This document shows positions 1 through 64,000 of a stretch of 64,000 bases of DNA, piece after piece. Where the stretch lies: contig JAYTSD010000044.1 in the NCBI GenBank assembly GCA_043745805.1, positions 30,280 to 94,279 of the forward strand, given 5' to 3'. Position 1 is the first letter of the stretch. Each line of letters begins with the position of its first letter. The position numbers were made by a program, and so were the translations under genes. Below the pieces are notes generated by a model. That model did not search any database, was not told the origin of the DNA, and worked only from the letters and a program-made list of their open reading frames with translations. This DNA comes from Fibrobacteria bacterium. GTDB taxonomy: Bacteria; Fibrobacterota; Fibrobacteria; UBA11236.

Positions 1-1524
1 AAGGTCTGAGCCCATACCGATGGATTGAATAAAAAAATGTTGCTGCCAAGGGGCTACGGTTCCCGGACCATAAAGATTAGCATCATATTCATAGAGATAG
101 CCTATTCCCGCAGGGTTAACCGCATTCTTTACCTTTTTTAAATGCTGCATATTATTTGCGAGTAACAAACTATAATCTGCCGCGATATCATCGCCTGCTG
201 GCGCAATGCCCACATACTGTGTTAAAGTTCGCATACACCAAGCATAGCCTCGTGTTTGGCCATTATAATAACGGGATGTTCCTAAATTAGGGGACGAAGG
301 ATCCGTTGTCCAATCTACCGCGCCTGCCATGAGATAAGCGGTGGCAACTTGATTTTCCATGGTTTCGAGATAAAAATAATCGCCGGTAATTATATAGGCG
401 AGATAGCCACCAGATCCATGATGCGAGTTTTCCCAGCTTAAATTTCCCGCACCCGAATTGGTACTACCACCTTGATCCGCTCCATCAAGACTCCAATTGG
501 GTTTGTTCGAAGGTTTAGTCGGAAGATTGGTCCCACTCTCATTCCATTCAATAGCATAATTATTAATAGCTTTAGCATTGGCCAGCACGGCTTTATAAGC
601 ACGTGGATCACCGAGAGAGGTTATAAACATCGCATCCCATAGCGGCATAAGACCTAATTGCGCTTGATAACCCGTTTCCCCCATATTCACGGTCCAATCT
701 CCATTTTGATTTGGAGCATAATTTTGATAAAGTCCATTTAATACTATTGCGCTTGGGGTATTAATCATATAGTTTGGAACCAACTTAGCGAATTTTAAAT
801 ATTGCGTATCATGTCTAGGTGTTACCTGTGGATCCCCGCCAACCCAACCTTCAGCCGTCCAACGGGTATGCGCATAATGCGTTAAACTTGCACCCGCATT
901 ATTATAAACTGTTGTTCCACCAATAATAATGGTGGGAATATAATTTTTATTAGCCGTAGTTTTGTCGAGATAGCCATTTTCAATAACCGTACGTATCCAA
1001 ATTTTTCCGCCTTTATATAAGCGAACATAAAACCACACCGCTAAGGTAGCATCGCTGCCCACAGCGGATCGATAATGCGCTTCAACCATTTCGGGACCAA
1101 TAATCCAAGTGCGAAAAGGCGTAGCTAAAAGACTAGATAAATTAACTGTTCCTATAGTGCCCAATTTAACGGAAGCAGAAGGATTAGCGGTGGCAATATT
1201 TGCAGCGACAAGATTTACACCTGAAGGAATTAAGGAACTATCCACATTTACCGTTAAGGGGACTCCCGAAGTCAAAGCCACTTGTCCCGAAGCAATAGCA
1301 TGTTTAACGCTGCCATCATTCCAGCGTCTTTTAACTATAACTTGCGAGGTAACAATATTTAATTTCGGAACATTCGGAATATCCCCTTTTTTAAAACCAA
1401 GCCCCACCGTAAAAGGCAATGTTCCACTGGTTGCTGAGGTTAATTGAAAAGTAGTGATGGGAGCAGAATAAGTATTGAGACTAATAATGAATTGAGCCAA
1501 AACGAAGAGGATGATTTTATTCAT
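1..1524 (-). CDS. Secreted protein, YetA/PcRGLX (exo-rhamnogalacturonan lyase-like) type; runs off the left edge
   Basis: Not in the ORF track because it has no stop in the window. Manual translation from ATG 1524: MNKIILFVLAQFIISLNTYSAPITTFQLTSATSGTLPFTVGLGFKKGD...VKRRWNDGSVKHA, open to position 1. Signal peptide; PFTVG..F..G and WxDGSVK resemble the YetA/PcRGLX N-terminal domain. Confidence 0.65.
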   Translation of the reverse strand, partial: MNKIILFVLAQFIISLNTYSAPITTFQLTSATSGTLPFTVGLGFKKGDIPNVPKLNIVTSQVIVKRRWNDGSVKHAIASGQVALTSGVPLTVNVDSSLIPSGVNLVAANIATANPSASVKLGTIGTVNLSSLLATPFRTWIIGPEMVEAHYRSAVGSDATLAVWFYVRLYKGGKIWIRTVIENGYLDKTTANKNYIPTIIIGGTTVYNNAGASLTHYAHTRWTAEGWVGGDPQVTPRHDTQYLKFAKLVPNYMINTPSAIVLNGLYQNYAPNQNGDWTVNMGETGYQAQLGLMPLWDAMFITSLGDPRAYKAVLANAKAINNYAIEWNESGTNLPTKPSNKPNWSLDGADQGGSTNSGAGNLSWENSHHGSGGYLAYIITGDYFYLETMENQVATAYLMAGAVDWTTDPSSPNLGTSRYYNGQTRGYAWCMRTLTQYVGIAPAGDDIAADYSLLLANNMQHLKKVKNAVNPAGIGYLYEYDANLYGPGTVAPWQQHFFIQSIGMGSDL

Positions 1525-1767
1525 AGTCAACCCTTAAAAAAAGGAATAAGTAAAAAGTTTCTTGGCAGCAATATTAGCCATTGCTAGGGTTAAACTGCAA
1601 ATAATGTTTAACCCTCACCAAAAAATAACTGCCTTGCATAGGATTAAGTATCGCACGGAATGGTTGGCTATGTATAGGGGTTTTATCTCCAATTTATCAT
1701 TTGTTTAGTGAACAAATTTCGTTCCAAGCTCAAATTGTGGAAATTCCACTAGACCTGATACTTGTAT

Positions 1768-2631
1768 TTAAGGAAAGGGAATTGACTCCAAATTAAAAGT
1801 GACGGTGTCTTCGCCTGCATCTGCTCTGAAAATATTTACCGGAATAAGCATTCTCCACTGAGCATGATTCGCATCGATAAAACGACAAACTGTATTGTAA
1901 TCAAGCCGGTAGATTTTCATGTAGGCGTATATGTCGCTGGAATTTTCAGAAAAAGGAATCCAAGCTGTGCTATCCTCTAAATACTGAATCCAGGGTGAAA
2001 TTATTTTTAGGGATGTAGTAGGATGCATATAAAAATCAATACGCCCATCTGGAGTGATGTAGGCTTTAAAGGTTCCGTTACCTCCAAAGATGGTATCGTT
2101 AGTGCCTTGGTAATTTCCCTTATAAATGCCAATCCATTTCGAACTTATTACAGAATTTTTATAGGTAACCTTCATAAATTTAATCACCAATTGAAGATCA
2201 TTTATTTCATAATCAGTTAAGGATCCAATTTCTCCCATATCTATGGTTTCGCCAAAAGATAATTTTGCAAAATGAGAAAAATCTACATGGCCACGATATT
2301 CAAATACCGGATTTTCAACAAACCCATAATTCACATTATTCGAATCTTTTTTTATCAACTGAATAACAAAAGTAAAAAAATCATTTTTACCAATTATCTC
2401 CTGATTATAGATATTACTCTCAATATTTGCCATTTTCAGGGTAACTTTCCCTAAATCCTGAGTTAAGCTAAATCGAATCTTTTGATTGTAAGCAAGACCG
2501 AGATCCGAAAAGACATGTCTTTTTTCAATTCCCAAATGCTTATCGGGACCAGGATTTTCCAAGCATCCATTAAGAACGCCAAGCAAAAAACAAAAAAGGA
2601 AATTAACGCCTATGCTACTGATAAACTTCAT
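1768..2631 (-). CDS. Putative lipoprotein, paralog of the adjacent gene
   Basis: ORF 1768..2658; likely start MKFISS (2631); lipobox-like LNGC; shares GVLNGCLENPGPDKHLGIEKRH and C-terminal DTVTFNxESI with its neighbour. Confidence 0.8.
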   Translation of the reverse strand: MKFISSIGVNFLFCFLLGVLNGCLENPGPDKHLGIEKRHVFSDLGLAYNQKIRFSLTQDLGKVTLKMANIESNIYNQEIIGKNDFFTFVIQLIKKDSNNVNYGFVENPVFEYRGHVDFSHFAKLSFGETIDMGEIGSLTDYEINDLQLVIKFMKVTYKNSVISSKWIGIYKGNYQGTNDTIFGGNGTFKAYITPDGRIDFYMHPTTSLKIISPWIQYLEDSTAWIPFSENSSDIYAYMKIYRLDYNTVCRFIDANHAQWRMLIPVNIFRADAGEDTVTFNLESIPFP

Positions 2632-3455
2632 ATCCATTCTCCAAAAAGAAATTTCCAAACGAAATGTTTAAGGCAAAAATTAACGTGGAGTAATGGATTC
2701 AAAATTAAAAGTAACCGTATCTACTGCCAACAGACTTTGCCTATAATAATGAGGATTTAACATCATCCATTTACCATGTTTCGCATCTATAAGCCCACCA
2801 AGAACATTAAACAATATATGATGTTCGCTATAATAATATTCCGCATAATGCCAACCCTCATTATAATAAGGTGCAAAAGGAATCAAGGCTATAGAATCAT
2901 TTACAAAGGTATTAGCATGCAAAAAAATATCCGTATTCCCCTGCGCATCAATATAAGCGTGAAAATTTCCTGCATGACCATAAAGGGTATCGCTGGTTCC
3001 TAAATAGGTTCCCTTATAAATACCACTCCATTTCGAATTTAAAATCGAATCCTTGTACGAAGCTTTTATGAAATTAATTTGCAATTCGAGATCTTGTATT
3101 TCATAATCAACTAGGGATCCAATGAGTCCCAAATTTCTGGTTTCATAAGGTGAAAGTTTTTCCATATGACCATAATATTCAAAAACTGCATCTTCCAAAA
3201 AATAACGTGTGTCCAAAAGATAAGGATTTATTTTTTTTAATTGAATAATAAAATCAAGACTATCATAGATTTCAGGACCTCTAAAATCATTGGTAACTTT
3301 CAAGTTAATCTTCCTCAAATCTTGGGTCAAATCGAATTCAATTGCCTCATGATTTGGAAGTACTGAAGAGAAGTGGGCATGTCTCTTTTCAATTCCCAAA
3401 TGCTTATCGGGACCAGGATTTTCCAAGCATCCATTAAGAACACCAAGCAAAAAAC
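2514..3455. repeat. 78-bp near-identical direct repeat (2514-2591 and 3378-3455) encoding the shared lipoprotein N-terminus
   Basis: Direct comparison of the two copies shows 2 mismatches in 78 nt. Confidence 0.9.
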
Positions 3456-3495
3456 CAAAGAAGAAATAAACACCGGTTTTGATTTTTAATTTCAT
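2680..3495 (-). CDS. Putative lipoprotein, paralog of the adjacent gene
   Basis: ORF 2680..3525; ATG at 3495 (MKLKIK) overlaps the upstream TGA (ATGA); lipobox LNGC. Confidence 0.8.
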   Translation of the reverse strand: MKLKIKTGVYFFFGFLLGVLNGCLENPGPDKHLGIEKRHAHFSSVLPNHEAIEFDLTQDLRKINLKVTNDFRGPEIYDSLDFIIQLKKINPYLLDTRYFLEDAVFEYYGHMEKLSPYETRNLGLIGSLVDYEIQDLELQINFIKASYKDSILNSKWSGIYKGTYLGTSDTLYGHAGNFHAYIDAQGNTDIFLHANTFVNDSIALIPFAPYYNEGWHYAEYYYSEHHILFNVLGGLIDAKHGKWMMLNPHYYRQSLLAVDTVTFNFESITPR

Positions 3496-5567
3496 ATGCG
3501 TATACCCAAAAAAAATCCATTCCATTGAATACCTTGATAATCACCGAACCAATTTTCTCCATCCCTATTAGGGTTTAAATTTGGACGAGTGGCTTTATCC
3601 CAAATTTCTGCATTATAATTCATACCACCAAAAATGGAAAAATAACGTATCGGGGAATAACCTAAAAATAAACGTAACCTTGAATGATAACTGGTATTGT
3701 CCATATCTTGGTCATTATAAATTATTCCCACCCCCAAATCCGCATCTGCAAAAAATGGCTTACGGGGGAAATGCATTCCTATACCTGCACTACCTCCCCA
3801 AAGATGGTGAGGACTAAGCCCTTTCATATCGAATGAGAAATAATTGTAATTGTGAGGTCCTCCTAATAGAAAGGCGGTACGTAACATAGACCTTTCATCA
3901 AAAGTCATTTCCACATTGTGCATGCCATTACCAATCAAATTTATCAATCCTATTACGCCACCTTTACTATGCTTGGCATAATTAATGAGGCCAACTTGTA
4001 TTCCCTCTGATTCTTTATCAACATTTATAACTCCAGCTTGTAAGCCTTTATTTTCATTAGATATATTCAACAAACCCAACTGCAAACCCTTTGCTATTCC
4101 CGTATAGTTAACCATCCCAATTTGCAAACCTTCCAGTGTATCTACGGCATTAACCAAGCCAGAAATTTGTACACCACAATGTTGCTGCAATTCCGAATTA
4201 AAAAGTATTGCAAATTGCAAACCCTTCGATCCGCCTTCACTGCTATTTACCATCCCACATTGCAAACCATTCATGTTACCTAAAGTTTTATTTAATCCTA
4301 AGCACAGTTGTAATCCTTGAATTGAAAAAGCTTTTCCAACTAATAGATTCAAAGAGACATTATGAGAATAGGTAACAGAATCTGTTCCAGGATAACCTAC
4401 TGAGGGCACTATAGCGGCTCTGAATGGGATCCATGTTTCTCTTTGAATAGGTGACCTTTCAATATTAGTATTAGTGTCTAGATCCGTATTCAGCGAATCA
4501 GTTCCTCCACGACTTTGAGTTTTCTCTTTGGCTACCGGAGTAAAGTTATTCATACTCACCGGTAAGTGAGCGGATTTTTCCACATTCACTAAAGCCCGAA
4601 ACAATGACCCGCCTTGTTTTAGACTGATATCATACATTCCAGGTTCTAAACCTAGTTCTACATTTCGACCCAATGTCTTCTGCAATTCAGCCACCAAGGC
4701 ACCTGAAGCGGCTCTTACAAAAAGTCGTCCTTCCATTTTTGCATCCATAACCAATCCAGCTGAAGTGCCACGCAAATCGGTAAGTACCAAATCACCGGTT
4801 CCAGTAAGACGCATATCGTAACTTGGATGTTGCGCCCCCGCTTGGCTACCCTCGGTTTGAGCCAAAGTTTCTTGAAAAGCAAATTCATAAGCTTCACCTA
4901 AGGTCACTTTGCCATCTTGATTTCTATCAGCGGCGCCTCTTAATCCCGTCACTAAAAAATGTGTAAAATAGGAAGCGCGAATACGTTCCGATTCTTGCGC
5001 GGATTCTGTTCCTGAACTTGCGGTTAAAAAAGCATACCCAGAAAGATTAGCGCTTTCATCTACTGAAAATGCCGGTAAACGGCTTCCACCCTTTATGCGA
5101 GTGAGTGCTCCGGATGCACAAGCATCTACCACGGCTAAACGAATTTTAGCGGGAGCGGCATCAATGCGCGATCGAAAATCGGGATAAGACAATTTTTCTG
5201 CGCCGAACATCAATCCATTTTCATCGGAATGGCCGGAAAAATAAACTAATAATTCGGGTTTCCATCCGCCATCCTTTGCATTAGCAATGCGGCCACGCAA
5301 AATTTGCATCGCTGCTAAAAATTGTGCCAGCGTGGGTTCTTTCAATAAAACCATATCGTCGCGTGATACTCCTCCCAATTCTACTAATACATTGGAAAAG
5401 GTACTGGCATCGGTATTGGCATACCGTAGCTTGACGCGAGAAGAACCACCATCATTCGCTCCCACTACCAGAGCAAAACGCCGAAACCCAAGTTCTTTAT
5501 CTGGATTAACATCGGCGTTACATAATAATAAAGCAATACCCAGTAGGAAAATCCCAACGAATTTCAT
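3492..5567 (-). CDS. Secreted caspase-family (peptidase C14) protein with glycine-rich GxQxG repeats and a probable C-terminal beta-barrel
   Basis: Signal peptide; RFALVVGANDG, LRYANTDA, YFSGHS (catalytic His), VVDACASG (catalytic Cys), SYFTHFLVTGLRGAAD; repeated GLQxGxxN units; ends FFLGIRI. Confidence 0.85.
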   Translation of the reverse strand: MKFVGIFLLGIALLLCNADVNPDKELGFRRFALVVGANDGGSSRVKLRYANTDASTFSNVLVELGGVSRDDMVLLKEPTLAQFLAAMQILRGRIANAKDGGWKPELLVYFSGHSDENGLMFGAEKLSYPDFRSRIDAAPAKIRLAVVDACASGALTRIKGGSRLPAFSVDESANLSGYAFLTASSGTESAQESERIRASYFTHFLVTGLRGAADRNQDGKVTLGEAYEFAFQETLAQTEGSQAGAQHPSYDMRLTGTGDLVLTDLRGTSAGLVMDAKMEGRLFVRAASGALVAELQKTLGRNVELGLEPGMYDISLKQGGSLFRALVNVEKSAHLPVSMNNFTPVAKEKTQSRGGTDSLNTDLDTNTNIERSPIQRETWIPFRAAIVPSVGYPGTDSVTYSHNVSLNLLVGKAFSIQGLQLCLGLNKTLGNMNGLQCGMVNSSEGGSKGLQFAILFNSELQQHCGVQISGLVNAVDTLEGLQIGMVNYTGIAKGLQLGLLNISNENKGLQAGVINVDKESEGIQVGLINYAKHSKGGVIGLINLIGNGMHNVEMTFDERSMLRTAFLLGGPHNYNYFSFDMKGLSPHHLWGGSAGIGMHFPRKPFFADADLGVGIIYNDQDMDNTSYHSRLRLFLGYSPIRYFSIFGGMNYNAEIWDKATRPNLNPNRDGENWFGDYQGIQWNGFFLGIRI

Positions 5568-6466
5568 TTTCCCTCCTGAGGGCGAGCATGTGAAGAAGAT
5601 ATTTCTTTCTCAATAGTATAAGTGTATTGCCTAAATGTACTGGGCAAGGCCATTAAAGTATCGGAAACATTTTGGCTGAAAGCAAATTCCCTGCGAATCA
5701 ATCTCAGCAGACTATCGCAAGCAAATGGTTCGGATGAAGTAAGCAAATAAAATCGTTCATACTTAGGAGCCTGATCTAATCGAAATGCATTCGGAAGCCC
5801 TTGCATATTACCCTCTTGTAGTTTTAAGGCTGGCCCCTCCGTTTCAGGAAAATGTAAAGTCATATTTCCCGCACCGTCACGAGAAAATATCATTCCATAA
5901 ACAGATTTTCGATTATGATAAAATACCTGCAAAATATCTCCGGCCTTGGCCTTATCATGAGGAAGTAGTAATTCCGTTCCTAATTTGGTTTTTCGGAAAA
6001 TCACTAAACCCGATTCAGTACCTTTTAAAAGAATATCAGGAGTTTCCGTAGCTAGTGGAATAAGGCTTGCATCGGATCCACGAATTTCAACTTGATTTTG
6101 CATTGGTCGCAAGGTTAAAAAAATACCCACTATTAAAGTAGCCAATGCAGGAAATCCATAACGTAGTTTAAACAAATTCTGTCTAAGTGTTTGCCGTCCA
6201 TTTTCAGCACCGAGTAGGGAATATTTTTTTTGTTTAAGATGATTAAGGCGAGTTTGCTGGCGACGTTGAATAGCTATTGCCATTGCTTTAGGTTCATAGG
6301 CTGTTAAAATCTCTTCATTCGATTTTCGAATACCGTTAACGCGCTCTTGCAATACGCTATCTGTTTCACAAAACATTTGAATCTGTGCATTGCGTTTTGC
6401 ATCTAATTCACCTGCTACAAAGCGCTCTAACATTAAATCGGATATTTCATTTAATTCTTGTTTCAT
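5564..6466 (-). CDS. Putative membrane anti-sigma factor with a DUF4384/ActD-like extracytoplasmic domain
   Basis: N-terminal SDLMLERFVAGEL helix, single TM (LATLIVGIFLTL), LLKG motif, GDILQV...YGMIFSRDGAGNMTLHFP...LPNAFRLD..P..ERF; directly downstream of the ECF sigma. Confidence 0.7.
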   Translation of the reverse strand: MKQELNEISDLMLERFVAGELDAKRNAQIQMFCETDSVLQERVNGIRKSNEEILTAYEPKAMAIAIQRRQQTRLNHLKQKKYSLLGAENGRQTLRQNLFKLRYGFPALATLIVGIFLTLRPMQNQVEIRGSDASLIPLATETPDILLKGTESGLVIFRKTKLGTELLLPHDKAKAGDILQVFYHNRKSVYGMIFSRDGAGNMTLHFPETEGPALKLQEGNMQGLPNAFRLDQAPKYERFYLLTSSEPFACDSLLRLIRREFAFSQNVSDTLMALPSTFRQYTYTIEKEISSSHARPQEGK

Positions 6467-6987
6467 TACGAATCCTTTCCCATCAAGCTTTGGGAGTTAC
6501 TCTTCTTTTCCCATGCATTGCCACCTTTTTGGGCAATATGGGTTTTTAAATTTTCTAACCGTCGACGAACGCCCGCCGCCGATATTTCTACTACTTCACT
6601 GATTTCAGAATAAGTCAAGCCATCCACATAATGCAAAACCGCCATAACCTTGGTACTTTGCGGTTGCCGATGAAATATCCAGTCTATTATGCGCTTCACT
6701 TGAAAAGTTTTTTCAATGTCTTCGGAAGAAGCAATGGTTGCTAATAGTTCATTGTTTTCGCGATACCGATTTTCAGCCAGATTGATTTTATCTAAACAAA
6801 TTCGCGTGGCAGCGGTAAATAAATAACTGGTAGGATATTCAATTTCTGAAGGATGATTATTGAGTAGGCGTAGAAAAACCTCCTGCATGGCATCCAAAGC
6901 ACTGTCTTTATCTCCCAGCATTTGCTGGCATCGTCTTAAAACCATGGGTCCATGCTTCCTATACAATTCCTCAATATCCATCACCAA
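6466..6987 (-). CDS. ECF RNA polymerase sigma factor
   Basis: 173 aa; region 2 (LYRKHGPMVLRRC...DAMQEVFLRL) and region 4 (LHYVDGLTYSEISEVV...GVRRRL). Confidence 0.92.
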   Translation of the reverse strand: MVMDIEELYRKHGPMVLRRCQQMLGDKDSALDAMQEVFLRLLNNHPSEIEYPTSYLFTAATRICLDKINLAENRYRENNELLATIASSEDIEKTFQVKRIIDWIFHRQPQSTKVMAVLHYVDGLTYSEISEVVEISAAGVRRRLENLKTHIAQKGGNAWEKKSNSQSLMGKDS

Positions 6988-7034
6988 TTGAACTTTCCTT
7001 TCGGAACCCCTTTAAAAGGCGCCCTTCAAATATG

Positions 7035-7062
7035 TAACGGCTCAGAAAACCAAAAGCGTCAC
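7035..7062 (-). promoter_or_regulatory. Candidate autoregulatory ECF promoter
   Basis: Minus strand reads GTGACGC-16 nt-CGTTA about 48 nt upstream of the sigma start; the CGT -10 core and 16-nt spacer are typical of ECF promoters. Confidence 0.4.
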
Positions 7063-7220
7063 TAAAAAATTATTTTTTTGATTTAAGCCGTAAATGGACC
7101 AAATGAGTTATTGCAGCAATGCAAGCAAATATAAATTGCAATATATTTAAAATTCTGCCCGATTCACATTTGTAATATAACTATGCCTGCGCTTGGAAAA
7201 GAAAATAATTCAGTCCGTAC

Positions 7221-7246
7221 CAAAAAAAGGCCCCTAATTAGGGGCT
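7221..7246 (-). terminator. Rho-independent terminator after the DHOR gene
   Basis: Minus strand AGCCCCTAATTAGGGGCC followed by T7. Confidence 0.7.
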
Positions 7247-7391
7247 ATAAATTTAAAAATATTTAATTGAGGGGGTGGATGAGGATCCCGCGGTTCACAG
7301 GGGCATGTGGATATGCCCCACAATTACCGTGAAGCCGAAGCCAGGGGGAGTATCTTTAGGGTTACCTAAATTATTCTCCCCCTAAGAATGC

Positions 7392-9929
7392 TTATAATGA
7401 ATTTAAGAATTTAACCACTGCCGCTGATTCACCAGTGGACAAGGCTTTGAATTTTGCAGCTGCTGCCGCGCCTTCACCACCATGCCAGAGAATAGCTTCT
7501 TCAAGAGTACGAGCACGTGCATCATGCAAGTAATTTGCATCCGGTTTGCAAGTTTGTTTTTGAATTAAACCCACTACACCACCCGTTGCGCAAGGAGAAT
7601 TACCAATGCCCCATAGTGGTGGCGTACGCCATTCCGCACCCGTGGCTTGACCTTCGGGTAAATTATCAGCCAAACCGGCACCCATATCATGAAGTAATAA
7701 GTCCGTATAAGGATGAATGGTTTGATCGCGAAGCTCTGCTTTAGGAGCGAAAGCGCTAGTCTTTAAGGTAGGAATGTGACAAGCCACACAACCCATGCTG
7801 GTAAATAAGGCTTCACCTTGTAAAGCCACTGGGTCTTTATAATCGCGACGAGCGCGTATGCCTAATAAGCTGATATAATCCACTAAATGACTTAAGCTGC
7901 TATCCGCAAGCTCCGTACCCGTTGCACCACAATTGGTTTCTTCCGAACCGCAATCGGGCTTAGGTAACAAAGAAGTCATCACGCCCATATCCGTATTGAA
8001 GGCGCCAGCAATTTGATGTTTCACATCGACTTTACCGGCTTTCCATCCAAAGCGACCCATACGTGGCTGACTGGTTACGGGGTCATTTACAATATTAATA
8101 CGACCCGAAATACCATCTCCATTTGCATCATTGGGGTCTTCCAAGGCTTGAATAGCCGTTTCTGGAATAGCTTCCAATAATCCCATGCCTACTAGTTGAG
8201 GTGTTGTGCGAACCGAATAATTAATGGGAGTAACACCTGTGAAACCGTAATTTGCTTTACGCAAACCATTACTTTCCACCCAACTCAAAATTTTACCTTC
8301 GCCTTCAGAATTTCCAGCCGTATTTTGCGGTTGTAATACGCCGCCTAATTTTGGATGAGGATTACCATTGGCATCGCCTACTTTTACCACCATATTATAA
8401 AGTGGTCCGCCCACAACTGGCGTTGTACCACGACCATTACGAATATGACATTGATTACAAGATGTATTAATATAATTGGGACCACCTTTTCCGGCATTTT
8501 CTTCCCAAATTGGATTCTCGGGTTCATCATGTGCACCTGTAATAAAATTGGTATGTAATACGCGACGTCCTAAAACAAAGGGCTGTGCATTTTCACCATC
8601 AATATTGGTGGCCATTTGCATGAAATTTTTGTCGGGTTCATCGGATATTTGTTTATGCAAAGTTGTGCGTCCGCCTAACCAAGTAGCCTCGTCCATTTTA
8701 TGTGAGTTTTCTCTTTCCGAAGCTTGATTTTCCCATACTCCAACAGTGTCCCAGGGAACCATACCGCCCACACCTACTTCATACAAAAATACGGTGCCAT
8801 AGTAGTTATCGCGACCCACGGGAGGATTTGGCATAGTGAAATCTAAAAATTGGCTAGCTTCAATTTCCATAAACTGACCTACTGCAAGTGGAGATTCTTT
8901 GCCGTCAAGCCCAATCGATGTTTCAATAGTGTAAATGTATTTCCATTGATGTCCTTGATCACTTATTTTATTGTGATTCTCATCATAAGTACCCACGCCT
9001 AATTTTGTAAAGCGTGGCGCATAATTGCCATAATATTGCGCTTCACTTCCACGACCCGAATACCAAGCACGGAATTCTGGTAATTGATCAAGCTTCCATT
9101 CGGTTACCCAACTCACTTCCATAGTATGGCCACCCTTGGCTACATGGTCAGTGATGATATAACGAGCTGTACGAAGTTCCCAATAATGCGGAAGATAATG
9201 ATCATGACTTTGGAAATTATTTTCACGGCTATGACGGTCGCGTGCTCTATCGCCCCAACGGGTAACAATGGCGGTACCTATATCTTCGCGGACTAAACGA
9301 TTCAATTTGGTATTTCCGCTGAATAATGGAATTATTTTTGGCGTACTGAAATCTACGGTTAAATTTGTGCCCTCTACGATTTGATATACTTGCGTCACAT
9401 AACCAGTTTTGCTACAAACAATAGAAGCCGAAATGGCTGCCGTTTTCGCTAAGGTATTCTGTGTAGCCATGCCTTCGAAAACCAAACCCGAGCCGGTATT
9501 TACGAAGCGTCTTTTAAAGGATTCTTTGGGAGTAGTGATAGTTATAAAATACAATCCTTTGTTTTGTTGACTGAAAGCAACATGCTCTCCGAGCTTAATA
9601 GATTGGTTAAACACCTTTTGACCCTTGGTATTTAATATCGTCACCGTGGCTCTTTCTCCAAAAGCAAGAGGGATTTGTGATAGCGAAAAATTTTGTTGGG
9701 AATTAGGATTGGATTTATAAATGGAATTAACCAATCCATTTAAGGTCAACTTTCCTGCATTATCGGAAGTTCCCGTAGGTCCTCCATTTTGCGCACAAGT
9801 TACGCCTGCAATCGGTGCATTCTTTGCATCTTGCAGCGTAACAATTACTTCTGAGTCGGCCACCTGAAACAGAGTAACCGTTAACAGCGTTGCCAATGTT
9901 GTGTTTAGTCCCATTTGCTTTCCTTTCAT
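7392..9929 (-). CDS. Secreted di-heme oxidoreductase (DHOR family) protein with a long N-terminal extension
   Basis: Two CxxCH motifs (SCNQCH, GCVACH); PQLVGMGLLEAI, DGISGR, GRFGWKA, PYTDLLLHDMG, EWRTPPLWG, YLHDARARTLEEAILWHGGE. Confidence 0.88.
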   Translation of the reverse strand: MKGKQMGLNTTLATLLTVTLFQVADSEVIVTLQDAKNAPIAGVTCAQNGGPTGTSDNAGKLTLNGLVNSIYKSNPNSQQNFSLSQIPLAFGERATVTILNTKGQKVFNQSIKLGEHVAFSQQNKGLYFITITTPKESFKRRFVNTGSGLVFEGMATQNTLAKTAAISASIVCSKTGYVTQVYQIVEGTNLTVDFSTPKIIPLFSGNTKLNRLVREDIGTAIVTRWGDRARDRHSRENNFQSHDHYLPHYWELRTARYIITDHVAKGGHTMEVSWVTEWKLDQLPEFRAWYSGRGSEAQYYGNYAPRFTKLGVGTYDENHNKISDQGHQWKYIYTIETSIGLDGKESPLAVGQFMEIEASQFLDFTMPNPPVGRDNYYGTVFLYEVGVGGMVPWDTVGVWENQASERENSHKMDEATWLGGRTTLHKQISDEPDKNFMQMATNIDGENAQPFVLGRRVLHTNFITGAHDEPENPIWEENAGKGGPNYINTSCNQCHIRNGRGTTPVVGGPLYNMVVKVGDANGNPHPKLGGVLQPQNTAGNSEGEGKILSWVESNGLRKANYGFTGVTPINYSVRTTPQLVGMGLLEAIPETAIQALEDPNDANGDGISGRINIVNDPVTSQPRMGRFGWKAGKVDVKHQIAGAFNTDMGVMTSLLPKPDCGSEETNCGATGTELADSSLSHLVDYISLLGIRARRDYKDPVALQGEALFTSMGCVACHIPTLKTSAFAPKAELRDQTIHPYTDLLLHDMGAGLADNLPEGQATGAEWRTPPLWGIGNSPCATGGVVGLIQKQTCKPDANYLHDARARTLEEAILWHGGEGAAAAAKFKALSTGESAAVVKFLNSL

Positions 9930-10179
9930 CTCCTGCGCTCGGCTTTGGTCAGTCCCTATTATAAGCCTTTGCTGCTCACAAACTTATGGCTTATTATGTG
10001 GTATGGAACAGCATATTTGCTTTTTTTCTATAAATTCGCTCATAGCTTGCTCTCATTTTTTCTTTATTTTTGTGAAGTTTGTGGAGCAGGTTTAAATCGT
10101 TTTTTGGTTTTTTTGTTTTCGACCTCCGCTCTCGAGAATTCCTTGGGGATAATGCGTTATATTAAAAGTCATCTCAACC

Positions 10180-11922
10180 TTGGAGAAGCTTATTTTTATT
10201 CCACTTCCTTTTTTGCGACTATTCCTAATTGCCTTTTTTTTATTTCCGATTCTCACTTTAGCTGCGGGACAATTAGGCATCAATATTAATTTGGCTGAAC
10301 AAGGCGGAAGCTTTGTCGATATGGTCAAAGAAAATTATCACTGGTCAAGTATAGGTGGAACCGAATTAACTATCTCACAAGTGGATACAAATGGCTGGCC
10401 CAAAAGTGATGCCATATTTGGAATGGATTATCGTCCTGTAGCCGAATGGGCCGGGCAAATTGATGATCCAGAAAAATACCGCCTCGATCTTTCTGGCATC
10501 TATAAATGTGATTTCAATGGCAAAGCAACGGTAGTCGCTACTTCAGGAGCTACTGTTCAAAATATTTTATATGATTCTGCGAGTAATCGCAGCACCTTCG
10601 ATTTTATTATGGACACTCCCGCAGCAAATTATGGATTTGTTCAATTGCGATTTACCAATACTCGTCGAACCTCACAAGCTACTTTGGGTTCTGGTTTAAC
10701 GGGATTACGTATGTATCGCCCAGGTTACCCATTAAATTCCTCCAAGATATTCACCGATGCTTTTTTAGCCGCTCTTGTAGGTGTAAATTTTTCGGCGATT
10801 CGGTTTATGAATTTTCTCGCCTCCAATGAGAGGGAACCCACATATCCTGCTATTATCGAATGGTCACGGCGAAAAACACCGCACGATGCTTCACAGGTTC
10901 CACTTGCCGTATTAGACCGCAATGAAGGTGCCGCTTGGGAATATGTAATACAACTTGCCAACCAATCGCACAAAGATGCATGGATCAATATTCCAGTTGC
11001 AGCAACTTCAGATTATGTACATCAGCTCGCTAAGCTTTTAAAAGATAGTTTGAATCCTAGCTTAAACATTTATGTGGAAAGCGGTAATGAAGTTTGGAAT
11101 AGTGGTTTTATTCAACAGGCCTACAACAAAGCTCAGGCTAAGGCCTTGGGCATAGATGAACAAAATAATCATGCTCGTCGCACCGTGGAATTAGCCAAAT
11201 TATTTCAAGACATATTCGGGACAGGCACCTTAAACCATCGTATTCGCATAGTATTATGCAGCCATGCTCCAATGTTGAAATGGTGGTTAGAACCGATGTT
11301 ACAGTATGTGCAAAAAACATTTGGGACCCCAGCTGATTTTATTTATGCTATTAGTTGCCAAGGTTATTTCGATCTCCCTGCCGTCGCAGGACAAAGCATT
11401 CCCGATATTCTTTCTGCGGCGCGTGCAAGCATTACATCACAATTAGATGAAACCGGAAGCGTAAATGAGGCGGGCCGAAAACAATGGATAGCCAAAGCGA
11501 AAGCTTGGAGTTTTTCCGGAGGATTTATGATTTACGAAGGAGGTCCTTCCGAGGCAATTGGTAATGTTACCAATGTAGCCAATCGTATTAATGCACAAAG
11601 AGATTCGGGAATGGGTGAATTAATAAAATATAATTATGGAGCTGGCTTTCTTGATTTAGGCGGCACTTTGGCCATGCAATTCACTCTCAGTAGTGGCTTT
11701 ACACGTTACGGGTGTTGGGGACTCACAGATGATATAACAAAACCTAATCGCAATTTTAAATATCGTGCCATGCAAGCCTTGGCAGGTAGTTCAGTCGGAA
11801 TTGTACCTAAAGCTAAAATCAAATCGCCTAGTAATCCTTCAAAATGGACGGGCGAACATGGGTTTCAATTATTTTATTGGGGTTGGCGAGATTTATTAGG
11901 TAAGAAGTTTTTAAACGATTGA
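10180..11922 (+). CDS. Secreted putative glycoside hydrolase / cellulose-binding-type protein
   Basis: Signal peptide; IRFMNF, WEYVIQLAN...DAWINIP, IYVESGNEVWN (NE acid/base-like), MIYEGG, YGCWGL; C-terminal WRDLLGK tail. Confidence 0.65.
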   Translation: MEKLIFIPLPFLRLFLIAFFLFPILTLAAGQLGININLAEQGGSFVDMVKENYHWSSIGGTELTISQVDTNGWPKSDAIFGMDYRPVAEWAGQIDDPEKYRLDLSGIYKCDFNGKATVVATSGATVQNILYDSASNRSTFDFIMDTPAANYGFVQLRFTNTRRTSQATLGSGLTGLRMYRPGYPLNSSKIFTDAFLAALVGVNFSAIRFMNFLASNEREPTYPAIIEWSRRKTPHDASQVPLAVLDRNEGAAWEYVIQLANQSHKDAWINIPVAATSDYVHQLAKLLKDSLNPSLNIYVESGNEVWNSGFIQQAYNKAQAKALGIDEQNNHARRTVELAKLFQDIFGTGTLNHRIRIVLCSHAPMLKWWLEPMLQYVQKTFGTPADFIYAISCQGYFDLPAVAGQSIPDILSAARASITSQLDETGSVNEAGRKQWIAKAKAWSFSGGFMIYEGGPSEAIGNVTNVANRINAQRDSGMGELIKYNYGAGFLDLGGTLAMQFTLSSGFTRYGCWGLTDDITKPNRNFKYRAMQALAGSSVGIVPKAKIKSPSNPSKWTGEHGFQLFYWGWRDLLGKKFLND

Positions 11923-11934
11923 AAATAGCGGGAT

Positions 11935-11961
11935 AAAAAAAGGGCCTCATTTGAAGCCCTT
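11935..11961 (-). terminator. Terminator between convergent genes
   Basis: Minus strand AAGGGCTTCA-AA-TGAGGCCCTT followed by a T-run. Confidence 0.7.
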
Positions 11962-11992
11962 GTAATTGGATGTAAAAGGTTTTTCTGTAAAG

Positions 11993-14425
11993 TTATAATG
12001 ACTTCAAGAAAGAAATTAATGCCGCTGCATCGGTAGTGGACATGGCATTAAAAGCGTTGGCTGCCTTTTCACCTTCGCCTCCATGCCATTTTATCGCTTC
12101 GGAAAGTGTTCTTGCACGACCATCATGCAAATACGCTTCACCACTGCTTACACCTGCAGTATAGCCAATATTCCATAGGGGTGCTGTACGCCATTCTGCT
12201 CCAGAAGCATCGCCTTCAGGAAGATTATCAGCTAAACCAGGACCCATATCATGAAGTAATAGATCAGTATAAGGATGAATAGTTTGATTACGTACTTCGG
12301 CCTTAGGATGAAAAGCACCCGTAACAAAAGTTGGCGTATGACAAGCCGTACAGCCGGCACTGGCAAATAATTCTTCACCATGTATGTTTATTGGATTTTT
12401 ATAATCGTTGCGAATACTAATTCCAAGCAAGGAAACATAATCCACTAAATGCGAGAAATTTGTATCTAATACTTCCGATCCCGTAGAACCGCAATTAGTT
12501 TGTGCGGAACCGCAATCATGATTTGGATATATTGCCGTGGCTACACCCATATCCGTATTTAAAGCTCCCGCAGTTTGTGCCGCTACCGATTGTTTTCCCG
12601 CCTTCCAACCAAATCGACCTAAGTGAGGAGTTCCTCCATCATAATCCATTACAATACGCATACGGCCTGATATGCCATCTTTATTGCTATCATCAGGATC
12701 TGCTAAAGCTTGTATATCTGATTCCGCTACGGCCTCTAAAAGGCCCATACCTACTAATTGGGGAGTAATTCTTGCAGAATATTGCGTAGGAATATTTGCG
12801 CCCGTAAAAGCGTAAATAGGCTTCCTTAAGCCATTAGCTTCCGTGGTCCATCCACTAATATTTACTGAACCCTCACTCATTCCACCCGCAACCATTTTAG
12901 GTTGTAAAACTGCTCCCAATTTGGGATGAGGATTGCCATTTCCATCACCAACCTTAACCACATATTGTGATAATTCTGTACCGACGGCCGGAGGTAACGC
13001 TCTTCCATTATTGACATGACAGCCCGCACAAGAGGTATTCACAAAATTTGGGCCAGCTTTTCCCTTTACATCAGGAAAGGAATCATTGCGTGGCTCATCA
13101 TGTAAACCGGTTACAAAATCTGAATGAAATACACGGCGACCCTTCATAAAATTTTGTCCATTTAAAGGTGATGTATTAGGCGCCATTTGAATGAAATGAT
13201 AAAGGGGTTCATTAGACATTTGTTTAGGTAAGGTCATCCATCCGCCTTCCCAAGCAATCTTTTCGGCTGGCCAGGAATCTTGAGCTAGAGGGGATTGATC
13301 TGTAGCCGCTCCATGATTTTCCCATGGAATCATACCGGTTTGCCCTACAATATAAAGCACCACCGTTCCGTAATAATTAAACTTTTCCCCCTCAGGTAAC
13401 TTAGTCGTAAATTGGCTGACTTCGATTTCCATTTTGTCACCAATTTTGAGCGGTCGTTTTTCCTTGGCATTAATCGTTACCACTTTTGTGTAACTTAAAC
13501 TATCCGGTAAATTTCTCACCGCCATATCATTATTGTAGTATTGGGCTAAGGTACCCTCTCCTTGGTAAAAGGTGCGCACGTCTCGGGTGGACAATACAAA
13601 TTGAGTTCTTACATTGATGATCACTTCTTTTCCACCTTTAGCCACCTTATCCACAATTTCCACGGCTGCGGTGCGATGTATCCAATAATGGCTTAAATAA
13701 TGATCATAAATATGGAACATGAATTCGCGTGCATGGCGATCACGTCCTCTATCGTCAAAGCGAGTTATCAATGCGGTATCCGTTTCGAAAACGGTTTCCG
13801 GTTGTAACTGTGTGGATTGATCATAAAGTGGCACTAAGGCTATTTTAGTGAAATCCAAGGAAAGTGTGGTGCCATCGGGAATTTGATAGACTTGGCTCGA
13901 GTAACCGGATTTGCTACACGTAACGCCTATGTTTCCACTGACTGCGGCCGATTTAAGTAAGGCGGAAGATTCTGTTTTATTAAGTGCTATGGTTTCAAAA
14001 TGTAAACCTTCGCCCATGTTCATGATGCGTCCATTAAAATTGGAATGAGGCGCGGTAATATTTACAAAAAACACGCCTTTATTCTGGCGAGGAAATTCCA
14101 ATCTTTCACCCAAAGCAAGGCTTTGTTGAATAATGACATTTCCTCTCAAGTCGGCTATAGTCAAAAATGCTTTTTCACCTTGTAAAAGAAAAATACGAGA
14201 AAAAGAACTTTGATTTTGTTTTTGCAATTTCGGATTAATGGACATAGGTGCACTGGTTAATACCAAAGATCCACTTCCATCTGAAATAGAAGGTAGCGAG
14301 CCTTTTTCTGAACAGGTTACCCCTGCAATACCCGCATTTTTGGAATCATGCAAAGTAAGGTGAATATCTGACCAACTCAATTGCTGGCCTATTAACAAGC
14401 CTAAAAATGCTGTTCTTATTTTCAT
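11993..14425 (-). CDS. Second secreted di-heme oxidoreductase (DHOR family) protein
   Basis: CxxCH motifs SCAGCH and GCTACH; same DHOR motifs and same N-terminal architecture (RDRHARE) as 7392..9929. Confidence 0.88.
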   Translation of the reverse strand: MKIRTAFLGLLIGQQLSWSDIHLTLHDSKNAGIAGVTCSEKGSLPSISDGSGSLVLTSAPMSINPKLQKQNQSSFSRIFLLQGEKAFLTIADLRGNVIIQQSLALGERLEFPRQNKGVFFVNITAPHSNFNGRIMNMGEGLHFETIALNKTESSALLKSAAVSGNIGVTCSKSGYSSQVYQIPDGTTLSLDFTKIALVPLYDQSTQLQPETVFETDTALITRFDDRGRDRHAREFMFHIYDHYLSHYWIHRTAAVEIVDKVAKGGKEVIINVRTQFVLSTRDVRTFYQGEGTLAQYYNNDMAVRNLPDSLSYTKVVTINAKEKRPLKIGDKMEIEVSQFTTKLPEGEKFNYYGTVVLYIVGQTGMIPWENHGAATDQSPLAQDSWPAEKIAWEGGWMTLPKQMSNEPLYHFIQMAPNTSPLNGQNFMKGRRVFHSDFVTGLHDEPRNDSFPDVKGKAGPNFVNTSCAGCHVNNGRALPPAVGTELSQYVVKVGDGNGNPHPKLGAVLQPKMVAGGMSEGSVNISGWTTEANGLRKPIYAFTGANIPTQYSARITPQLVGMGLLEAVAESDIQALADPDDSNKDGISGRMRIVMDYDGGTPHLGRFGWKAGKQSVAAQTAGALNTDMGVATAIYPNHDCGSAQTNCGSTGSEVLDTNFSHLVDYVSLLGISIRNDYKNPINIHGEELFASAGCTACHTPTFVTGAFHPKAEVRNQTIHPYTDLLLHDMGPGLADNLPEGDASGAEWRTAPLWNIGYTAGVSSGEAYLHDGRARTLSEAIKWHGGEGEKAANAFNAMSTTDAAALISFLKSL

Positions 14426-14461
14426 CGATTCCCCCGAATCTTATTATTTAAAGCCCCTAAA

Positions 14462-14480
14462 ATTCATATCAGATATGAAT
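14462..14480. promoter_or_regulatory. Perfect 9-1-9 palindrome, candidate operator
   Basis: ATTCATATC-A-GATATGAAT, 36 nt upstream of the DHOR start codon. Confidence 0.5.
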
Positions 14481-14677
14481 ACACCTGATATTGGATTTAA
14501 AAGTCCTAGCCAATTTCATTACCTTGGAATATAGAGGCCATTTTAAAGATACGCTTGACGAAACGACTCATTCTTGGATGTAAAGTAGAATCTCGACAAT
14601 TCCACTTATACTACTTTTTTGAGTATTCACTTAAAATGTTCAATACTATTGTGTACCCAAGGTATTTTATTTCGCTC

Positions 14678-16183
14678 TTACGGTAATAACAAAGACTGTA
14701 TCCATTGCCCTTGATCGTTTTTAATCTGCACCCAAAGCAAGCCACTAGGCATATTTGCTAGCGATATTTTTTGTTCAGCATTTATGAAGCTTGCTGTTTC
14801 ATTGGGAATGATTTTTCCGGCACTATTATAAAATGTTAATTGCAAAGAATTTAAACTTTTGTTTTTTTGCTTAAAATCCTCTAACAAATACAAATTCTTT
14901 CCCACCACTCTAAATTGAACAGCTGCATTAATCATTGTGTTCTTTTTATAAACACCAGATAACCCTTTTACAAATTTTATTTCCGGTGGATATTGAAAAG
15001 CATTATAAGCCTCAGCTATGCCTGCTGTATCTTGCACACTACGGTTGGCAATCAAAAATCGATAATGCAAAGGTAGGCTTTTTCCTGCAGGAACGGTTGC
15101 ATTAAAGAAAACTCCAAAACGCCCATAATTTCGCGTAGGAAATTCAACTGGTTTTGGATTAGAAATATTGTCCATTACTATAGCTAAATATTTAACTCCT
15201 CTTACGGGAAAAAGCTGGGTAAGCCAATGACCCGTTCCTGTATAGGTTCCACCAGTTCTTAAAACTCCATCTTGGGTAAAATGATGGGCATTTAATAGCG
15301 AGTCATCACGATTATCATAAACTTCATTGGCAGCCGAAAATTGCATGCCCGCATGAGCATTTTCACCTCCGAGAGTAAAACTTTTTCCATTAGGTTCGGT
15401 TAATTTAAAATGAAGATCTAAAAGTGTTACCCCAGGTTTAATCCACCAAGCTTCAACCACTCTGGTTTCTACTAGTTCTTCCACTTTATTATGTTGCCAA
15501 GAAATATCTACTGCCACTCGTGAAAAAACGGGGCCCATAACCGCAACACTTGTATCATACGATTTATGAATTTGTACGGTGCCACCACCATCCGTCCAAT
15601 AACCATGGCCATTAATATCCCACCCCATAAAAATTCCGCGTTGATGAGGATAATTTCCATCTCCTCCCTTGGTGATATATTTTCCATCGCTGCCATACAC
15701 ATGATTAAATGGTCGACGAGTTTCCCCATAAAAATTTGGGTCATAAATATCTTGATATCGATACACTGGCCTATTTCCATGTAGAATATCTATTCCCGAA
15801 TCCACTTTTGAGATTTTAAATATTTCTTGTGGGGAGCTTGAGGAATTAGTTGAAATGGTTAATTGATAGTTATAGTTTTTTTGGGGGAGTAATGATTCTT
15901 CCATCCACATTACATTTACTTTTCCCGCATCATTTTTGGACCAAAGTATTTGTACGGATTTATTAACATTTTCACCTAAAAGTTTTAATTGTCCATATAA
16001 AGGCGTTCCTGCTTTAGGTATAGCAGGATCAAAGTTTGCAGCGGGTATCTCAACAAGCATAGCCTGATATTTACGTGGTAAACTATCGGTTGTAGTCGAA
16101 AGTGTCCAATCCCAACTTTGAGAAAAAACGCTATTGGTAAACAAAAAAATCCCTATAAACCATGAGTGCATTCTCATTTTCAT
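14678..16183 (-). CDS. Secreted PmoA/DUF6807-like protein with a C-terminal sorting-like domain
   Basis: RPFNHVY, YPHQRGIFMGW, LVETR, LDLHFKL, RNYGRFG, LHYRFLI; tail LTFYNSAGKII...MPSGLLWVQI. Confidence 0.6.
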   Translation of the reverse strand: MKMRMHSWFIGIFLFTNSVFSQSWDWTLSTTTDSLPRKYQAMLVEIPAANFDPAIPKAGTPLYGQLKLLGENVNKSVQILWSKNDAGKVNVMWMEESLLPQKNYNYQLTISTNSSSSPQEIFKISKVDSGIDILHGNRPVYRYQDIYDPNFYGETRRPFNHVYGSDGKYITKGGDGNYPHQRGIFMGWDINGHGYWTDGGGTVQIHKSYDTSVAVMGPVFSRVAVDISWQHNKVEELVETRVVEAWWIKPGVTLLDLHFKLTEPNGKSFTLGGENAHAGMQFSAANEVYDNRDDSLLNAHHFTQDGVLRTGGTYTGTGHWLTQLFPVRGVKYLAIVMDNISNPKPVEFPTRNYGRFGVFFNATVPAGKSLPLHYRFLIANRSVQDTAGIAEAYNAFQYPPEIKFVKGLSGVYKKNTMINAAVQFRVVGKNLYLLEDFKQKNKSLNSLQLTFYNSAGKIIPNETASFINAEQKISLANMPSGLLWVQIKNDQGQWIQSLLLP

Positions 16184-16290
16184 CCCCTTGAATTTCTAAT
16201 TACGCTTATCGCTTAGATCTACTTTAAGGTCAAATGAAAATTCGCACAGGCTAAATTTTAATAAAGTTCTTTTTGTTTTATTGCGAAACC

Positions 16291-16322
16291 AAAAAAGGGT
16301 TAAGCTTTAAGCCTAACCCTTT
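16291..16322 (-). terminator. Rho-independent terminator
   Basis: Minus strand AAGGGTTAGGCTTAAAGCTTAACCCTTTTTT. Confidence 0.7.
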
Positions 16323-16357
16323 ATATAAAAATGACTAATAAAGACTTTTTCCTTAAA

Positions 16358-17821
16358 TTACTTAACCACTCTCATCATTAATAATTGTCCTCTTTCTACT
16401 AATTCCACATCAGGATTGACACTGTGGGCCTGAACGTCTAATAAAAAATATCTATATGTGGCAGTATCATAACCTGCAACACCAGAGAACATGTCCGACA
16501 CTTCAATAACACCCGAGGATTCTTCATCATTAGTATGAGGAGCAGTTGGAGGTATTAATAAATCACCAAAACGTGCCACATCATGCTTTGCTAATAGTGA
16601 TAAAGCATCAGATGTTGGATTGTAACTCCAAATTTTTCCATTATGTACATTTCCTCCAACGTCTTCTAACAAAATTACCTTACCTGATCCATCAACTGTA
16701 ATATTATCAAACATTTGTCCGGCTTCTGTACCGTCCAGTAAAGCTTCAACAAATCCACCAAGTAAAGGATTTGTTATATCTGCAAAAGTGAGCCGCCATA
16801 AACGGGAACGTCCAATTGTGGTACCAACTCCGTCCTTAACTTGATCCATTCTATCGGTAGTAACAAAATAAAAGCGATTAGGGTTTTGAGTATCCCAAGC
16901 GCCATCTTCAGGCCTTAAGAATTTAGTACCCGTTGTATCACCTGTGGCTACTAATGAGAACGGCGTTCCAGGAGTAGGAACTGAATCACGCACATCAACA
17001 GGATAACCATTAATGGCAATATTCATATTTTGTCCACCATTTAAACCTGCAGCGAAAGGACCGCTTTGATTGGTTTTAGTAGCACCATGAACAAAAACTT
17101 TTCCTGGAGTAGTATCATCCATACTAATAACAATGGTATTATCTTGAGCCGTTGGACTGGCGACATTATTTTCCCAGCTGGCTGTTCCTAGATCAGGAAG
17201 CTGTATAGCACTGCCTGCAAATGGGCCTGTAACCATATGCGCAAAAGCTCTTCCGGTTAAACCGGCCTCTTCTCCATTCATGAAAATACGGCCGTCAAAA
17301 TATCCTTTATCTGTACTGGCATTATAGAAAGCCGTTGGACTTGCAAGGTCGGCGGAACAAAATCTATTAAAAGCTGTGATCCCAGGGGCCCAAGTGCCTG
17401 TAACTGCATTATAGAGATAAACCGTTTTTATTTGATCTTCACCGCGTAATACTTTTAAGTCGCTTTTACGTATACGGTACTTGGCAACAAAAGCGCCAAT
17501 AGATCCATGAGCACGAACTATACCCTTGGTATTGGAAAGCTCATGATTCATTAATAAAGTCAAGGTTCCATCTCCATTGTCAAATGCACCTAGTCCATCG
17601 GGAATTCCAACCATGCGATAAACTGTGTCTGCAGGATTTGCTGGGTTATTCTTGCGAACGGCATCACCGACTGTTAATAAAGAAGTGAATTCTACATTGG
17701 TACTTACGGGAGTTAAATAGGGAGTTTCCGAACTACTTGGGCCAGAAGCGGCATGGCCGCAAACAACTAACATCAGGCCTATAGGGAGGCCAAAGAAATA
17801 GTTTCTTAAATTTTTTTTCAT
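16358..17821 (-). CDS. Secreted PhoX-like (DUF839) alkaline phosphatase
   Basis: GIPDGLGA, LMNHE, RFCSADL, MNGEE, WEN, RPEDGAWD, FDNITVD, LLED, EESSG, DVQAH. Confidence 0.75.
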   Translation of the reverse strand: MKKNLRNYFFGLPIGLMLVVCGHAASGPSSSETPYLTPVSTNVEFTSLLTVGDAVRKNNPANPADTVYRMVGIPDGLGAFDNGDGTLTLLMNHELSNTKGIVRAHGSIGAFVAKYRIRKSDLKVLRGEDQIKTVYLYNAVTGTWAPGITAFNRFCSADLASPTAFYNASTDKGYFDGRIFMNGEEAGLTGRAFAHMVTGPFAGSAIQLPDLGTASWENNVASPTAQDNTIVISMDDTTPGKVFVHGATKTNQSGPFAAGLNGGQNMNIAINGYPVDVRDSVPTPGTPFSLVATGDTTGTKFLRPEDGAWDTQNPNRFYFVTTDRMDQVKDGVGTTIGRSRLWRLTFADITNPLLGGFVEALLDGTEAGQMFDNITVDGSGKVILLEDVGGNVHNGKIWSYNPTSDALSLLAKHDVARFGDLLIPPTAPHTNDEESSGVIEVSDMFSGVAGYDTATYRYFLLDVQAHSVNPDVELVERGQLLMMRVVK

Positions 17822-18160
17822 GAGGGTATCCTTTTGAAGAGTCTGAAGATTTTGCAGCGGCGATAAATTCTCACTGCCACTTAATCAAGGTACAGGCAAA
17901 ATATTTCAAACTGATTTATACCATGATCTTATTTTGCTTCAATTAAATTGAGTATCGATGTCTTTTTATCCAACTCTATCCTACACGCGGGTTTGGTGGT
18001 GGAAGCCAATCAGGAGTGCGCTCTGGCACATCTTGTTTGCACCTAGCAGACAATCCACAAAAGTGGATAGATAAATTGAGCTTCAGGCTTTAAGCATTTT
18101 TGTAAAAGTTTAAAGCTGTTTATTTATTGCTAACTCCGAAAATACCATAGTAACTTCGGC

Positions 18161-19456
18161 TTAATTCATCTTTTTGATTTCTACTAAATGATACGTTAAG
18201 GTTTGCATATTCTGAGACATAGAGGTTGCATCCCAGTTAACATTTCCTTCAGTACCTACAATTTGTTTACGCTGAAAACCGTCGAAAATGGCTTTGCGTT
18301 CATAATTTTGCAAACTTAATGAACCATTTCCTTTATCTTGCACAAAGAAAATCACCGGTACTTCCGGCGGTGCTAAAGTTTGATCTGTGGGATAAGAATT
18401 TGCATTGGCTGCCACTACATTATCACCCATTAAGTACAATTCCAATCGCATTCCATAAGTACCTTTAGCCCAAGCTTGATCAATAGGTACAGAAAATTCA
18501 TAGATTTCCCGCATGACATCTTCGCCTTGACGATATGGAATAGCCGTTGCTTTTAAAAATGGCACATGAATATAGGCCGATGAATCTGTATTCATAATAT
18601 CACTACTAACACTACTATTGCTTTTATCATCTTTACCTGCATACAGCAAATCTTTAGGATTGAATACCAATAAAACATTCCATTTTCCCGATGGCACAAA
18701 TTTTATAATTAGAGCGCCTGTCGAATCGCGTCCAACGGTATCGGGAATGGTGGTAGAACTATCCAAGTCCGCGGGTGTTAAATGCAAAGGTTTTAAAAAA
18801 CGAAACCAAGTCCCTCCATTATTTTTACGGATCACTGCGTCTTCGGAAGGACCTTGTAATAAAGATTTGGAGGGTTCTGTGATATAATATGCATTATCCT
18901 TGCTATTGGGATAAAAGTGCGAAGTAATGGGACCATCATGAGAAAATACCGTGTCGCCATTGGCTAAAGGAATTGTGGAACGTACACGTAAAAAAGGCGA
19001 CCAATTAACGACTACCCAATTATAATCACCCGTATCCTTGAGAGTAAAAGGATTACTAGTAGCAATGCGTTCGAGGCTAGCCGCTTTACAAAAATCAATA
19101 TAATGAGAAGCCCAAGCAGGATTGCGTGCGGTACTTGAATCTAATTTATTATAATCACCTATATCCTGAGAAAAAAGGGATAATGATCCCGATATATTAG
19201 ACCATCCGCTGCCATTAGTAGTGAGATCTTTTGCCAAGGAAATATCCGAAACGGCTACTTGGAAACTTTCAACACCTGAAATGCCACTAGGTGCTACTTT
19301 GGCTAAGGAATGATTACCGCCATTAATAGAAGGAATTAATTGTATGCGACCCGCTGAACTGCTGCGGGATTCATTTCCCGTACTTGAATTGAAACAGCCG
19401 TTAAAGTCAAATACGAAAACACATCCTATTAATACAAATCCCCATCGGTTCAGCAT
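18161..19456 (-). CDS. Hypothetical lipoprotein
   Basis: 431-aa ORF, lipobox FNGC, SLAKVA motif. Confidence 0.75.
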   Translation of the reverse strand: MLNRWGFVLIGCVFVFDFNGCFNSSTGNESRSSSAGRIQLIPSINGGNHSLAKVAPSGISGVESFQVAVSDISLAKDLTTNGSGWSNISGSLSLFSQDIGDYNKLDSSTARNPAWASHYIDFCKAASLERIATSNPFTLKDTGDYNWVVVNWSPFLRVRSTIPLANGDTVFSHDGPITSHFYPNSKDNAYYITEPSKSLLQGPSEDAVIRKNNGGTWFRFLKPLHLTPADLDSSTTIPDTVGRDSTGALIIKFVPSGKWNVLLVFNPKDLLYAGKDDKSNSSVSSDIMNTDSSAYIHVPFLKATAIPYRQGEDVMREIYEFSVPIDQAWAKGTYGMRLELYLMGDNVVAANANSYPTDQTLAPPEVPVIFFVQDKGNGSLSLQNYERKAIFDGFQRKQIVGTEGNVNWDATSMSQNMQTLTYHLVEIKKMN

Positions 19457-19542
19457 AAAAACCTCTTTGCATGTATACAGGAGATATTACGGGATGGTGT
19501 AAAAAAAGGAAACAAATATTTTTCCTTGGAAATTTTTATGAT

Positions 19543-19577
19543 AGCGCGAATAGCATGCAAATTATGCTATTCGCGCT
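19543..19577. repeat. Perfect 14-bp inverted repeat
   Basis: AGCGCGAATAGCAT-7 nt-ATGCTATTCGCGCT. Confidence 0.8.
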
Positions 19578-19680
19578 GATCTTATTGGGACGGATCTGTT
19601 AAGCCAAGGACTTCATTTTCGATTTTAGGGGTATTCGCTACGTTAACAGGTAAGGAATCTGGGATTCGTTCTCGCAGTTA

Positions 19681-19721
19681 TTAATTGGTAGAGACGCGGG
19701 GCAACCGTCTCTACCAATTAA
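19681..19721. repeat. REP-like palindrome (GTAG type), possibly also a terminator
   Basis: TTAATTGGTAGAGACG-9 nt-CGTCTCTACCAATTAA, perfect 16-bp arms. Confidence 0.7.
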
Positions 19722-19738
19722 ACACTAATACCTTCAGG

Positions 19739-20628
19739 TTATTTTTTCTTCTTTGGTTTCGGTATATCTAATTTCTTTATCGCTTTGTCAAAATCACTTT
19801 CAATAAGCTTATCTTGAATGATTCTGTATTTCTCAAATTCCTTTTCTGCCAATACTAAAGCTACTTCATGGGTTACCGTTCCTGCATTTTTCAAAACGGC
19901 CTCTTCGTTGAACTGCAGAAATGCATCCAGCTTTTTTACCCAATCTTTCATATACATTATCACACCTTTGTTTGCCTGATTCTCTGCATAATCAAGATAC
20001 ATGGTTACGATGCGGTTTGTCCTGTAATTGCCCAATGCAATTTATTTTGAACCGTTGCAAAAAATATTTTTGTAATATCATTATCGCCGCTGTAATCGGC
20101 ACTGCATTCCGAATAGATGTCGGTTATTTTCTGATAAAATCTTCTTTCACTGCTGCGTATATTACGAATTCGTGCAAGCTGTTCTTCAAAATAATCTTTA
20201 CCAAAAATATTGTTTGGGTTTTTCAGCCTTTTATCATCCATCGTGAAACCCTTGATGATGTACTCTTTCAATCGTTCCGTTGCCCAAATGCGGAAAGCTG
20301 TTGCTTGTGAGCTGTTTACTCTATACCCAACAGAAATAATTGCATCCAAATTATAGAACTGTGTGGAGTAGATTTTTCCATCTGCGGCAGTATGTTCCAA
20401 AATGGAAACAACTGAAATTTCCCGTAATTCGCCTGTTTCAAAAATATTTTTCAGATGCTTGTTAATGGCTGGTCGCTGCACTCCAAACAAATCAGCGATT
20501 TTTTGTTGTGTAAGCCAGACAGTTTCATTTTGTAAATAAATTTCCACTTTCACATTGCAATTTGGTGTTGTGTAAAGCAGTATTTCATTGAACCCTTCTT
20601 TGGGCGTAACGTCTTTCTTTTTTGTCAT
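19739..20628 (-). pseudogene. rhuM: RhuM-family protein, split by an internal deletion and frameshift
   Basis: N-part: ETVWLTQQKIADLFGV, FYNLDAIISVGYRVNS, FRIWAT..LKEYIIKGF, RSSERRFYQKITDIY, QNKLHWAI. C-part in another frame: NRIVTMYLDYAENQA. The intervening conserved segment (GLT...AKNYL) is missing. Confidence 0.85.
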
Positions 20629-20789
20629 TACTTATTTTTTCTTTCCATACGCAAAATGTTTGGTCAATTTATTCAGAAATAGGTTTAGTCACCCTTTTGA
20701 ATCGCTTTTTTCAATTCATTTTCAAATTTTGATACTCTCATATTAATCCATTTCAAAAATTGTGAATAAATAAATGGAAGAACCTAGGT

Positions 20790-20951
20790 TAAACTTCCCC
20801 CTCTTGTTAAAGTAGACTACTTTCTGTCTGCTAAACCGAGGGAAGTTCAAACTGCTTCTTCTTTAAATTCCGATGTATAACGTTTCCCTTGCATACTTCC
20901 TCCTTGGTGTAAAATAGACTTTCTTTTGTCTACTATAACGGGGGAAGTTCA
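20790..20951 (-). mobile_element. IS3-family remnant: left end with truncated orfA plus an adjacent 60-bp two-IR mini-element
   Basis: IR TGAACTTCCCCCGTTATAGTAGACA (20951-20927), RBS AAGGAGG, ORF MQGKRYTSEFKEEAV* (20894-20847), then related IRs at 20849-20825 and inverted at 20790-20817. Confidence 0.8.
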
Positions 20952-21144
20952 TGATTTATTTAAAAATACCTATTGTGAAATATCCCTATTCCAAACACTA
21001 ATTAAATTCCCAAAATAAATCTTCATACATTTTGCTTACAAAGCAAAAAGTTAATGGTGACTATCGTAACATAAAAAAGGGAAAATCCGCGGAATTTAAA
21101 GGCTTTTTACTCTCCAGCAAAGAGCAACAGAAGAAGTAGTATAA

Positions 21145-23535
21145 TCAATTACTAATCAACCATTTTTTCAGCAGTCCAAACTCCTTACTATTTGCCATAA
21201 TTTCCCGCCATTGTTTATCCATTTCTTTTTTTGCCGTATACGAAAGCGTCCAACCCAATGGTAATGGGATTTCGCGTTCTTCCAAAACAAACTCCAGATA
21301 ATGAATTTCTGGATCACCGCCTTCCGCTGCTTCTTCAGAAAACTTCTCCACTAAATTTTTTATTGCAGCTTGTGAATATGTTCCACGTGATTCGCGAGTA
21401 TTTAATAAAGTGAATGCTGGAGATAATAATTCATTTAAAACCTTATTTGCTGGAACTTCAGTAAAAGTTTTTTTCTGCTGAAAGCGTATCAATATTACTA
21501 TCGGATAAATTCTTTCCCAAATTTCATCATTCCCTTTTTGTTGTGCTTCTTTAATTCCCGACAAAACATCATACAAGGAAGCTGCACCCGAATTTTCGAA
21601 ATACCCACCATCCACAATATGACCAAAAACCTTATATGCTTTTTTTAAAGTATCATCGGAGTTAACAAGAGTATGCATCAAAGTGCCGGCAGGACTCACA
21701 TAAGTGAAGCGCGCGCTTAAATGCACCGCCGTACTTAAACGCAAAGGATGATCCGCAATCTCCTCCACATCAATAGCATCGGGGAAATCTTGAGGGATTA
21801 ATTTTAAATTGCTCGCCAAAGCGCGTTTACCCGTTTCCACCCAAGTTCCATTTAATAATAAAGCAGGAATTTCATTGGCCGTATCCTTTGCCCAAATTTG
21901 CTGTAAAGGTTGTGCAAAAAAATCGCTATGCACTATTCTTCTCCAAGCTATTTCCCAAGAATCTTCTAAGGCACGTGCTCTATCAAAATAAGGAATAGGC
22001 AAAGGCAATAGACGCTGAATTAAATCGGGATATAGCATATAAGCTAATGAAGTGGAGAGATAATCTTCACCCAACATCGCGCGTGAGCAAGCCAATAAAT
22101 TGGTTTTTATTCTTCCATCATAGTCTTCACATTGCCGAATTGAGTCAGGATATTGTTGTTTATCGGCAAGCAAAGCAGCAAACACCGAAGAACCTAAACT
22201 TCCACCCGATACACCACTTAATGCTAAAGTATGTTTGGAGAAATCCGATAAACTATCTTGAATACCACTTAATACTGACGCGGTCCAATAAGCCGCACGA
22301 ATTCCACCCCCCTCTGCAGCCACTAAAAATACCGGAACTTTTTCATGAGCGGGTTTGTTTTTTATTAGTCCAGTTAACCAATTTCGCAAATATTTATCTA
22401 AGATCTTATCATCTGCTTTGGTTATTTTTTCAAGCGTTTTGATTTCGCGTATCGCATGATTATCATTGAAATAGCCAAACAAAATAGACGCAATGAATGC
22501 CAATGTTAACAAAGGAAATCCTGAGCGCAAGCCCAAAAAAACTAACACGGTTCCGCAACCCATTAAGGTAGCTGCTCCAAAAATCAATATGGTAGCTGAT
22601 CCTAAAAATGGAGGCAAGCCACTGCAAAAAAGTATGGTCAGAAAAAACAAAGCATGCGCCGTTAACAAAATGGAAATAAATATTTTTGTAGAAGGCGACC
22701 AATCTTTAAATTTTGTATTCCCTTTCATTTCGGTAGGGACAAAAAAGTTTTTTCTCACCTCTTCATTTTTTTGGCTGTTTTCTGGAGATTTATTCTTTTC
22801 TATCAATATTTTTCGCCAATGAATTGCCCAATGAAAACCAAAAGCCATCCATAATATCACTAGAGCCATTTGATTTAAATGATGCCAAGGATAATATGCA
22901 TTATAGGCAAAACAGTGACATATACACAAATAAATTAAAGTGTAAACTGTGGCTAAGGCTCCAATAAATTTATGCATCCAATCCGGTTTAAAAAAATAAA
23001 TAATGAATAAAGGCGTACTAAAAATCCAAAAATAGAGGTTAAGTTGCGAAGGACTTATTTTAACAAAATACGAATAAGAGGATAAATGCAAAGCCATAGC
23101 CACGGCGATAAAGGCAGATGCTCCTAAAAATCGTGGAATGCCATGACTCCATTTATCGCCTAAATGTTCTTCTTCAACAAATACATCCAATAATACACGA
23201 CTAAAATACCAACCATTTACTGCCCATAGACCAACTGAAAAGGCGAAGCAAAAGAGTTTAAAAAAAAGCCGCGTACAAAATTTTTCATGCTCACCTAAAT
23301 TTCGTAAAGTCTCTTGTCCTTGCGGTACCATCAATAAAACAAAAGCCACTACTATAATTATTAATACACTAAAACGAGTAAGAAAAATATCTTTCCCTAA
23401 TTTTTGCGCATTGTCCAAAATAAACATGAAGGGATTTTTTACAAAGCGAATAAGGAATATAAAAGCCCCAATAAATATTATGCAAAGCGCAAATGATATT
23501 CCATTGGACAAATAAGGATTAGGGTTCGCTTCCAT
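21145..23535 (-). CDS. Multi-TM membrane protein with a C-terminal patatin-like phospholipase domain
   Basis: About 10 hydrophobic segments, then AEGGGIRA, SGVSGGS (GxSxG) and VDGGYFENSG. Confidence 0.85.
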   Translation of the reverse strand: MEANPNPYLSNGISFALCIIFIGAFIFLIRFVKNPFMFILDNAQKLGKDIFLTRFSVLIIIVVAFVLLMVPQGQETLRNLGEHEKFCTRLFFKLFCFAFSVGLWAVNGWYFSRVLLDVFVEEEHLGDKWSHGIPRFLGASAFIAVAMALHLSSYSYFVKISPSQLNLYFWIFSTPLFIIYFFKPDWMHKFIGALATVYTLIYLCICHCFAYNAYYPWHHLNQMALVILWMAFGFHWAIHWRKILIEKNKSPENSQKNEEVRKNFFVPTEMKGNTKFKDWSPSTKIFISILLTAHALFFLTILFCSGLPPFLGSATILIFGAATLMGCGTVLVFLGLRSGFPLLTLAFIASILFGYFNDNHAIREIKTLEKITKADDKILDKYLRNWLTGLIKNKPAHEKVPVFLVAAEGGGIRAAYWTASVLSGIQDSLSDFSKHTLALSGVSGGSLGSSVFAALLADKQQYPDSIRQCEDYDGRIKTNLLACSRAMLGEDYLSTSLAYMLYPDLIQRLLPLPIPYFDRARALEDSWEIAWRRIVHSDFFAQPLQQIWAKDTANEIPALLLNGTWVETGKRALASNLKLIPQDFPDAIDVEEIADHPLRLSTAVHLSARFTYVSPAGTLMHTLVNSDDTLKKAYKVFGHIVDGGYFENSGAASLYDVLSGIKEAQQKGNDEIWERIYPIVILIRFQQKKTFTEVPANKVLNELLSPAFTLLNTRESRGTYSQAAIKNLVEKFSEEAAEGGDPEIHYLEFVLEEREIPLPLGWTLSYTAKKEMDKQWREIMANSKEFGLLKKWLISN

Positions 23536-23573
23536 TTATACTCCTGGCTAATCAGGAATAGTAGCAGAATTTT

Positions 23574-24014
23574 TTAGGGTGCGGAAGTATTACTCTTAGA
23601 TACTTCTAAATGGATGATTTGATAAATCGGTGGTTTATAGGGTAATTCATTGCCTTTTGTAAAAAACACACATAGGTCATGCTTGCCTTCACTTAAATTC
23701 AATACTGTATCCATTTGTCCTTCATCAAAATGCAGATGCAAATTGTCTCTAAGAACAACTTCATTGGGACTAGGTAAGGCTGCATCTATAATTAAAACTA
23801 TATGCCCATGACCTTGCATTACCCCATGAATAACCGGCTCTATAATTAAATTTTCACTTTTTAATTCCACATTAAAGGGACTATTTACTTTTACTCCCTC
23901 CATTAAATTTCCAAAATAAACTTTTCCTTTAGGCTTTTCCCCACATCCTAACAACAAAACAATTGCCATAACCCATGTTTTCAACATTTTATCCTTAGTT
24001 TTGTGATTTCCCAT
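23574..24014 (-). CDS. DUF4399-like lipoprotein
   Basis: LLLGC lipobox; VYF..L..G..V.SPF.V, GHGHIVLIID, LHFDEGQ..TVLNLSEGKHDL; true start probably the later Met. Confidence 0.65.
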   Translation of the reverse strand: MGNHKTKDKMLKTWVMAIVLLLGCGEKPKGKVYFGNLMEGVKVNSPFNVELKSENLIIEPVIHGVMQGHGHIVLIIDAALPSPNEVVLRDNLHLHFDEGQMDTVLNLSEGKHDLCVFFTKGNELPYKPPIYQIIHLEVSKSNTSAP

Positions 24015-24335
24015 TATAACCTTCTAAGATTTTCAATATCTATCGACATTTTTCTGGGGATAGATATTTTTTAACATTTAATTTTAAAATTTATAGGGTC
24101 TCAGTGTGGGTGTGCATTGAAAAATACTTTTCAACATCTATTGTGTTCAACCTATATGCAAAAGTTTTGCTTTATCCCTATTTTAAAAACAATCCCTAAA
24201 TTGTTATAAGTCCAGTAATTTTAAGCACCTAGACAAAAAAAAACCACTTTTCCTTATCTCTCAACAACCCTAATACTAATCCTTATTTGATCTATAAAAT
24301 GGATATATAGTAATTATGGTTTATAGATTTTTGAA

Positions 24336-25229
24336 TTATTTATACAAAGAAAATTTACTAGAATATTTGATTTGTTTTAATTTTGCCAATGCCTTTTCTT
24401 TTATTTGACGAACTCTTTCTCTTGTTAAATTTAATCTGAATCCGACTTCATCTAAGGTTAATTGCACTTCAGTTCCTAATCCAAAATATAGTTTTAACAC
24501 ATTACTTTCTCTTTCGGTAATAGAAGTGAGCGCATTTTCAATTTCTGATTTTAAATTCTTTTCTATAAGAATAAATTCAGGATTTCTTTGTTGGTCATCA
24601 TGTATACTGTTTATCCATTTTGAATTTTCTTCAGGTATGGAATTTTCTAATGACTTGCAAGGATTTTTTATTTCCTCGTAATTTAATATTTCCTTTAATT
24701 CTAATTCTGTATGCAAAGTAATTTCTTCAAGAGTTGGATTCCTTCCAAATTTTTGTTCTAAGTGGATTATTGAATTTTTTATTTTTTGAAGAATATTTAT
24801 TTTATAAACTGGAATTTTAATAGTTCTGGATTGTTCCGCTAAGGCCATTATTATTGATTGTTTAATCCACCAAACAGCATAGGTTATAAATTTATAATTT
24901 TGAGATTCGTCATAGTTTTTCGCTGCGCGAATTAAACCAATATTTCCTTCATTAATTAAATCTGAAAGGTTTAATCCTTGGTTTTGATAATTTCGACTAA
25001 CGGATACTACGAATTTTAAATTACTTAGTATGAGTTTATTTAATGCTTGTGAATTATTTTCTCGAATAAGAGGCATCAACTCTTTTTCTTCTGCAATGCT
25101 TAATATTTTATGATTGGATATTTCTTTAAAGTAAAGATATAACTGAGAATCACCGTTATAGTTTTTATAAAGTCTTTGTGATTCTTTATTTTGGATTATG
25201 GAAACATCTACAAAATTCTTGATGACCAA
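24336..25229 (-). CDS. Sigma-70 family (RpoD/RpoS-like) sigma factor without region 1.1
   Basis: SNLKFVVSVSRNY, DLINEGNIGLIRAA, KFITYAVWWIKQ, LTRERVRQIKEKAL. Confidence 0.92.
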   Translation of the reverse strand: MVIKNFVDVSIIQNKESQRLYKNYNGDSQLYLYFKEISNHKILSIAEEKELMPLIRENNSQALNKLILSNLKFVVSVSRNYQNQGLNLSDLINEGNIGLIRAAKNYDESQNYKFITYAVWWIKQSIIMALAEQSRTIKIPVYKINILQKIKNSIIHLEQKFGRNPTLEEITLHTELELKEILNYEEIKNPCKSLENSIPEENSKWINSIHDDQQRNPEFILIEKNLKSEIENALTSITERESNVLKLYFGLGTEVQLTLDEVGFRLNLTRERVRQIKEKALAKLKQIKYSSKFSLYK

Positions 25230-25287
25230 AGTTTCTCCTTGGTAATTAAAGGTTTTATAGTTGGATGATTTCCTTAATTTTTTTGTC

Positions 25288-26259
25288 TCAAGCGTTTATT
25301 GATTTAAGCACTAAGGCTATAATTTTCTCGACATCTATATTTTCTGCTTCCGCTTGGAAGTTCAATAATATGCGATGATTTAATGTTGGTTTTAAAATGG
25401 AAAGAATATCTTTTTCAGTAGGAATAGGTCTGCCCGCTAATAATGCTTTTGCTTTTGCTGCGAGAATTAAAAACTGAACAGCTCTAGGGCCAGCGCCCCA
25501 TTTCACATAATTTTTTATTTCTTTAATTTCATTGTCTTTTTCTGGACGGGTAGCACGAACAACTTTTACTGCAAATTCATAAATATGTTCAGGAACAGTC
25601 ATAGCCAAAACTTTTTCTTGTAAGGCTAAGATATTTTCTCTTTCCAACATGGGAATAATGAATTCATTAGTTGTTTGCGTAGTCTTTTTTACAATGGCTA
25701 ATTCTTCTTCATAGCTTGGATAATCTATTTGAATAGAAAATATAAAGCGATCTAATTGAGCTTCAGGAAGGGGATAGGTGCCTTCTTGTTCAATGGGATT
25801 CTGTGTGGCTAAAACCATAAAAGGTTCTTGTAATTTTTCAGTTCGGCCAAAAATAGTTACAATCTTCTCTTGCATAGCTTGCAACAATGCCGCTTGCGTT
25901 TTGGGCGGCGTACGATTTATTTCATCAGCCAATAAAATATTGGTAAAAATAGGGCCATGAATAAAATTCAATTCTCTTTTGCCGGTACTTTTGTTTTCCT
26001 GTAAAATTTCCGTTCCTAAAATATCGGAAGGCATTAAATCGGGAGTAAATTGAATACGATTAAAATTTAAATGTAAAGCTTGGGAAAAAGCATTCACCAT
26101 AGATGTTTTAGCTAAGCCTGGTGGACCAATTAGTAAAACGTGAGCTTTGCATAAAAGGGCGATCACCATTTTTTCAATAGTTGATTCTTGGCCAACAATA
26201 ACTTTGGCTATTTCTTTTTTTAAGCGGCTATAATGTTGAGGTATTTCTTCAATTTCCAT
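25288..26259 (-). CDS. moxR: MoxR-family AAA+ ATPase
   Basis: [55 protein letters not shown]. Confidence 0.92.
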
Positions 26260-26314
26260 ATTTGTACATCAGGCTATGGAAGAAAGCTATAAATTTTAAA
26301 TTGAGAATTGCGTT

Positions 26315-26710
26315 TTATGCGCCGTATTTTTCGTAAACTCTTTCGCGCGATAAGGCTCGTGAAAGAGAACGTTGTGCTCTTGCTACATCCACTTCTTGAT
26401 GTGATTGAATCCGTCCTAAGGCTCTTTCTTTCGCCGCTTTGGCTCGTTTCAAATCTATTTCTGAAGGGGTTTCTGCGGCTTCGGCTAATACAATAGCTTT
26501 ATTCGCATTAAATTCTAAAAAACCACCGGATAAATGAAATAGTGTGTCGGTTTGACCATTGCGTATACGTAAAATACCTGGAATCAAACTGGAAAGAATG
26601 GGTGCGTGATTTTTATAAATTTCAAAATTACCATCCTTGCCTGGTGCAAGGATAGAATCTACTTCGCCATCATAGGCTTTCTTTTCAGGAGTTAAAACCT
26701 GGATTTGCAT
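26315..26710 (-). CDS. atpC: F1F0 ATP synthase epsilon subunit
   Basis: VLTPE, G.FEI..NHAP, SGGFLE, LAEAAE; last gene of the atp operon. Confidence 0.95.
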   Translation of the reverse strand: MQIQVLTPEKKAYDGEVDSILAPGKDGNFEIYKNHAPILSSLIPGILRIRNGQTDTLFHLSGGFLEFNANKAIVLAEAAETPSEIDLKRAKAAKERALGRIQSHQEVDVARAQRSLSRALSRERVYEKYGA

Positions 26711-26712
26711 GG

Positions 26713-28119
<1,407 letters not shown>

Positions 28120-28134
28120 TTAAATACTCCTGCT

Positions 28135-28983
28135 TTATCCGTTGAGTGCTTCAGCACCCGAAACAATTTCGATGAGTTCTTTGGTAATTGAGGCTTGGCG
28201 TGCACGATTCATAATCAAGGTCAAACGCGAAATCATATCCTTGGTATTTTTAGTAGCACTGTCCATTGAAGCCATACGGGCACTATGTTCGCCCACTGCA
28301 TTTTCTAATAAGCTGCGAAATAATTGTATGGTAACAATTTGTGGTAATAAATCGCTAAACACTTCGGCAATATTGGGCTCCACAATATAATTGGCGGCTG
28401 CATTATTTTTCTTTTTGTCTTGCTTAGGGAAAGGCAAAACTTGCACTAAGGTTGGCGTTTGGCTTAATACCGAATTGAATTTATTAAAAACAACAAAAAC
28501 CTTATCCACTTTGCCCGAAGTATAATCGCTAATAATTTGGGCACCTAAAGTGTTAGCATTCGATAGGCTGGGCATATTAGTTGACTCGGCTTTACCAATA
28601 GGTAAACTATTGCGTACAATAAATTCTTTGGCGCGACGACCAATGCCATGGCATTCTATCGACTTGCCCTTTTCATACTGACGAGCAAAGAATTTTAAAA
28701 GATTATTATTAAAGCCACCGCAAAGTCCGCGATCCGAAGTGAGTACATAGTATGCCGTATGTTTTACTTCACGTGCTTCCATGAGCGGATGATCAAAATC
28801 TTCCATGGCTCCAGAAATGCGTTCCAGCAAATCCAACATTTTTTCATAATACGGCTTGGTGCGTGAATAAGCGTTCTGCGCCTTTTTCAATTTCGCGGCC
28901 GAAACCATTTTCATGGCGGACGTGATCTTGCTCGTATTTTTGAGCGACTTAATGCGCAGACGGAGTTCTTTAATCGTTGCCAT
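28135..28983 (-). CDS. atpG: ATP synthase gamma subunit
   Basis: KITSAMKMV, SDRGLCGGFN, RQASITKELIEIVSGA. Confidence 0.98.
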   Translation of the reverse strand: MATIKELRLRIKSLKNTSKITSAMKMVSAAKLKKAQNAYSRTKPYYEKMLDLLERISGAMEDFDHPLMEAREVKHTAYYVLTSDRGLCGGFNNNLLKFFARQYEKGKSIECHGIGRRAKEFIVRNSLPIGKAESTNMPSLSNANTLGAQIISDYTSGKVDKVFVVFNKFNSVLSQTPTLVQVLPFPKQDKKKNNAAANYIVEPNIAEVFSDLLPQIVTIQLFRSLLENAVGEHSARMASMDSATKNTKDMISRLTLIMNRARQASITKELIEIVSGAEALNG

Positions 28984-28994
28984 AATTTATTTGC

Positions 28995-30515
28995 TTAGGA
29001 AAATTGCTTTCCGAATTCCGTAAGAGCTTTTTTAACTTCAGCGGTCAATTCATCATCCAATTTTTTCTTCTCTTCAATAGAGTTGAGCATTTTGGAATAA
29101 TTAGCATCGAGGAAAGTCAATAAATCTTGTTCATACTTGGATATTTTATCTAAAGCGATTTCATCGGTGAAGCCATTCATACCAGCATACACGATTAAAA
29201 TTGTTTTGGAAATGCGAAAAGGAATATATTGCCCTTGGCGTAATAAATGAGTCATTCTTTCGCCGCGCGCCAATTGTCTTTGTGTGGCTTTATCCAAATC
29301 CGACGCAAATTGGGAGAAAGCGGCAAGTTCGCGGTATTGAGCTAAAGTCAAACGTAAAGGACCCGATACTTGTTTTGTCGCTTTAATTTGCGCATCACCA
29401 CCTACGCGCGAAACTGAAAGACCTACGTCTACGGCAGGGCGTTGGCCAGCATTGAATAAGTTTGCATCTAAAAATATTTGTCCATCGGTAATAGAAATAA
29501 CATTAGTAGGAATATAGGCGGAAACGTCACCGGCTTGGGTTTCAATAATCGGCAAAGCTGTTAATGAACCGCCGCCTTGGGCTTCGGAAAGTTTAGCAGC
29601 ACGTTCCAATAAACGGGAATGTAAATAAAATACATCACCCGGATAAGCTTCACGTCCTGGAGGACGACGTAACAATAAAGATAATTGACGATAAGCTTGT
29701 GCTTGTTTGGTTAAATCATCATAAATCAAAAGCGCATGTCCGCCATTGTACATGAAATATTCGCCCATGGTTACGCCGCAATAAGGCGCAAGATATTGTA
29801 GCGAAGCAGGATCGGAAGCATTAGCAGCGAGTACGCAAGTGTATTCCATCGCGCCGGCGCTTTTTAATTTTTCCACAATTTGTGCAATGGTACTTTGCTT
29901 TTGGCCAATGCCTACATAAATACACTTAACACCTTTGCCTTTTTGATTAATAATGGTGTCGATGGCAATTGCTGTTTTACCGGTTTTGCGATCGCCAATA
30001 ATCAATTCACGTTGACCACGGCCAATAGGAATCATGGTGTCAATAGCTTTGATACCGGTTTCTAAAGGTTCGCAAACATTTTGTCTTTCAATAATGCCAG
30101 GCGCTTTAACTTCGATAGGACGAGTATGTGTCATATCTAATGCAGGGCCACCATCAATAGGTTGGCCTAATGCATTAATGACGCGGCCTAAAATAGTATC
30201 GCCCACAGGAACGGATGCAATTTTTTTAGTGCGTCGAACCGTGTCGCCTTCTTTAACAGCATTGATATCACCTAAAAGCGCAATACCTACACTGTCGGCT
30301 TCTAAATTTAAAACGAGAGCAGAAATGGTTTTTTGCGAACCTTCTACTTCTACTAATTCACCAGCCATCACGTCGGATAAACCGAAAACGCGCGCGATAC
30401 CGTCACCTACCTGTAACACAGTGCCAACGGAATAAGTTTCCGCAGTAGTATCTATGCTCTCGAGTTGTTTTTTAAGTATGGAGGAAATTTCATCCGAACG
30501 GATATCTGTGGCCAT
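28995..30515 (-). CDS. atpA: ATP synthase alpha subunit
   Basis: [39 protein letters not shown]. Confidence 0.99.
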
Positions 30516-30522
30516 AATTTTC

Positions 30523-31056
30523 CTATGCTGCTAATTTTCTTTTTAACACGTTCAACTGCGCTTTTACGCTGGAGTCGGTGATATGGTCGCCTTCCACAAT
30601 ACGGAATCCCGCAATGAGGCTGGCATCTAAAGTATTTTCAATAATGAATTTTTTTCCTGGCTGACGAGCGGTTAATTTGGAAGAAATTTTTTCCAACTGC
30701 TCGCTCGAAAGTTTTACTGCACTTACAACCGTAGCGCGTAAAATATTACGGCTATTTTCTTCCAGTACTAAAAACTGTTTGCTAATCGAAGAGAGATAAG
30801 CGAAACGATTTTTATGATAAAGTAAGTGAATAAATTTTTGCGTTAAGGGCTGCAATTTACTGAGCAATGAAGTTTTCAATAAATCCATTTTCTTATCATT
30901 GGCTAAGACAGGATTTTCGAGCACAGCTTGCAAGCGCGGAAAACTTTTAAAGGTTTCCAACAATAATTGAATGTCTTGCAATACCAAAGCTTGTGTGCTT
31001 GGTGTACAAGCCTCTAACAAGGTTTTGGCATATATCGCTGTGACTTTATTATTCAT
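30523..31056 (-). CDS. atpH: ATP synthase delta subunit
   Basis: [23 protein letters not shown]...DSSVKAQL; operon position. Confidence 0.93.
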
Positions 31057-31067
31057 TACTTCTCAAC

Positions 31068-31673
31068 CTAAGCTTTATCTTTTACTGAAAGCTCATTGAT
31101 TAATTGATCCACTACTTGGCGATGTTTAGCATCATCCAAGCTTTGTTGCAATAATTTTTCGGCAACTTGTATGGCAAGGTCGGCTGTGGTCTTTTTTAAT
31201 TCAGACAAAGCGGCACTTTTAGCAATATCAATTTCACGTTTAGCCGATTCAAGAATTCTGGATTTTTCAGCATGCGCTGCTTCTTCCAGTTTCTTCCGCA
31301 ATTCTTCCGAAGCTTGACGCGTATTTTGCAATAGAGCGCTGGCTTCGGCACGGGCTTCCGTTAAAATTTTATTTTGCTCTTCGCCAATGCGTTTGGATTC
31401 AATTTGAATTTGATTGGCTTTATCCAAGCTATCCTTGATGCGTTTTTCACGTTCATCAACAGAAGCGAGAATTGGGCCCCATGCCATTTTTTTCAGGATG
31501 AGCAAAAGCACCACGAAGACAACAATAGACCAAATCCCGACACCGGGATCAAAAGTCATTAATTTAGGATCGCCGTGGCCGCTTTCTGCGGATGTTTCCG
31601 CATGTGTTTCCCCTGCAGGTGAACTTTCCGCTTGCGCGAATAATTCATAATTAATTCCTGATGACATAGACAC
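31068..31673 (-). CDS. atpF: ATP synthase F0 subunit b
   Basis: PGVGIWSIVVFVVLLLILKKMAWGPI..RE..I followed by a coiled coil. Confidence 0.95.
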   Translation of the reverse strand: MSMSSGINYELFAQAESSPAGETHAETSAESGHGDPKLMTFDPGVGIWSIVVFVVLLLILKKMAWGPILASVDEREKRIKDSLDKANQIQIESKRIGEEQNKILTEARAEASALLQNTRQASEELRKKLEEAAHAEKSRILESAKREIDIAKSAALSELKKTTADLAIQVAEKLLQQSLDDAKHRQVVDQLINELSVKDKA

Positions 31674-31694
31674 TCCGAAGTTACGCCTCAGCCT

Positions 31695-31931
31695 TTATTT
31701 GGCTGTAGCTAAAAGAATGCAAATAACTTGTGCGAACAAGGCCACACCTTCCACCAAAGCGGCGGCGATAAGCATATTGGTACGAATAATACCAACTTGT
31801 TCGGGTTGACGAGCAATGCCTTCGAGAGCAGAGCCAGCCAAGCGGCCAATGCCAATGCCTGCGCCGATAGCGGCCAAGCCAGCACCAATGCCGGCGGAAA
31901 GATATCCCATACTAACTGAATCAAGTGCCAT
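31695..31931 (-). CDS. atpE: ATP synthase F0 subunit c (78 aa, H+-type)
   Basis: Start MALDSV after an AAGGAG RBS; GAGIGIG, ARQPE, AALVEGV. Confidence 0.96.
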   Translation of the reverse strand: MALDSVSMGYLSAGIGAGLAAIGAGIGIGRLAGSALEGIARQPEQVGIIRTNMLIAAALVEGVALFAQVICILLATAK

Positions 31932-31951
31932 ACTGATCTCCTTTTTTTTGA

Positions 31952-32809
31952 TTAATGTTCTTGATGCAAGGCCATGCCGATAAACAGCGAGGCCAAAAGC
32001 GTAAAGACGAAGGCTTGCAAAAATGCAACTAAAACTTCGATCATGTAAATGAAAAGCGTAAAACCCAAAAAGGGTCCTACAAAAAGCCAACTCTTAAACA
32101 CAGCAATTAAACCGAGCAAAGAAAGAATTAGAATATGGCCAGCTGCCATATTAGCGAAAAGACGAATAGCCAAAGCAAAAGCCTTAGTGAACAAACCAAG
32201 AATTTCAATAGGAGCAATAATTGGCAAAACAAAAACCGGCACGCCCTTAGGAATAAGATTGGATAAATAATGACCCACGCCATTATGCATCATGCCAGCG
32301 ATATTAAAAACAATAAAGATCATGATGGATAAAGCGGCGGTGATATTGACATTGGAAGCGGCTGAAGGGAAACCTGGAATCAAACCGATAACATTGAGGC
32401 CGAGAATAAAAGTGAAAAGCGTAAGAAAAAATGGCATCCATTTGGGCGCTTCTTTTTCCCCTAAGTTGGGAACAATAATGTCATTGCGTACAAATAAAAC
32501 CAAAGCTTCCATAGCATAACCAAATTTAGAAGTGGGTAATAATGCTTGGCGTTTGCCCGCAAGTCCAAACACAACCAATAATAAAACCATAGCCAGAAGC
32601 ATCATCAACACATGTAAGCTTATGCCCATTTCCACGCCGCCAATTTGGATATGCGCAGGCAGAGGAATAATAGGGCCACCGGGAATGGGACGCCATTGAT
32701 CCGAATTGGCCATATGATGCATGATAAATTCGCCGAGACTTTCCGCGCCAAGGCTTGGTAAAGCAAGGAAAGAAAATACTAAGGAAGATAACCAGACTTT
32801 AAGCTTCAT
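31952..32809 (-). CDS. atpB: ATP synthase F0 subunit a
   Basis: IMHH, NVIGLIPG, ALAIRLFANMAAGH, LQAFVFTLL; start MKLKVW chosen. Confidence 0.96.
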   Translation of the reverse strand: MKLKVWLSSLVFSFLALPSLGAESLGEFIMHHMANSDQWRPIPGGPIIPLPAHIQIGGVEMGISLHVLMMLLAMVLLLVVFGLAGKRQALLPTSKFGYAMEALVLFVRNDIIVPNLGEKEAPKWMPFFLTLFTFILGLNVIGLIPGFPSAASNVNITAALSIMIFIVFNIAGMMHNGVGHYLSNLIPKGVPVFVLPIIAPIEILGLFTKAFALAIRLFANMAAGHILILSLLGLIAVFKSWLFVGPFLGFTLFIYMIEVLVAFLQAFVFTLLASLFIGMALHQEH

Positions 32810-33347
32810 GCGGGTAAAACAATATCCTTTGATGCGAAATGAAATGGCGGATTTCCACAATTTGAAAAACGACGAAAGCTAAAAGCGAAGTAATAATATA
32901 GGCCATTAAAATATCGCGTGAAAAATATTGCAAGGCAATAAAAACAAGGAGACCAATGCATAGCATACGCGATAACATGCCGGTTACATATAGGCGCATG
33001 GGGTTTTGTGATTTAAACCAATAAAGAGGAAATACCGCAAAAATGGCATTCAGGGCCATGATGAAAATAGCGCTGAAGCCTAAAATTTTATTATAAGTCG
33101 CGATTTTCAAACTGGCCACATAAACGAGGCTTGCGAGCACACATCCAATCAAAATTATGTTTTTCAAATAAACTCGCAATTTATTCCTGTTTCTTTTTTC
33201 AATTTTTATGGCCTCAATAGTAATCAAGGCTAGCGGGGATTTAAAGGTTTTTTTGTTGCAAAAATATCTAAACCCTATTTCTATTAATTGATCTTCAGAT
33301 TTTTTTTGATTTCTGTTCCGATTTTTTAATAGCAGAATAAACTGCAT
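32799..33347 (-). CDS. AtpI-like membrane protein (true start probably about 33184)
   Basis: Four hydrophobic segments; located between atpZ and atpB. Confidence 0.6.
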   Translation of the reverse strand: MQFILLLKNRNRNQKKSEDQLIEIGFRYFCNKKTFKSPLALITIEAIKIEKRNRNKLRVYLKNIILIGCVLASLVYVASLKIATYNKILGFSAIFIMALNAIFAVFPLYWFKSQNPMRLYVTGMLSRMLCIGLLVFIALQYFSRDILMAYIITSLLAFVVFQIVEIRHFISHQRILFYPHEA

Positions 33348-33519
33348 AGCCAGAAGTGGCGAAGCCTAGCAGTACTCCCAAGAGCAGGAAAATAGGTGCA
33401 CTGGCTAATTTTCTATCGAGATTAATTCCTGCATAAGTGAATAAGCCCAATGACAAAGCGATAATCCAGCCTAAATTCAAAAATAAGCCAATATCGCTTA
33501 AGCCTTTATTTTCTTTCAT
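33295..33519 (-). CDS. AtpZ/AtpI-family protein
   Basis: LG..IA...GLFTYAG..LDRKL...PIFLLLGVLLG pattern. Confidence 0.85.
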   Translation of the reverse strand: MKENKGLSDIGLFLNLGWIIALSLGLFTYAGINLDRKLASAPIFLLLGVLLGFATSGYAVYSAIKKSEQKSKKI

Positions 33520-33850
33520 CTGTCGACATGGAGCAATTACCTTGGAAATGAGCGCCTTCGTTAATTACTAAATCTCGAGTGACCAAATCTCCTTTTAAAG
33601 TGGATTTGGATTCTAAGACGATTTTTTCCGATGCCTTGATATTTCCCACAATAAGTCCGGCAATAGTGGCGGACTTAACTCTTATATCGCCTTCGATTTT
33701 ACCGCCCGCACAAAGCACTAAAGTTCCTCCGGTTAATACGGAACCTTGAATGGTTCCTTCAATACGCAAATCATGTTCTACTGAAATATCACCGGTGATA
33801 ATAGTTCCTTCGGCAATGGAGGTCATGCTGGTGGGTCCTGATTTAGACAT
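33506..33850 (-). CDS. Bactofilin (polymer-forming cytoskeletal protein)
   Basis: IAEGTIITGDI...LRIEG.I.G...INEGAHFQGNCSM. Confidence 0.92.
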   Translation of the reverse strand: MSKSGPTSMTSIAEGTIITGDISVEHDLRIEGTIQGSVLTGGTLVLCAGGKIEGDIRVKSATIAGLIVGNIKASEKIVLESKSTLKGDLVTRDLVINEGAHFQGNCSMSTDERK

Positions 33851-33856
33851 ATTTCC

Positions 33857-34669
33857 TCATTTCAAAAAGTTAAGGGGATCGACGGATTGTCCTTGAATGA
33901 ATATTTCATAATGCATATGCGGGCCGATATTGTTGCCGGTATTTCCTACGGTTCCAATTGCGCTGCCTTTATTCACATGATCGCCCATTTGCACATAGGC
34001 GCGGCTGAGATGTGCATAAATGGTGATAGTTCCTGGAGCATGTTCAATTTTCACATAACGACCTAAATCTCTATCTCGGTCCGATTGCAAAACTAATCCT
34101 TGCGCTGTGCTAACCACTAGAGCATTGCTTTCGGTAAGAATATCAATACCCGATTTTTGATTTTGTTTTTTACCTGCAATGAGTTTTTGATCAATGATTC
34201 CAGATACGGGCCAAATATCGGGAGTTAAATCGGAGCCAAGAAATTTATCCTTAAATTTTGCGAGTCGGATGGCTTTTGCCTTTAAAACAAAATTGACTAA
34301 GTAATTTGCATTATGGGCCTGATGGGCAGCTATTCTTTGGTCATCGGATTTTTCGGGCTTAATGAAGGTTTGCAGCAAACCGCGTATGCGACTTTCTTGT
34401 TCATAAATGCGCGATACTTCTTGCTCGAGTAAAATTATTTTTCTTTGCTTTTCTAGGAGAAGTTGATTTTTTTGGGCAAGATGATTGGCTAATAAAACCT
34501 TGCTATTAATTTCTCCCAATTTAAGCGCTGCAAAAGCGACTGCAAAAAGAGCGATGACTATGGAATAAAAAAGAAATTCAAAAAAACGATAGCGAAGTTT
34601 TAATACCCAGCTTTCGGTGGAATCGTCCGGAATAATTTGAATTGTGATATAGCGTTTTTTCTTCTGCAC
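33857..34669 (-). CDS. M23-family peptidase-like protein
   Basis: TM plus coiled coil; WPVSG, GIDI, YAHL, GNTG...GPHMHYEI; the first HxxxD His is replaced (KSGID). Confidence 0.85.
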   Translation of the reverse strand: MQKKKRYITIQIIPDDSTESWVLKLRYRFFEFLFYSIVIALFAVAFAALKLGEINSKVLLANHLAQKNQLLLEKQRKIILLEQEVSRIYEQESRIRGLLQTFIKPEKSDDQRIAAHQAHNANYLVNFVLKAKAIRLAKFKDKFLGSDLTPDIWPVSGIIDQKLIAGKKQNQKSGIDILTESNALVVSTAQGLVLQSDRDRDLGRYVKIEHAPGTITIYAHLSRAYVQMGDHVNKGSAIGTVGNTGNNIGPHMHYEIFIQGQSVDPLNFLK

Positions 34670-34678
34670 TATATTCCC

Positions 34679-35548
34679 CTAAACTCCGCTTTCAAAACCC
34701 TTTTTTATCAAATTTCCCAAATTCTCCAAATCTTGGCGAGACATATAATGGATTTCCAAAATCCCTTTATTTTCACTGCCTTTAATTTCCACCTTAGTGC
34801 CTAAATAATGGCGCATCTTTTCAGTGAAGGCATTAATGTGCGGATTGCTTGGTGAACCTTTAATCGGTTTAATAGTGCGTAATCCATGCTGTGCATTTTT
34901 TTCGGTGGCACGAACATTCAAGTTTTTGTCTATGATTTTGCGAGCGAGTATTATTTGTTTGGCTGGACTTTCGTTTAATAAAGCTCTTCCATGTCCAGCG
35001 GTGATTTTTCCTTCGCGAATAAAAGTTTGCACTTCTTCATGCAATTTTAATAGGCGTAAAGTATTGGTAATGGCTGAACGGCTTTTGCTCATTTTGGTTG
35101 CAAGCACTTCATGGGTTAAGCCACATTCATCGATGAGCTTTTCATAAGCTATGGCTTCTTCAATGGGATTTAATTGCACGCGTTGCAAATTTTCAATCAA
35201 CGCAATTTCCATCATGTCGCGATCGGAAAGAGATTCGCGCACCAAAGCTTTAATGGTTTTTAATTGCAGAGATTGCGTGGCGCGAAAGCGACGTTCGCCG
35301 GCTACGAGTTGATATTCATTACCATGACGTCTTAATAAAACTGGTTGCAGAATTCCCTTCTCACGAATGGATTCGGCTAATTCTTTGATTTCTTCCGGAT
35401 TAAATTCTAAGCGCGGTTGAAAAGGATTGGGTTTTATTTTTGTGAGTTCAATATCATGAACGGATTCCCCTGTTTCAGGAGAAACAACTTCGGTGCCAAT
35501 ATTCCCAAATATAGCTTCGAGACCTTTGCCTAAGGCTTTCCTAGACAT
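34679..35548 (-). CDS. parB: Chromosome partitioning protein ParB
   Basis: LGKGL, PNPFQPR, GILQP, VAGERRFRA, ALIENLQR, GHGRAL. Confidence 0.97.
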   Translation of the reverse strand: MSRKALGKGLEAIFGNIGTEVVSPETGESVHDIELTKIKPNPFQPRLEFNPEEIKELAESIREKGILQPVLLRRHGNEYQLVAGERRFRATQSLQLKTIKALVRESLSDRDMMEIALIENLQRVQLNPIEEAIAYEKLIDECGLTHEVLATKMSKSRSAITNTLRLLKLHEEVQTFIREGKITAGHGRALLNESPAKQIILARKIIDKNLNVRATEKNAQHGLRTIKPIKGSPSNPHINAFTEKMRHYLGTKVEIKGSENKGILEIHYMSRQDLENLGNLIKKGFESGV

Positions 35549-36317
35549 TATTCAAAATCTCCTTAGCCAATTCCATATAGCGAATGGCACCTGTGCTGAC
35601 CACATCATAAAGAATAATCGGTTTACCAAAAGAAGGCGCTTCACTCAATTTTACGCTGCGGGGAATAATGGTTTTAAAAACTTTTTCGGAAAAAGTATTC
35701 TGCACATCTTCGGCAACTTGTTTAGACAAATTCAAGCGGCTATCATACATGGTCATGAGCGCGCCTTCAATCGTCAATTTTGGATTGATATTTTGTTGCA
35801 CTAAACGAATGGTATTTAAGAGTTCGGCCAAACCTTGTAAAGCGTAATATTCACATTGAATAGGGATAAGCACCGAATCCGCTGCGGCCAAAACATTTAA
35901 GGTTAATATGCTAAGGCTAGGAGGCGAGTCGATAAAGATGAAATCGTAATCGCCTTTGATAGTTTCTAAAACCTTCGCTAAACGTTTTTCGCGTTGAGGT
36001 TGGGTAATCAGCTGTACTTCTAAACCTGCCAAAGAACGAGTGCAAGGCAAAAGATCCAAGTATTTCATATTCGAATGCATAATGAAGCGTCGGGTATCTT
36101 CGGCTTTAATATCACCGGCCGCTAAAACCAGCGCATCATAAATGTCTTCTTCAGGAACTTTATCTACACCTAAACCTTGGGTAGCATTTCCTTGTGGATC
36201 CATATCCACCAATAAAACTTTTTTTTCCATGGCGGCTAAAGCCGCAGCCGTATTAACGCAAGTTGTGGTTTTACCTACGCCTCCCTTTTGATTACAGGCG
36301 GCTATAATTCGGGTCAA
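35541..36317 (-). CDS. parA: Chromosome partitioning ATPase ParA/Soj
   Basis: NQKGGVGKTT, DMDPQGNAT, DSPPSL, PIQCEYYAL, EAPSFG. Confidence 0.97.
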   Translation of the reverse strand: MTRIIAACNQKGGVGKTTTCVNTAAALAAMEKKVLLVDMDPQGNATQGLGVDKVPEEDIYDALVLAAGDIKAEDTRRFIMHSNMKYLDLLPCTRSLAGLEVQLITQPQREKRLAKVLETIKGDYDFIFIDSPPSLSILTLNVLAAADSVLIPIQCEYYALQGLAELLNTIRLVQQNINPKLTIEGALMTMYDSRLNLSKQVAEDVQNTFSEKVFKTIIPRSVKLSEAPSFGKPIILYDVVSTGAIRYMELAKEILNNV

Positions 36318-36931
36318 GCTTCACCTGTTTTTTCCGCAATAACCACATTAAATGCTTTAGCATGATGGGGAAGTTTATAGGGATGATTGGTGACCTTGGC
36401 ATAACCTTCGGGAATAACTGTTTCTTCTCCGGCTTTGAAGGTCATGAACAAACCACCGGGCTTGAGCATTTTATAAGATAAGCGCGCGTCGCGAGAGAAC
36501 TCTCCAAAAGCGCGTGAGCAAACCACGTCCATGTGAGAAAGAAAAACTCTTTCCACTCTTTCGGTAAGCACATGTAAATTGGGAATGCGAATTTCACGGA
36601 TGATTTCTGCGATCAGAGCCGATTTTTTGGTTTTCACTTCGATGGCAAAAATATCAATGTCAGGACAAGCGATGGCAAGAGGAACGGAAGGCAAGCCAAT
36701 TCCGCTTCCCATATCCGCCAACTTATTGACATCATGAAAGAAGGGGATGAGTTGCAAGGAGTCGACAATATGTCTTTCCCAAATAGAGCTCATATCTTCT
36801 TCGCTGACTAAATTCACATTTTTGCTCCACTTGGTGAGCAAGCTCTCTAAATCTCTAAGTTTTTTGAGAGTCTTTTCGTCTAATTTCGTGGTTTCCATAA
36901 GGAGATCTAACATGGCGATCAAAAATATCAT
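36314..36931 (-). CDS. rsmG: 16S rRNA m7G527 methyltransferase
   Basis: W...NLVS, RHIVDSL, DMGSGIGLP, SRAF; start may be a few codons downstream. Confidence 0.92.
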   Translation of the reverse strand: MIFLIAMLDLLMETTKLDEKTLKKLRDLESLLTKWSKNVNLVSEEDMSSIWERHIVDSLQLIPFFHDVNKLADMGSGIGLPSVPLAIACPDIDIFAIEVKTKKSALIAEIIREIRIPNLHVLTERVERVFLSHMDVVCSRAFGEFSRDARLSYKMLKPGGLFMTFKAGEETVIPEGYAKVTNHPYKLPHHAKAFNVVIAEKTGEA

Positions 36932-36986
36932 AAAGTTTTTTTATTTCAATGTTTTTATTGCTACTGGCATAATGAGTCTGCCTTAA

Positions 36987-37002
36987 TGTTTCACGTGAAA
37001 CA
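36987..37002. promoter_or_regulatory. parS: parS centromere site 1
   Basis: TGTTTCACGTGAAACA, perfect consensus. Confidence 0.95.
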
Positions 37003-37053
37003 TATTTTGCTTCGCTTGTTTTCGACAATTTACCGAGATCAAAGGGCTTACAT

Positions 37054-37069
37054 TGTTTCACGTGAAACA
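37054..37069. promoter_or_regulatory. parS: parS centromere site 2
   Basis: TGTTTCACGTGAAACA, perfect consensus. Confidence 0.95.
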
Positions 37070-37071
37070 AT

Positions 37072-37908
37072 TCAAATTTTCCAACGACGATGTGCCCAGC
37101 CATACCAAAAAGTGGGGTGAATGCGAATAAGGCTTTCTAACCAACGATGATAATTCTTTATCAAATCTTCAGGTGATTGAAAATAGCCAATTGGATATTC
37201 GCAAATACGAATTTGTCCATGGGGGAGCAGAGTGGCGAAATATATAGGCATGGGAATTTGTTTATATAGATATAAGGGGAGTGGATTTAGAGAAATGGTT
37301 TGTTGAAAGAAAAGTGTTTGCGTTCTGCTTTGCTTTTTATTTTGATCGTAGCGTTGATCCCAAAGAAAACCTAAGGTGTTTTTTTGAGCAATAAAGTTCT
37401 TGGCTTCATGCGCAATATTTTCTGAATAAATCTTTAATCCAATGCGGCAGCGTAATTTTCGCAAAAGATTATTGGCCCAAGTAATTTTTAAAGGGAGGGC
37501 GATAGCTTGTAAAGCGATGCCTTGTTGACTAAGCCAGCTTCCCATAAACTCCCAATGATGAAAATGAGCGGTTAAAAGCAAGCCTCCATTTGTTTGCATG
37601 GAATTGAGTTTTTTTCGATCTTTTTCGCGAATGAATATTTCTTTTCCATAAACCCCATGCAGAAAGCGAAAGAGATCTTGAGCGGCATCATAATAAAATT
37701 GATACAAAAAAAGGTTTTCATTCCTGATTTGCTTTTTCATTTCTGTAATAGTCAGGTTTTGTAAAATGGTTTTTCTTTTCCAAGCGAAAGAGAAAAGCGC
37801 AAGGGCAAATATGCTGGCTAGGGTGGAAATATAAAGGCCATAAAGTGCGCGTAAAACTCGATTATTTGAAATTAAAGAGACGACTGGTCTAGGCATTTTT
37901 GCAAACAT
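37072..37908 (-). CDS. Lipid A late acyltransferase (LpxL/HtrB-like) family
   Basis: LLTAHFHHWE (HxxxxE), GFLWDQ, FF, IRIHPTFWYGWAHRRWK. Confidence 0.8.
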   Translation of the reverse strand: MFAKMPRPVVSLISNNRVLRALYGLYISTLASIFALALFSFAWKRKTILQNLTITEMKKQIRNENLFLYQFYYDAAQDLFRFLHGVYGKEIFIREKDRKKLNSMQTNGGLLLTAHFHHWEFMGSWLSQQGIALQAIALPLKITWANNLLRKLRCRIGLKIYSENIAHEAKNFIAQKNTLGFLWDQRYDQNKKQSRTQTLFFQQTISLNPLPLYLYKQIPMPIYFATLLPHGQIRICEYPIGYFQSPEDLIKNYHRWLESLIRIHPTFWYGWAHRRWKI

Positions 37909-38064
37909 AAATCCGAAAAATCATTTGTCCTGCAAAATTTACAGTAAACAAATCCACATAAAGCAATTTATATGCAAAATAATGTGATTTAAATTTGATA
38001 AGCCCTTGAATAAACACTAGATCGGTAATTAGCTTTATGCGCTAAATTTAAATTTGGAATTCCA

Positions 38065-38226
38065 ATGAAAAGAACTTTTCAACCTCGAAACAAAAAAAGA
38101 ATCAATAAGCATGGTTTTCGTACGCGCATGGCGACGAAAGATGGTCGTGCGATTCTGTCCTCTCGTAGAGCTAAAGGTCGCCACCGTTTGACGGTTAGTG
38201 ACACTATGGCGTATAAGGACATCTAG
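38065..38226 (+). CDS. rpmH: 50S ribosomal protein L34
   Basis: Manual translation [53 protein letters not shown]; shorter than the ORF-track entries. Confidence 0.97.
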
Positions 38227-38243
38227 TATTTAGGGGAAAGTGA

Positions 38244-38636
38244 ATGCTTTCACCTTCCAGCCCAAACGGCTCAGACAAACCAAGCCCCACTCGCTTAAAA
38301 GACCTACGGGTAAATAAACCGTGGATGTACAGACAGGTGTTTGAGAAAGGGAAAGTGATCAAAAGCTTTCCCTTAGGTTTGCGTTTTTATTTCCCTGAAG
38401 AAACCGATAGGCATCGCGTGGGATTTATTATCCGAAAAAAACTAGGTAAGGCGCATGTACGAAATATATTTCGTCGAGCCTTGCGTCTGATTTTCCAAGA
38501 AGCCCATCCGCATTTTAAACAACAATTATGGATAGTTTTTGAAGTCTATCCTGCAGCATTGACCTTAAGCCTGTCGCAGTTTCGCCACCAAGCTCAAAAT
38601 TTAGTGGCGAGCATAACTTTTCCAGGTCACCCATGA
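38244..38636 (+). CDS. rnpA: Ribonuclease P protein component
   Basis: RVGFIIRKKLGKAHVRNIFRR; follows rpmH. Confidence 0.9.
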   Translation: MLSPSSPNGSDKPSPTRLKDLRVNKPWMYRQVFEKGKVIKSFPLGLRFYFPEETDRHRVGFIIRKKLGKAHVRNIFRRALRLIFQEAHPHFKQQLWIVFEVYPAALTLSLSQFRHQAQNLVASITFPGHP

Positions 38637-38866
38637 AAACCCTAGTGATTGGTTTGATACGGTTTTATCAAGCTTTGCACGGATCTTTTTTTTGGGGCTC
38701 TTGTCGCTTTCACCCTACTTGTTCCGCCTATGCCATCGAAGCATTGCAGCAGCGCGGTTGGGTAAAGGGATCGTTACTTACATGTTACAGGGTACTTAGA
38801 TGTAACCCTTTTTGCCGTGGCGGCTGGGACCCTGTTCCAGAAAAGCACGGCCAAGAAATCCTTTGA
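38633..38866 (+). CDS. yidD: Membrane protein insertion efficiency factor
   Basis: CRFHPTCSAYA, RVLRCNPF..GGWDPVP. Confidence 0.95.
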   Translation: MKTLVIGLIRFYQALHGSFFWGSCRFHPTCSAYAIEALQQRGWVKGSLLTCYRVLRCNPFCRGGWDPVPEKHGQEIL

Positions 38867-38876
38867 GGAGAATAAA

Positions 38877-40655
38877 TTGAAAAAGCAAAATATTATTGGT
38901 TGGGTGATTTTGATGGTCTTGCTCTTTGCATGGACTACTTTTAAAAGCAAGCAAGCTCAGGAATTGGCACGAAAAAAAGCGGAAACTCAATATGCGGATT
39001 CCTTGGCCCATGCTAAAGATAAAAAAACAAATGAAGTGAAGGTCATGTCCAATACTTCCTTAGTGGCCTCTTCAGCAGTTGCTTCCTCTACTACAACTTC
39101 TGCCGGCATTATTGAGGCCGTGGTGGATTCAGCGAAAACGCAAATCAAACCCTTTCAAATAAAAGTGGAAACCAAGCAGTTCACGGTTACTTTAGACAAT
39201 GTAGGTGCGCGCATTGTTGGAATTCAATTGCTATCCATTGCCGGTAAAAAAGTACCTCATCCTGAATTGATTGCTTCCGAAAAAGGCGGCGCCTTAGGAT
39301 TAAGTTTAGATGGCAAAGATTTGAGCCAAGTGCTTTGGCAAGTAGACACTACAAAATCGGAATACTTGGTCAATAGTCAAAACCAGTCCTTAGTTTTTAA
39401 TTACACCTTTCCAGATGGAAAAATTGTAAAAAGAACCTATACCTTTTATCCTGATAGCAGCAAATTTCATCATGATTTAGATGCACCAGGATTTGCTGCT
39501 GGTTATAGCATGGATTGGAATTCTGGATTAGAAGAAACCGAAGTGATTCCGCAAGGCAAGGGTGTTGGAGTATTAAGCTCTTTTTTTAGCGAAGTTGTTT
39601 TAGACAATGGAGTAAATGTTGAGCGCGTTACTTTTGTCGGTAAAAAAACTTTCAACGCCGAAAGTGGCGTTTTACGTTGGGTAGGATTACGTCGTCGCTA
39701 TTTAGCTATTTTGCTCAACTTCAATCGCGAGACGACTCATCGCGTGGATGCTGTGGGTGTGCTTGGCGAAAATGAGGATAAATCCCATCCGCATAATTAT
39801 CAATTAGCTATCGATGGCCCTCGCTATGAAGATCATGCCTTGGATTTTGATTTTGTGGTTTTGCCTTTAAGTTATGAAAAACTTTTAAGTTATCATCAAA
39901 ATTATGAGAAAATTATTTTCTCCGGTTGGGAATGGCTGTTACGTGCAGATATTTGGTATGTGGCACTCTGCGGATTTATTCTCAAGCTGCTTAATTTTTT
40001 CCATGGCTTAATTCCTAATTATGGCATAGCCATTATTTTGCTCACATTAATGGTGCGCTTTATCACTTTCCCTTTGACAATTTCCCAAACCAAGTCCGCC
40101 GCGAAGATGCAACAGCATGCGCCAGAGATCAAAAAAATTCGCGAGAAGTTTAAAACCCAACCGGGTAAAATGAATCAAGAAGTAATGGCCTATTATTCCA
40201 AAGTGGGCGTGAGTCCATTTTCCCAACTCACGGGTTGTTTACCCATGCTATTACAAATGCCAATTTTCATTTCGCTATTTAATGTGCTTGGCCGCGCGGT
40301 GGAATTAAAAGATGCGCCTTTCTTTGCTTGGATACATGATTTGTCTCGTCCCGATGTGATTATGTCGGCTTTTAAAGTGCCTTATATTTTTCCATTAGGT
40401 CTTACCGTTTTGCCTTTCTTTATGTCGGGGACTATGTTCTTTCAAATGAAGGCTACCATTAAAGATGAAAATCAAAAATTCATGATTTGGATGATGCCGG
40501 TTATGATGTTTGTTTTTTCGGGTTCTTTCCCTTCCGGTTTAGTTCTTTACTGGACGGTTTCGAATATTTTCACTTTGGCACAAACCCATTTTTATACCAA
40601 TCGTTTGAAGCCAGCATCTAGCAAAGAAATTATTGTCCAAGCCAAAAAGGGCTAA
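38877..40655 (+). CDS. yidC: Membrane protein insertase YidC
   Basis: NYGIAIILLT..VR, GCLPMLLQMPIF, WIHDLS.PD, PSGLVLYW; TTG start at 38877 after GAGGAG. Confidence 0.96.
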   Translation: MKKQNIIGWVILMVLLFAWTTFKSKQAQELARKKAETQYADSLAHAKDKKTNEVKVMSNTSLVASSAVASSTTTSAGIIEAVVDSAKTQIKPFQIKVETKQFTVTLDNVGARIVGIQLLSIAGKKVPHPELIASEKGGALGLSLDGKDLSQVLWQVDTTKSEYLVNSQNQSLVFNYTFPDGKIVKRTYTFYPDSSKFHHDLDAPGFAAGYSMDWNSGLEETEVIPQGKGVGVLSSFFSEVVLDNGVNVERVTFVGKKTFNAESGVLRWVGLRRRYLAILLNFNRETTHRVDAVGVLGENEDKSHPHNYQLAIDGPRYEDHALDFDFVVLPLSYEKLLSYHQNYEKIIFSGWEWLLRADIWYVALCGFILKLLNFFHGLIPNYGIAIILLTLMVRFITFPLTISQTKSAAKMQQHAPEIKKIREKFKTQPGKMNQEVMAYYSKVGVSPFSQLTGCLPMLLQMPIFISLFNVLGRAVELKDAPFFAWIHDLSRPDVIMSAFKVPYIFPLGLTVLPFFMSGTMFFQMKATIKDENQKFMIWMMPVMMFVFSGSFPSGLVLYWTVSNIFTLAQTHFYTNRLKPASSKEIIVQAKKG

Positions 40656-40704
40656 CATTAAGCTCGGACCTTAATAGAGATTTTAAAAAAATAAGAGGTA
40701 AAAA

Positions 40705-42018
40705 TTGATTTCCACAATTATTGCCTTATCTTCATCGCCAGGCACTTCGGGCTTGGCTATTATTCGTTTATCCGGTCCGCAATGTTTAGAGGTGATTCAT
40801 CGCCATCTAAAAAAAATTCCGGTTTCTCATCATATGACTTACGCCTCCTTTCGCAATGGGGAAGGTGAAGTATTAGATCGTTTAAACTTTGTGTATATGC
40901 AGGCGCCAAAAACTTCTACGGGTGAAGATGTTTTGGAATTATTTCCTCATGGCAATATGCTTTTGGTGCAATGTATTATGGAGAGTATCTTGCAGGTTAC
41001 GGGCATCCGTTTGGCCGAACCTGGGGAGTTTACGCGGCGTAGTTTTGAAAATGGCAAAATCGATTTATTGCAAGCGGAGTCCGTTGGTCAACTCATTCAT
41101 TCGCAAAATTTACAGGCCTTACAAAATGCGCAAAAAATTTTGTCTGGAGTATTGAGTACTTCCCTACGTAAATTGCGCGAAGACTTAGTGGATATTTCTT
41201 TGCGTTTAGAACTCGATGTAGATTTTTCCGAAGAAGAAGCCGATCCCGATTATGCCTCTTGGGAAAAACGTTTGGTGATTATTGCTAATGCTTTGGAAGA
41301 ACTAACCCAAAGCTTTGAGCGAGGAAAACGCCTTCAGCAAATGCCGCGCATTGGTTTATTCGGCGCGCCTAATGCGGGCAAATCCAGTTTGATCAATGCG
41401 CTGATTCAAGAAGACCGATTATTGGTTTCGCATATTGCAGGCACTACGCGCGACTATGTAGAAGTGCCATTAAATTTACCGGGAGGCCGCGTGCTTTTAG
41501 TAGACACCGCCGGACTCGGAAAACCCGTGGATGGTTTGGATGAACAAGCCATGCAAAGGACGCGCGCGCAACTCGAAAAAGTGGAATGCAAAATTTTAGT
41601 ATGCGATGGAACCCAGCAGAATCAAGATGAAAATCAAAATGAGGTAACCGCCAATTTCGACATTAAAATTTTAAGCAAAAAAGATTTGCCAGGTTTTAAA
41701 TCGGAGCAAAAGGCTATCGCTATTTCCAGTATTACGCATGAAGGTATTAATGAATTGCTCAATCAATTAAATGCTTTATTTTTTGCCACGGAAGGGGGCG
41801 AAGGGTTAATGCTCACCACCGAACGGCAGTATTATGCCTTGAATGCCGCGAAAGCGAATGTGAATGCTGCTTTAGTAAATTTACGCATAAGCCCTGCGAT
41901 TGAAATTATGGCTTTTGAAATTCGCGAAGCTTCGGAGCATTTGCGTGAATTACTGGGAGAAATAGCGCCAGAAGAAATATTGCAAAAAATCTTTGCGGGT
42001 TTTTGTATTGGAAAATAA
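40705..42018 (+). CDS. mnmE: tRNA modification GTPase MnmE/TrmE
   Basis: IIRLSGP, TGEDVLE..HG, AEPGEFTRR, GAPNAGKSS, GTTRD, DTAG, C-terminal FCIGK. Confidence 0.97.
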   Translation: MISTIIALSSSPGTSGLAIIRLSGPQCLEVIHRHLKKIPVSHHMTYASFRNGEGEVLDRLNFVYMQAPKTSTGEDVLELFPHGNMLLVQCIMESILQVTGIRLAEPGEFTRRSFENGKIDLLQAESVGQLIHSQNLQALQNAQKILSGVLSTSLRKLREDLVDISLRLELDVDFSEEEADPDYASWEKRLVIIANALEELTQSFERGKRLQQMPRIGLFGAPNAGKSSLINALIQEDRLLVSHIAGTTRDYVEVPLNLPGGRVLLVDTAGLGKPVDGLDEQAMQRTRAQLEKVECKILVCDGTQQNQDENQNEVTANFDIKILSKKDLPGFKSEQKAIAISSITHEGINELLNQLNALFFATEGGEGLMLTTERQYYALNAAKANVNAALVNLRISPAIEIMAFEIREASEHLRELLGEIAPEEILQKIFAGFCIGK

Positions 42019-42091
42019 ACCTTGAATAAAAATTAATAGCTGGGTGATAATTAAATAAGACAAAATCCCAGTAATGAAATAGTTTGAGATT

Positions 42092-42406
42092 ATGCTCGAA
42101 AAGAATTGGCCAAAACCTCTAAAAGATAAAAAAGCCAAGATTTTTGCTTTTACTCCATATTTCCTTAAATCGCGTTCAAAACCTGGTCATGTTGAACAAT
42201 TGATTGCAATTGAAGCAATATCAAATGCGATTTATTATGAAGAACAAAGGATCGATCGAGAAATTCGACATAGTATTATTGGAACGTCTAAAAAATTTCC
42301 AGATAAATTTATTCGTGTAATTTTATTGGACGATTTCATCACCATCCATAATGCCTTTTTTGATAGAGGTATTCGAAAAAAAATTGGGAGACAAAATGAT
42401 TTTTGA
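42092..42406 (+). CDS. Small hypothetical protein, putative toxin of a TA-like pair
   Basis: 104 aa; RVILLDD...IHNAFFDR; overlaps the downstream DUF2283-like gene. Confidence 0.55.
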   Translation: MLEKNWPKPLKDKKAKIFAFTPYFLKSRSKPGHVEQLIAIEAISNAIYYEEQRIDREIRHSIIGTSKKFPDKFIRVILLDDFITIHNAFFDRGIRKKIGRQNDF

Positions 42407-42638
42407 ATATACTCCAGAGACAGACACTCTTTATATACAGTTCAAAAAAAATAAAAATGTCGAAGGTGAAAATATAAATAACCGAACGGTAGGGTATTTT
42501 ACAGATAAAAACGAATTATCTGCTATCGAAATCGAACATGCGAAAAAGGCAGTAGATTTAAAAACAATAGAAATTAATGGCAAAGTAATTGATTGGTCAA
42601 AAGCATTGACTTCTGCTAAGAGCAAGAAGAAGAAATAA
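42396..42638 (+). CDS. DUF2283-like protein (putative antitoxin)
   Basis: MIFEYTPETDTLYIQF...AIEIEHA; ATG after GGGAG. Confidence 0.75.
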   Translation: MIFEYTPETDTLYIQFKKNKNVEGENINNRTVGYFTDKNELSAIEIEHAKKAVDLKTIEINGKVIDWSKALTSAKSKKKK

Positions 42639-42654
42639 CACTTATACCAATAAT

Positions 42655-43056
42655 TTATTTCAGCGCGGCAGTAAAATCTTTTAACCCAAGCATTGTCGTA
42701 ATTTCAACTTGATGCGGCTTCAATAGCTCCATATCATATTTTCCATATACGGTAGATTTACCGCTGAAGATTAAAGTTCTTACTTCCCAATCAATATGAA
42801 AATGTCCACCGCCTTGTATCTTCCAGCCAGGGGATAAAATTTTGCATTTGGGTCCAGTTTGCATTTCTACTTCTGCGTGATTTTCTTTACCTAAATACAA
42901 TTCCACAATATGCGCATGAAAAGGCGTTAGCGCCAAAGGCGATAAAATCAAATGCAGTATTTTTCCTTGATTGAGCAAAACAAATTTTCCCGCGCAATCA
43001 TTATCGCCTGCTATAAAATCGATATAGGATTTGGCAATGAAAACGGCTTCGGTCAT
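42655..43056 (-). CDS. Hypothetical protein resembling Janus/Ocnus (PHPT1) phosphatases
   Basis: GKFVLL...FHAHIVE...GGGHF...LIFSGKSTVYGKYD; begins 9 nt after the hldE stop. Confidence 0.55.
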   Translation of the reverse strand: MTEAVFIAKSYIDFIAGDNDCAGKFVLLNQGKILHLILSPLALTPFHAHIVELYLGKENHAEVEMQTGPKCKILSPGWKIQGGGHFHIDWEVRTLIFSGKSTVYGKYDMELLKPHQVEITTMLGLKDFTAALK

Positions 43057-43065
43057 AGAGGCAAT

Positions 43066-44502
43066 TTAGGGTTGGGCTACAATAGCCGCAATAATTTGCG
43101 AAGTGGACAAGCCAGGAATTTTTTCCACGATATGAATGTTACCGCCAAATTTTTTAACGGTTTCGGCTTCGATACATTGTTCACCGTATTCCGATCCGTT
43201 GACATGCACAGTCGGTTGAACTTCTGCTAAAAAAGGCATAGGTACATCTTCGTCGAAGATATGTACAAAATCTACGGCGCGTAAAGCCAATAGCATTTGC
43301 GCGCGATATTGTTCAGGAATTAAAGGACGAGATTCACCTTTATAACGTTTCACTGAAGCATCGCTATTTATTCCCACTAATAAAACATCGCCTTGACGTT
43401 TGGCTTCTTCTAAAATATGTAAATGCCCCGCATGTAAAAGATCAAATGATCCATTGAGGGTAACAATTTTTTTCTCATTGGCCTTTTGTGTTTTGGACCA
43501 TGGTGAAAGTTCATCCCGTGTAAGCAACCTTTTATGAGCGGACGTATAATGCAGCAATTCATCGCGTGTAAGTGTAGCGGTGCCTAATTTGCCCACGACT
43601 ACACCTGCAGCTTGATTCGCAATAAGCACGGCTTCTTGATCTTTGCAGCCACTGGCTTTGGCTAAGGCAAAGGCAGCCACCACCGTATCGCCCGCGCCAC
43701 TCACATCAAATACTTCTTTAGCAACCGTGGGCACATTAAAATTATTTTCTTTTTGCTTAGGAAAAAAACTTATACCTTTGGGTCCAAGCGTAAGTAGTAT
43801 GGAGCTATTTAACTCTTTTCTTAAAGCGTCACCGTTAGCAATGATTTTATCTGTGGTAGCTGAGCTTTCGATTTGGCCGAGCAAGCCTTGGCTTTCTTTC
43901 CAGTTGGGAGTAAGATAATCGGCATTTTTATAAAAGTGAAAATGTTGCGGACGTGGATCGATAATCACTTGTTTGTTTTGCACATGCACTGCTGCAATTA
44001 TTTTCTTTACCAAATCTTGCGTGAAAAATCCTTTAGCATAATCCGACACCACCACCATACTCGCAAGCGGAAGTTGTTGGGAAAACATTTCGAATATTCG
44101 CGCTTCCGTACTTTCATTGATAGTATGCGTTTCTTCATAATCGAGTCGCAATAACTGTTGCCGCGCTCCCACGAGGCGAGTTTTTTTAATAGTAGGTCGG
44201 CCATCATGAATAGGAATGGTTTGAATACCAAGGTTCTTGGCTAATTGCAAAAATTCTCGGCCATTATCATCCTCGCCGAGCAAACCCATGAGTAAAACTT
44301 TTCCACCTAGCGAAGCAATATTCGCTGCCGTATTGGCTGCGCCACCTAAAACTTTGAGTGCGGCTTGCACTTTTAAAATAGGTACCGGAGCTTCGGGTGA
44401 TAAACGTGAGCAATCACCGGTTAAATATTCATCAATGAAAACATCCCCCAAAACCAAAAGCGTTTGTTCGGGAAAATGCGAGAGAATTTTTTCGAGGTTC
44501 AT
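43066..44502 (-). CDS. hldE: Bifunctional heptose-7-phosphate kinase / heptose-1-phosphate adenylyltransferase
   Basis: RLSPEAPVP, GGAAN, SDYAKG, TPN..E, DVSGAGDTV, NGSFDLLHAGH, NSDASVKRYKG. Confidence 0.95.
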   Translation of the reverse strand: MNLEKILSHFPEQTLLVLGDVFIDEYLTGDCSRLSPEAPVPILKVQAALKVLGGAANTAANIASLGGKVLLMGLLGEDDNGREFLQLAKNLGIQTIPIHDGRPTIKKTRLVGARQQLLRLDYEETHTINESTEARIFEMFSQQLPLASMVVVSDYAKGFFTQDLVKKIIAAVHVQNKQVIIDPRPQHFHFYKNADYLTPNWKESQGLLGQIESSATTDKIIANGDALRKELNSSILLTLGPKGISFFPKQKENNFNVPTVAKEVFDVSGAGDTVVAAFALAKASGCKDQEAVLIANQAAGVVVGKLGTATLTRDELLHYTSAHKRLLTRDELSPWSKTQKANEKKIVTLNGSFDLLHAGHLHILEEAKRQGDVLLVGINSDASVKRYKGESRPLIPEQYRAQMLLALRAVDFVHIFDEDVPMPFLAEVQPTVHVNGSEYGEQCIEAETVKKFGGNIHIVEKIPGLSTSQIIAAIVAQP

Positions 44503-44606
44503 AGATAAATCCTAATTTGATCCAAGCAATGTAATAAGCTAAAGCTTATCACAGAAGTTTAAAGCTATTTCAAAAAAATCATTTCTTCTTGTCCTTCTCT
44601 AGTATG

Positions 44607-44638
44607 AAAAAACGTCCTCGTTGCCAAGGACGTTTTTC
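44607..44638 (-). terminator. Rho-independent terminator after the sigma gene
   Basis: GAAAAAACGTCCTCG-TTGC-CAAGGACGTTTTTC inverted repeat. Confidence 0.75.
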
Positions 44639-44675
44639 GGGGGTGGGGGAGAAGATTTTTATTTGAGATATATTT

Positions 44676-45533
44676 TTAAGCAGCTATGGCTAATTCGCGT
44701 GTTTCTTCCATGGAACGTAAATTGCCTAAAGCTTTTTCTTTGATTTGGCGTACACGTTCTTTGGATAAACCGATGACTTCACCAATTTCTTCTAAGTTCA
44801 ATGCTTCATGATAATTAATGCCGAAATACATGCTCAGTACTTGGCGTTCTTGATCATTTAGTTTGCCGAGCAAAGAAGTGATATAAGCGTGATGAGATTT
44901 TTGCGTAGTGATTTCATCAGGTCTTTCGGTATGTGTGTCTTCGATAATATCCATCACCGAAGATCCGTCTTCTTTATTTAAAGGATCATCGAGTGAGGAA
45001 TGACGTAAACCCATTTCCATGATTTTTTCGATTTGGCGTCCAGAATACCCCATTTTTTTTCCTAAAGCATCCGTATCTACCAAGGTGCCGCCACCCACAG
45101 TTTGGCGCATAGGAATATTGTGTTTAGAAAAACGACGAAGAATTAATTCCTTTTCCGCTGAGATACGCACCATACGCGCTCTTTCGGCAATCGCACGGGT
45201 AATGGCTTGACGAATCCACCATACGGCATAAGAAATGAATTTGAGTTTGCGAGTCACATCAAAGCGTTTGGCGGCTTCGATTAAACCAATATTGCCTTCA
45301 TTAATCAGTTCAGGAAGCGAGAAGCCCTGATTTTTGTACATAAAAGCCACATTAATCACAAATTTTAAATTTCCGCAAACCAATTTATTAATGGCTCGGG
45401 TATCCCCGGCTTTAATGCGTAGGAGTAATTCCACTTCTTGGCTTTTGGTCAAAAGAGGATATTTACTGATGTCTTTGATATATTGATAGTAGAGCGAAGC
45501 TCCATCCCATGATTCTGTAGCTGAATGTGTCAT
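44676..45533 (-). CDS. Sigma-70 family (RpoD/RpoS-like) sigma factor without region 1.1
   Basis: NLKFVINVA, LINEGNIGLIEAAKRFD, KFISYAVWWIRQAI, LSKERVRQIKEKAL. Confidence 0.93.
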   Translation of the reverse strand: MTHSATESWDGASLYYQYIKDISKYPLLTKSQEVELLLRIKAGDTRAINKLVCGNLKFVINVAFMYKNQGFSLPELINEGNIGLIEAAKRFDVTRKLKFISYAVWWIRQAITRAIAERARMVRISAEKELILRRFSKHNIPMRQTVGGGTLVDTDALGKKMGYSGRQIEKIMEMGLRHSSLDDPLNKEDGSSVMDIIEDTHTERPDEITTQKSHHAYITSLLGKLNDQERQVLSMYFGINYHEALNLEEIGEVIGLSKERVRQIKEKALGNLRSMEETRELAIAA

Positions 45534-45759
45534 AAGGTTCCTTTCCTTGTGCTATGTATCTATAATAGCAGATGCTGAAAGGGCATGTGTCACGCTTATG
45601 TCATGGCTACGCACTTTTTAATGCCGCTTAATGTCGTAAAAATGCAAGGGATTGATTTATCTCGTGCTACATCGTCTCTAGGCATTGCAGGGTGGGGAAA
45701 ATTTCCTAGTTTTCCCCTACTTTCTTGGAGCGAGTCCAAGGTTTTTTTATGGAGCATTT

Positions 45760-48078
45760 GTGAATTACGTAGAGATTATAGCAGCCGAAACGAAAATTAG
45801 ACCCGAATTTGTGCGCAATACTTTGACCCTTTTTGATCAAGGTTCCACTGTTCCCTTTATTACGCGTTATCGGAAAGAGGTAACCGGATCGATGGATGAA
45901 AATCAAATTCGACAAGTGGAAGAATTATACGCTTATCATAAAGAATTAGATGAACGTCGCACTGCGATTTTAAAAAGCATTGAAGCTCAAGGTAAGTTAA
46001 CGCCTGAGTTGAAAAGTAAAATCGAAAAAAGCATGGTTAAAACTGAGCTGGAAGATTTGTATTTGCCTTTCAAACCCAAGCGTCGCACACGCGCCATGGC
46101 CGCCAAGGAATTGGGCTTGGAACCTTTGGCTCGTTTATTCGAAGCACAAGAGCATACCACACAAACAGCCGAACAATTGGCTGCGCCTTTTGTACGTCCT
46201 GAATTACATATCGCTGATGCAGCGGCTGCGATATCAGGGGCTTTAGATATACTCGCTGAAGAGTTTTCGGAAAATGCCGAAATGCGTAGTTGGTTACGTG
46301 ATAATGCCATGAAAAAAGGTTTGTTAACTTGCAAGGTTACTAAAGCTTTTGAAGGCAAGCGTTCCAAATTTGAAATGTATTATGAATTTAAAGAGAAGGT
46401 CAGTGAATTACCTTCGCATCGTATTTTGGCCATTCGTCGCGGCGAAAAAGAAGAAGTTTTAAAAAGCGATCTTATGTTGGAAGACGAAAAAAACCTCAGC
46501 TACTTTGAGAGTAAAATTATTAAATCCGGATCGCCTTTCGCCGCTGAATTTAAAAAGATGCTCAAAGACGGTTATGAACGTTTACTCAAGCCTAGTATTG
46601 AAACTGAAGTGCGCTTAGCCCTTAAAGAAAAAGGCGAAGCGGAAGCTTATGTCGTATTCGGCAAAAATATGCGCGATGTTTTATTGGCCGCTCCTGCGGG
46701 TCCAAAAGTAATTATGGGCGTAGATCCTGGTTTCCGCTCCGGTGTGAAATTAGCCATTATTGACGGCACCGGTAAGTTTTTGGAAGCACGTACCATTTAT
46801 CCAATGCCTCCACAACAACAATTAGAAGCGTCGCAAACTATTTTGTTGGCCATGGTGGAAAGTTTTAAAGTGGACATTATTGCTATTGGTAATGGCACCG
46901 CTTCACGCGAAACCGAAGAATTCATAGGTAACGCCATTGCTACCTTAGAAAATCCACCTATTAAAGTAGTAGTTAGCGAAGCCGGCGCTTCGGTTTATTC
47001 GGTAGCTCCTGTGGCACAGAAAGAATTTCCAACCTTAGATCCTACTATTCGCAGTGCTATTTCCATTGGTCGCCGTATACAAGATGCATTGGCCGAATTG
47101 GTGAAAATCGATCCCAAGTCCATTGGCGTGGGTCAATATCAACATGATGTGAATCAAAATGAATTGAAACGCAAATTGGAACATGTGGTGGAATCTTGCG
47201 TGAACTCGGTGGGCGTGGACGTTAACTCCGCTTCCGAATCCTTGTTGGCTTATATTGCCGGCGTGAATAAATCCTTAGCGAAAAATATTGTAGAGTATCG
47301 TAATGCGAATGGTCCATTTGCTTCGCGTTCGAGCTTAGTGAAAGTGCCTTTGTTTGGGCCTAAAGCTTTTGAACAAGCCGCGGGATTTTTGCGCGTACAA
47401 GGATCCGAAAATGTTTTAGACGCTTCGGCTGTGCATCCTGAACGTTATGAATTGGTGAAAAAGATATGCGAAGATTTATCCGTTTCCATTAAAGAAATTA
47501 TTGGTAATAAAGAATTAATTGGCAAAATCGAAATCAATAAATTTGTCAGCGATGAAGTAGGCTTACCTACTTTGAATGATATTTTATCCGAATTGGAAAA
47601 ACCTAGCCGCGATCCACGCGCCCAATTCACTTATGCGAAGTTTGATGCCAAAGTACAAGATCTTAAGGATTTAGTGCCAGGCACTTGGATGGAAGGCATG
47701 GTTACTAATGTGACTAATTTTGGAGCCTTTATAGATATTGGCGTGCATCAAGATGGCTTGGTACATATTTCCGAAATTGCCGATAAGTTTGTTGATGATG
47801 CCAAAAAAATAGTGTCAACGGGCGATATTGTGCAAGTGCGCGTATTGGAAGTAGATGCACAACAAAAACGCATTTCGCTTTCTATGAAAAAGGAAAGTGC
47901 CACGGATGCAGCGCAAAAACCAGGCGCTAAAAAAGTGGATCCTAAAAAGAAAAATGGTCCAAAAAAATTAGCCACGGTGGATCAATTGCTCAATAAATTT
48001 GGCGGTGGTGTTGAGAAGAAGTCTAATAATGTTAAACTTCAATTCTCGGTAAAATCGCTAATGCGTTCAGGTCGATAA
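45760..48078 (+). CDS. tex: Tex transcription accessory protein
   Basis: TVPFITRYRKE, LEDLYLPFK, DPGFRSG.K, GNGTASRE, SEAGASVYS, GVGQYQHD, S1 domain; GTG start at 45760 after GGAG. Confidence 0.96.
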   Translation: MNYVEIIAAETKIRPEFVRNTLTLFDQGSTVPFITRYRKEVTGSMDENQIRQVEELYAYHKELDERRTAILKSIEAQGKLTPELKSKIEKSMVKTELEDLYLPFKPKRRTRAMAAKELGLEPLARLFEAQEHTTQTAEQLAAPFVRPELHIADAAAAISGALDILAEEFSENAEMRSWLRDNAMKKGLLTCKVTKAFEGKRSKFEMYYEFKEKVSELPSHRILAIRRGEKEEVLKSDLMLEDEKNLSYFESKIIKSGSPFAAEFKKMLKDGYERLLKPSIETEVRLALKEKGEAEAYVVFGKNMRDVLLAAPAGPKVIMGVDPGFRSGVKLAIIDGTGKFLEARTIYPMPPQQQLEASQTILLAMVESFKVDIIAIGNGTASRETEEFIGNAIATLENPPIKVVVSEAGASVYSVAPVAQKEFPTLDPTIRSAISIGRRIQDALAELVKIDPKSIGVGQYQHDVNQNELKRKLEHVVESCVNSVGVDVNSASESLLAYIAGVNKSLAKNIVEYRNANGPFASRSSLVKVPLFGPKAFEQAAGFLRVQGSENVLDASAVHPERYELVKKICEDLSVSIKEIIGNKELIGKIEINKFVSDEVGLPTLNDILSELEKPSRDPRAQFTYAKFDAKVQDLKDLVPGTWMEGMVTNVTNFGAFIDIGVHQDGLVHISEIADKFVDDAKKIVSTGDIVQVRVLEVDAQQKRISLSMKKESATDAAQKPGAKKVDPKKKNGPKKLATVDQLLNKFGGGVEKKSNNVKLQFSVKSLMRSGR

Positions 48079-48164
48079 TCCCTAATTGGGGAATTATTAT
48101 CATCTAAAATCAGGATTGGGCATTGCCACAAAGGCCCTTCCTGATTAACTTTCCAAAAAAATTT

Positions 48165-48238
48165 GGCGGCTTAGCTCAGGTGGTTAGAGCAGCGGAATCA
48201 TAATCCGCTTGTCCGGGGTTCAAGTCCCTGAGCCGCTA
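48165..48238 (+). tRNA. tRNA with CAT anticodon, probably elongator tRNA-Met; CCA not encoded
   Basis: GGCGGCT/AGCCGCT acceptor stem, D-arm GCTC/GAGC, anticodon arm GCGGA-ATCATAA-TCCGC, T-loop GGTTCAAGTCC. Confidence 0.93.
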
Positions 48239-48263
48239 ATTTTTCATCCTCTACTATTTCCCC

Positions 48264-49439
48264 TTACAATTTATCTTCGGGTACGTCCGCGCTATAATCT
48301 ACACCGAGAATTCCAAAACCAAAGAGTTTTAAAAATTCATCGCGGTAACCTTTAGCATCGCTGAGCTGGGCTAGGTTTTCTGTAGCTACAGTTTGCCAAA
48401 GATTTTTCACTTCGGCCTGTACATCTTCACGCATTTCCCATTCATCCATACGAATGCGGCCTTCGGCATCGACGGGAATAGTTTTGCCGGTAAAAACTTT
48501 ATCTTGGAACATTCTTTGCATTTGTTCTAAGCAGCCTTCATGGACATTTTTTTCTTTCATGATTTTATACAATAAGCTGATATAAAGCGGCATAAAAGGA
48601 ATGGCTGAACTGGCTTGAGTCACAAGCGCTTTGTTTACCGATACGTAAGCATTGCCACCGGTAGCGGCTAATTTTTTTTGTAAACGCAAAGCAGTGGCTT
48701 CGAGATGCGCTTTCGCTGAACCAATAGTTCCATGGCGATAAACCGCATGGGTAACTTCGGGGCCAATATAAGAATAGGCTATGGTCAAGGCATTAGGAGC
48801 CAATAAATTAGCGGCTTGCAAGGCATCGATCCACATTTCCCAATCTTCACCACCCATCACATCAATGGTTTGGCTAATTTCTTCGGCTGTTGCGGGTTCA
48901 ATCGTGATATTACTCACAATACCTGAATTGAAATCCAAAGTTTTATTGGTATAAGGAATATCTTTAGGCTTTAATACGGATTTGGACACTAAACCGGTTT
49001 TGGGATGTTGTCGACGAGGCGCAGCAAGACTGTAGATAACCAAGTCCACTTGGCCCAAATCGGTTTTAATGGTTTCCAAAGTCAGATTTTTGATTTCGTC
49101 GGTAAACGCATCGCCATTAATACTTTTGGCATATAAACCTTCGGCATTAGCAATTTTATCGAAGGAAACGCTTTGATACCAGCCTGGAGAAGCAAGGCGA
49201 CCCTTTTCGGAAGGGCGTTCATAAAAAACACCGAGCGTTTTGGATCCTGCGCCAAATGCATTGACGATGCGGCTGGAAAGCCCGTAGCCCGTAGAGGCGC
49301 CAATGATCAAGCAGTTTTTGGCCCCAGAAATTTCTCCATGTTTTTTGACATAGTCGATTTGCTGGCGAATTTGTGCTTCGCAGCCAATGGGGTGGGATGT
49401 GGTACAAATAAAGCCACGAATTTTGGGTTCAATAATCAT
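48264..49439 (-). CDS. fabV: Enoyl-ACP / trans-2-enoyl-CoA reductase FabV
   Basis: MIIEPKIRGFICTTSHPIGC, GASTGYG, YSLAAP, VMGGEDW, YSYIG, GTIGSAK. Confidence 0.95.
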   Translation of the reverse strand: MIIEPKIRGFICTTSHPIGCEAQIRQQIDYVKKHGEISGAKNCLIIGASTGYGLSSRIVNAFGAGSKTLGVFYERPSEKGRLASPGWYQSVSFDKIANAEGLYAKSINGDAFTDEIKNLTLETIKTDLGQVDLVIYSLAAPRRQHPKTGLVSKSVLKPKDIPYTNKTLDFNSGIVSNITIEPATAEEISQTIDVMGGEDWEMWIDALQAANLLAPNALTIAYSYIGPEVTHAVYRHGTIGSAKAHLEATALRLQKKLAATGGNAYVSVNKALVTQASSAIPFMPLYISLLYKIMKEKNVHEGCLEQMQRMFQDKVFTGKTIPVDAEGRIRMDEWEMREDVQAEVKNLWQTVATENLAQLSDAKGYRDEFLKLFGFGILGVDYSADVPEDKL

Positions 49440-49565
49440 AAGAGTCCTCAGCCAACCAATCGGCTTTATGTGCAAGGGAAATTTAAATTCGGGGGGGTTG
49501 ATTTCCAATGCGCAGTTGTATTGCTTTTATGTTAAATTTAAAAGATTTTAGAGGCGAGCGGAATT

Positions 49566-50684
49566 ATGAAATTCGAAGTGCAAAAATCAATCTTTCTCGA
49601 TGCCCTACAAATGGCCAACAGTGCAATACCTAGCAAATCTACTTTGCAAATACTCTATAATTTATTGTTGCGTCTAAACGGTGGTGTTTTAGAAATAGTT
49701 GCTTCGGATCTGGATTTGACCATTGCGCAAAAATTGCAGGTAGAAGGCCATCAAGATGGCCAAATAGTGCTAAATGCCAAGAAGTTGCTAGAAGTGGTGA
49801 AAGAGCTACCCGATTTTCCCGTAATTATAGCTGTGGATGATTATGTCGCTACTATTAAGAGCGAGGGTGGGTTTCAGTGTAATCTCACCGGATTCGATGC
49901 GGCAGAATATCCACTTTTGCCTGAAATCGAACAAGAACAAAATTTGGAGTTAAGTCTTAAAGACATCAAATTCTTGACTGAGAAAACAACTTTTGCGGTT
50001 TCCACGGATTATACGCGCGCAAATTTAACGGGAGTTTATTGGGAATTTAAAGATGGTGTCACCCAGATGGTTTCTACTGATGGGCATAAATTTGGCAAAG
50101 CGAAAATTATGTTACCTGGTAATACGGTCGCTGCGGGCGTTATTTTACCTCCTAAGGTTTTGAATCAAGTGTTACGTATGGCGGATGATGAAACGCAAGT
50201 CATTCAAATTAAAATAGGGGAAGCGAATGTGCGTTTTAGTACGGATACCATTGATATTTATACCAAATTGATTGATGGTCCTTATCCCAGTTTGGATGCG
50301 GTAATTCCCAAAGATTTTTCTAAAAAAATGAAAGCGAATCGTGAGCATTTAGCTTCAGTTATTCGTCGCGTAGCCACCATGTCGAATTCTAAAACACGTA
50401 TGGTGATTTTTGATTTCAAAGCAGGACAGCTTACCCTGTCGGCGCGGAATCAAGACTTGGGTGGCGATTCGGAAGAAAGTATTCCCGTGGAATATACGGG
50501 TGATGCCATTGAAGTGGGCATTAATGCAAATTATGTACTTGAAGAATTTCGCTTAATTCATACCGAAGAGGTTTGGTTTAAATTCAATGGGCCTTTAGGG
50601 GCAATAGTAATCGAACCAGTTATTGATCAAGCAAATTATTTCTTTATAGTGATGCCGCTAAGGGTATTAAAAGAAGCCGCTTAA
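49566..50684 (+). CDS. dnaN: DNA polymerase III beta sliding clamp
   Basis: SDLDL, STDGH, LIDGPYP, NANYV, C-terminal VMPLR. Confidence 0.95.
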   Translation: MKFEVQKSIFLDALQMANSAIPSKSTLQILYNLLLRLNGGVLEIVASDLDLTIAQKLQVEGHQDGQIVLNAKKLLEVVKELPDFPVIIAVDDYVATIKSEGGFQCNLTGFDAAEYPLLPEIEQEQNLELSLKDIKFLTEKTTFAVSTDYTRANLTGVYWEFKDGVTQMVSTDGHKFGKAKIMLPGNTVAAGVILPPKVLNQVLRMADDETQVIQIKIGEANVRFSTDTIDIYTKLIDGPYPSLDAVIPKDFSKKMKANREHLASVIRRVATMSNSKTRMVIFDFKAGQLTLSARNQDLGGDSEESIPVEYTGDAIEVGINANYVLEEFRLIHTEEVWFKFNGPLGAIVIEPVIDQANYFFIVMPLRVLKEAA

Positions 50685-50699
50685 TAAAGTGCTTAGGAA

Positions 50700-50733
50700 T
50701 TCTTATTGGTAACTTTAATGTTACTGATAAGAA
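50700..50733. terminator. Hairpin between convergent dnaN and response regulator genes
   Basis: TTCTTATTGGTAAC-6 nt-GTTACTGATAAGAA (two G-U pairs). Confidence 0.5.
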
Positions 50734-50745
50734 GCATATTCTATG

Positions 50746-51132
50746 TTAGTTTTTTGTCGATAACTCATCGGATAATAAATCTTCCACGCAAGAATAAAAT
50801 AATTCGAGATTAAAAGGCTTTTCAAAAGTTTTGTTAACTCCTAATAACCTTGCCGTTTTTAACATGTCCGCCCGATTATGCACTTGTCCACCCGACATGG
50901 AAATAATTTTAATATTGGGATTAATGCGCCTAAGGTCACTAATGAGTTCTATACCGTCTTTTCCCGGCATATAAATATCACAAATAATTAATTCAGGTGA
51001 GACTTCATTAAAGCGCGCAAGTCCTTGTATGCCATCATTGGCCATATAAATAAGATGACCAAGCGGATCGAGTAAATCCGAAATGAGATCCAAATGTTCT
51101 TGTTTATCATCGATCAATAAAATGCTTTTCAT
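50746..51132 (-). CDS. Single-domain response regulator (receiver)
   Basis: ILLIDD, CDIYMPGKDG, SMSG, EKPF. Confidence 0.92.
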   Translation of the reverse strand: MKSILLIDDKQEHLDLISDLLDPLGHLIYMANDGIQGLARFNEVSPELIICDIYMPGKDGIELISDLRRINPNIKIISMSGGQVHNRADMLKTARLLGVNKTFEKPFNLELFYSCVEDLLSDELSTKN

Positions 51133-51298
51133 TTTTGAATAATACCTAAAATCGATTTTTAAAATCAGACTTAGGCCGAAAATGAATGAATTTTAATGGG
51201 AAAATAAAAGAGGAAAAAAGCGCTTATAAATTTTTGTAATAAGAATGTAATAAACTAAAGAAAGGAGCTAAATCAATAAAAAGCCTGATACAATTGGT

Positions 51299-51958
51299 TT
51301 ATAAGGCATCCTTTAATTGTTTTCTTCTTTGCGCGACTAAAAAAATATAAATGATATCGAAAATAAAAATGAGAATGAACATTAGCTCCAGCAATGCAAA
51401 AGGCTCTTTATCCGGTTTTACCGAAGGATAGGCGAAATGCGTGACAATGGAGGCGATTCCGGTTCCGAACATTTTTGTCCAAGCACCTGCATAAGAAATA
51501 CCCTTTAAATCGCGACGATTGAAATAAAAGAAAATAAAAGAAAGCGACATTACCATATTCATTAAAAAAGAAATTTCTGTTCCGGTAATGTCATGATAGT
51601 CGCGTACGAATAGATAAATTCCAGCGAAACAGGAGAGGATGGTAAAAATAACGATCGGATAAAAATACTTTTTGATTTCAGGGATAATTTGTTCAGGTCG
51701 TCCATAGCGAAATAATTGATAGACAATAAAAGCATCGGGAATGAACCAAGCGCGATAAAGCCAGGTGCGAGTCATGTTTTTATCCATGTAAATAAAAGAG
51801 AATATGAATTCCCAAGAAATATTTAAGCAAATAGCCAGCAAAGGCATACAATAGGTTTTTTGTTTAAAGCCTAAGCGAATAAAAAGGATATAGCTAACCG
51901 TCCATAGTAAGCAATAGGCTACGATTCCGGTCATGATAATGGGATTGTCTGGGCTCAT
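51299..51958 (-). CDS. PaxB/Pyr4-like integral membrane terpene-cyclase-family protein
   Basis: About 7 TMs in 219 aa; W..SY...I..G.K.KTYCMP..A.CLNISWEF motif; G.S...AW.KMFGT; late FIFDIIY Asp. Confidence 0.72.
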   Translation of the reverse strand: MSPDNPIIMTGIVAYCLLWTVSYILFIRLGFKQKTYCMPLLAICLNISWEFIFSFIYMDKNMTRTWLYRAWFIPDAFIVYQLFRYGRPEQIIPEIKKYFYPIVIFTILSCFAGIYLFVRDYHDITGTEISFLMNMVMSLSFIFFYFNRRDLKGISYAGAWTKMFGTGIASIVTHFAYPSVKPDKEPFALLELMFILIFIFDIIYIFLVAQRRKQLKDAL

Positions 51959-53220
51959 AAAAACCTCAAAGTAAATAGCATCCCTGATTCCAGTCTTTGC
52001 ACTTTAGCTTGAATCCCCATTTCTTCTCCGCGAGTTAATAAGGTATGCAGAAAAACGCCATGTTGATCAGTATCTTCTTTTTTTGAAGAATGATGCAAGG
52101 TAATATCATCCGGATTAAAACCGCCGGCATTGTCCACAATCTCTAATTCCATCGGGTGAGGAGAATGCATACGTATTTCCAACGGCTTTATTTCACGCAG
52201 CTCGGCAGCCTCTTGTGCATTTTGAATAAGGTTTACGAGTATAGATAGGAAAAATGGAAGATGCCCATTAAAAATTGTTTTTAAGGAGTTTTCATCGAAC
52301 ACAAATTTTACCTGATTAAATCTTTCGGTAACCGATAAAATATGTTCGTATAAGGAAAAAGAAACCTTGCCTTCAGGCGCGATGAGATTCAATTTTTCTT
52401 TTACTTCTTGAATAACGCTTTCGGTTAGTACACCGTAACGTTCAGGTACTTCTCCTTTTTTGCGTCCTAATAAAATTCGATTCAAACGAAAGAGAGAATT
52501 GTTGATATCATGCACGGCCATCACAGAAGCGAATTCAAAAGTTTTGTTCTTTTGTACTGCTAAATTAAGTGCTCCGCGATTTTTGGCATGCTCGCTTTTT
52601 TCATTTAAAAATTCGGAGATCCAACGGGTTTTTTCTTCCGCCAAAGTTTGAATTTCAGTTTCAAAATTCTTCACCTGATTTTTTTGTAAACTAAAACTGA
52701 TGATCATAATGATATGCACAACGAATTGGGGAATAGTAATGTAAATGGGATAATGATGGGTAAAAATGGAGGCTTGGGAAATGAGTATAAATCCATAAAT
52801 ACAGTACTTAAAGACATTACTGCGCAAATGAGAAATGTTGAAATTATTATAGAGAATAGCGGCAAATGCAGGTAGCATAAGCAGCTTTCCGCCGGGCTCG
52901 AATATAACTAAAACCGCAATCGTAAATTGATCACATACGAGCTTGAATTGCATTCTTTTTTTAAGCAGCTCTTCTTCGGTTTTACTCAATTTCAAAATCA
53001 ATTCGCAGAATAGGAGAAAGTCAATTATCCAGACTAAGCCCATGCTCCAGCTAATTACCGAGATATGCGCATAAAACAAATAAATGGGTATGACTAAAAG
53101 ATTCGTGAGTAAAGTCGATTTATAAATATTGGCCACAGTAGGTGCTAGCATGCGCTGAATAGCTTGCTTGAACCGCGAAGGTTTATTTTGCTCGAAAAGC
53201 AATGACTTTGGTGAATTCAT
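51955..53220 (-). CDS. Membrane sensor histidine kinase
   Basis: About 5-6 N-terminal TMs; H-box AVHDINNSL, N-box NLIQNAQEA, G1 VDNAGGF, degenerate G2 HGVFL. Confidence 0.82.
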   Translation of the reverse strand: MNSPKSLLFEQNKPSRFKQAIQRMLAPTVANIYKSTLLTNLLVIPIYLFYAHISVISWSMGLVWIIDFLLFCELILKLSKTEEELLKKRMQFKLVCDQFTIAVLVIFEPGGKLLMLPAFAAILYNNFNISHLRSNVFKYCIYGFILISQASIFTHHYPIYITIPQFVVHIIMIISFSLQKNQVKNFETEIQTLAEEKTRWISEFLNEKSEHAKNRGALNLAVQKNKTFEFASVMAVHDINNSLFRLNRILLGRKKGEVPERYGVLTESVIQEVKEKLNLIAPEGKVSFSLYEHILSVTERFNQVKFVFDENSLKTIFNGHLPFFLSILVNLIQNAQEAAELREIKPLEIRMHSPHPMELEIVDNAGGFNPDDITLHHSSKKEDTDQHGVFLHTLLTRGEEMGIQAKVQRLESGMLFTLRFL

Positions 53221-53968
53221 AGGATAAAACTATCATCATGGAAAAAATCCACACCGTAACGGCTTCAATGGGCAAATGCGACCATGGTGGGATGAATATA
53301 CCTAGCATATGTATAGGATTATAATTCCAATAGCCCCTAGGTAACGCCAAAGTAACTTCCCAAATGATAGAAATCAAGGTAGTGACGGTTAAGGTGAGGA
53401 AAAAAGCGCGGAAATTGATAAAATGGCGGGTTATTTTCCAAAAGAAAAAAAATGGAACATAGGCGACTACAGTTAAAAATAAAATGTAACCGGGCAGAAA
53501 GGATCCCGTGGGATTTAGCCAATGTTTTAAAACAACAAAGGAGAGCATTAAACCGGTTGGAAAAAATATATGGGTGAAATTAAGTCGATGTTCGATAGTC
53601 CGCCCCAAGGAAAAAGCCTGTTGTCGATAAAGACTGTCATCCATATTATATTTCAATAGGAAGTATTCATCACTATAAACATAGGCAAATAAAATAAACC
53701 AAAAACCCGAAATGTAAAAAATGAATTCTTCGAGAGGAATACCATAAATATTAATTCCTAAAGTCATATTAGGATTAGGAAAAACAAAAAATAATTTTCC
53801 AAAAATCAAATCGAGAATAAATCCAATCAGTGCCAAAACTCCGATATTGATCCAGATGGCTTTTTTTTGGGGTGGCTTTAATAATTTTCTTTTCGAAAAA
53901 AATCCCTGCATCCAAATAATTGGAACAATCCAGAATGCTAATGAAATGGTATATTCGGGCAAATGCAT
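53183..53968 (-). CDS. Membrane protein with two lycopene-cyclase-like (CrtYc/Yd-type) domains
   Basis: Start MHLPEY overlaps the upstream TAA; two repeats ending LGINIYGIPLEEFIFY and WNYNP..MLGIFI...LPIEAVTVW. Confidence 0.68.
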   Translation of the reverse strand: MHLPEYTISLAFWIVPIIWMQGFFSKRKLLKPPQKKAIWINIGVLALIGFILDLIFGKLFFVFPNPNMTLGINIYGIPLEEFIFYISGFWFILFAYVYSDEYFLLKYNMDDSLYRQQAFSLGRTIEHRLNFTHIFFPTGLMLSFVVLKHWLNPTGSFLPGYILFLTVVAYVPFFFFWKITRHFINFRAFFLTLTVTTLISIIWEVTLALPRGYWNYNPIHMLGIFIPPWSHLPIEAVTVWIFSMMIVLSYEFTKVIAFRAK

Positions 53969-54501
53969 TAAAAAACCTTGGGAACAATTGTATGCACTAT
54001 GAAATAAACAATTACACCCATGCCAAAATATCCAATTCGCACGGCTATGGGTATTGGGCCAACCATTACAGGTTTTCCAGTCCATAGTGTGGTTATCCAA
54101 TATTGCTCATTATATTTCCAAAGGCCTAATTTTAAAAATACCCATTCTAAAATATTACCGACTATGCCTAGCCCTATTGAGGCTGTCCAAATAGGATGCC
54201 AATGGGTGAGTAATGTTTGTTGTAATAATTGTCCTAAACTTAATCCAAAAATTAAAGTGGCTTGCCAACCTAAACCAAAAATCCAATTCACATCTCTATC
54301 TCGAACCGTGAAAGTAGAGTTTAGGAGTAAAGGATTATAATTCCACGCCGCTTCTGTGGTAAATTCAAAAGTCATTCCGAAATAATAAAATACGACAAAG
54401 GCAGGAAAGCTTAAATGTAAATAGCAGAACTGTGGAATAAGGCCCAAAGCGAACAAGGTCATGATGGCATATTCATATTTGCAAAAAACAATTTTCTTCA
54501 T
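53968..54501 (-). CDS. Membrane protein with E..W.Y..P repeats (lycopene-cyclase/CruF/DUF2878-like superfamily)
   Basis: FEFTTEAAWNYNP and LEWVFLKLGLWKY...IPIAVRIGYF. Confidence 0.55.
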   Translation of the reverse strand: MKKIVFCKYEYAIMTLFALGLIPQFCYLHLSFPAFVVFYYFGMTFEFTTEAAWNYNPLLLNSTFTVRDRDVNWIFGLGWQATLIFGLSLGQLLQQTLLTHWHPIWTASIGLGIVGNILEWVFLKLGLWKYNEQYWITTLWTGKPVMVGPIPIAVRIGYFGMGVIVYFIVHTIVPKVF

Positions 54502-54630
54502 AAGCGTCGCTTTCGAATTATAAATTTATGCTAGCAAGCTGAATACAAATTGTCGAGATTTTTTTTTTGATATTAATGGGGATTATTAGGAAAGGTTGTT
54601 TCGGAGAGTGAGAAACATTATAATGATGTC

Positions 54631-55899
54631 ATGCGAATTTGTTTACAAATATTATTAATAGGACTGTGGGTAACTTCTATTGCCGCGAGGCCTTTATTTC
54701 CCAGCCCAGAAATAGGCACTGAATCTCAAGCGCATGCTGGCGGAGGAACGGCCTTAGAGGGAGGTTTGCATTCCTTATGGACCAATCCCGCCGGACTTAA
54801 TATCGTTGATGGATCAGAATGGGAAATAGGATCAATGGGTGTGAACGAAGGATTTTCTCCCTATGCTTGGTATGGCAGTCATGCTTTAGAAAGATCAAGT
54901 TATGCATTGGGATATTTTAGGGATACGCGTTTAGGGCCTAATTATCAAGGTTTAATAGGAGCATTTACTTTAACTCCCATATCTTGGTGGACGGGTGGTG
55001 TTACCGTTTTAAATACCGTGGTGGGAGAGGATTTTGGAATTGATATGAACGCGGGATTAATTTTACGTGCAGGGGAGCATTGGCGTTTGGGTGGAGACAT
55101 AAAAAATATTTTTCAGCAAGGCTATGGTCGTGAACCTGAGGGTTATGCCTCCGAAAGAAAAGTAAGTTTCGGTTTAGCGTATTTGAAGGATGATTTAGCT
55201 TGGGGCAATATCAATGGTTTGACCATGAGTTATGATTTTAAAATTTATGGATGGAATCAAACGGGGGATATTTTACCTAAAGATTTTTCCCATGTGTTTT
55301 CGCTAGACTTAGAATTAAATCCGCAAAAAAATATGGCATTGCATGTAGCTTCAGTGTTACCTCAGCAAGATTTTTCCAAGGACCTGAAAATCATGGGTGG
55401 GTTTAATGTAATGTTTGGAATTAAACAGCATCAACTTGGGTTGGATTATGCAATAGCAGATAAGGCAAAAAATAATACTGGATTTGGTCCTAATCATTAT
55501 AGTCATTCCTTGTCCATTCATAGACAACCCAAGCAAGCGCCTAGAGTTGAGCCTCCTAAAATTTTTGCCAAAACGGATCAAAGTACTTTTACGCTTTCCA
55601 AGTTAACCGAAGCTCCTTTGCACTTTTTTCTTTGGGCAGAAAATTCTGCACATCCCATTACCCATTGGTCTTTATTAATTTGCCATTCCGATTCCAATGG
55701 GGTTTTGGGGGATACGGTACGTTATTTTGAAGGTAAAGAGTTGCCGCCACGCTTTGTGGCATGGGATGGATTAGATGAAAGAGGCCAACTATTAAATGCC
55801 GGCTATTATGCCTTTAGTTTTATTGCTAAAAATAGCGGAGGCAGGGAAAGCAAAACGCTATGGCAGTTTATTGAATTAATTTTGCCTAGTAAAGATTAG
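54631..55899 (+). CDS. Outer-membrane barrel-like protein (FadL/PorV-like) with a C-terminal FlgD Ig-like domain
   Basis: Signal peptide; GG..A.....SLWTNPAGL; alternating beta-strands; VAWDGLDERGQLLNAGYY. Confidence 0.6.
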   Translation: MRICLQILLIGLWVTSIAARPLFPSPEIGTESQAHAGGGTALEGGLHSLWTNPAGLNIVDGSEWEIGSMGVNEGFSPYAWYGSHALERSSYALGYFRDTRLGPNYQGLIGAFTLTPISWWTGGVTVLNTVVGEDFGIDMNAGLILRAGEHWRLGGDIKNIFQQGYGREPEGYASERKVSFGLAYLKDDLAWGNINGLTMSYDFKIYGWNQTGDILPKDFSHVFSLDLELNPQKNMALHVASVLPQQDFSKDLKIMGGFNVMFGIKQHQLGLDYAIADKAKNNTGFGPNHYSHSLSIHRQPKQAPRVEPPKIFAKTDQSTFTLSKLTEAPLHFFLWAENSAHPITHWSLLICHSDSNGVLGDTVRYFEGKELPPRFVAWDGLDERGQLLNAGYYAFSFIAKNSGGRESKTLWQFIELILPSKD

Positions 55900-56273
55900 A
55901 TTTTTGATTCTAAAACTTGTGCTACCATTTGGGATAGCCCTTTAGGATTGAATGGCTTCGCTAAAAATTGCGCATTCAATAAAAACATACCATCGCGTAT
56001 ATCTTCAGCTTGGCGATTTCCCGACATGAATAAAACTAAAGTATCGGGACGATAAATCACCAATTGCTCCGCTAGTTCTGGTCCACTCATTGGCGACATT
56101 TCCACATCCGTAACTAATAAGTGAATGGGTCCTTTATGTTGGGTGCTAATAAATAAGGCATCCACTGCATTGTCTGCGTCTAAAACTTCATAGCCATTAT
56201 GTTCTAAAAACATTTTTACTACTGTGCGTAAAGATGTCTCGTCTTCTACTAATAATATTGTTTCGCCGTGCAT
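55896..56273 (-). CDS. Single-domain response regulator (CckA-type receiver)
   Basis: ETILLVEDE, LLVTDVEM..MSGPELA, LFMSG, AKPF. Confidence 0.92.
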   Translation of the reverse strand: MHGETILLVEDETSLRTVVKMFLEHNGYEVLDADNAVDALFISTQHKGPIHLLVTDVEMSPMSGPELAEQLVIYRPDTLVLFMSGNRQAEDIRDGMFLLNAQFLAKPFNPKGLSQMVAQVLESKI

Positions 56274-56433
56274 AAATCCCCTCTCTCAATTGCGCGCTCA
56301 CATTGAGAGGCATTAAATGATCTGTTTTGATTATAGGGCGGTTGTATGCCACAGTCAAATATAATGGTATAAATGATCGGGATTTTTTTTAGATAATAAA
56401 AGGAATTAGCGGGTTTTGAGGTCGATTTGCGCG

Positions 56434-57267
56434 CTACGCGGCATAGGACAAAGCCTTAAGCATTCCTTGATGTAATTCTTGATTACTGAATAAAACACTT
56501 TTGCTATGAATATCCCAAGCACTACCATCGAGTTGGCATACCTTGCCGCCGGCTTCTTCTACTAATAAACTTCCTACTGCCACATCCCAAGGATAAAAGC
56601 ATACCATGCAATAAGCATCGAGTTTTCCTGAGGCTACATAAGAGGCTTCCACACAGGAAGAGCCCAAACATTTTACTCTTTGCATAGCCTCAGCAGAGAG
56701 CATTCGGCGCTTAAGATTTTCTTCATTCAATTGATGGCGCAAGGTAATATCGCCCACATTTAAATCACCATGGGAAATGATGGCTTGATTGAGCGTGCTT
56801 AAATGACTAACACTAATTTTTTTTCCATTGCAAAAAGCGCCTTGGCCTTTGATAGCCGTGTACATTTCATCCATGGCGGGCATATAAATGGCGCCTACGG
56901 AACGTACACCTTTGATAATTAAGCCAATAGAAATGGCCCAAAGGGGAATACAGCGCGAATAATTAATAGTTCCATCAATAGGATCCACATACCAAGTAAA
57001 ATCACTGCCCGCTTCCTTATCGGCACCTTCTTCGGTGACAATATTATGATCGGGAAAGGCATCGCTAAGATGTTTACGAATGGCGGCATCACAAGCTAAA
57101 TCAGCCTCGGTGACAATGTCTTTTTCGCCTTTGAATTGAATATGTCGCAAAGAATTTTGTTTGTCTAAAGCGATTTGTCCGGCTTCGCGGCAGGCCGCAA
57201 TGGCGGTGTCTAGGTAGGTTTGGTGGTTCATAGGTGGTAAGGTAAAATCAAAGTTAATCTTCGGCAA
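56434..57267 (-). CDS. suhB: Inositol monophosphatase family protein
   Basis: DIVTEAD, TEE, WYVDPIDGTINY, WDVAVG; start probably MNHQ at 57231. Confidence 0.9.
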   Translation of the reverse strand: MPKINFDFTLPPMNHQTYLDTAIAACREAGQIALDKQNSLRHIQFKGEKDIVTEADLACDAAIRKHLSDAFPDHNIVTEEGADKEAGSDFTWYVDPIDGTINYSRCIPLWAISIGLIIKGVRSVGAIYMPAMDEMYTAIKGQGAFCNGKKISVSHLSTLNQAIISHGDLNVGDITLRHQLNEENLKRRMLSAEAMQRVKCLGSSCVEASYVASGKLDAYCMVCFYPWDVAVGSLLVEEAGGKVCQLDGSAWDIHSKSVLFSNQELHQGMLKALSYAA

Positions 57268-57320
57268 TAAGTGCTAGTTAAGGGCAAAGGCATAAATTAA
57301 AGGTGTACTTACCGGCTTTA

Positions 57321-57416
57321 ATTAATAAAGGTGTTTAGTTCAAAGGTCTTGGCGGCCCCATAAATTGGGTCTTTTTCGCAAAATAAAGGGGTTAGCATTA
57401 ATAAAGGTGTTTAGTT
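57321..57416. repeat. 20-bp exact direct repeat (57321-57340 and 57397-57416)
   Basis: ATTAATAAAGGTGTTTAGTT occurs twice, 56 nt apart. Confidence 0.85.
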
Positions 57417-57490
57417 TGGAGACCAATAATTTTAACATTAAAATTTGATTTTCCTTATTATCTTATGGGTAATCGAGCTATGGAATTTTA

Positions 57491-57520
57491 TTGACTTAAC
57501 ACAAATTCAATCGGTAAACT
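57491..57520 (+). promoter_or_regulatory. Candidate sigma70 promoter
   Basis: TTGACT-18 nt-TAAACT, 21 nt before the ATG at 57542. Confidence 0.4.
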
Positions 57521-57541
57521 TTTGAAAACCTAGGAATTTTT

Positions 57542-57793
57542 ATGTCAGATTTATCAAGAAACCAATTAGATCAAAATTATGAAGCATTTACCAAACTTTT
57601 ACCAGAGTTAGTTAAATCACATCCAGGAAAATTTGCCTTAATGCATGACGGTAATATTATGGAGTATTTTGACACGGTACGAGATGCTTATAAAACAGGA
57701 AATGCTTTATTCAAAAAAGACACTGAATTTTCCATTCAAGAAATTATTGAAACCCCAATCGATCTCGGTTTTTTTTCGCATGCCGTGTCTTAA
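57542..57793 (+). CDS. DUF5678-like small protein
   Basis: NYEAF...LPEL...HPGKFALMHDGNI..YFDT..DAY..G. Confidence 0.6.
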   Translation: MSDLSRNQLDQNYEAFTKLLPELVKSHPGKFALMHDGNIMEYFDTVRDAYKTGNALFKKDTEFSIQEIIETPIDLGFFSHAVS

Positions 57794-58193
57794 TGGGCAA
57801 AGTCAACCTGGCATAGGTCCATTAATAAGTATTGGGGTTTCTGGTCCAGGAAAAATTATTCCATCGACGAATCTTTCCGCAACGTTTTTTAATGCATTAG
57901 TAGATACCGGCGCTTCGGTAACTTGTATATGTCCTGCAATTGCAAAGTCGCTTAATTTGCATCCTATTGGTAAAAGACCGATGGTTTCTGCATTAACCGC
58001 AGCACCTTCAAATGTTTATTTAGTAGACTTGCTATTAAATTTTGGGAATTCGGCATTTATTATTTCGACCATACAAGTAATGGAATTCAATGTTCAACAA
58101 GGAGCACCTTTTCAAATGCTTATGGGTAGAGATATTATCGGGCGAGGAATTTTAACTTTGAGCTCCGATAATCATTTTTCATTTTGTATTTAG
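57780..58193 (+). CDS. Retropepsin-like (clan AA) aspartic protease
   Basis: ALVDTGASVTCI and LMGRDII; start MPCLNG overlaps the upstream gene. Confidence 0.85.
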   Translation: MPCLNGQSQPGIGPLISIGVSGPGKIIPSTNLSATFFNALVDTGASVTCICPAIAKSLNLHPIGKRPMVSALTAAPSNVYLVDLLLNFGNSAFIISTIQVMEFNVQQGAPFQMLMGRDIIGRGILTLSSDNHFSFCI

Positions 58194-58214
58194 GCCGTGC
58201 TTCAAAAACTTCAT

Positions 58215-59657
58215 TTATTGCGCCCCATGACCAGTAATGACCACCCAAACCGTGCGGAATAAAATCAGCATGTCGAGCGATAGCGACATATTTTCAAAAT
58301 ACCATAAATCGAACATGATTTTGTTTTTCACATCTTCAATATTGGTGTCATATTTATGTTTCACTTGCGCCCAGCCGGTTAAGCCAGGTTTCATTTTAAG
58401 TCTTTGCAAATAAAGCGGCACTTCATGGCGTAATTGCTCTATAAAATGTTCGCGTTCGGGTCTCGGACCAACCAAGCTCATATCGCCTTTGAGCACACAC
58501 CAGAGTTGAGGAATTTCGTCGATGCGCGCGCGACGCATGATACGTCCTATGGAGGTTGCCCTTGGATCCTTTTGGCTGGCCCATTGTGGGCCAAGTTTTT
58601 CGGCGTCGGTGCGCATGGTGCGAAATTTATGTACCCAAATACGTTTTCCATATTGTCCAATACGTTCTTGACTATAAAATATAGGGCCTGGAGCCGTAAG
58701 CTTTATCCCTAAGGCTGCGAGGATCATTAAGGGTGCAGACATTGTCAATAATAAGGCCGACAAGCTAATGTCCATAAGTCTTTTAATATTGGCTTGCCAT
58801 TCGGGCATATGTTCGGGGAATAATATTTTCAAAGTCATGCCGTGCACGGCGCTGGTTTTAAAGTGTCCGCTTGCGGCATCATATAAATCTGGAACAATAA
58901 AAATGACAATTGGGAATTCTACCACATGAGAGAGTATGCGTAAAATTTCATTATGCGAAGTAGAATCATGACTAATAATAATACTAGCGATGCGATAGTG
59001 TTTGATTAATGCAGGTAAATCAGAATATTTTCCAAGTATGGGCAAGCCATTTTGCTCCTTGCCTTTGAGATTTACATTTTCATCGACATAGCCAAAAACT
59101 TTCCAGCCTAATTCCGGTGCCGAGGAAATTTGTTTTTGAATAGTCGCACCACTTTCATTGGCCCCGAGAATAAGCATGCGCTCTAAACCTTTACCCTGGC
59201 GTAGTAAATAGCGTATAAATGCTTGCGCGCTTAAGCGAAAGCCATTAATTAGTCCTAAAAAAACCAGCCAATAAGCGGTTATGGATAATATGCGAGAGGG
59301 TGTAAAAATATGCAATGGTATGCCATCATGCCAGGCTTCGACTACATCTGATCCGATAGTAATAGCAATGATAAAGAAAAAGCCAACCGAGATTTTTTTG
59401 CTCACAATAATGAGTTGCACCGCGCGGCTTTGCAAATACCAATCGCGATATAAACCGGTTAAAAAGAAATACAATATCCATAGCAAACTAAACACGAATA
59501 CGATTTGCGAATAATGTTCAAATTCTTTTTCGGGATCTAAGGAGTAAAGAAAAAACCCGCTTTTAAAGCGCAACCAAAAAATAAAAGCAAAAGAAAAATT
59601 AATGGAAACAATGTCGCAAACAAAAAGCAAATATTTTTCGAATTTACGAACTAACAT
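58215..59657 (-). CDS. Polyprenyl-phosphate glycosylphosphotransferase (WcaJ/WbaP-like sugar transferase)
   Basis: KRLMDI, GPIFYSQERIG, KFRTM, DEIPQL..VLKGDMSLVGPRPE, KPGLTGWAQV. Confidence 0.93.
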   Translation of the reverse strand: MLVRKFEKYLLFVCDIVSINFSFAFIFWLRFKSGFFLYSLDPEKEFEHYSQIVFVFSLLWILYFFLTGLYRDWYLQSRAVQLIIVSKKISVGFFFIIAITIGSDVVEAWHDGIPLHIFTPSRILSITAYWLVFLGLINGFRLSAQAFIRYLLRQGKGLERMLILGANESGATIQKQISSAPELGWKVFGYVDENVNLKGKEQNGLPILGKYSDLPALIKHYRIASIIISHDSTSHNEILRILSHVVEFPIVIFIVPDLYDAASGHFKTSAVHGMTLKILFPEHMPEWQANIKRLMDISLSALLLTMSAPLMILAALGIKLTAPGPIFYSQERIGQYGKRIWVHKFRTMRTDAEKLGPQWASQKDPRATSIGRIMRRARIDEIPQLWCVLKGDMSLVGPRPEREHFIEQLRHEVPLYLQRLKMKPGLTGWAQVKHKYDTNIEDVKNKIMFDLWYFENMSLSLDMLILFRTVWVVITGHGAQ

Positions 59658-59739
59658 TCGGAAAACTAAACTACCAAGTTTTTTTAGAGCGAACGGATTT
59701 AACCGTTCTTCTTTTGAAATAGATAGTCAACAAATTAAG

Positions 59740-61035
59740 CTATTTATAAAATCGCAAAACTTGCGCTGGCGCTTTGACAATGTCCAAAACATTGATTTGC
59801 GCTAAAGCGGCTGCAATTTGGGAGTTTTTTGCCGTATGCGTGAGAAAAATCACGGGTACATTTTCCGGATCATGCTCGGGTTTTTGCATAATGGCCCGAA
59901 TGGAAATCCCTGCTTCACCAAGTATGGAGGTTACCTTGGCAAGTACGCCAGGTTTATCAATGGTGGTTAAGCGTATATAAAATTCAGTTTCCAATTCATT
60001 GATAGAGGCTAAGCTCGCTGGATTTTTACTGTTGAAATAACTCATAGGTAAAGGTTTTGGTTTTCCCGTTGCCAATTGACGCGCGATAGTGATGATGTCG
60101 CTTACTACCGCACTTCCCGTAGCTAATTTCCCGGCTCCTGCTCCGGTTAATAGCAAAGGCCCCACTGCCGAGGTTTTTAGGTAAATCGCATTTAATACGC
60201 CGCTCACCGTGGCGAGCTGATGATTTTTTTCCAACAAGGATGGATAAACCGAAGCTTGTATGCGCCCATCGGCATTTTGGGAAATAATGCCGAGAAGTTT
60301 AATGACAAAGCCCATTTCCTGTGCCATTTGCATATCCATGGCGGAAATATTCCGAATCCCTTCCACCCACATTTGCTTATAGTCCACGGCTTTGCCATAA
60401 CATAGCGAAGCAAGTAAGGCCACCTTGTGCGCAGAGTCGATGCCATCGATGTCGAATGAAGGATCGGCTTCAGCATAGCCTAATTTTTGCGCATGCTGTA
60501 AAACCGTATCAAAGGAGATTTTTTGCTGCGACATTTCGGTAAGTATATAATTGCAAGTGCCATTGATAATGCAAGCAAGACCTTGAATATCATTCGCCAA
60601 AAGACTTTCTTGCAAGGACTTAATAATGGGAATGCCGCCGCCTACCGCGGCTTCGAATAAAAGAAAACAATTTTTTGCGGCCGCCAAAGGAAATAGCTCG
60701 GTGCCATGATTAGCGAGTAAGGCCTTATTGGCTGTCACGATATGTTTACCACTTTGCAAAGCCGCAATATGCCATTCGCGTGGTTTTTCGGTACCGCCTG
60801 CAACTTCCACTAAGATGTCGATGTCGGTATGTTGCGCTAGCGCCATTGGATCGGTGGTTTTAAAAGCATTGGGCAGGTTAAAGTTGGAAAATTCATTTTC
60901 GGTTCGCGAGCAAGCTCCAGCAATTTCAAGTTCAAAGCCAAGTTCTTGGGAAAAGAAGGCTGCATTTTTTTGTAAGAGTTCTATAACGCCTGAACCAACG
61001 GTGCCAAGGCCAATAATACCGATTTTGATTTTCAT
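59740..61035 (-). CDS. hom: Homoserine dehydrogenase with C-terminal ACT domain
   Basis: GLGTVGSG, VTANKA, FEAAVGGGIP, NGTCNYIL, GYAEADP..DIDG.D, DKPGVLA. Confidence 0.96.
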   Translation of the reverse strand: MKIKIGIIGLGTVGSGVIELLQKNAAFFSQELGFELEIAGACSRTENEFSNFNLPNAFKTTDPMALAQHTDIDILVEVAGGTEKPREWHIAALQSGKHIVTANKALLANHGTELFPLAAAKNCFLLFEAAVGGGIPIIKSLQESLLANDIQGLACIINGTCNYILTEMSQQKISFDTVLQHAQKLGYAEADPSFDIDGIDSAHKVALLASLCYGKAVDYKQMWVEGIRNISAMDMQMAQEMGFVIKLLGIISQNADGRIQASVYPSLLEKNHQLATVSGVLNAIYLKTSAVGPLLLTGAGAGKLATGSAVVSDIITIARQLATGKPKPLPMSYFNSKNPASLASINELETEFYIRLTTIDKPGVLAKVTSILGEAGISIRAIMQKPEHDPENVPVIFLTHTAKNSQIAAALAQINVLDIVKAPAQVLRFYK

Positions 61036-61189
61036 AATGAGGGAAAGTTAGCAAAAATGAAGGTAGGAATGCCTACTGATGAATATTATAAGGCTTGATT
61101 TGCGCAAAAATTTTGTTTGATAATCAAATCTGATGTGAATTCCTAAAAGGACGATGTTTAACCTTTTGGGAAAGTGTTGGGAAAGAAAA

Positions 61190-62182
61190 ATGGAAAAGTT
61201 TAAGACATTTTCTGGAAAAAATATTTTAATAACCGGAGGGCTGGGTTTTATTGGTTCCTCTTTAGCAAGAGAATTATTAAAGTATGCAGCCAACATAACT
61301 CTGGTAGATAGTTTAATTCCTCAATATGGGGGAAACCTATATAATATCGACGATATTAAGGCAAATGTTACGGTAAATATTACTGATGTACGTGATCCCC
61401 ACGCTATGTCTTTTCTAATACAGGGCAAGGACTACTTATTTAATTTGGCTGGGCAAACCAGTCATTTGGATTCCATGACGGATCCACAAACCGATCTGGA
61501 CATTAATGCCGCATCGCAACTTTCAATTCTTGAGGCTTGTCGGAAACATAATACTGAACTTAAAATCATTTTTGCAAGTACCCGGCAATTGTATGGTAAA
61601 CCCGAATATTTACCTGTGGATGAAAAGCATTCTATTCGTCCAGTCGATGTAAATGGGATCAATAAATTGGCGGGAGAATGGTATCATTTACTTTATAATA
61701 ATATTTACGGAATTAGAGCTTGCGCTTTAAGATTAACCAATACCTATGGCCCTGGAATGCGTGTCAAAGATGCGAGGCAAACTTTTTTGGGAGTTTGGAT
61801 ACGCAACTTATTAGATAATAAACCTATTCAAGTATTTGGTGACGGATTGCAGCTTCGTGATTTTAATTATGTCGAGGATGTGGTAACGGCTATGTTACTG
61901 TGTGCCGTTGATCCCAAAGCGGACGGTGAAGTTTTCAATTTGGGTTCAAAAGAGTATATCAACCTCAAAGACTTGGCCTCCATGATGGTTGAGCTTTATA
62001 AATCAGGAAATTATGAGGTGGTACCCTTTCCTCCCGAGCGCAAGTCTATTGATATTGGTGATTATTATAGTGATTATGCGAAGATAAAGAATGCTTTGGG
62101 TTGGGAGCCGAAAATATCTCTACGTAATGGCATAGTCTCCAGTTTGGAATATTATGGCCGAAACTTGGCCAATTATCTGTAA
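61190..62182 (+). CDS. NAD-dependent epimerase/dehydratase
   Basis: ITGGLGFIGS, NLAGQTSH, ASTRQLYG, NGINK, RLTNTYGP, RDFNYVED; start MEKFK chosen. Confidence 0.9.
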   Translation: MEKFKTFSGKNILITGGLGFIGSSLARELLKYAANITLVDSLIPQYGGNLYNIDDIKANVTVNITDVRDPHAMSFLIQGKDYLFNLAGQTSHLDSMTDPQTDLDINAASQLSILEACRKHNTELKIIFASTRQLYGKPEYLPVDEKHSIRPVDVNGINKLAGEWYHLLYNNIYGIRACALRLTNTYGPGMRVKDARQTFLGVWIRNLLDNKPIQVFGDGLQLRDFNYVEDVVTAMLLCAVDPKADGEVFNLGSKEYINLKDLASMMVELYKSGNYEVVPFPPERKSIDIGDYYSDYAKIKNALGWEPKISLRNGIVSSLEYYGRNLANYL

Positions 62183-62217
62183 TACAAATAGGGGCAAATG
62201 AGACAAGCAAAGCAAAT

Positions 62218-63312
62218 ATGATTTTATTAAATGATTTTAAAGCGGAACCAGAGGAATTAATTCAATCAGAGTTAATCGCGGCCGAGCGCGTGTTCCGTTC
62301 AGGTTGGTATATACTGGGTAATGAATTAAAGACTTTTGAAAGTAAATGGGCTAAATATTGTGGCACAGCTTATTCGGTGGGAGTCGGCAATGGAATGGAC
62401 GCTATTGAATTAGGATTAAGAGCTTTAGGCATCGGTCTAGGTGATGAAGTTATAACCACTTCCATGACAGCATTTGCTACGGTGCTTGCCATATTGCGAG
62501 CCGGAGCTATTCCAGTACTTGCAGATATTGATTTAGATACAGCATTATTATCACCCGACAGTGTTTCGCGTTGTATCAACAAACGCACTAAAGCCATATT
62601 GCTAGTTCATCTTTACGGACAAATTCGTTCCATGGAAACTTGGATATCCCTTTGCCAAAGCCATAATATTCATTTGTTGGAAGATTGCGCCCAATCGCAT
62701 TTAGCAACTTGGCAAGGTAAGATGGCTGGTAATTTTGGAGCATGGGGAGCTTATAGTTTTTACCCTACCAAAAATTTGGGGGCAAAAGGAGATGGTGGAG
62801 CTCTCAATACCAATGATGCTGGCCTTGCAGAAAAAATTAGAGTCTTGCGTAATTATGGTCAAAGCAAACGTTATTATCATCCAGAAATCGGTATGAATAG
62901 CCGTTTAGATGAACTCCAAGCCGCTATTCTCTCTTGTCGCTTGGAATGGTTGAATCGTTTTACCGATTCTCGTCGCAAAGTCGCAGAAGCCTATTTTAGT
63001 GGTATCAGTAACCCTAAGGTTAACCTATTATCTGCCCCCATTGAAAAGTCAAACCATGTTTATCACCTTTTTGTGGTGAGTTCTTCTTATCGCGATGGTT
63101 TAGCTGAACATTTGAAAGTTCAAGGAGTGGATAGCCTTATTCATTATCCGGTGCCTATTCATCATCAAGAATCTTGTCCAAATATATTGCGCGATCCGCT
63201 CGGTCTCCCTAATGCTGAAATCCATGCGGCTACCTGTCTTTCTATTCCTTGCTATCCTCAAATGAGTGATATGCAAATGGATAAAGTCATCGCCGCAATT
63301 AATTCTTTTTAA
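62218..63312 (+). CDS. DegT/DnrJ/EryC1/StrS sugar aminotransferase
   Basis: SGWYILG, VHLYGQ, EDCAQSH, SFYPTKNLGA.GDGG, NSRLDELQAA. Confidence 0.95.
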   Translation: MILLNDFKAEPEELIQSELIAAERVFRSGWYILGNELKTFESKWAKYCGTAYSVGVGNGMDAIELGLRALGIGLGDEVITTSMTAFATVLAILRAGAIPVLADIDLDTALLSPDSVSRCINKRTKAILLVHLYGQIRSMETWISLCQSHNIHLLEDCAQSHLATWQGKMAGNFGAWGAYSFYPTKNLGAKGDGGALNTNDAGLAEKIRVLRNYGQSKRYYHPEIGMNSRLDELQAAILSCRLEWLNRFTDSRRKVAEAYFSGISNPKVNLLSAPIEKSNHVYHLFVVSSSYRDGLAEHLKVQGVDSLIHYPVPIHHQESCPNILRDPLGLPNAEIHAATCLSIPCYPQMSDMQMDKVIAAINSF

Positions 63313-63505
63313 GCCAAGAGTGGGTTTATGGCGATGTACTTTTTTTGGGGTTCTAATTATTTTCTTCGAAGTTTTGCCTATTAAATCTCAGCATTGTGGG
63401 TTGGGGCTGAAATCTATTGGATAAATGGATTAAAATGATAAACAAATATGGGTTTTTACCATGTTTAACTAGTTTTGTATCCATTGGCAAAAAACAGGAT
63501 TCATA

Positions 63506-64000
63506 ATGGAAAAATCGGCGAAAATTTATGTGGCGGGTATGTACGGTATGGTTGGAGCAGCCATCGCCCGAGCTTTGGATGTACAAGGTTTTAAAAATGT
63601 GATAGGCCATTCCTCCCAAGAATTGGATTTGACCAATCAAAAAGCGGTTTTTGATTTTTTTAAAACCGAAAAACCCGATTATGTTTTTTTAGCAGCTGCC
63701 AAAGTAGGGGGTATTTATGCGAATAATACCTATCCTGCTGATTTTATTTACAGCAATATTTGCATTCAAACCAATATCATTAACTCCGCTCACATTTTTC
63801 GTGCCAAAAAATTGTTGTTCTTAGGCAGCTCTTGTATTTACCCAAAATTCGCTGAACAACCGATGAAAGAAAGTTGTTTATTAACGGGTGAATTGGAGCC
63901 TACAAATGAGCCTTATGCCTTGGCCAAAATTGCTGGGATCAAAATGTGCGAAGCTTATAATAAGCAATACCACACTTCTTTTATTTCTTGCATGCCCACA
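63506..64000 (+). CDS. fcl: GDP-L-fucose synthase; runs off the right edge
   Basis: Manual translation [20 protein letters not shown]...ELDLTNQ...[12 protein letters not shown]...[10 protein letters not shown]...[22 protein letters not shown]...MPT. Confidence 0.95.

Follow-up and report, generated by a model that had tools for sequence, protein, structure and literature searches.

Classical anti-sigma proteolysis is exemplified by the action of DegS and RseP on RseA, of AlgW on MucA, and of Prc and RseP in cell-surface signalling. Site-1 cleavage is carried out in the known cases by serine proteases (DegS/AlgW, Prc and PrsW-type), which are usually encoded apart from the sigma factor. To our knowledge, the protease that makes this first cut has been named for only a minority of ECF sigma/anti-sigma pairs, and almost none of the abundant bacterial caspase homologues has a known substrate.

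The ECF sigma factor DdvS of Myxococcus xanthus is paired with DdvA, a transmembrane anti-sigma factor whose periplasmic TPR-CHAT caspase-like domain follows a long flexible linker; a cut in this linker, made in trans within a dimer, is proposed to precede the action of RseP, and DdvA controls a CBASS/CRISPR island (PMC11506125). In the type III-E Craspase, a cytoplasmic, RNA-guided system that Cas7-11 activates, the TPR-CHAT protein Csx29 cleaves Csx30, which together with Csx31 holds an RpoE-type sigma factor, and a subset of Csx30 proteins has DUF4384 as C-terminal domain (bioRxiv 10.1101/2022.08.17.504292). PMC8283722 and PMC7475262 describe DUF4384 as a recurrent accessory domain of orthocaspases; in the proteins treated there and in PMC6426788, it shares a single chain with the caspase, either cytoplasmic or of unassigned location.

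The locus described here lies in a 64,000-nucleotide stretch of DNA from a Fibrobacteria bacterium (the window), and comprises genes for an ECF sigma factor, a single-pass anti-sigma factor, a secreted caspase and two probable lipoproteins (Table 1). It resembles DdvS/DdvA in having an ECF sigma factor held by a single-pass anti-sigma factor, a caspase-fold His–Cys module that is probably periplasmic, and a long flexible linker between the transmembrane helix and the periplasmic domain. Unlike the CHAT domain fused to DdvA, however, the caspase is a separate protein of family C14 (not CHAT, and lacking TPR) with a predicted outer-membrane anchor, the anti-sigma factor bears a small DUF4384-like sandwich, and CBASS/CRISPR genes are absent from the locus. 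Four of the five proteins have no match among the PADLOC models, and the sigma factor has one weak match (E 0.0039). As in the Craspase system, a caspase-like protease is set against a sigma-binding protein, here with cleavage as a proposal, and DUF4384 recurs, though the window anti-sigma factor is only a weak match to it; the present cassette differs in lacking CRISPR genes and in lying in the envelope with an anti-sigma factor bound to the membrane.

The classical systems share with this locus an ECF sigma factor, a single-pass anti-sigma factor with a candidate site-1 cut approximately 27–30 residues outside the membrane, and an RseP homologue in the genome, but the candidate protease here is a caspase-family cysteine protease, apparently tethered to the outer membrane and invariably encoded in the same operon. 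The C14 fold, the His–Cys dyad, the candidate acidic S1 residues and the association of caspase with a DUF4384-like domain recall the orthocaspases and metacaspases (PMC8283722, PMC7475262 and PMC6426788). In contrast to these proteins, the DUF4384-like domain is carried by the anti-sigma factor, the caspase is exported and barrel-anchored according to prediction, and a sigma factor is added. Searches of the openly available literature, with part of the ECF-classification supplement among it, yielded no earlier description of the cassette.

Table 1 Features of the sigma/anti-sigma/caspase locus (positions in the window)
Feature	Position	Strand	Details
Intrinsic terminator of upstream di-haem oxidoreductase gene	7230..7245	-	Terminator scan; operon 5′ boundary
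ECF-type promoter, putatively autoregulated	7031..7062	-	-35 GTGACG, 17-nt spacer, -10 CGTT..A
ECF sigma factor, 173 aa	6466..6987	-	Possible starts TTG 6987, GTG 6984, ATG 6981
Single-pass anti-sigma factor, 300 aa	5564..6466	-	AF2 model, pLDDT 85
K148-G149 codons, candidate site-1 cleavage site at the anti-sigma linker/domain junction	6020..6025	-	
Secreted caspase (Peptidase C14), 691 aa	3492..5567	-	Pfam, NCBIfam, AF2 pLDDT 86.5, Foldseek, VIA-align
Catalytic His113 (SGHS) and Cys150 (DACASG)	5118..5231	-	His113 at 5231..5229, Cys150 at 5120..5118
K159-G160 codons in R-x-K-G-G, candidate autoprocessing site	5088..5093	-	
R353-G354 codons, start of disordered linker to outer-membrane anchor, candidate release site	4506..4511	-	
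Probable lipoprotein 1, 271 aa	2680..3495	-	Begins at MKLKIK rather than at 3525, where the longer ORF starts
Probable lipoprotein 2, 287 aa	1768..~2631	-	Tandem paralogue of lipoprotein 1

Operon, promoter and distribution

The five minus-strand open reading frames are headed by one ECF-type promoter, in the order sigma factor, anti-sigma factor, caspase and two lipoproteins. The anti-sigma gene overlaps the sigma stop codon (TAATG, 6468..6464), and ATGA overlaps join the anti-sigma and caspase genes (5567..5564) and the caspase and lipoprotein 1 genes (3495..3492), in keeping with the translationally coupled operon proposed in a first-pass annotation of the locus. The same annotation had placed an ECF-like promoter at 7035–7062, which is borne out by conservation: 27 of 35 relatives carry G[TG][AG]AC-N19-GT[TC] 5′ of the sigma gene, compared with a mean of 0.9 and a maximum of 4 in shuffles. 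Moreover, a PWM built from the cross-phylum motif, which weaker targets could escape, ranks the window promoter as the top match in the genome (26.0 bits; 3.95 Mb scanned). Four further matches of 18.7–25.4 bits all lie antisense within a repeated coding region on contig C17 and were set aside as repeat artefacts; the remaining matches score at most 15.6 bits. The conservation of the promoter and its rank in the genome suggest that the sigma factor autoregulates its own operon. The motif is partly palindromic (GTAACA..TGTTAC) and also matches on the reverse strand in 14 of the 35 loci; an operator for a dimeric repressor was considered in place of a promoter, and is treated as the less likely reading because positions 9, 27 and 33 are conserved but lack a symmetric counterpart.

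The sigma factor belongs to the ECF (group 4) sigma-70 factors, with matches above the cut-off to Sigma70_r2 (PF04542; 40.4 bits, cut-off 24), r4_2 (PF08281; 27 bits, cut-off 25.7) and TIGR02937 (63.7 bits, cut-off 42.9). FecI-type NCBIfam models score 41–43 bits, far under their cut-offs of 185–260, and FecIRA-type signalling finds no counterpart in domain content, with a FecR or STN domain in none of the five proteins by Pfam and NCBIfam. In the ECF classification (Casas-Pastor 2021, PMC7826278), group ECF25 is characterized by a +1 anti-sigma factor with DUF4384, a zinc-binding domain or DUF4349 and by a GGAAC..GTC promoter, and its entry includes single-pass anti-sigma factors with DUF4384 and taxa such as Fibrobacteres, Spirochaetes, Deltaproteobacteria and Acidobacteria. 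Compared by description, the cassette fits this group in its DUF4384-like anti-sigma factor and its taxa; its GTRACA-N17-TGTT promoter is unlike the one quoted there for ECF25s1/s2, and the supplement text examined (PMC7826278, in part) does not mention 'caspase'.

The cassette is widespread. Thirty-five related loci, retrieved by anti-sigma peptide patterns alone, span Fibrobacterota, Spirochaetota, Aminicenantes/Acidobacteria (Acidobacteriota) and Myxococcota, with single MAGs of Gammaproteobacteria and 'Clostridia' among them; the cassette is present in Myxococcota, as the first-pass annotation had stated, and in at least four other phyla. The order of the sigma, anti-sigma and caspase genes is identical in all 35 loci (one of which is cut before the sigma gene), and also holds throughout a second, diverged family of approximately 25–33% identity (14/14 loci, one of them in the window's own genome). 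By gene order, these three genes are the core cassette; the repeats of the caspase and the lipoproteins are not counted as core because the former are missing in 8 complete relatives and the latter occur in only one of the 35 loci. Conservation of the flanking genes does not extend past close lineages, so synteny does not allow a wider operon or regulon to be inferred. The anti-sigma family numbers 4031 representatives of 50%-identity clusters (E ≤ 1e-3) and is matched in 149 of the 201 sampled genomes of the phylum; its members include rumen Fibrobacter relatives and Treponema, and at least 2944 caspase relatives are found among 90%-identity clusters. Among the sequencing runs listed for this DNA, none is of RNA; the four of DNA are sediment metagenomes of a single study, and two of these may be its source.

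The twin lipoproteins of the initial operon description are indeed tandem paralogues that follow the caspase (45% identity, E 2e-74, with 84/90 identical nucleotides at positions 31–120 of the two genes), but the homologue 3′ of the caspase in a single related locus (L001) leaves them outside the core. They are graded as probable lipoproteins because the lipobox, LNGC, is atypical, and may represent co-transcribed, lineage-specific accessory cargo of this Fibrobacteria genome. Lipoprotein 1 has no match in the Pfam, NCBIfam or PADLOC models. The lipoprotein of the module on contig C17 shows no sequence similarity to either of the window lipoproteins (E 1.2).

Architecture of the anti-sigma factor and the caspase

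The anti-sigma factor is modelled by AF2 as a cytoplasmic helical domain (residues 1–87), a transmembrane helix (approximately 105–118), a disordered linker (121–147) and a β-sandwich predicted to lie outside the membrane, in the periplasm (150–290). The helices of residues 2–87 have pLDDT values above 90, and residues 6–69 align to RslA of the SigL complex (3hug_B; Z 6.2, 62 residues aligned). On this model, the protein is a class I anti-sigma factor, with an N-terminal helical sigma-binding domain and one transmembrane helix, encoded next to its sigma factor. The ZAS motif H-x3-C-x2-C is absent from its sequence. A paralogous anti-sigma factor on contig C17 carries the motif as HHVLGCLQC.

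The periplasmic sandwich is matched by DUF4384 (PF14326) with 21.3 bits and E 2.8e-4, under the gathering cut-off of 27; the same family is matched by 45 of 120 anti-sigma relatives at E ≤ 0.01 and is listed for one relative in a precomputed table. These weak matches suggest a divergent DUF4384 domain. Fold searches with the sandwich returned generic Ig-like and macroglobulin-domain matches only (Foldseek E all ≥2.5e-3; VIA-align Z ≤ 8.8), and a search of PDB sequences with the anti-sigma profile returned nothing beyond a chance resemblance to the WD40 'FSxDG' motif. The likeness to the MG domains of alpha2-macroglobulin (Z 7.2–8.5) is of the same generic kind and was not built on. Within the sandwich, S195, D197, D231 and E237 are further polar positions that do not vary, which indicates that the domain is constrained beyond a cut site.

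The caspase is laid out as follows in the AF2 model: after a signal peptide (residues 1–18) come the caspase domain (28–255), a β-sandwich (261–345), a disordered linker (348–375), a β-helix of LA_2272 repeats (377–545) and an 8-stranded outer-membrane barrel (547–691). Peptidase_C14 (PF00656) is matched with 33.2 bits (cut-off 21.4), and in 36 of 36 proteins when the 35 relatives are included. The fold aligns to the metacaspase AtMC4 (6w8r) with a VIA-align Z of 21.0 and an r.m.s.d. of 2.8 over 208 residues, and the best Foldseek match is Yca1; modelled fold and His–Cys dyad together place the protein in peptidase family C14. The dyad, already recognized as intact in the first-pass annotation, is invariant, as are Asp53 and Asp148 (36/36, and 14/14 in the diverged family). 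Catalysis is under selection, since the dyad and both candidate S1 aspartates are kept in 50/50 caspases. In alignment with Yca1, Asp53 falls on the Asp of 'CINDA'; Asp148 stands two residues before Cys150 and is likened to Asp211 of TbMCA2 by position only. The S1 residues Asp95 and Asp211 of TbMCA2 accommodate a basic P1 residue, according to PMC4357240 and PMC6426788. The window caspase may be specific for Lys or Arg before Gly.

The signal peptide, GxQxG repeats and barrel-like C-terminus of the earlier description also stand. A hydrophobic, signal-peptide-like N-terminus is present in all 36 caspases, the repeats belong to NCBIfam LA_2272_repeat (NF047436; 58.2 bits over four stretches, cut-off 25), and their β-helix aligns to 3p4g (VIA-align Z 15.3). 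Residues 547–691 align to the OprF N-domain (4rlc; VIA-align Z 15.8, r.m.s.d. 2.1, 121 residues), and also to NspA (Z 13.9), PagL, OprH, OmpW and OmpA; the caspase C-termini finish in strands of the type G-[VIL]-R-[ILF], and PF13505 (OMP_b-brl) is present in shorter relatives (precomputed table). By its predicted structure, the C-terminus is therefore an OmpA/OmpX-like 8-stranded outer-membrane barrel. In the solved barrels of the OmpA/OprF kind, both termini face the periplasm and there is no channel for a passenger. Because its anchor is of this type, the caspase with its repeats probably hangs from the outer membrane in the periplasm rather than standing on the surface.

This location speaks against the original proposal that a surface caspase senses an outside cue through its GxQxG repeats and signals inward. 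The repeats do match a family that NCBI calls 'surface repeat-containing', and similar β-helices are known in secreted adhesins (TPS domains, Ag43), but the barrel aligns to the OmpA/OprF/NspA type, the repeats are entirely lacking in eight complete relatives of the 35, and a protease outside the cell could not reach the candidate site of the anti-sigma factor in the periplasm. We regard surface display as very improbable.

Conserved basic–glycine dipeptides

Three basic–glycine dipeptides, K148-G149 of the anti-sigma factor and K159-G160 and R353-G354 of the caspase, each lie at a junction between folded and disordered regions. Two of them (LLK/G in the anti-sigma factor and QSR/GG in the caspase) had been singled out in the first-pass annotation as possible cut sites, and on comparison no short motifs of the system are better conserved. 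K148-G149, in a block of pLDDT 48 directly before strand 152–160 of the AF2 model, is invariant in 154/154 representatives of the family. Across the window and the 35 loci, Lys is kept in 36/36 and Gly in 35/36, and K-G persists in 13 of 14 members of the diverged family, in which most other residues differ. In the caspase, K159-G160 lies nine residues past Cys150 and opens a disordered loop (159–173, pLDDT below 50); it reads K-G in all 36 proteins, and the diverged family has K/R-G there without exception (14/14). Position 353 is Arg in 35 and Lys in one, followed by Gly in 36/36; all 14 members of the diverged family have K-G, which brings R/K-G to 50/50.

The anti-sigma site reads [IVT]-R-[LIV]-K-G, which is similar to the [TI]-R-x-K-G-G motif of the caspase itself. 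Arg occupies P3 in 135 of the 154 anti-sigma representatives; the window anti-sigma factor has Leu146 at this position, compared with Arg157 in the window caspase. Co-variation at P3 between the two sites was considered for the main family and rejected, as the caspase has Arg in 35/36 whatever the anti-sigma factor has; in the diverged family, P3 varies in the caspase loop as well as in the anti-sigma site. The invariant K-G could instead be structural or ligand-binding and not a scissile bond. A complex prediction for caspase residues 20–350 and anti-sigma residues 122–300 scored 0.00 and 0.00 and, made without control runs, weighs neither way.

Proposed mechanism and alternatives

We propose a three-part autoregulated cassette of an ECF sigma factor, a single-pass anti-sigma factor with its sandwich on a disordered linker of approximately 27 residues, and a Sec-exported caspase of the metacaspase/orthocaspase kind, which would be held in the periplasm by its C-terminal 8-stranded outer-membrane barrel. 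The caspase zymogen would process itself at two sites: K159|G160, within the loop that follows the catalytic Cys, and R353|G354, where the cut would free it from the outer-membrane anchor. As a dedicated site-1 protease, it would then cut the anti-sigma factor at the invariant K148|G149, leaving a stub of approximately 30 residues whose degradation would be completed by an RseP-type site-2 protease; the genome holds an RseP-like Peptidase_M50 gene (213 bits). The freed sigma factor would transcribe its own operon from the GTRACA-N17-TGTT promoter, giving positive feedback. A brake would be needed because the caspase would induce its own synthesis; the analysis identified no candidate for one. 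That an Arg/Lys-specific caspase processes itself and then cuts the anti-sigma factor at K148|G149 is, in our judgement, evenly balanced between true and false.

The caspase could also be the output of the pathway. The DUF4384-like domain would then sense some other periplasmic cue, general proteases (DegS, Prc or similar) would degrade the anti-sigma factor, and the sigma factor would induce a periplasmic caspase, tethered to the outer membrane, that reshapes or degrades envelope proteins in quality control, programmed death or defence, with the K/R-G sites of the caspase serving its own maturation alone. The one strong genomic match to the promoter motif does drive the caspase-containing operon, the caspase is the sole gene always co-inherited with the sigma/anti-sigma pair, and the additional invariant polar residues of the sandwich could make a ligand site. 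Nevertheless, this reading leaves unexplained both the K-G kept at the anti-sigma junction throughout the family, and surviving in the diverged one, and the likeness of that motif to the R-x-K-G-G of the caspase, and elsewhere DUF4384 is repeatedly tied to caspase-type proteases. We consider it possible, although unlikely. Contact signalling in the manner of FecA–FecR is also conceivable: the anchored caspase would bind the sandwich, loss or change of contact (through envelope damage or the width of the periplasm) would let other proteases reach the anti-sigma factor, and the caspase would cut other substrates. The anchoring of the two proteins in opposite membranes, each on a long disordered tether, would suit such an arrangement, and the tight coupling of their genes agrees with a stoichiometric complex. 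However, a TonB-dependent transducer and a FecR-type domain are lacking, the FecI-type scores are far below their cut-offs, and the invariance of the dyad and both candidate S1 aspartates points to selected catalysis; contact signalling appears decidedly unlikely.

An extension of the cleavage mechanism, which we put forward as a doubtful possibility, is a self-amplifying switch across the periplasm. The outer membrane would carry the caspase zymogen and the inner membrane the anti-sigma factor, both by flexible tethers, and their meeting would depend on envelope geometry or integrity, or on self-release at R353|G354; the cut at K148|G149 would free the sigma factor, yield more caspase and commit the cell to envelope remodelling or suicide. 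If true, the switch would give bacteria an extracytoplasmic equivalent of a caspase activation cascade, common to Fibrobacterota, spirochaetes, Acidobacteriota and myxobacteria.

In this cassette, a specific protease comes together with a specific candidate substrate, in which the scissile bond is predicted at K148|G149; self-processing is predicted at two further sites, and the promoter is defined for use in a reporter. Given the size of the family, the mechanism would annotate thousands of entries that now read 'caspase family protein' and 'hypothetical protein'. If established, it would represent a cysteine-protease branch of regulated anti-sigma proteolysis, beside the fused CHAT domain of DdvA and the cytoplasmic Craspase–Csx30 system.

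The operon and its promoter

Five minus-strand genes make up region 1768–7062 of the window, which has a GC content of 33–45% and belongs to a host genome of 3.95 Mb that is 99% complete; judged by the cassette locus, the nearest relatives are Fibrobacteria MAGs. The sigma factor scores above the cut-offs of Pfam Sigma70_r2 and r4_2 and of TIGR02937. The gene overlaps reported in the first-pass annotation (TAATG, ATGA and ATGA) are all present in the sequence. The di-haem oxidoreductase gene upstream ends in a terminator, and the operon therefore begins after it.

Features of the operon, its two main proteins and the second cassette
Feature	Position	Strand	Basis
Terminator of upstream di-haem oxidoreductase gene	7245..7230	minus	terminator scan
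ECF-type promoter of operon	7062..7031	minus	profile match, 26.0 bits
ECF sigma factor, 173 aa	6987..6466	minus	ORF
Single-pass anti-sigma, 300 aa	6466..5564	minus	ORF
Caspase homologue, 691 aa	5567..3492	minus	ORF
Probable lipoprotein 1	3495..2680	minus	paralogue of lipoprotein 2
Probable lipoprotein 2	about 2631..1768	minus	paralogue of lipoprotein 1
Anti-sigma helical N-terminal domain	residues 1–87		AlphaFold2, confident
Anti-sigma TM helix	residues 105–118		AlphaFold2
Anti-sigma disordered stretch	residues 121–147		AlphaFold2, pLDDT below 50
Anti-sigma β-sandwich	residues 150–290		AlphaFold2, confident
Caspase signal peptide	N terminus		structure model
Caspase domain	residues 28–255		structure model
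Caspase β-sandwich	residues 261–345		structure model
Caspase disordered linker	residues 348–375		structure model
Caspase β-helix of LA_2272 repeats (first fold of the all-β C-terminal half)	residues 377–545		VIA-align, best match 3p4g, Z 15.3
Caspase 8-stranded outer-membrane barrel (second fold of the all-β C-terminal half)	residues 547–691		VIA-align, OprF N-domain Z 15.8, rmsd 2.1
Second cassette of same genome	contig C17, about 118.1–122.0 kb		locus L039: 9–590, 584–1435, 1432–3012, 3006–3890

The pattern G[TG][AG]AC-N19-GT[TC] occurs upstream of sigma in 27 of 35 sequences, 66–148 nt from the conserved sigma start, against 0.9 on average and 4 at most in shuffled sequences. The corresponding profile, GTRACA-N17-TGTT-N2-A, has its best match in the genome in front of this operon, exactly where the first-pass annotation had placed a promoter. 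The next matches (18.7–25.4 bits) are four copies in a repeated coding region on C17, another contig of the genome, and all others score at most 15.6 bits. These four copies, at about 54.9–57.4 kb on the minus strand with a spacing of about 440–1500 nt, lie antisense within a very long repetitive gene and are probably a side effect of its coding repeat. Since the sole top match outside the repeats is that of its own operon, the sigma factor appears mainly to drive its own operon, within reach of the scan. The motif is partly palindromic, with reverse-strand matches in 14 of 35 loci, and is read as a promoter because its conserved flanking positions are asymmetric.

Nucleotides 31–120 of the two lipoprotein genes (window 3376–3465 and 2512–2601, minus strand) are identical at 84 of 90 positions, compared with about 50–70% identity in the rest. 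The last part of the signal peptide and the mature N terminus CLENPGPDKHLGIEKRH are encoded here, and such high identity suggests gene conversion or a strongly constrained tether. The sequence ENPGPD is also present in the lipoprotein orthologue of locus L001, the only one of 35 cassette loci with a lipoprotein homologue.

The upstream di-haem oxidoreductase (DHOR, E 1.7e-65) is encoded by an 845-aa ORF (window 7392–9929, minus strand) with a T9SS sorting-domain match (TIGR04183, 31 bits; cut-off 23) at residues 74–143, near the N terminus, whereas the usual position is C-terminal; the ORF may be fused or mis-started. No Pfam or NCBIfam match was detected for the flanking ORFs at window 1–1530 (minus strand, 510+ aa) and 10180–11922 (plus strand, 580 aa). 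The former lies on the same strand as lipoprotein 2, 237 nt downstream of it, and the terminator scan detected no terminator between them. Among the runs listed for window 1700–7200 are four sediment-metagenome DNA runs of one study, two of which may be its source, and none of RNA.

The three-gene core and its distribution

Loci were collected from one genome per species with two peptide patterns, both derived from the anti-sigma only. In all 35 loci a caspase of this type is next after the anti-sigma, and sigma precedes the anti-sigma in 34, the remaining locus ending at a contig edge. By ORF coordinates, which rest on predicted starts, almost every locus has abutting or overlapping genes; the gap in locus L010 is 108 nt. 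According to their titles, the loci belong to Fibrobacterota, many Spirochaetota (Treponema, Marispirochaeta, Brevinematales), Aminicenantes/Acidobacteria, Myxococcota (Polyangia, Kofleriaceae), one Gammaproteobacteria MAG and one 'Clostridia' MAG. No neighbours are conserved around the three genes beyond close lineages in the 35 loci, and the repeat segment has no match in eight complete caspases from this set. The core is a three-gene cassette of sigma, anti-sigma and caspase.

The diverged cassette on C17 comprises sigma, anti-sigma, caspase and a lipoprotein-like gene, all overlapping. Its anti-sigma carries an HxxxCxxC zinc motif, and its caspase (526 aa, 33% identical to the window caspase) is devoid of repeats and ends in ...GLW. 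With this anti-sigma as the query, 120 sampled genomes of the phylum and that of the window (121 in all) yielded 13 further loci in 8 other genomes. The order sigma, anti-sigma, caspase is found in all 14 diverged loci, and this second cassette provides an independent test.

This is a large family. At E ≤ 1e-3, the anti-sigma profile matched 4031 representatives of 50%-identity clusters in a full HMMER search; 1671 of these reached E ≤ 1e-30. Of 201 genomes sampled from the phylum, 149 have a match to the anti-sigma, among them 50 of the 51 from one genus; the tally takes in one unpublished genome (G194). Relatives of the caspase domain number at least 2944 among 90%-identity clusters; their names, where they have any, go no further than 'caspase family protein' or 'hypothetical protein'.

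Protein architecture and predicted topology

The anti-sigma model (pLDDT 85) has four parts. The N-terminal helices align to RslA, an anti-sigma of M. tuberculosis (Z 6.2). The fold matches of the sandwich are generic (Ig/MG-like only); DUF4384 is sub-threshold here (21.3 bits; cut-off 27) and is matched by 45 of 120 anti-sigma relatives at E ≤ 0.01. Within sandwich residues 195–239 (window about 5750–5884), the polar residues S195, D197, D231 and E237 are invariant, as is F239, and H205 and K287 of the sandwich are nearly invariant. These conserved residues may make up a site that binds a ligand or metal or docks a protease; the diverged family has not preserved S195 and D197.

The caspase scores above the Pfam cut-off for Peptidase_C14 and its structure model has a pLDDT of 86.5. 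The caspase domain is similar to Arabidopsis metacaspase 4 (VIA-align Z 21.0), and the first-ranked Foldseek match is Yca1. The barrel-like C terminus and the His/Cys dyad noted in the first-pass annotation both stand: residues 547–691 form an 8-stranded barrel in the model, to which the NspA, PagL, OprH, OmpW and OmpA barrels also align (VIA-align), and neither His113 nor Cys150 varies among the 36 caspases or the 14 of the diverged family. Shorter caspase relatives have OMP_b-brl (PF13505) beside Peptidase_C14 in a precomputed Pfam table, and a language-model similarity search with residues 376–691 returned 'LA_2272' and 'outer membrane beta-barrel' clusters, a lead only.

Asp53, aligned to the Asp of Yca1 'CINDA', and Asp148, two residues N-terminal of Cys150, are likewise invariant (36/36 and 14/14). 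In TbMCA2, the acidic S1 residues Asp95 (helix α1) and Asp211 (loop L4) accommodate a basic P1 residue (PMC4357240, PMC6426788). Likened to these, Asp53 and Asp148 favour, but do not prove, Arg/Lys specificity of the caspase.

In the models, the anti-sigma is predicted to have its sigma-binding domain in the cytoplasm and its sandwich beyond the inner membrane, and the caspase is predicted to be exported. Solved 8-stranded barrels of this class have both termini in the periplasm and no passenger pore, which places the caspase domain, its sandwich and the β-helix most likely in the periplasm, where a flexible linker ties them to the outer membrane. The anti-sigma domain most likely faces the caspase, hung from the inner membrane on a second flexible linker, with protease and proposed substrate most likely in one compartment.

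Candidate cleavage sites and proposed mechanism

Three conserved basic-Gly dipeptides each lie at a folded/disordered junction of the structure models. Conservation across anti-sigma homologues bears out the K/R-G motif suggested in the first-pass annotation: K148-G149 is invariant in 154/154 representatives (P3 is R in 135), and the window and 35 loci have K in 36/36 and G in 35/36. The K-G is kept in 13 of 14 members of the diverged family, the exception being K-A-G. The site lies 7 to 29 residues (mostly 16–21) past the terminal Pro of the TM region, directly before the first strand. In the caspase, K159-G160-G161 is part of the motif [TI]-R-x-K-G-G in 36/36 sequences (K/R-G in all 14 members of the diverged family), nine residues past the catalytic Cys at the beginning of loop 159–173 (pLDDT 31), which is where animal caspases have the intersubunit linker whose cleavage activates them. 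At R353-G354, where the linker to the anchor begins, a variable and disordered stretch, the first residue is R in 35 sequences and K in one, and the second is G in 36/36 (K-G in 14/14 of the diverged family). The motif [IVT]-R-[LIV]-K-G of the anti-sigma resembles the R-x-K-G-G of the caspase itself.

The best-supported reading, held with middling confidence, makes the caspase a site-1 protease dedicated to the anti-sigma, as suggested by invariable co-inheritance, the intact catalytic apparatus, site conservation, the autoregulated promoter and, by model, the shared compartment. The caspase would process itself between K159 and G160 and between R353 and G354, and would cut the anti-sigma between K148 and G149. 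The stub would then be removed by the RseP-type protease encoded in the genome (Peptidase_M50, 213 bits), and the released sigma would induce the operon in a positive feedback. We infer all of these proteolytic steps, and the signal. That the caspase is instead a regulated effector is a tentative second option, and contact signalling without cleavage is improbable. The version in which the caspase acts as a surface sensor is very doubtful: the 8-stranded barrel with periplasmic termini, from the model and general knowledge of such barrels, contradicts the surface caspase of the first-pass annotation.

Precedents are described in the literature. In DdvA, a periplasmic, caspase-like CHAT domain is fused to the anti-sigma (PMC11506125), whereas here the candidate protease is separately encoded and tethered to the outer membrane. 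Craspase cuts the sigma-binding Csx30, the C-terminal domain of which is DUF4384 in one group (bioRxiv 10.1101/2022.08.17.504292), and DUF4384 is a frequent accessory domain of orthocaspases (PMC8283722, PMC7475262, PMC6426788). In the available part of the ECF-classification supplement (PMC7826278), ECF25 has DUF4384-bearing anti-sigmas and occurs in the same phyla, and no caspase is named among its conserved neighbours. No earlier description of the sigma/anti-sigma/caspase cassette was found in the literature searched. The known frame is the regulated proteolysis of ECF anti-sigmas; what is new is that the candidate protease is a caspase with a gene of its own and a predicted tether to the outer membrane, and that the predicted cut site is precise and testable.
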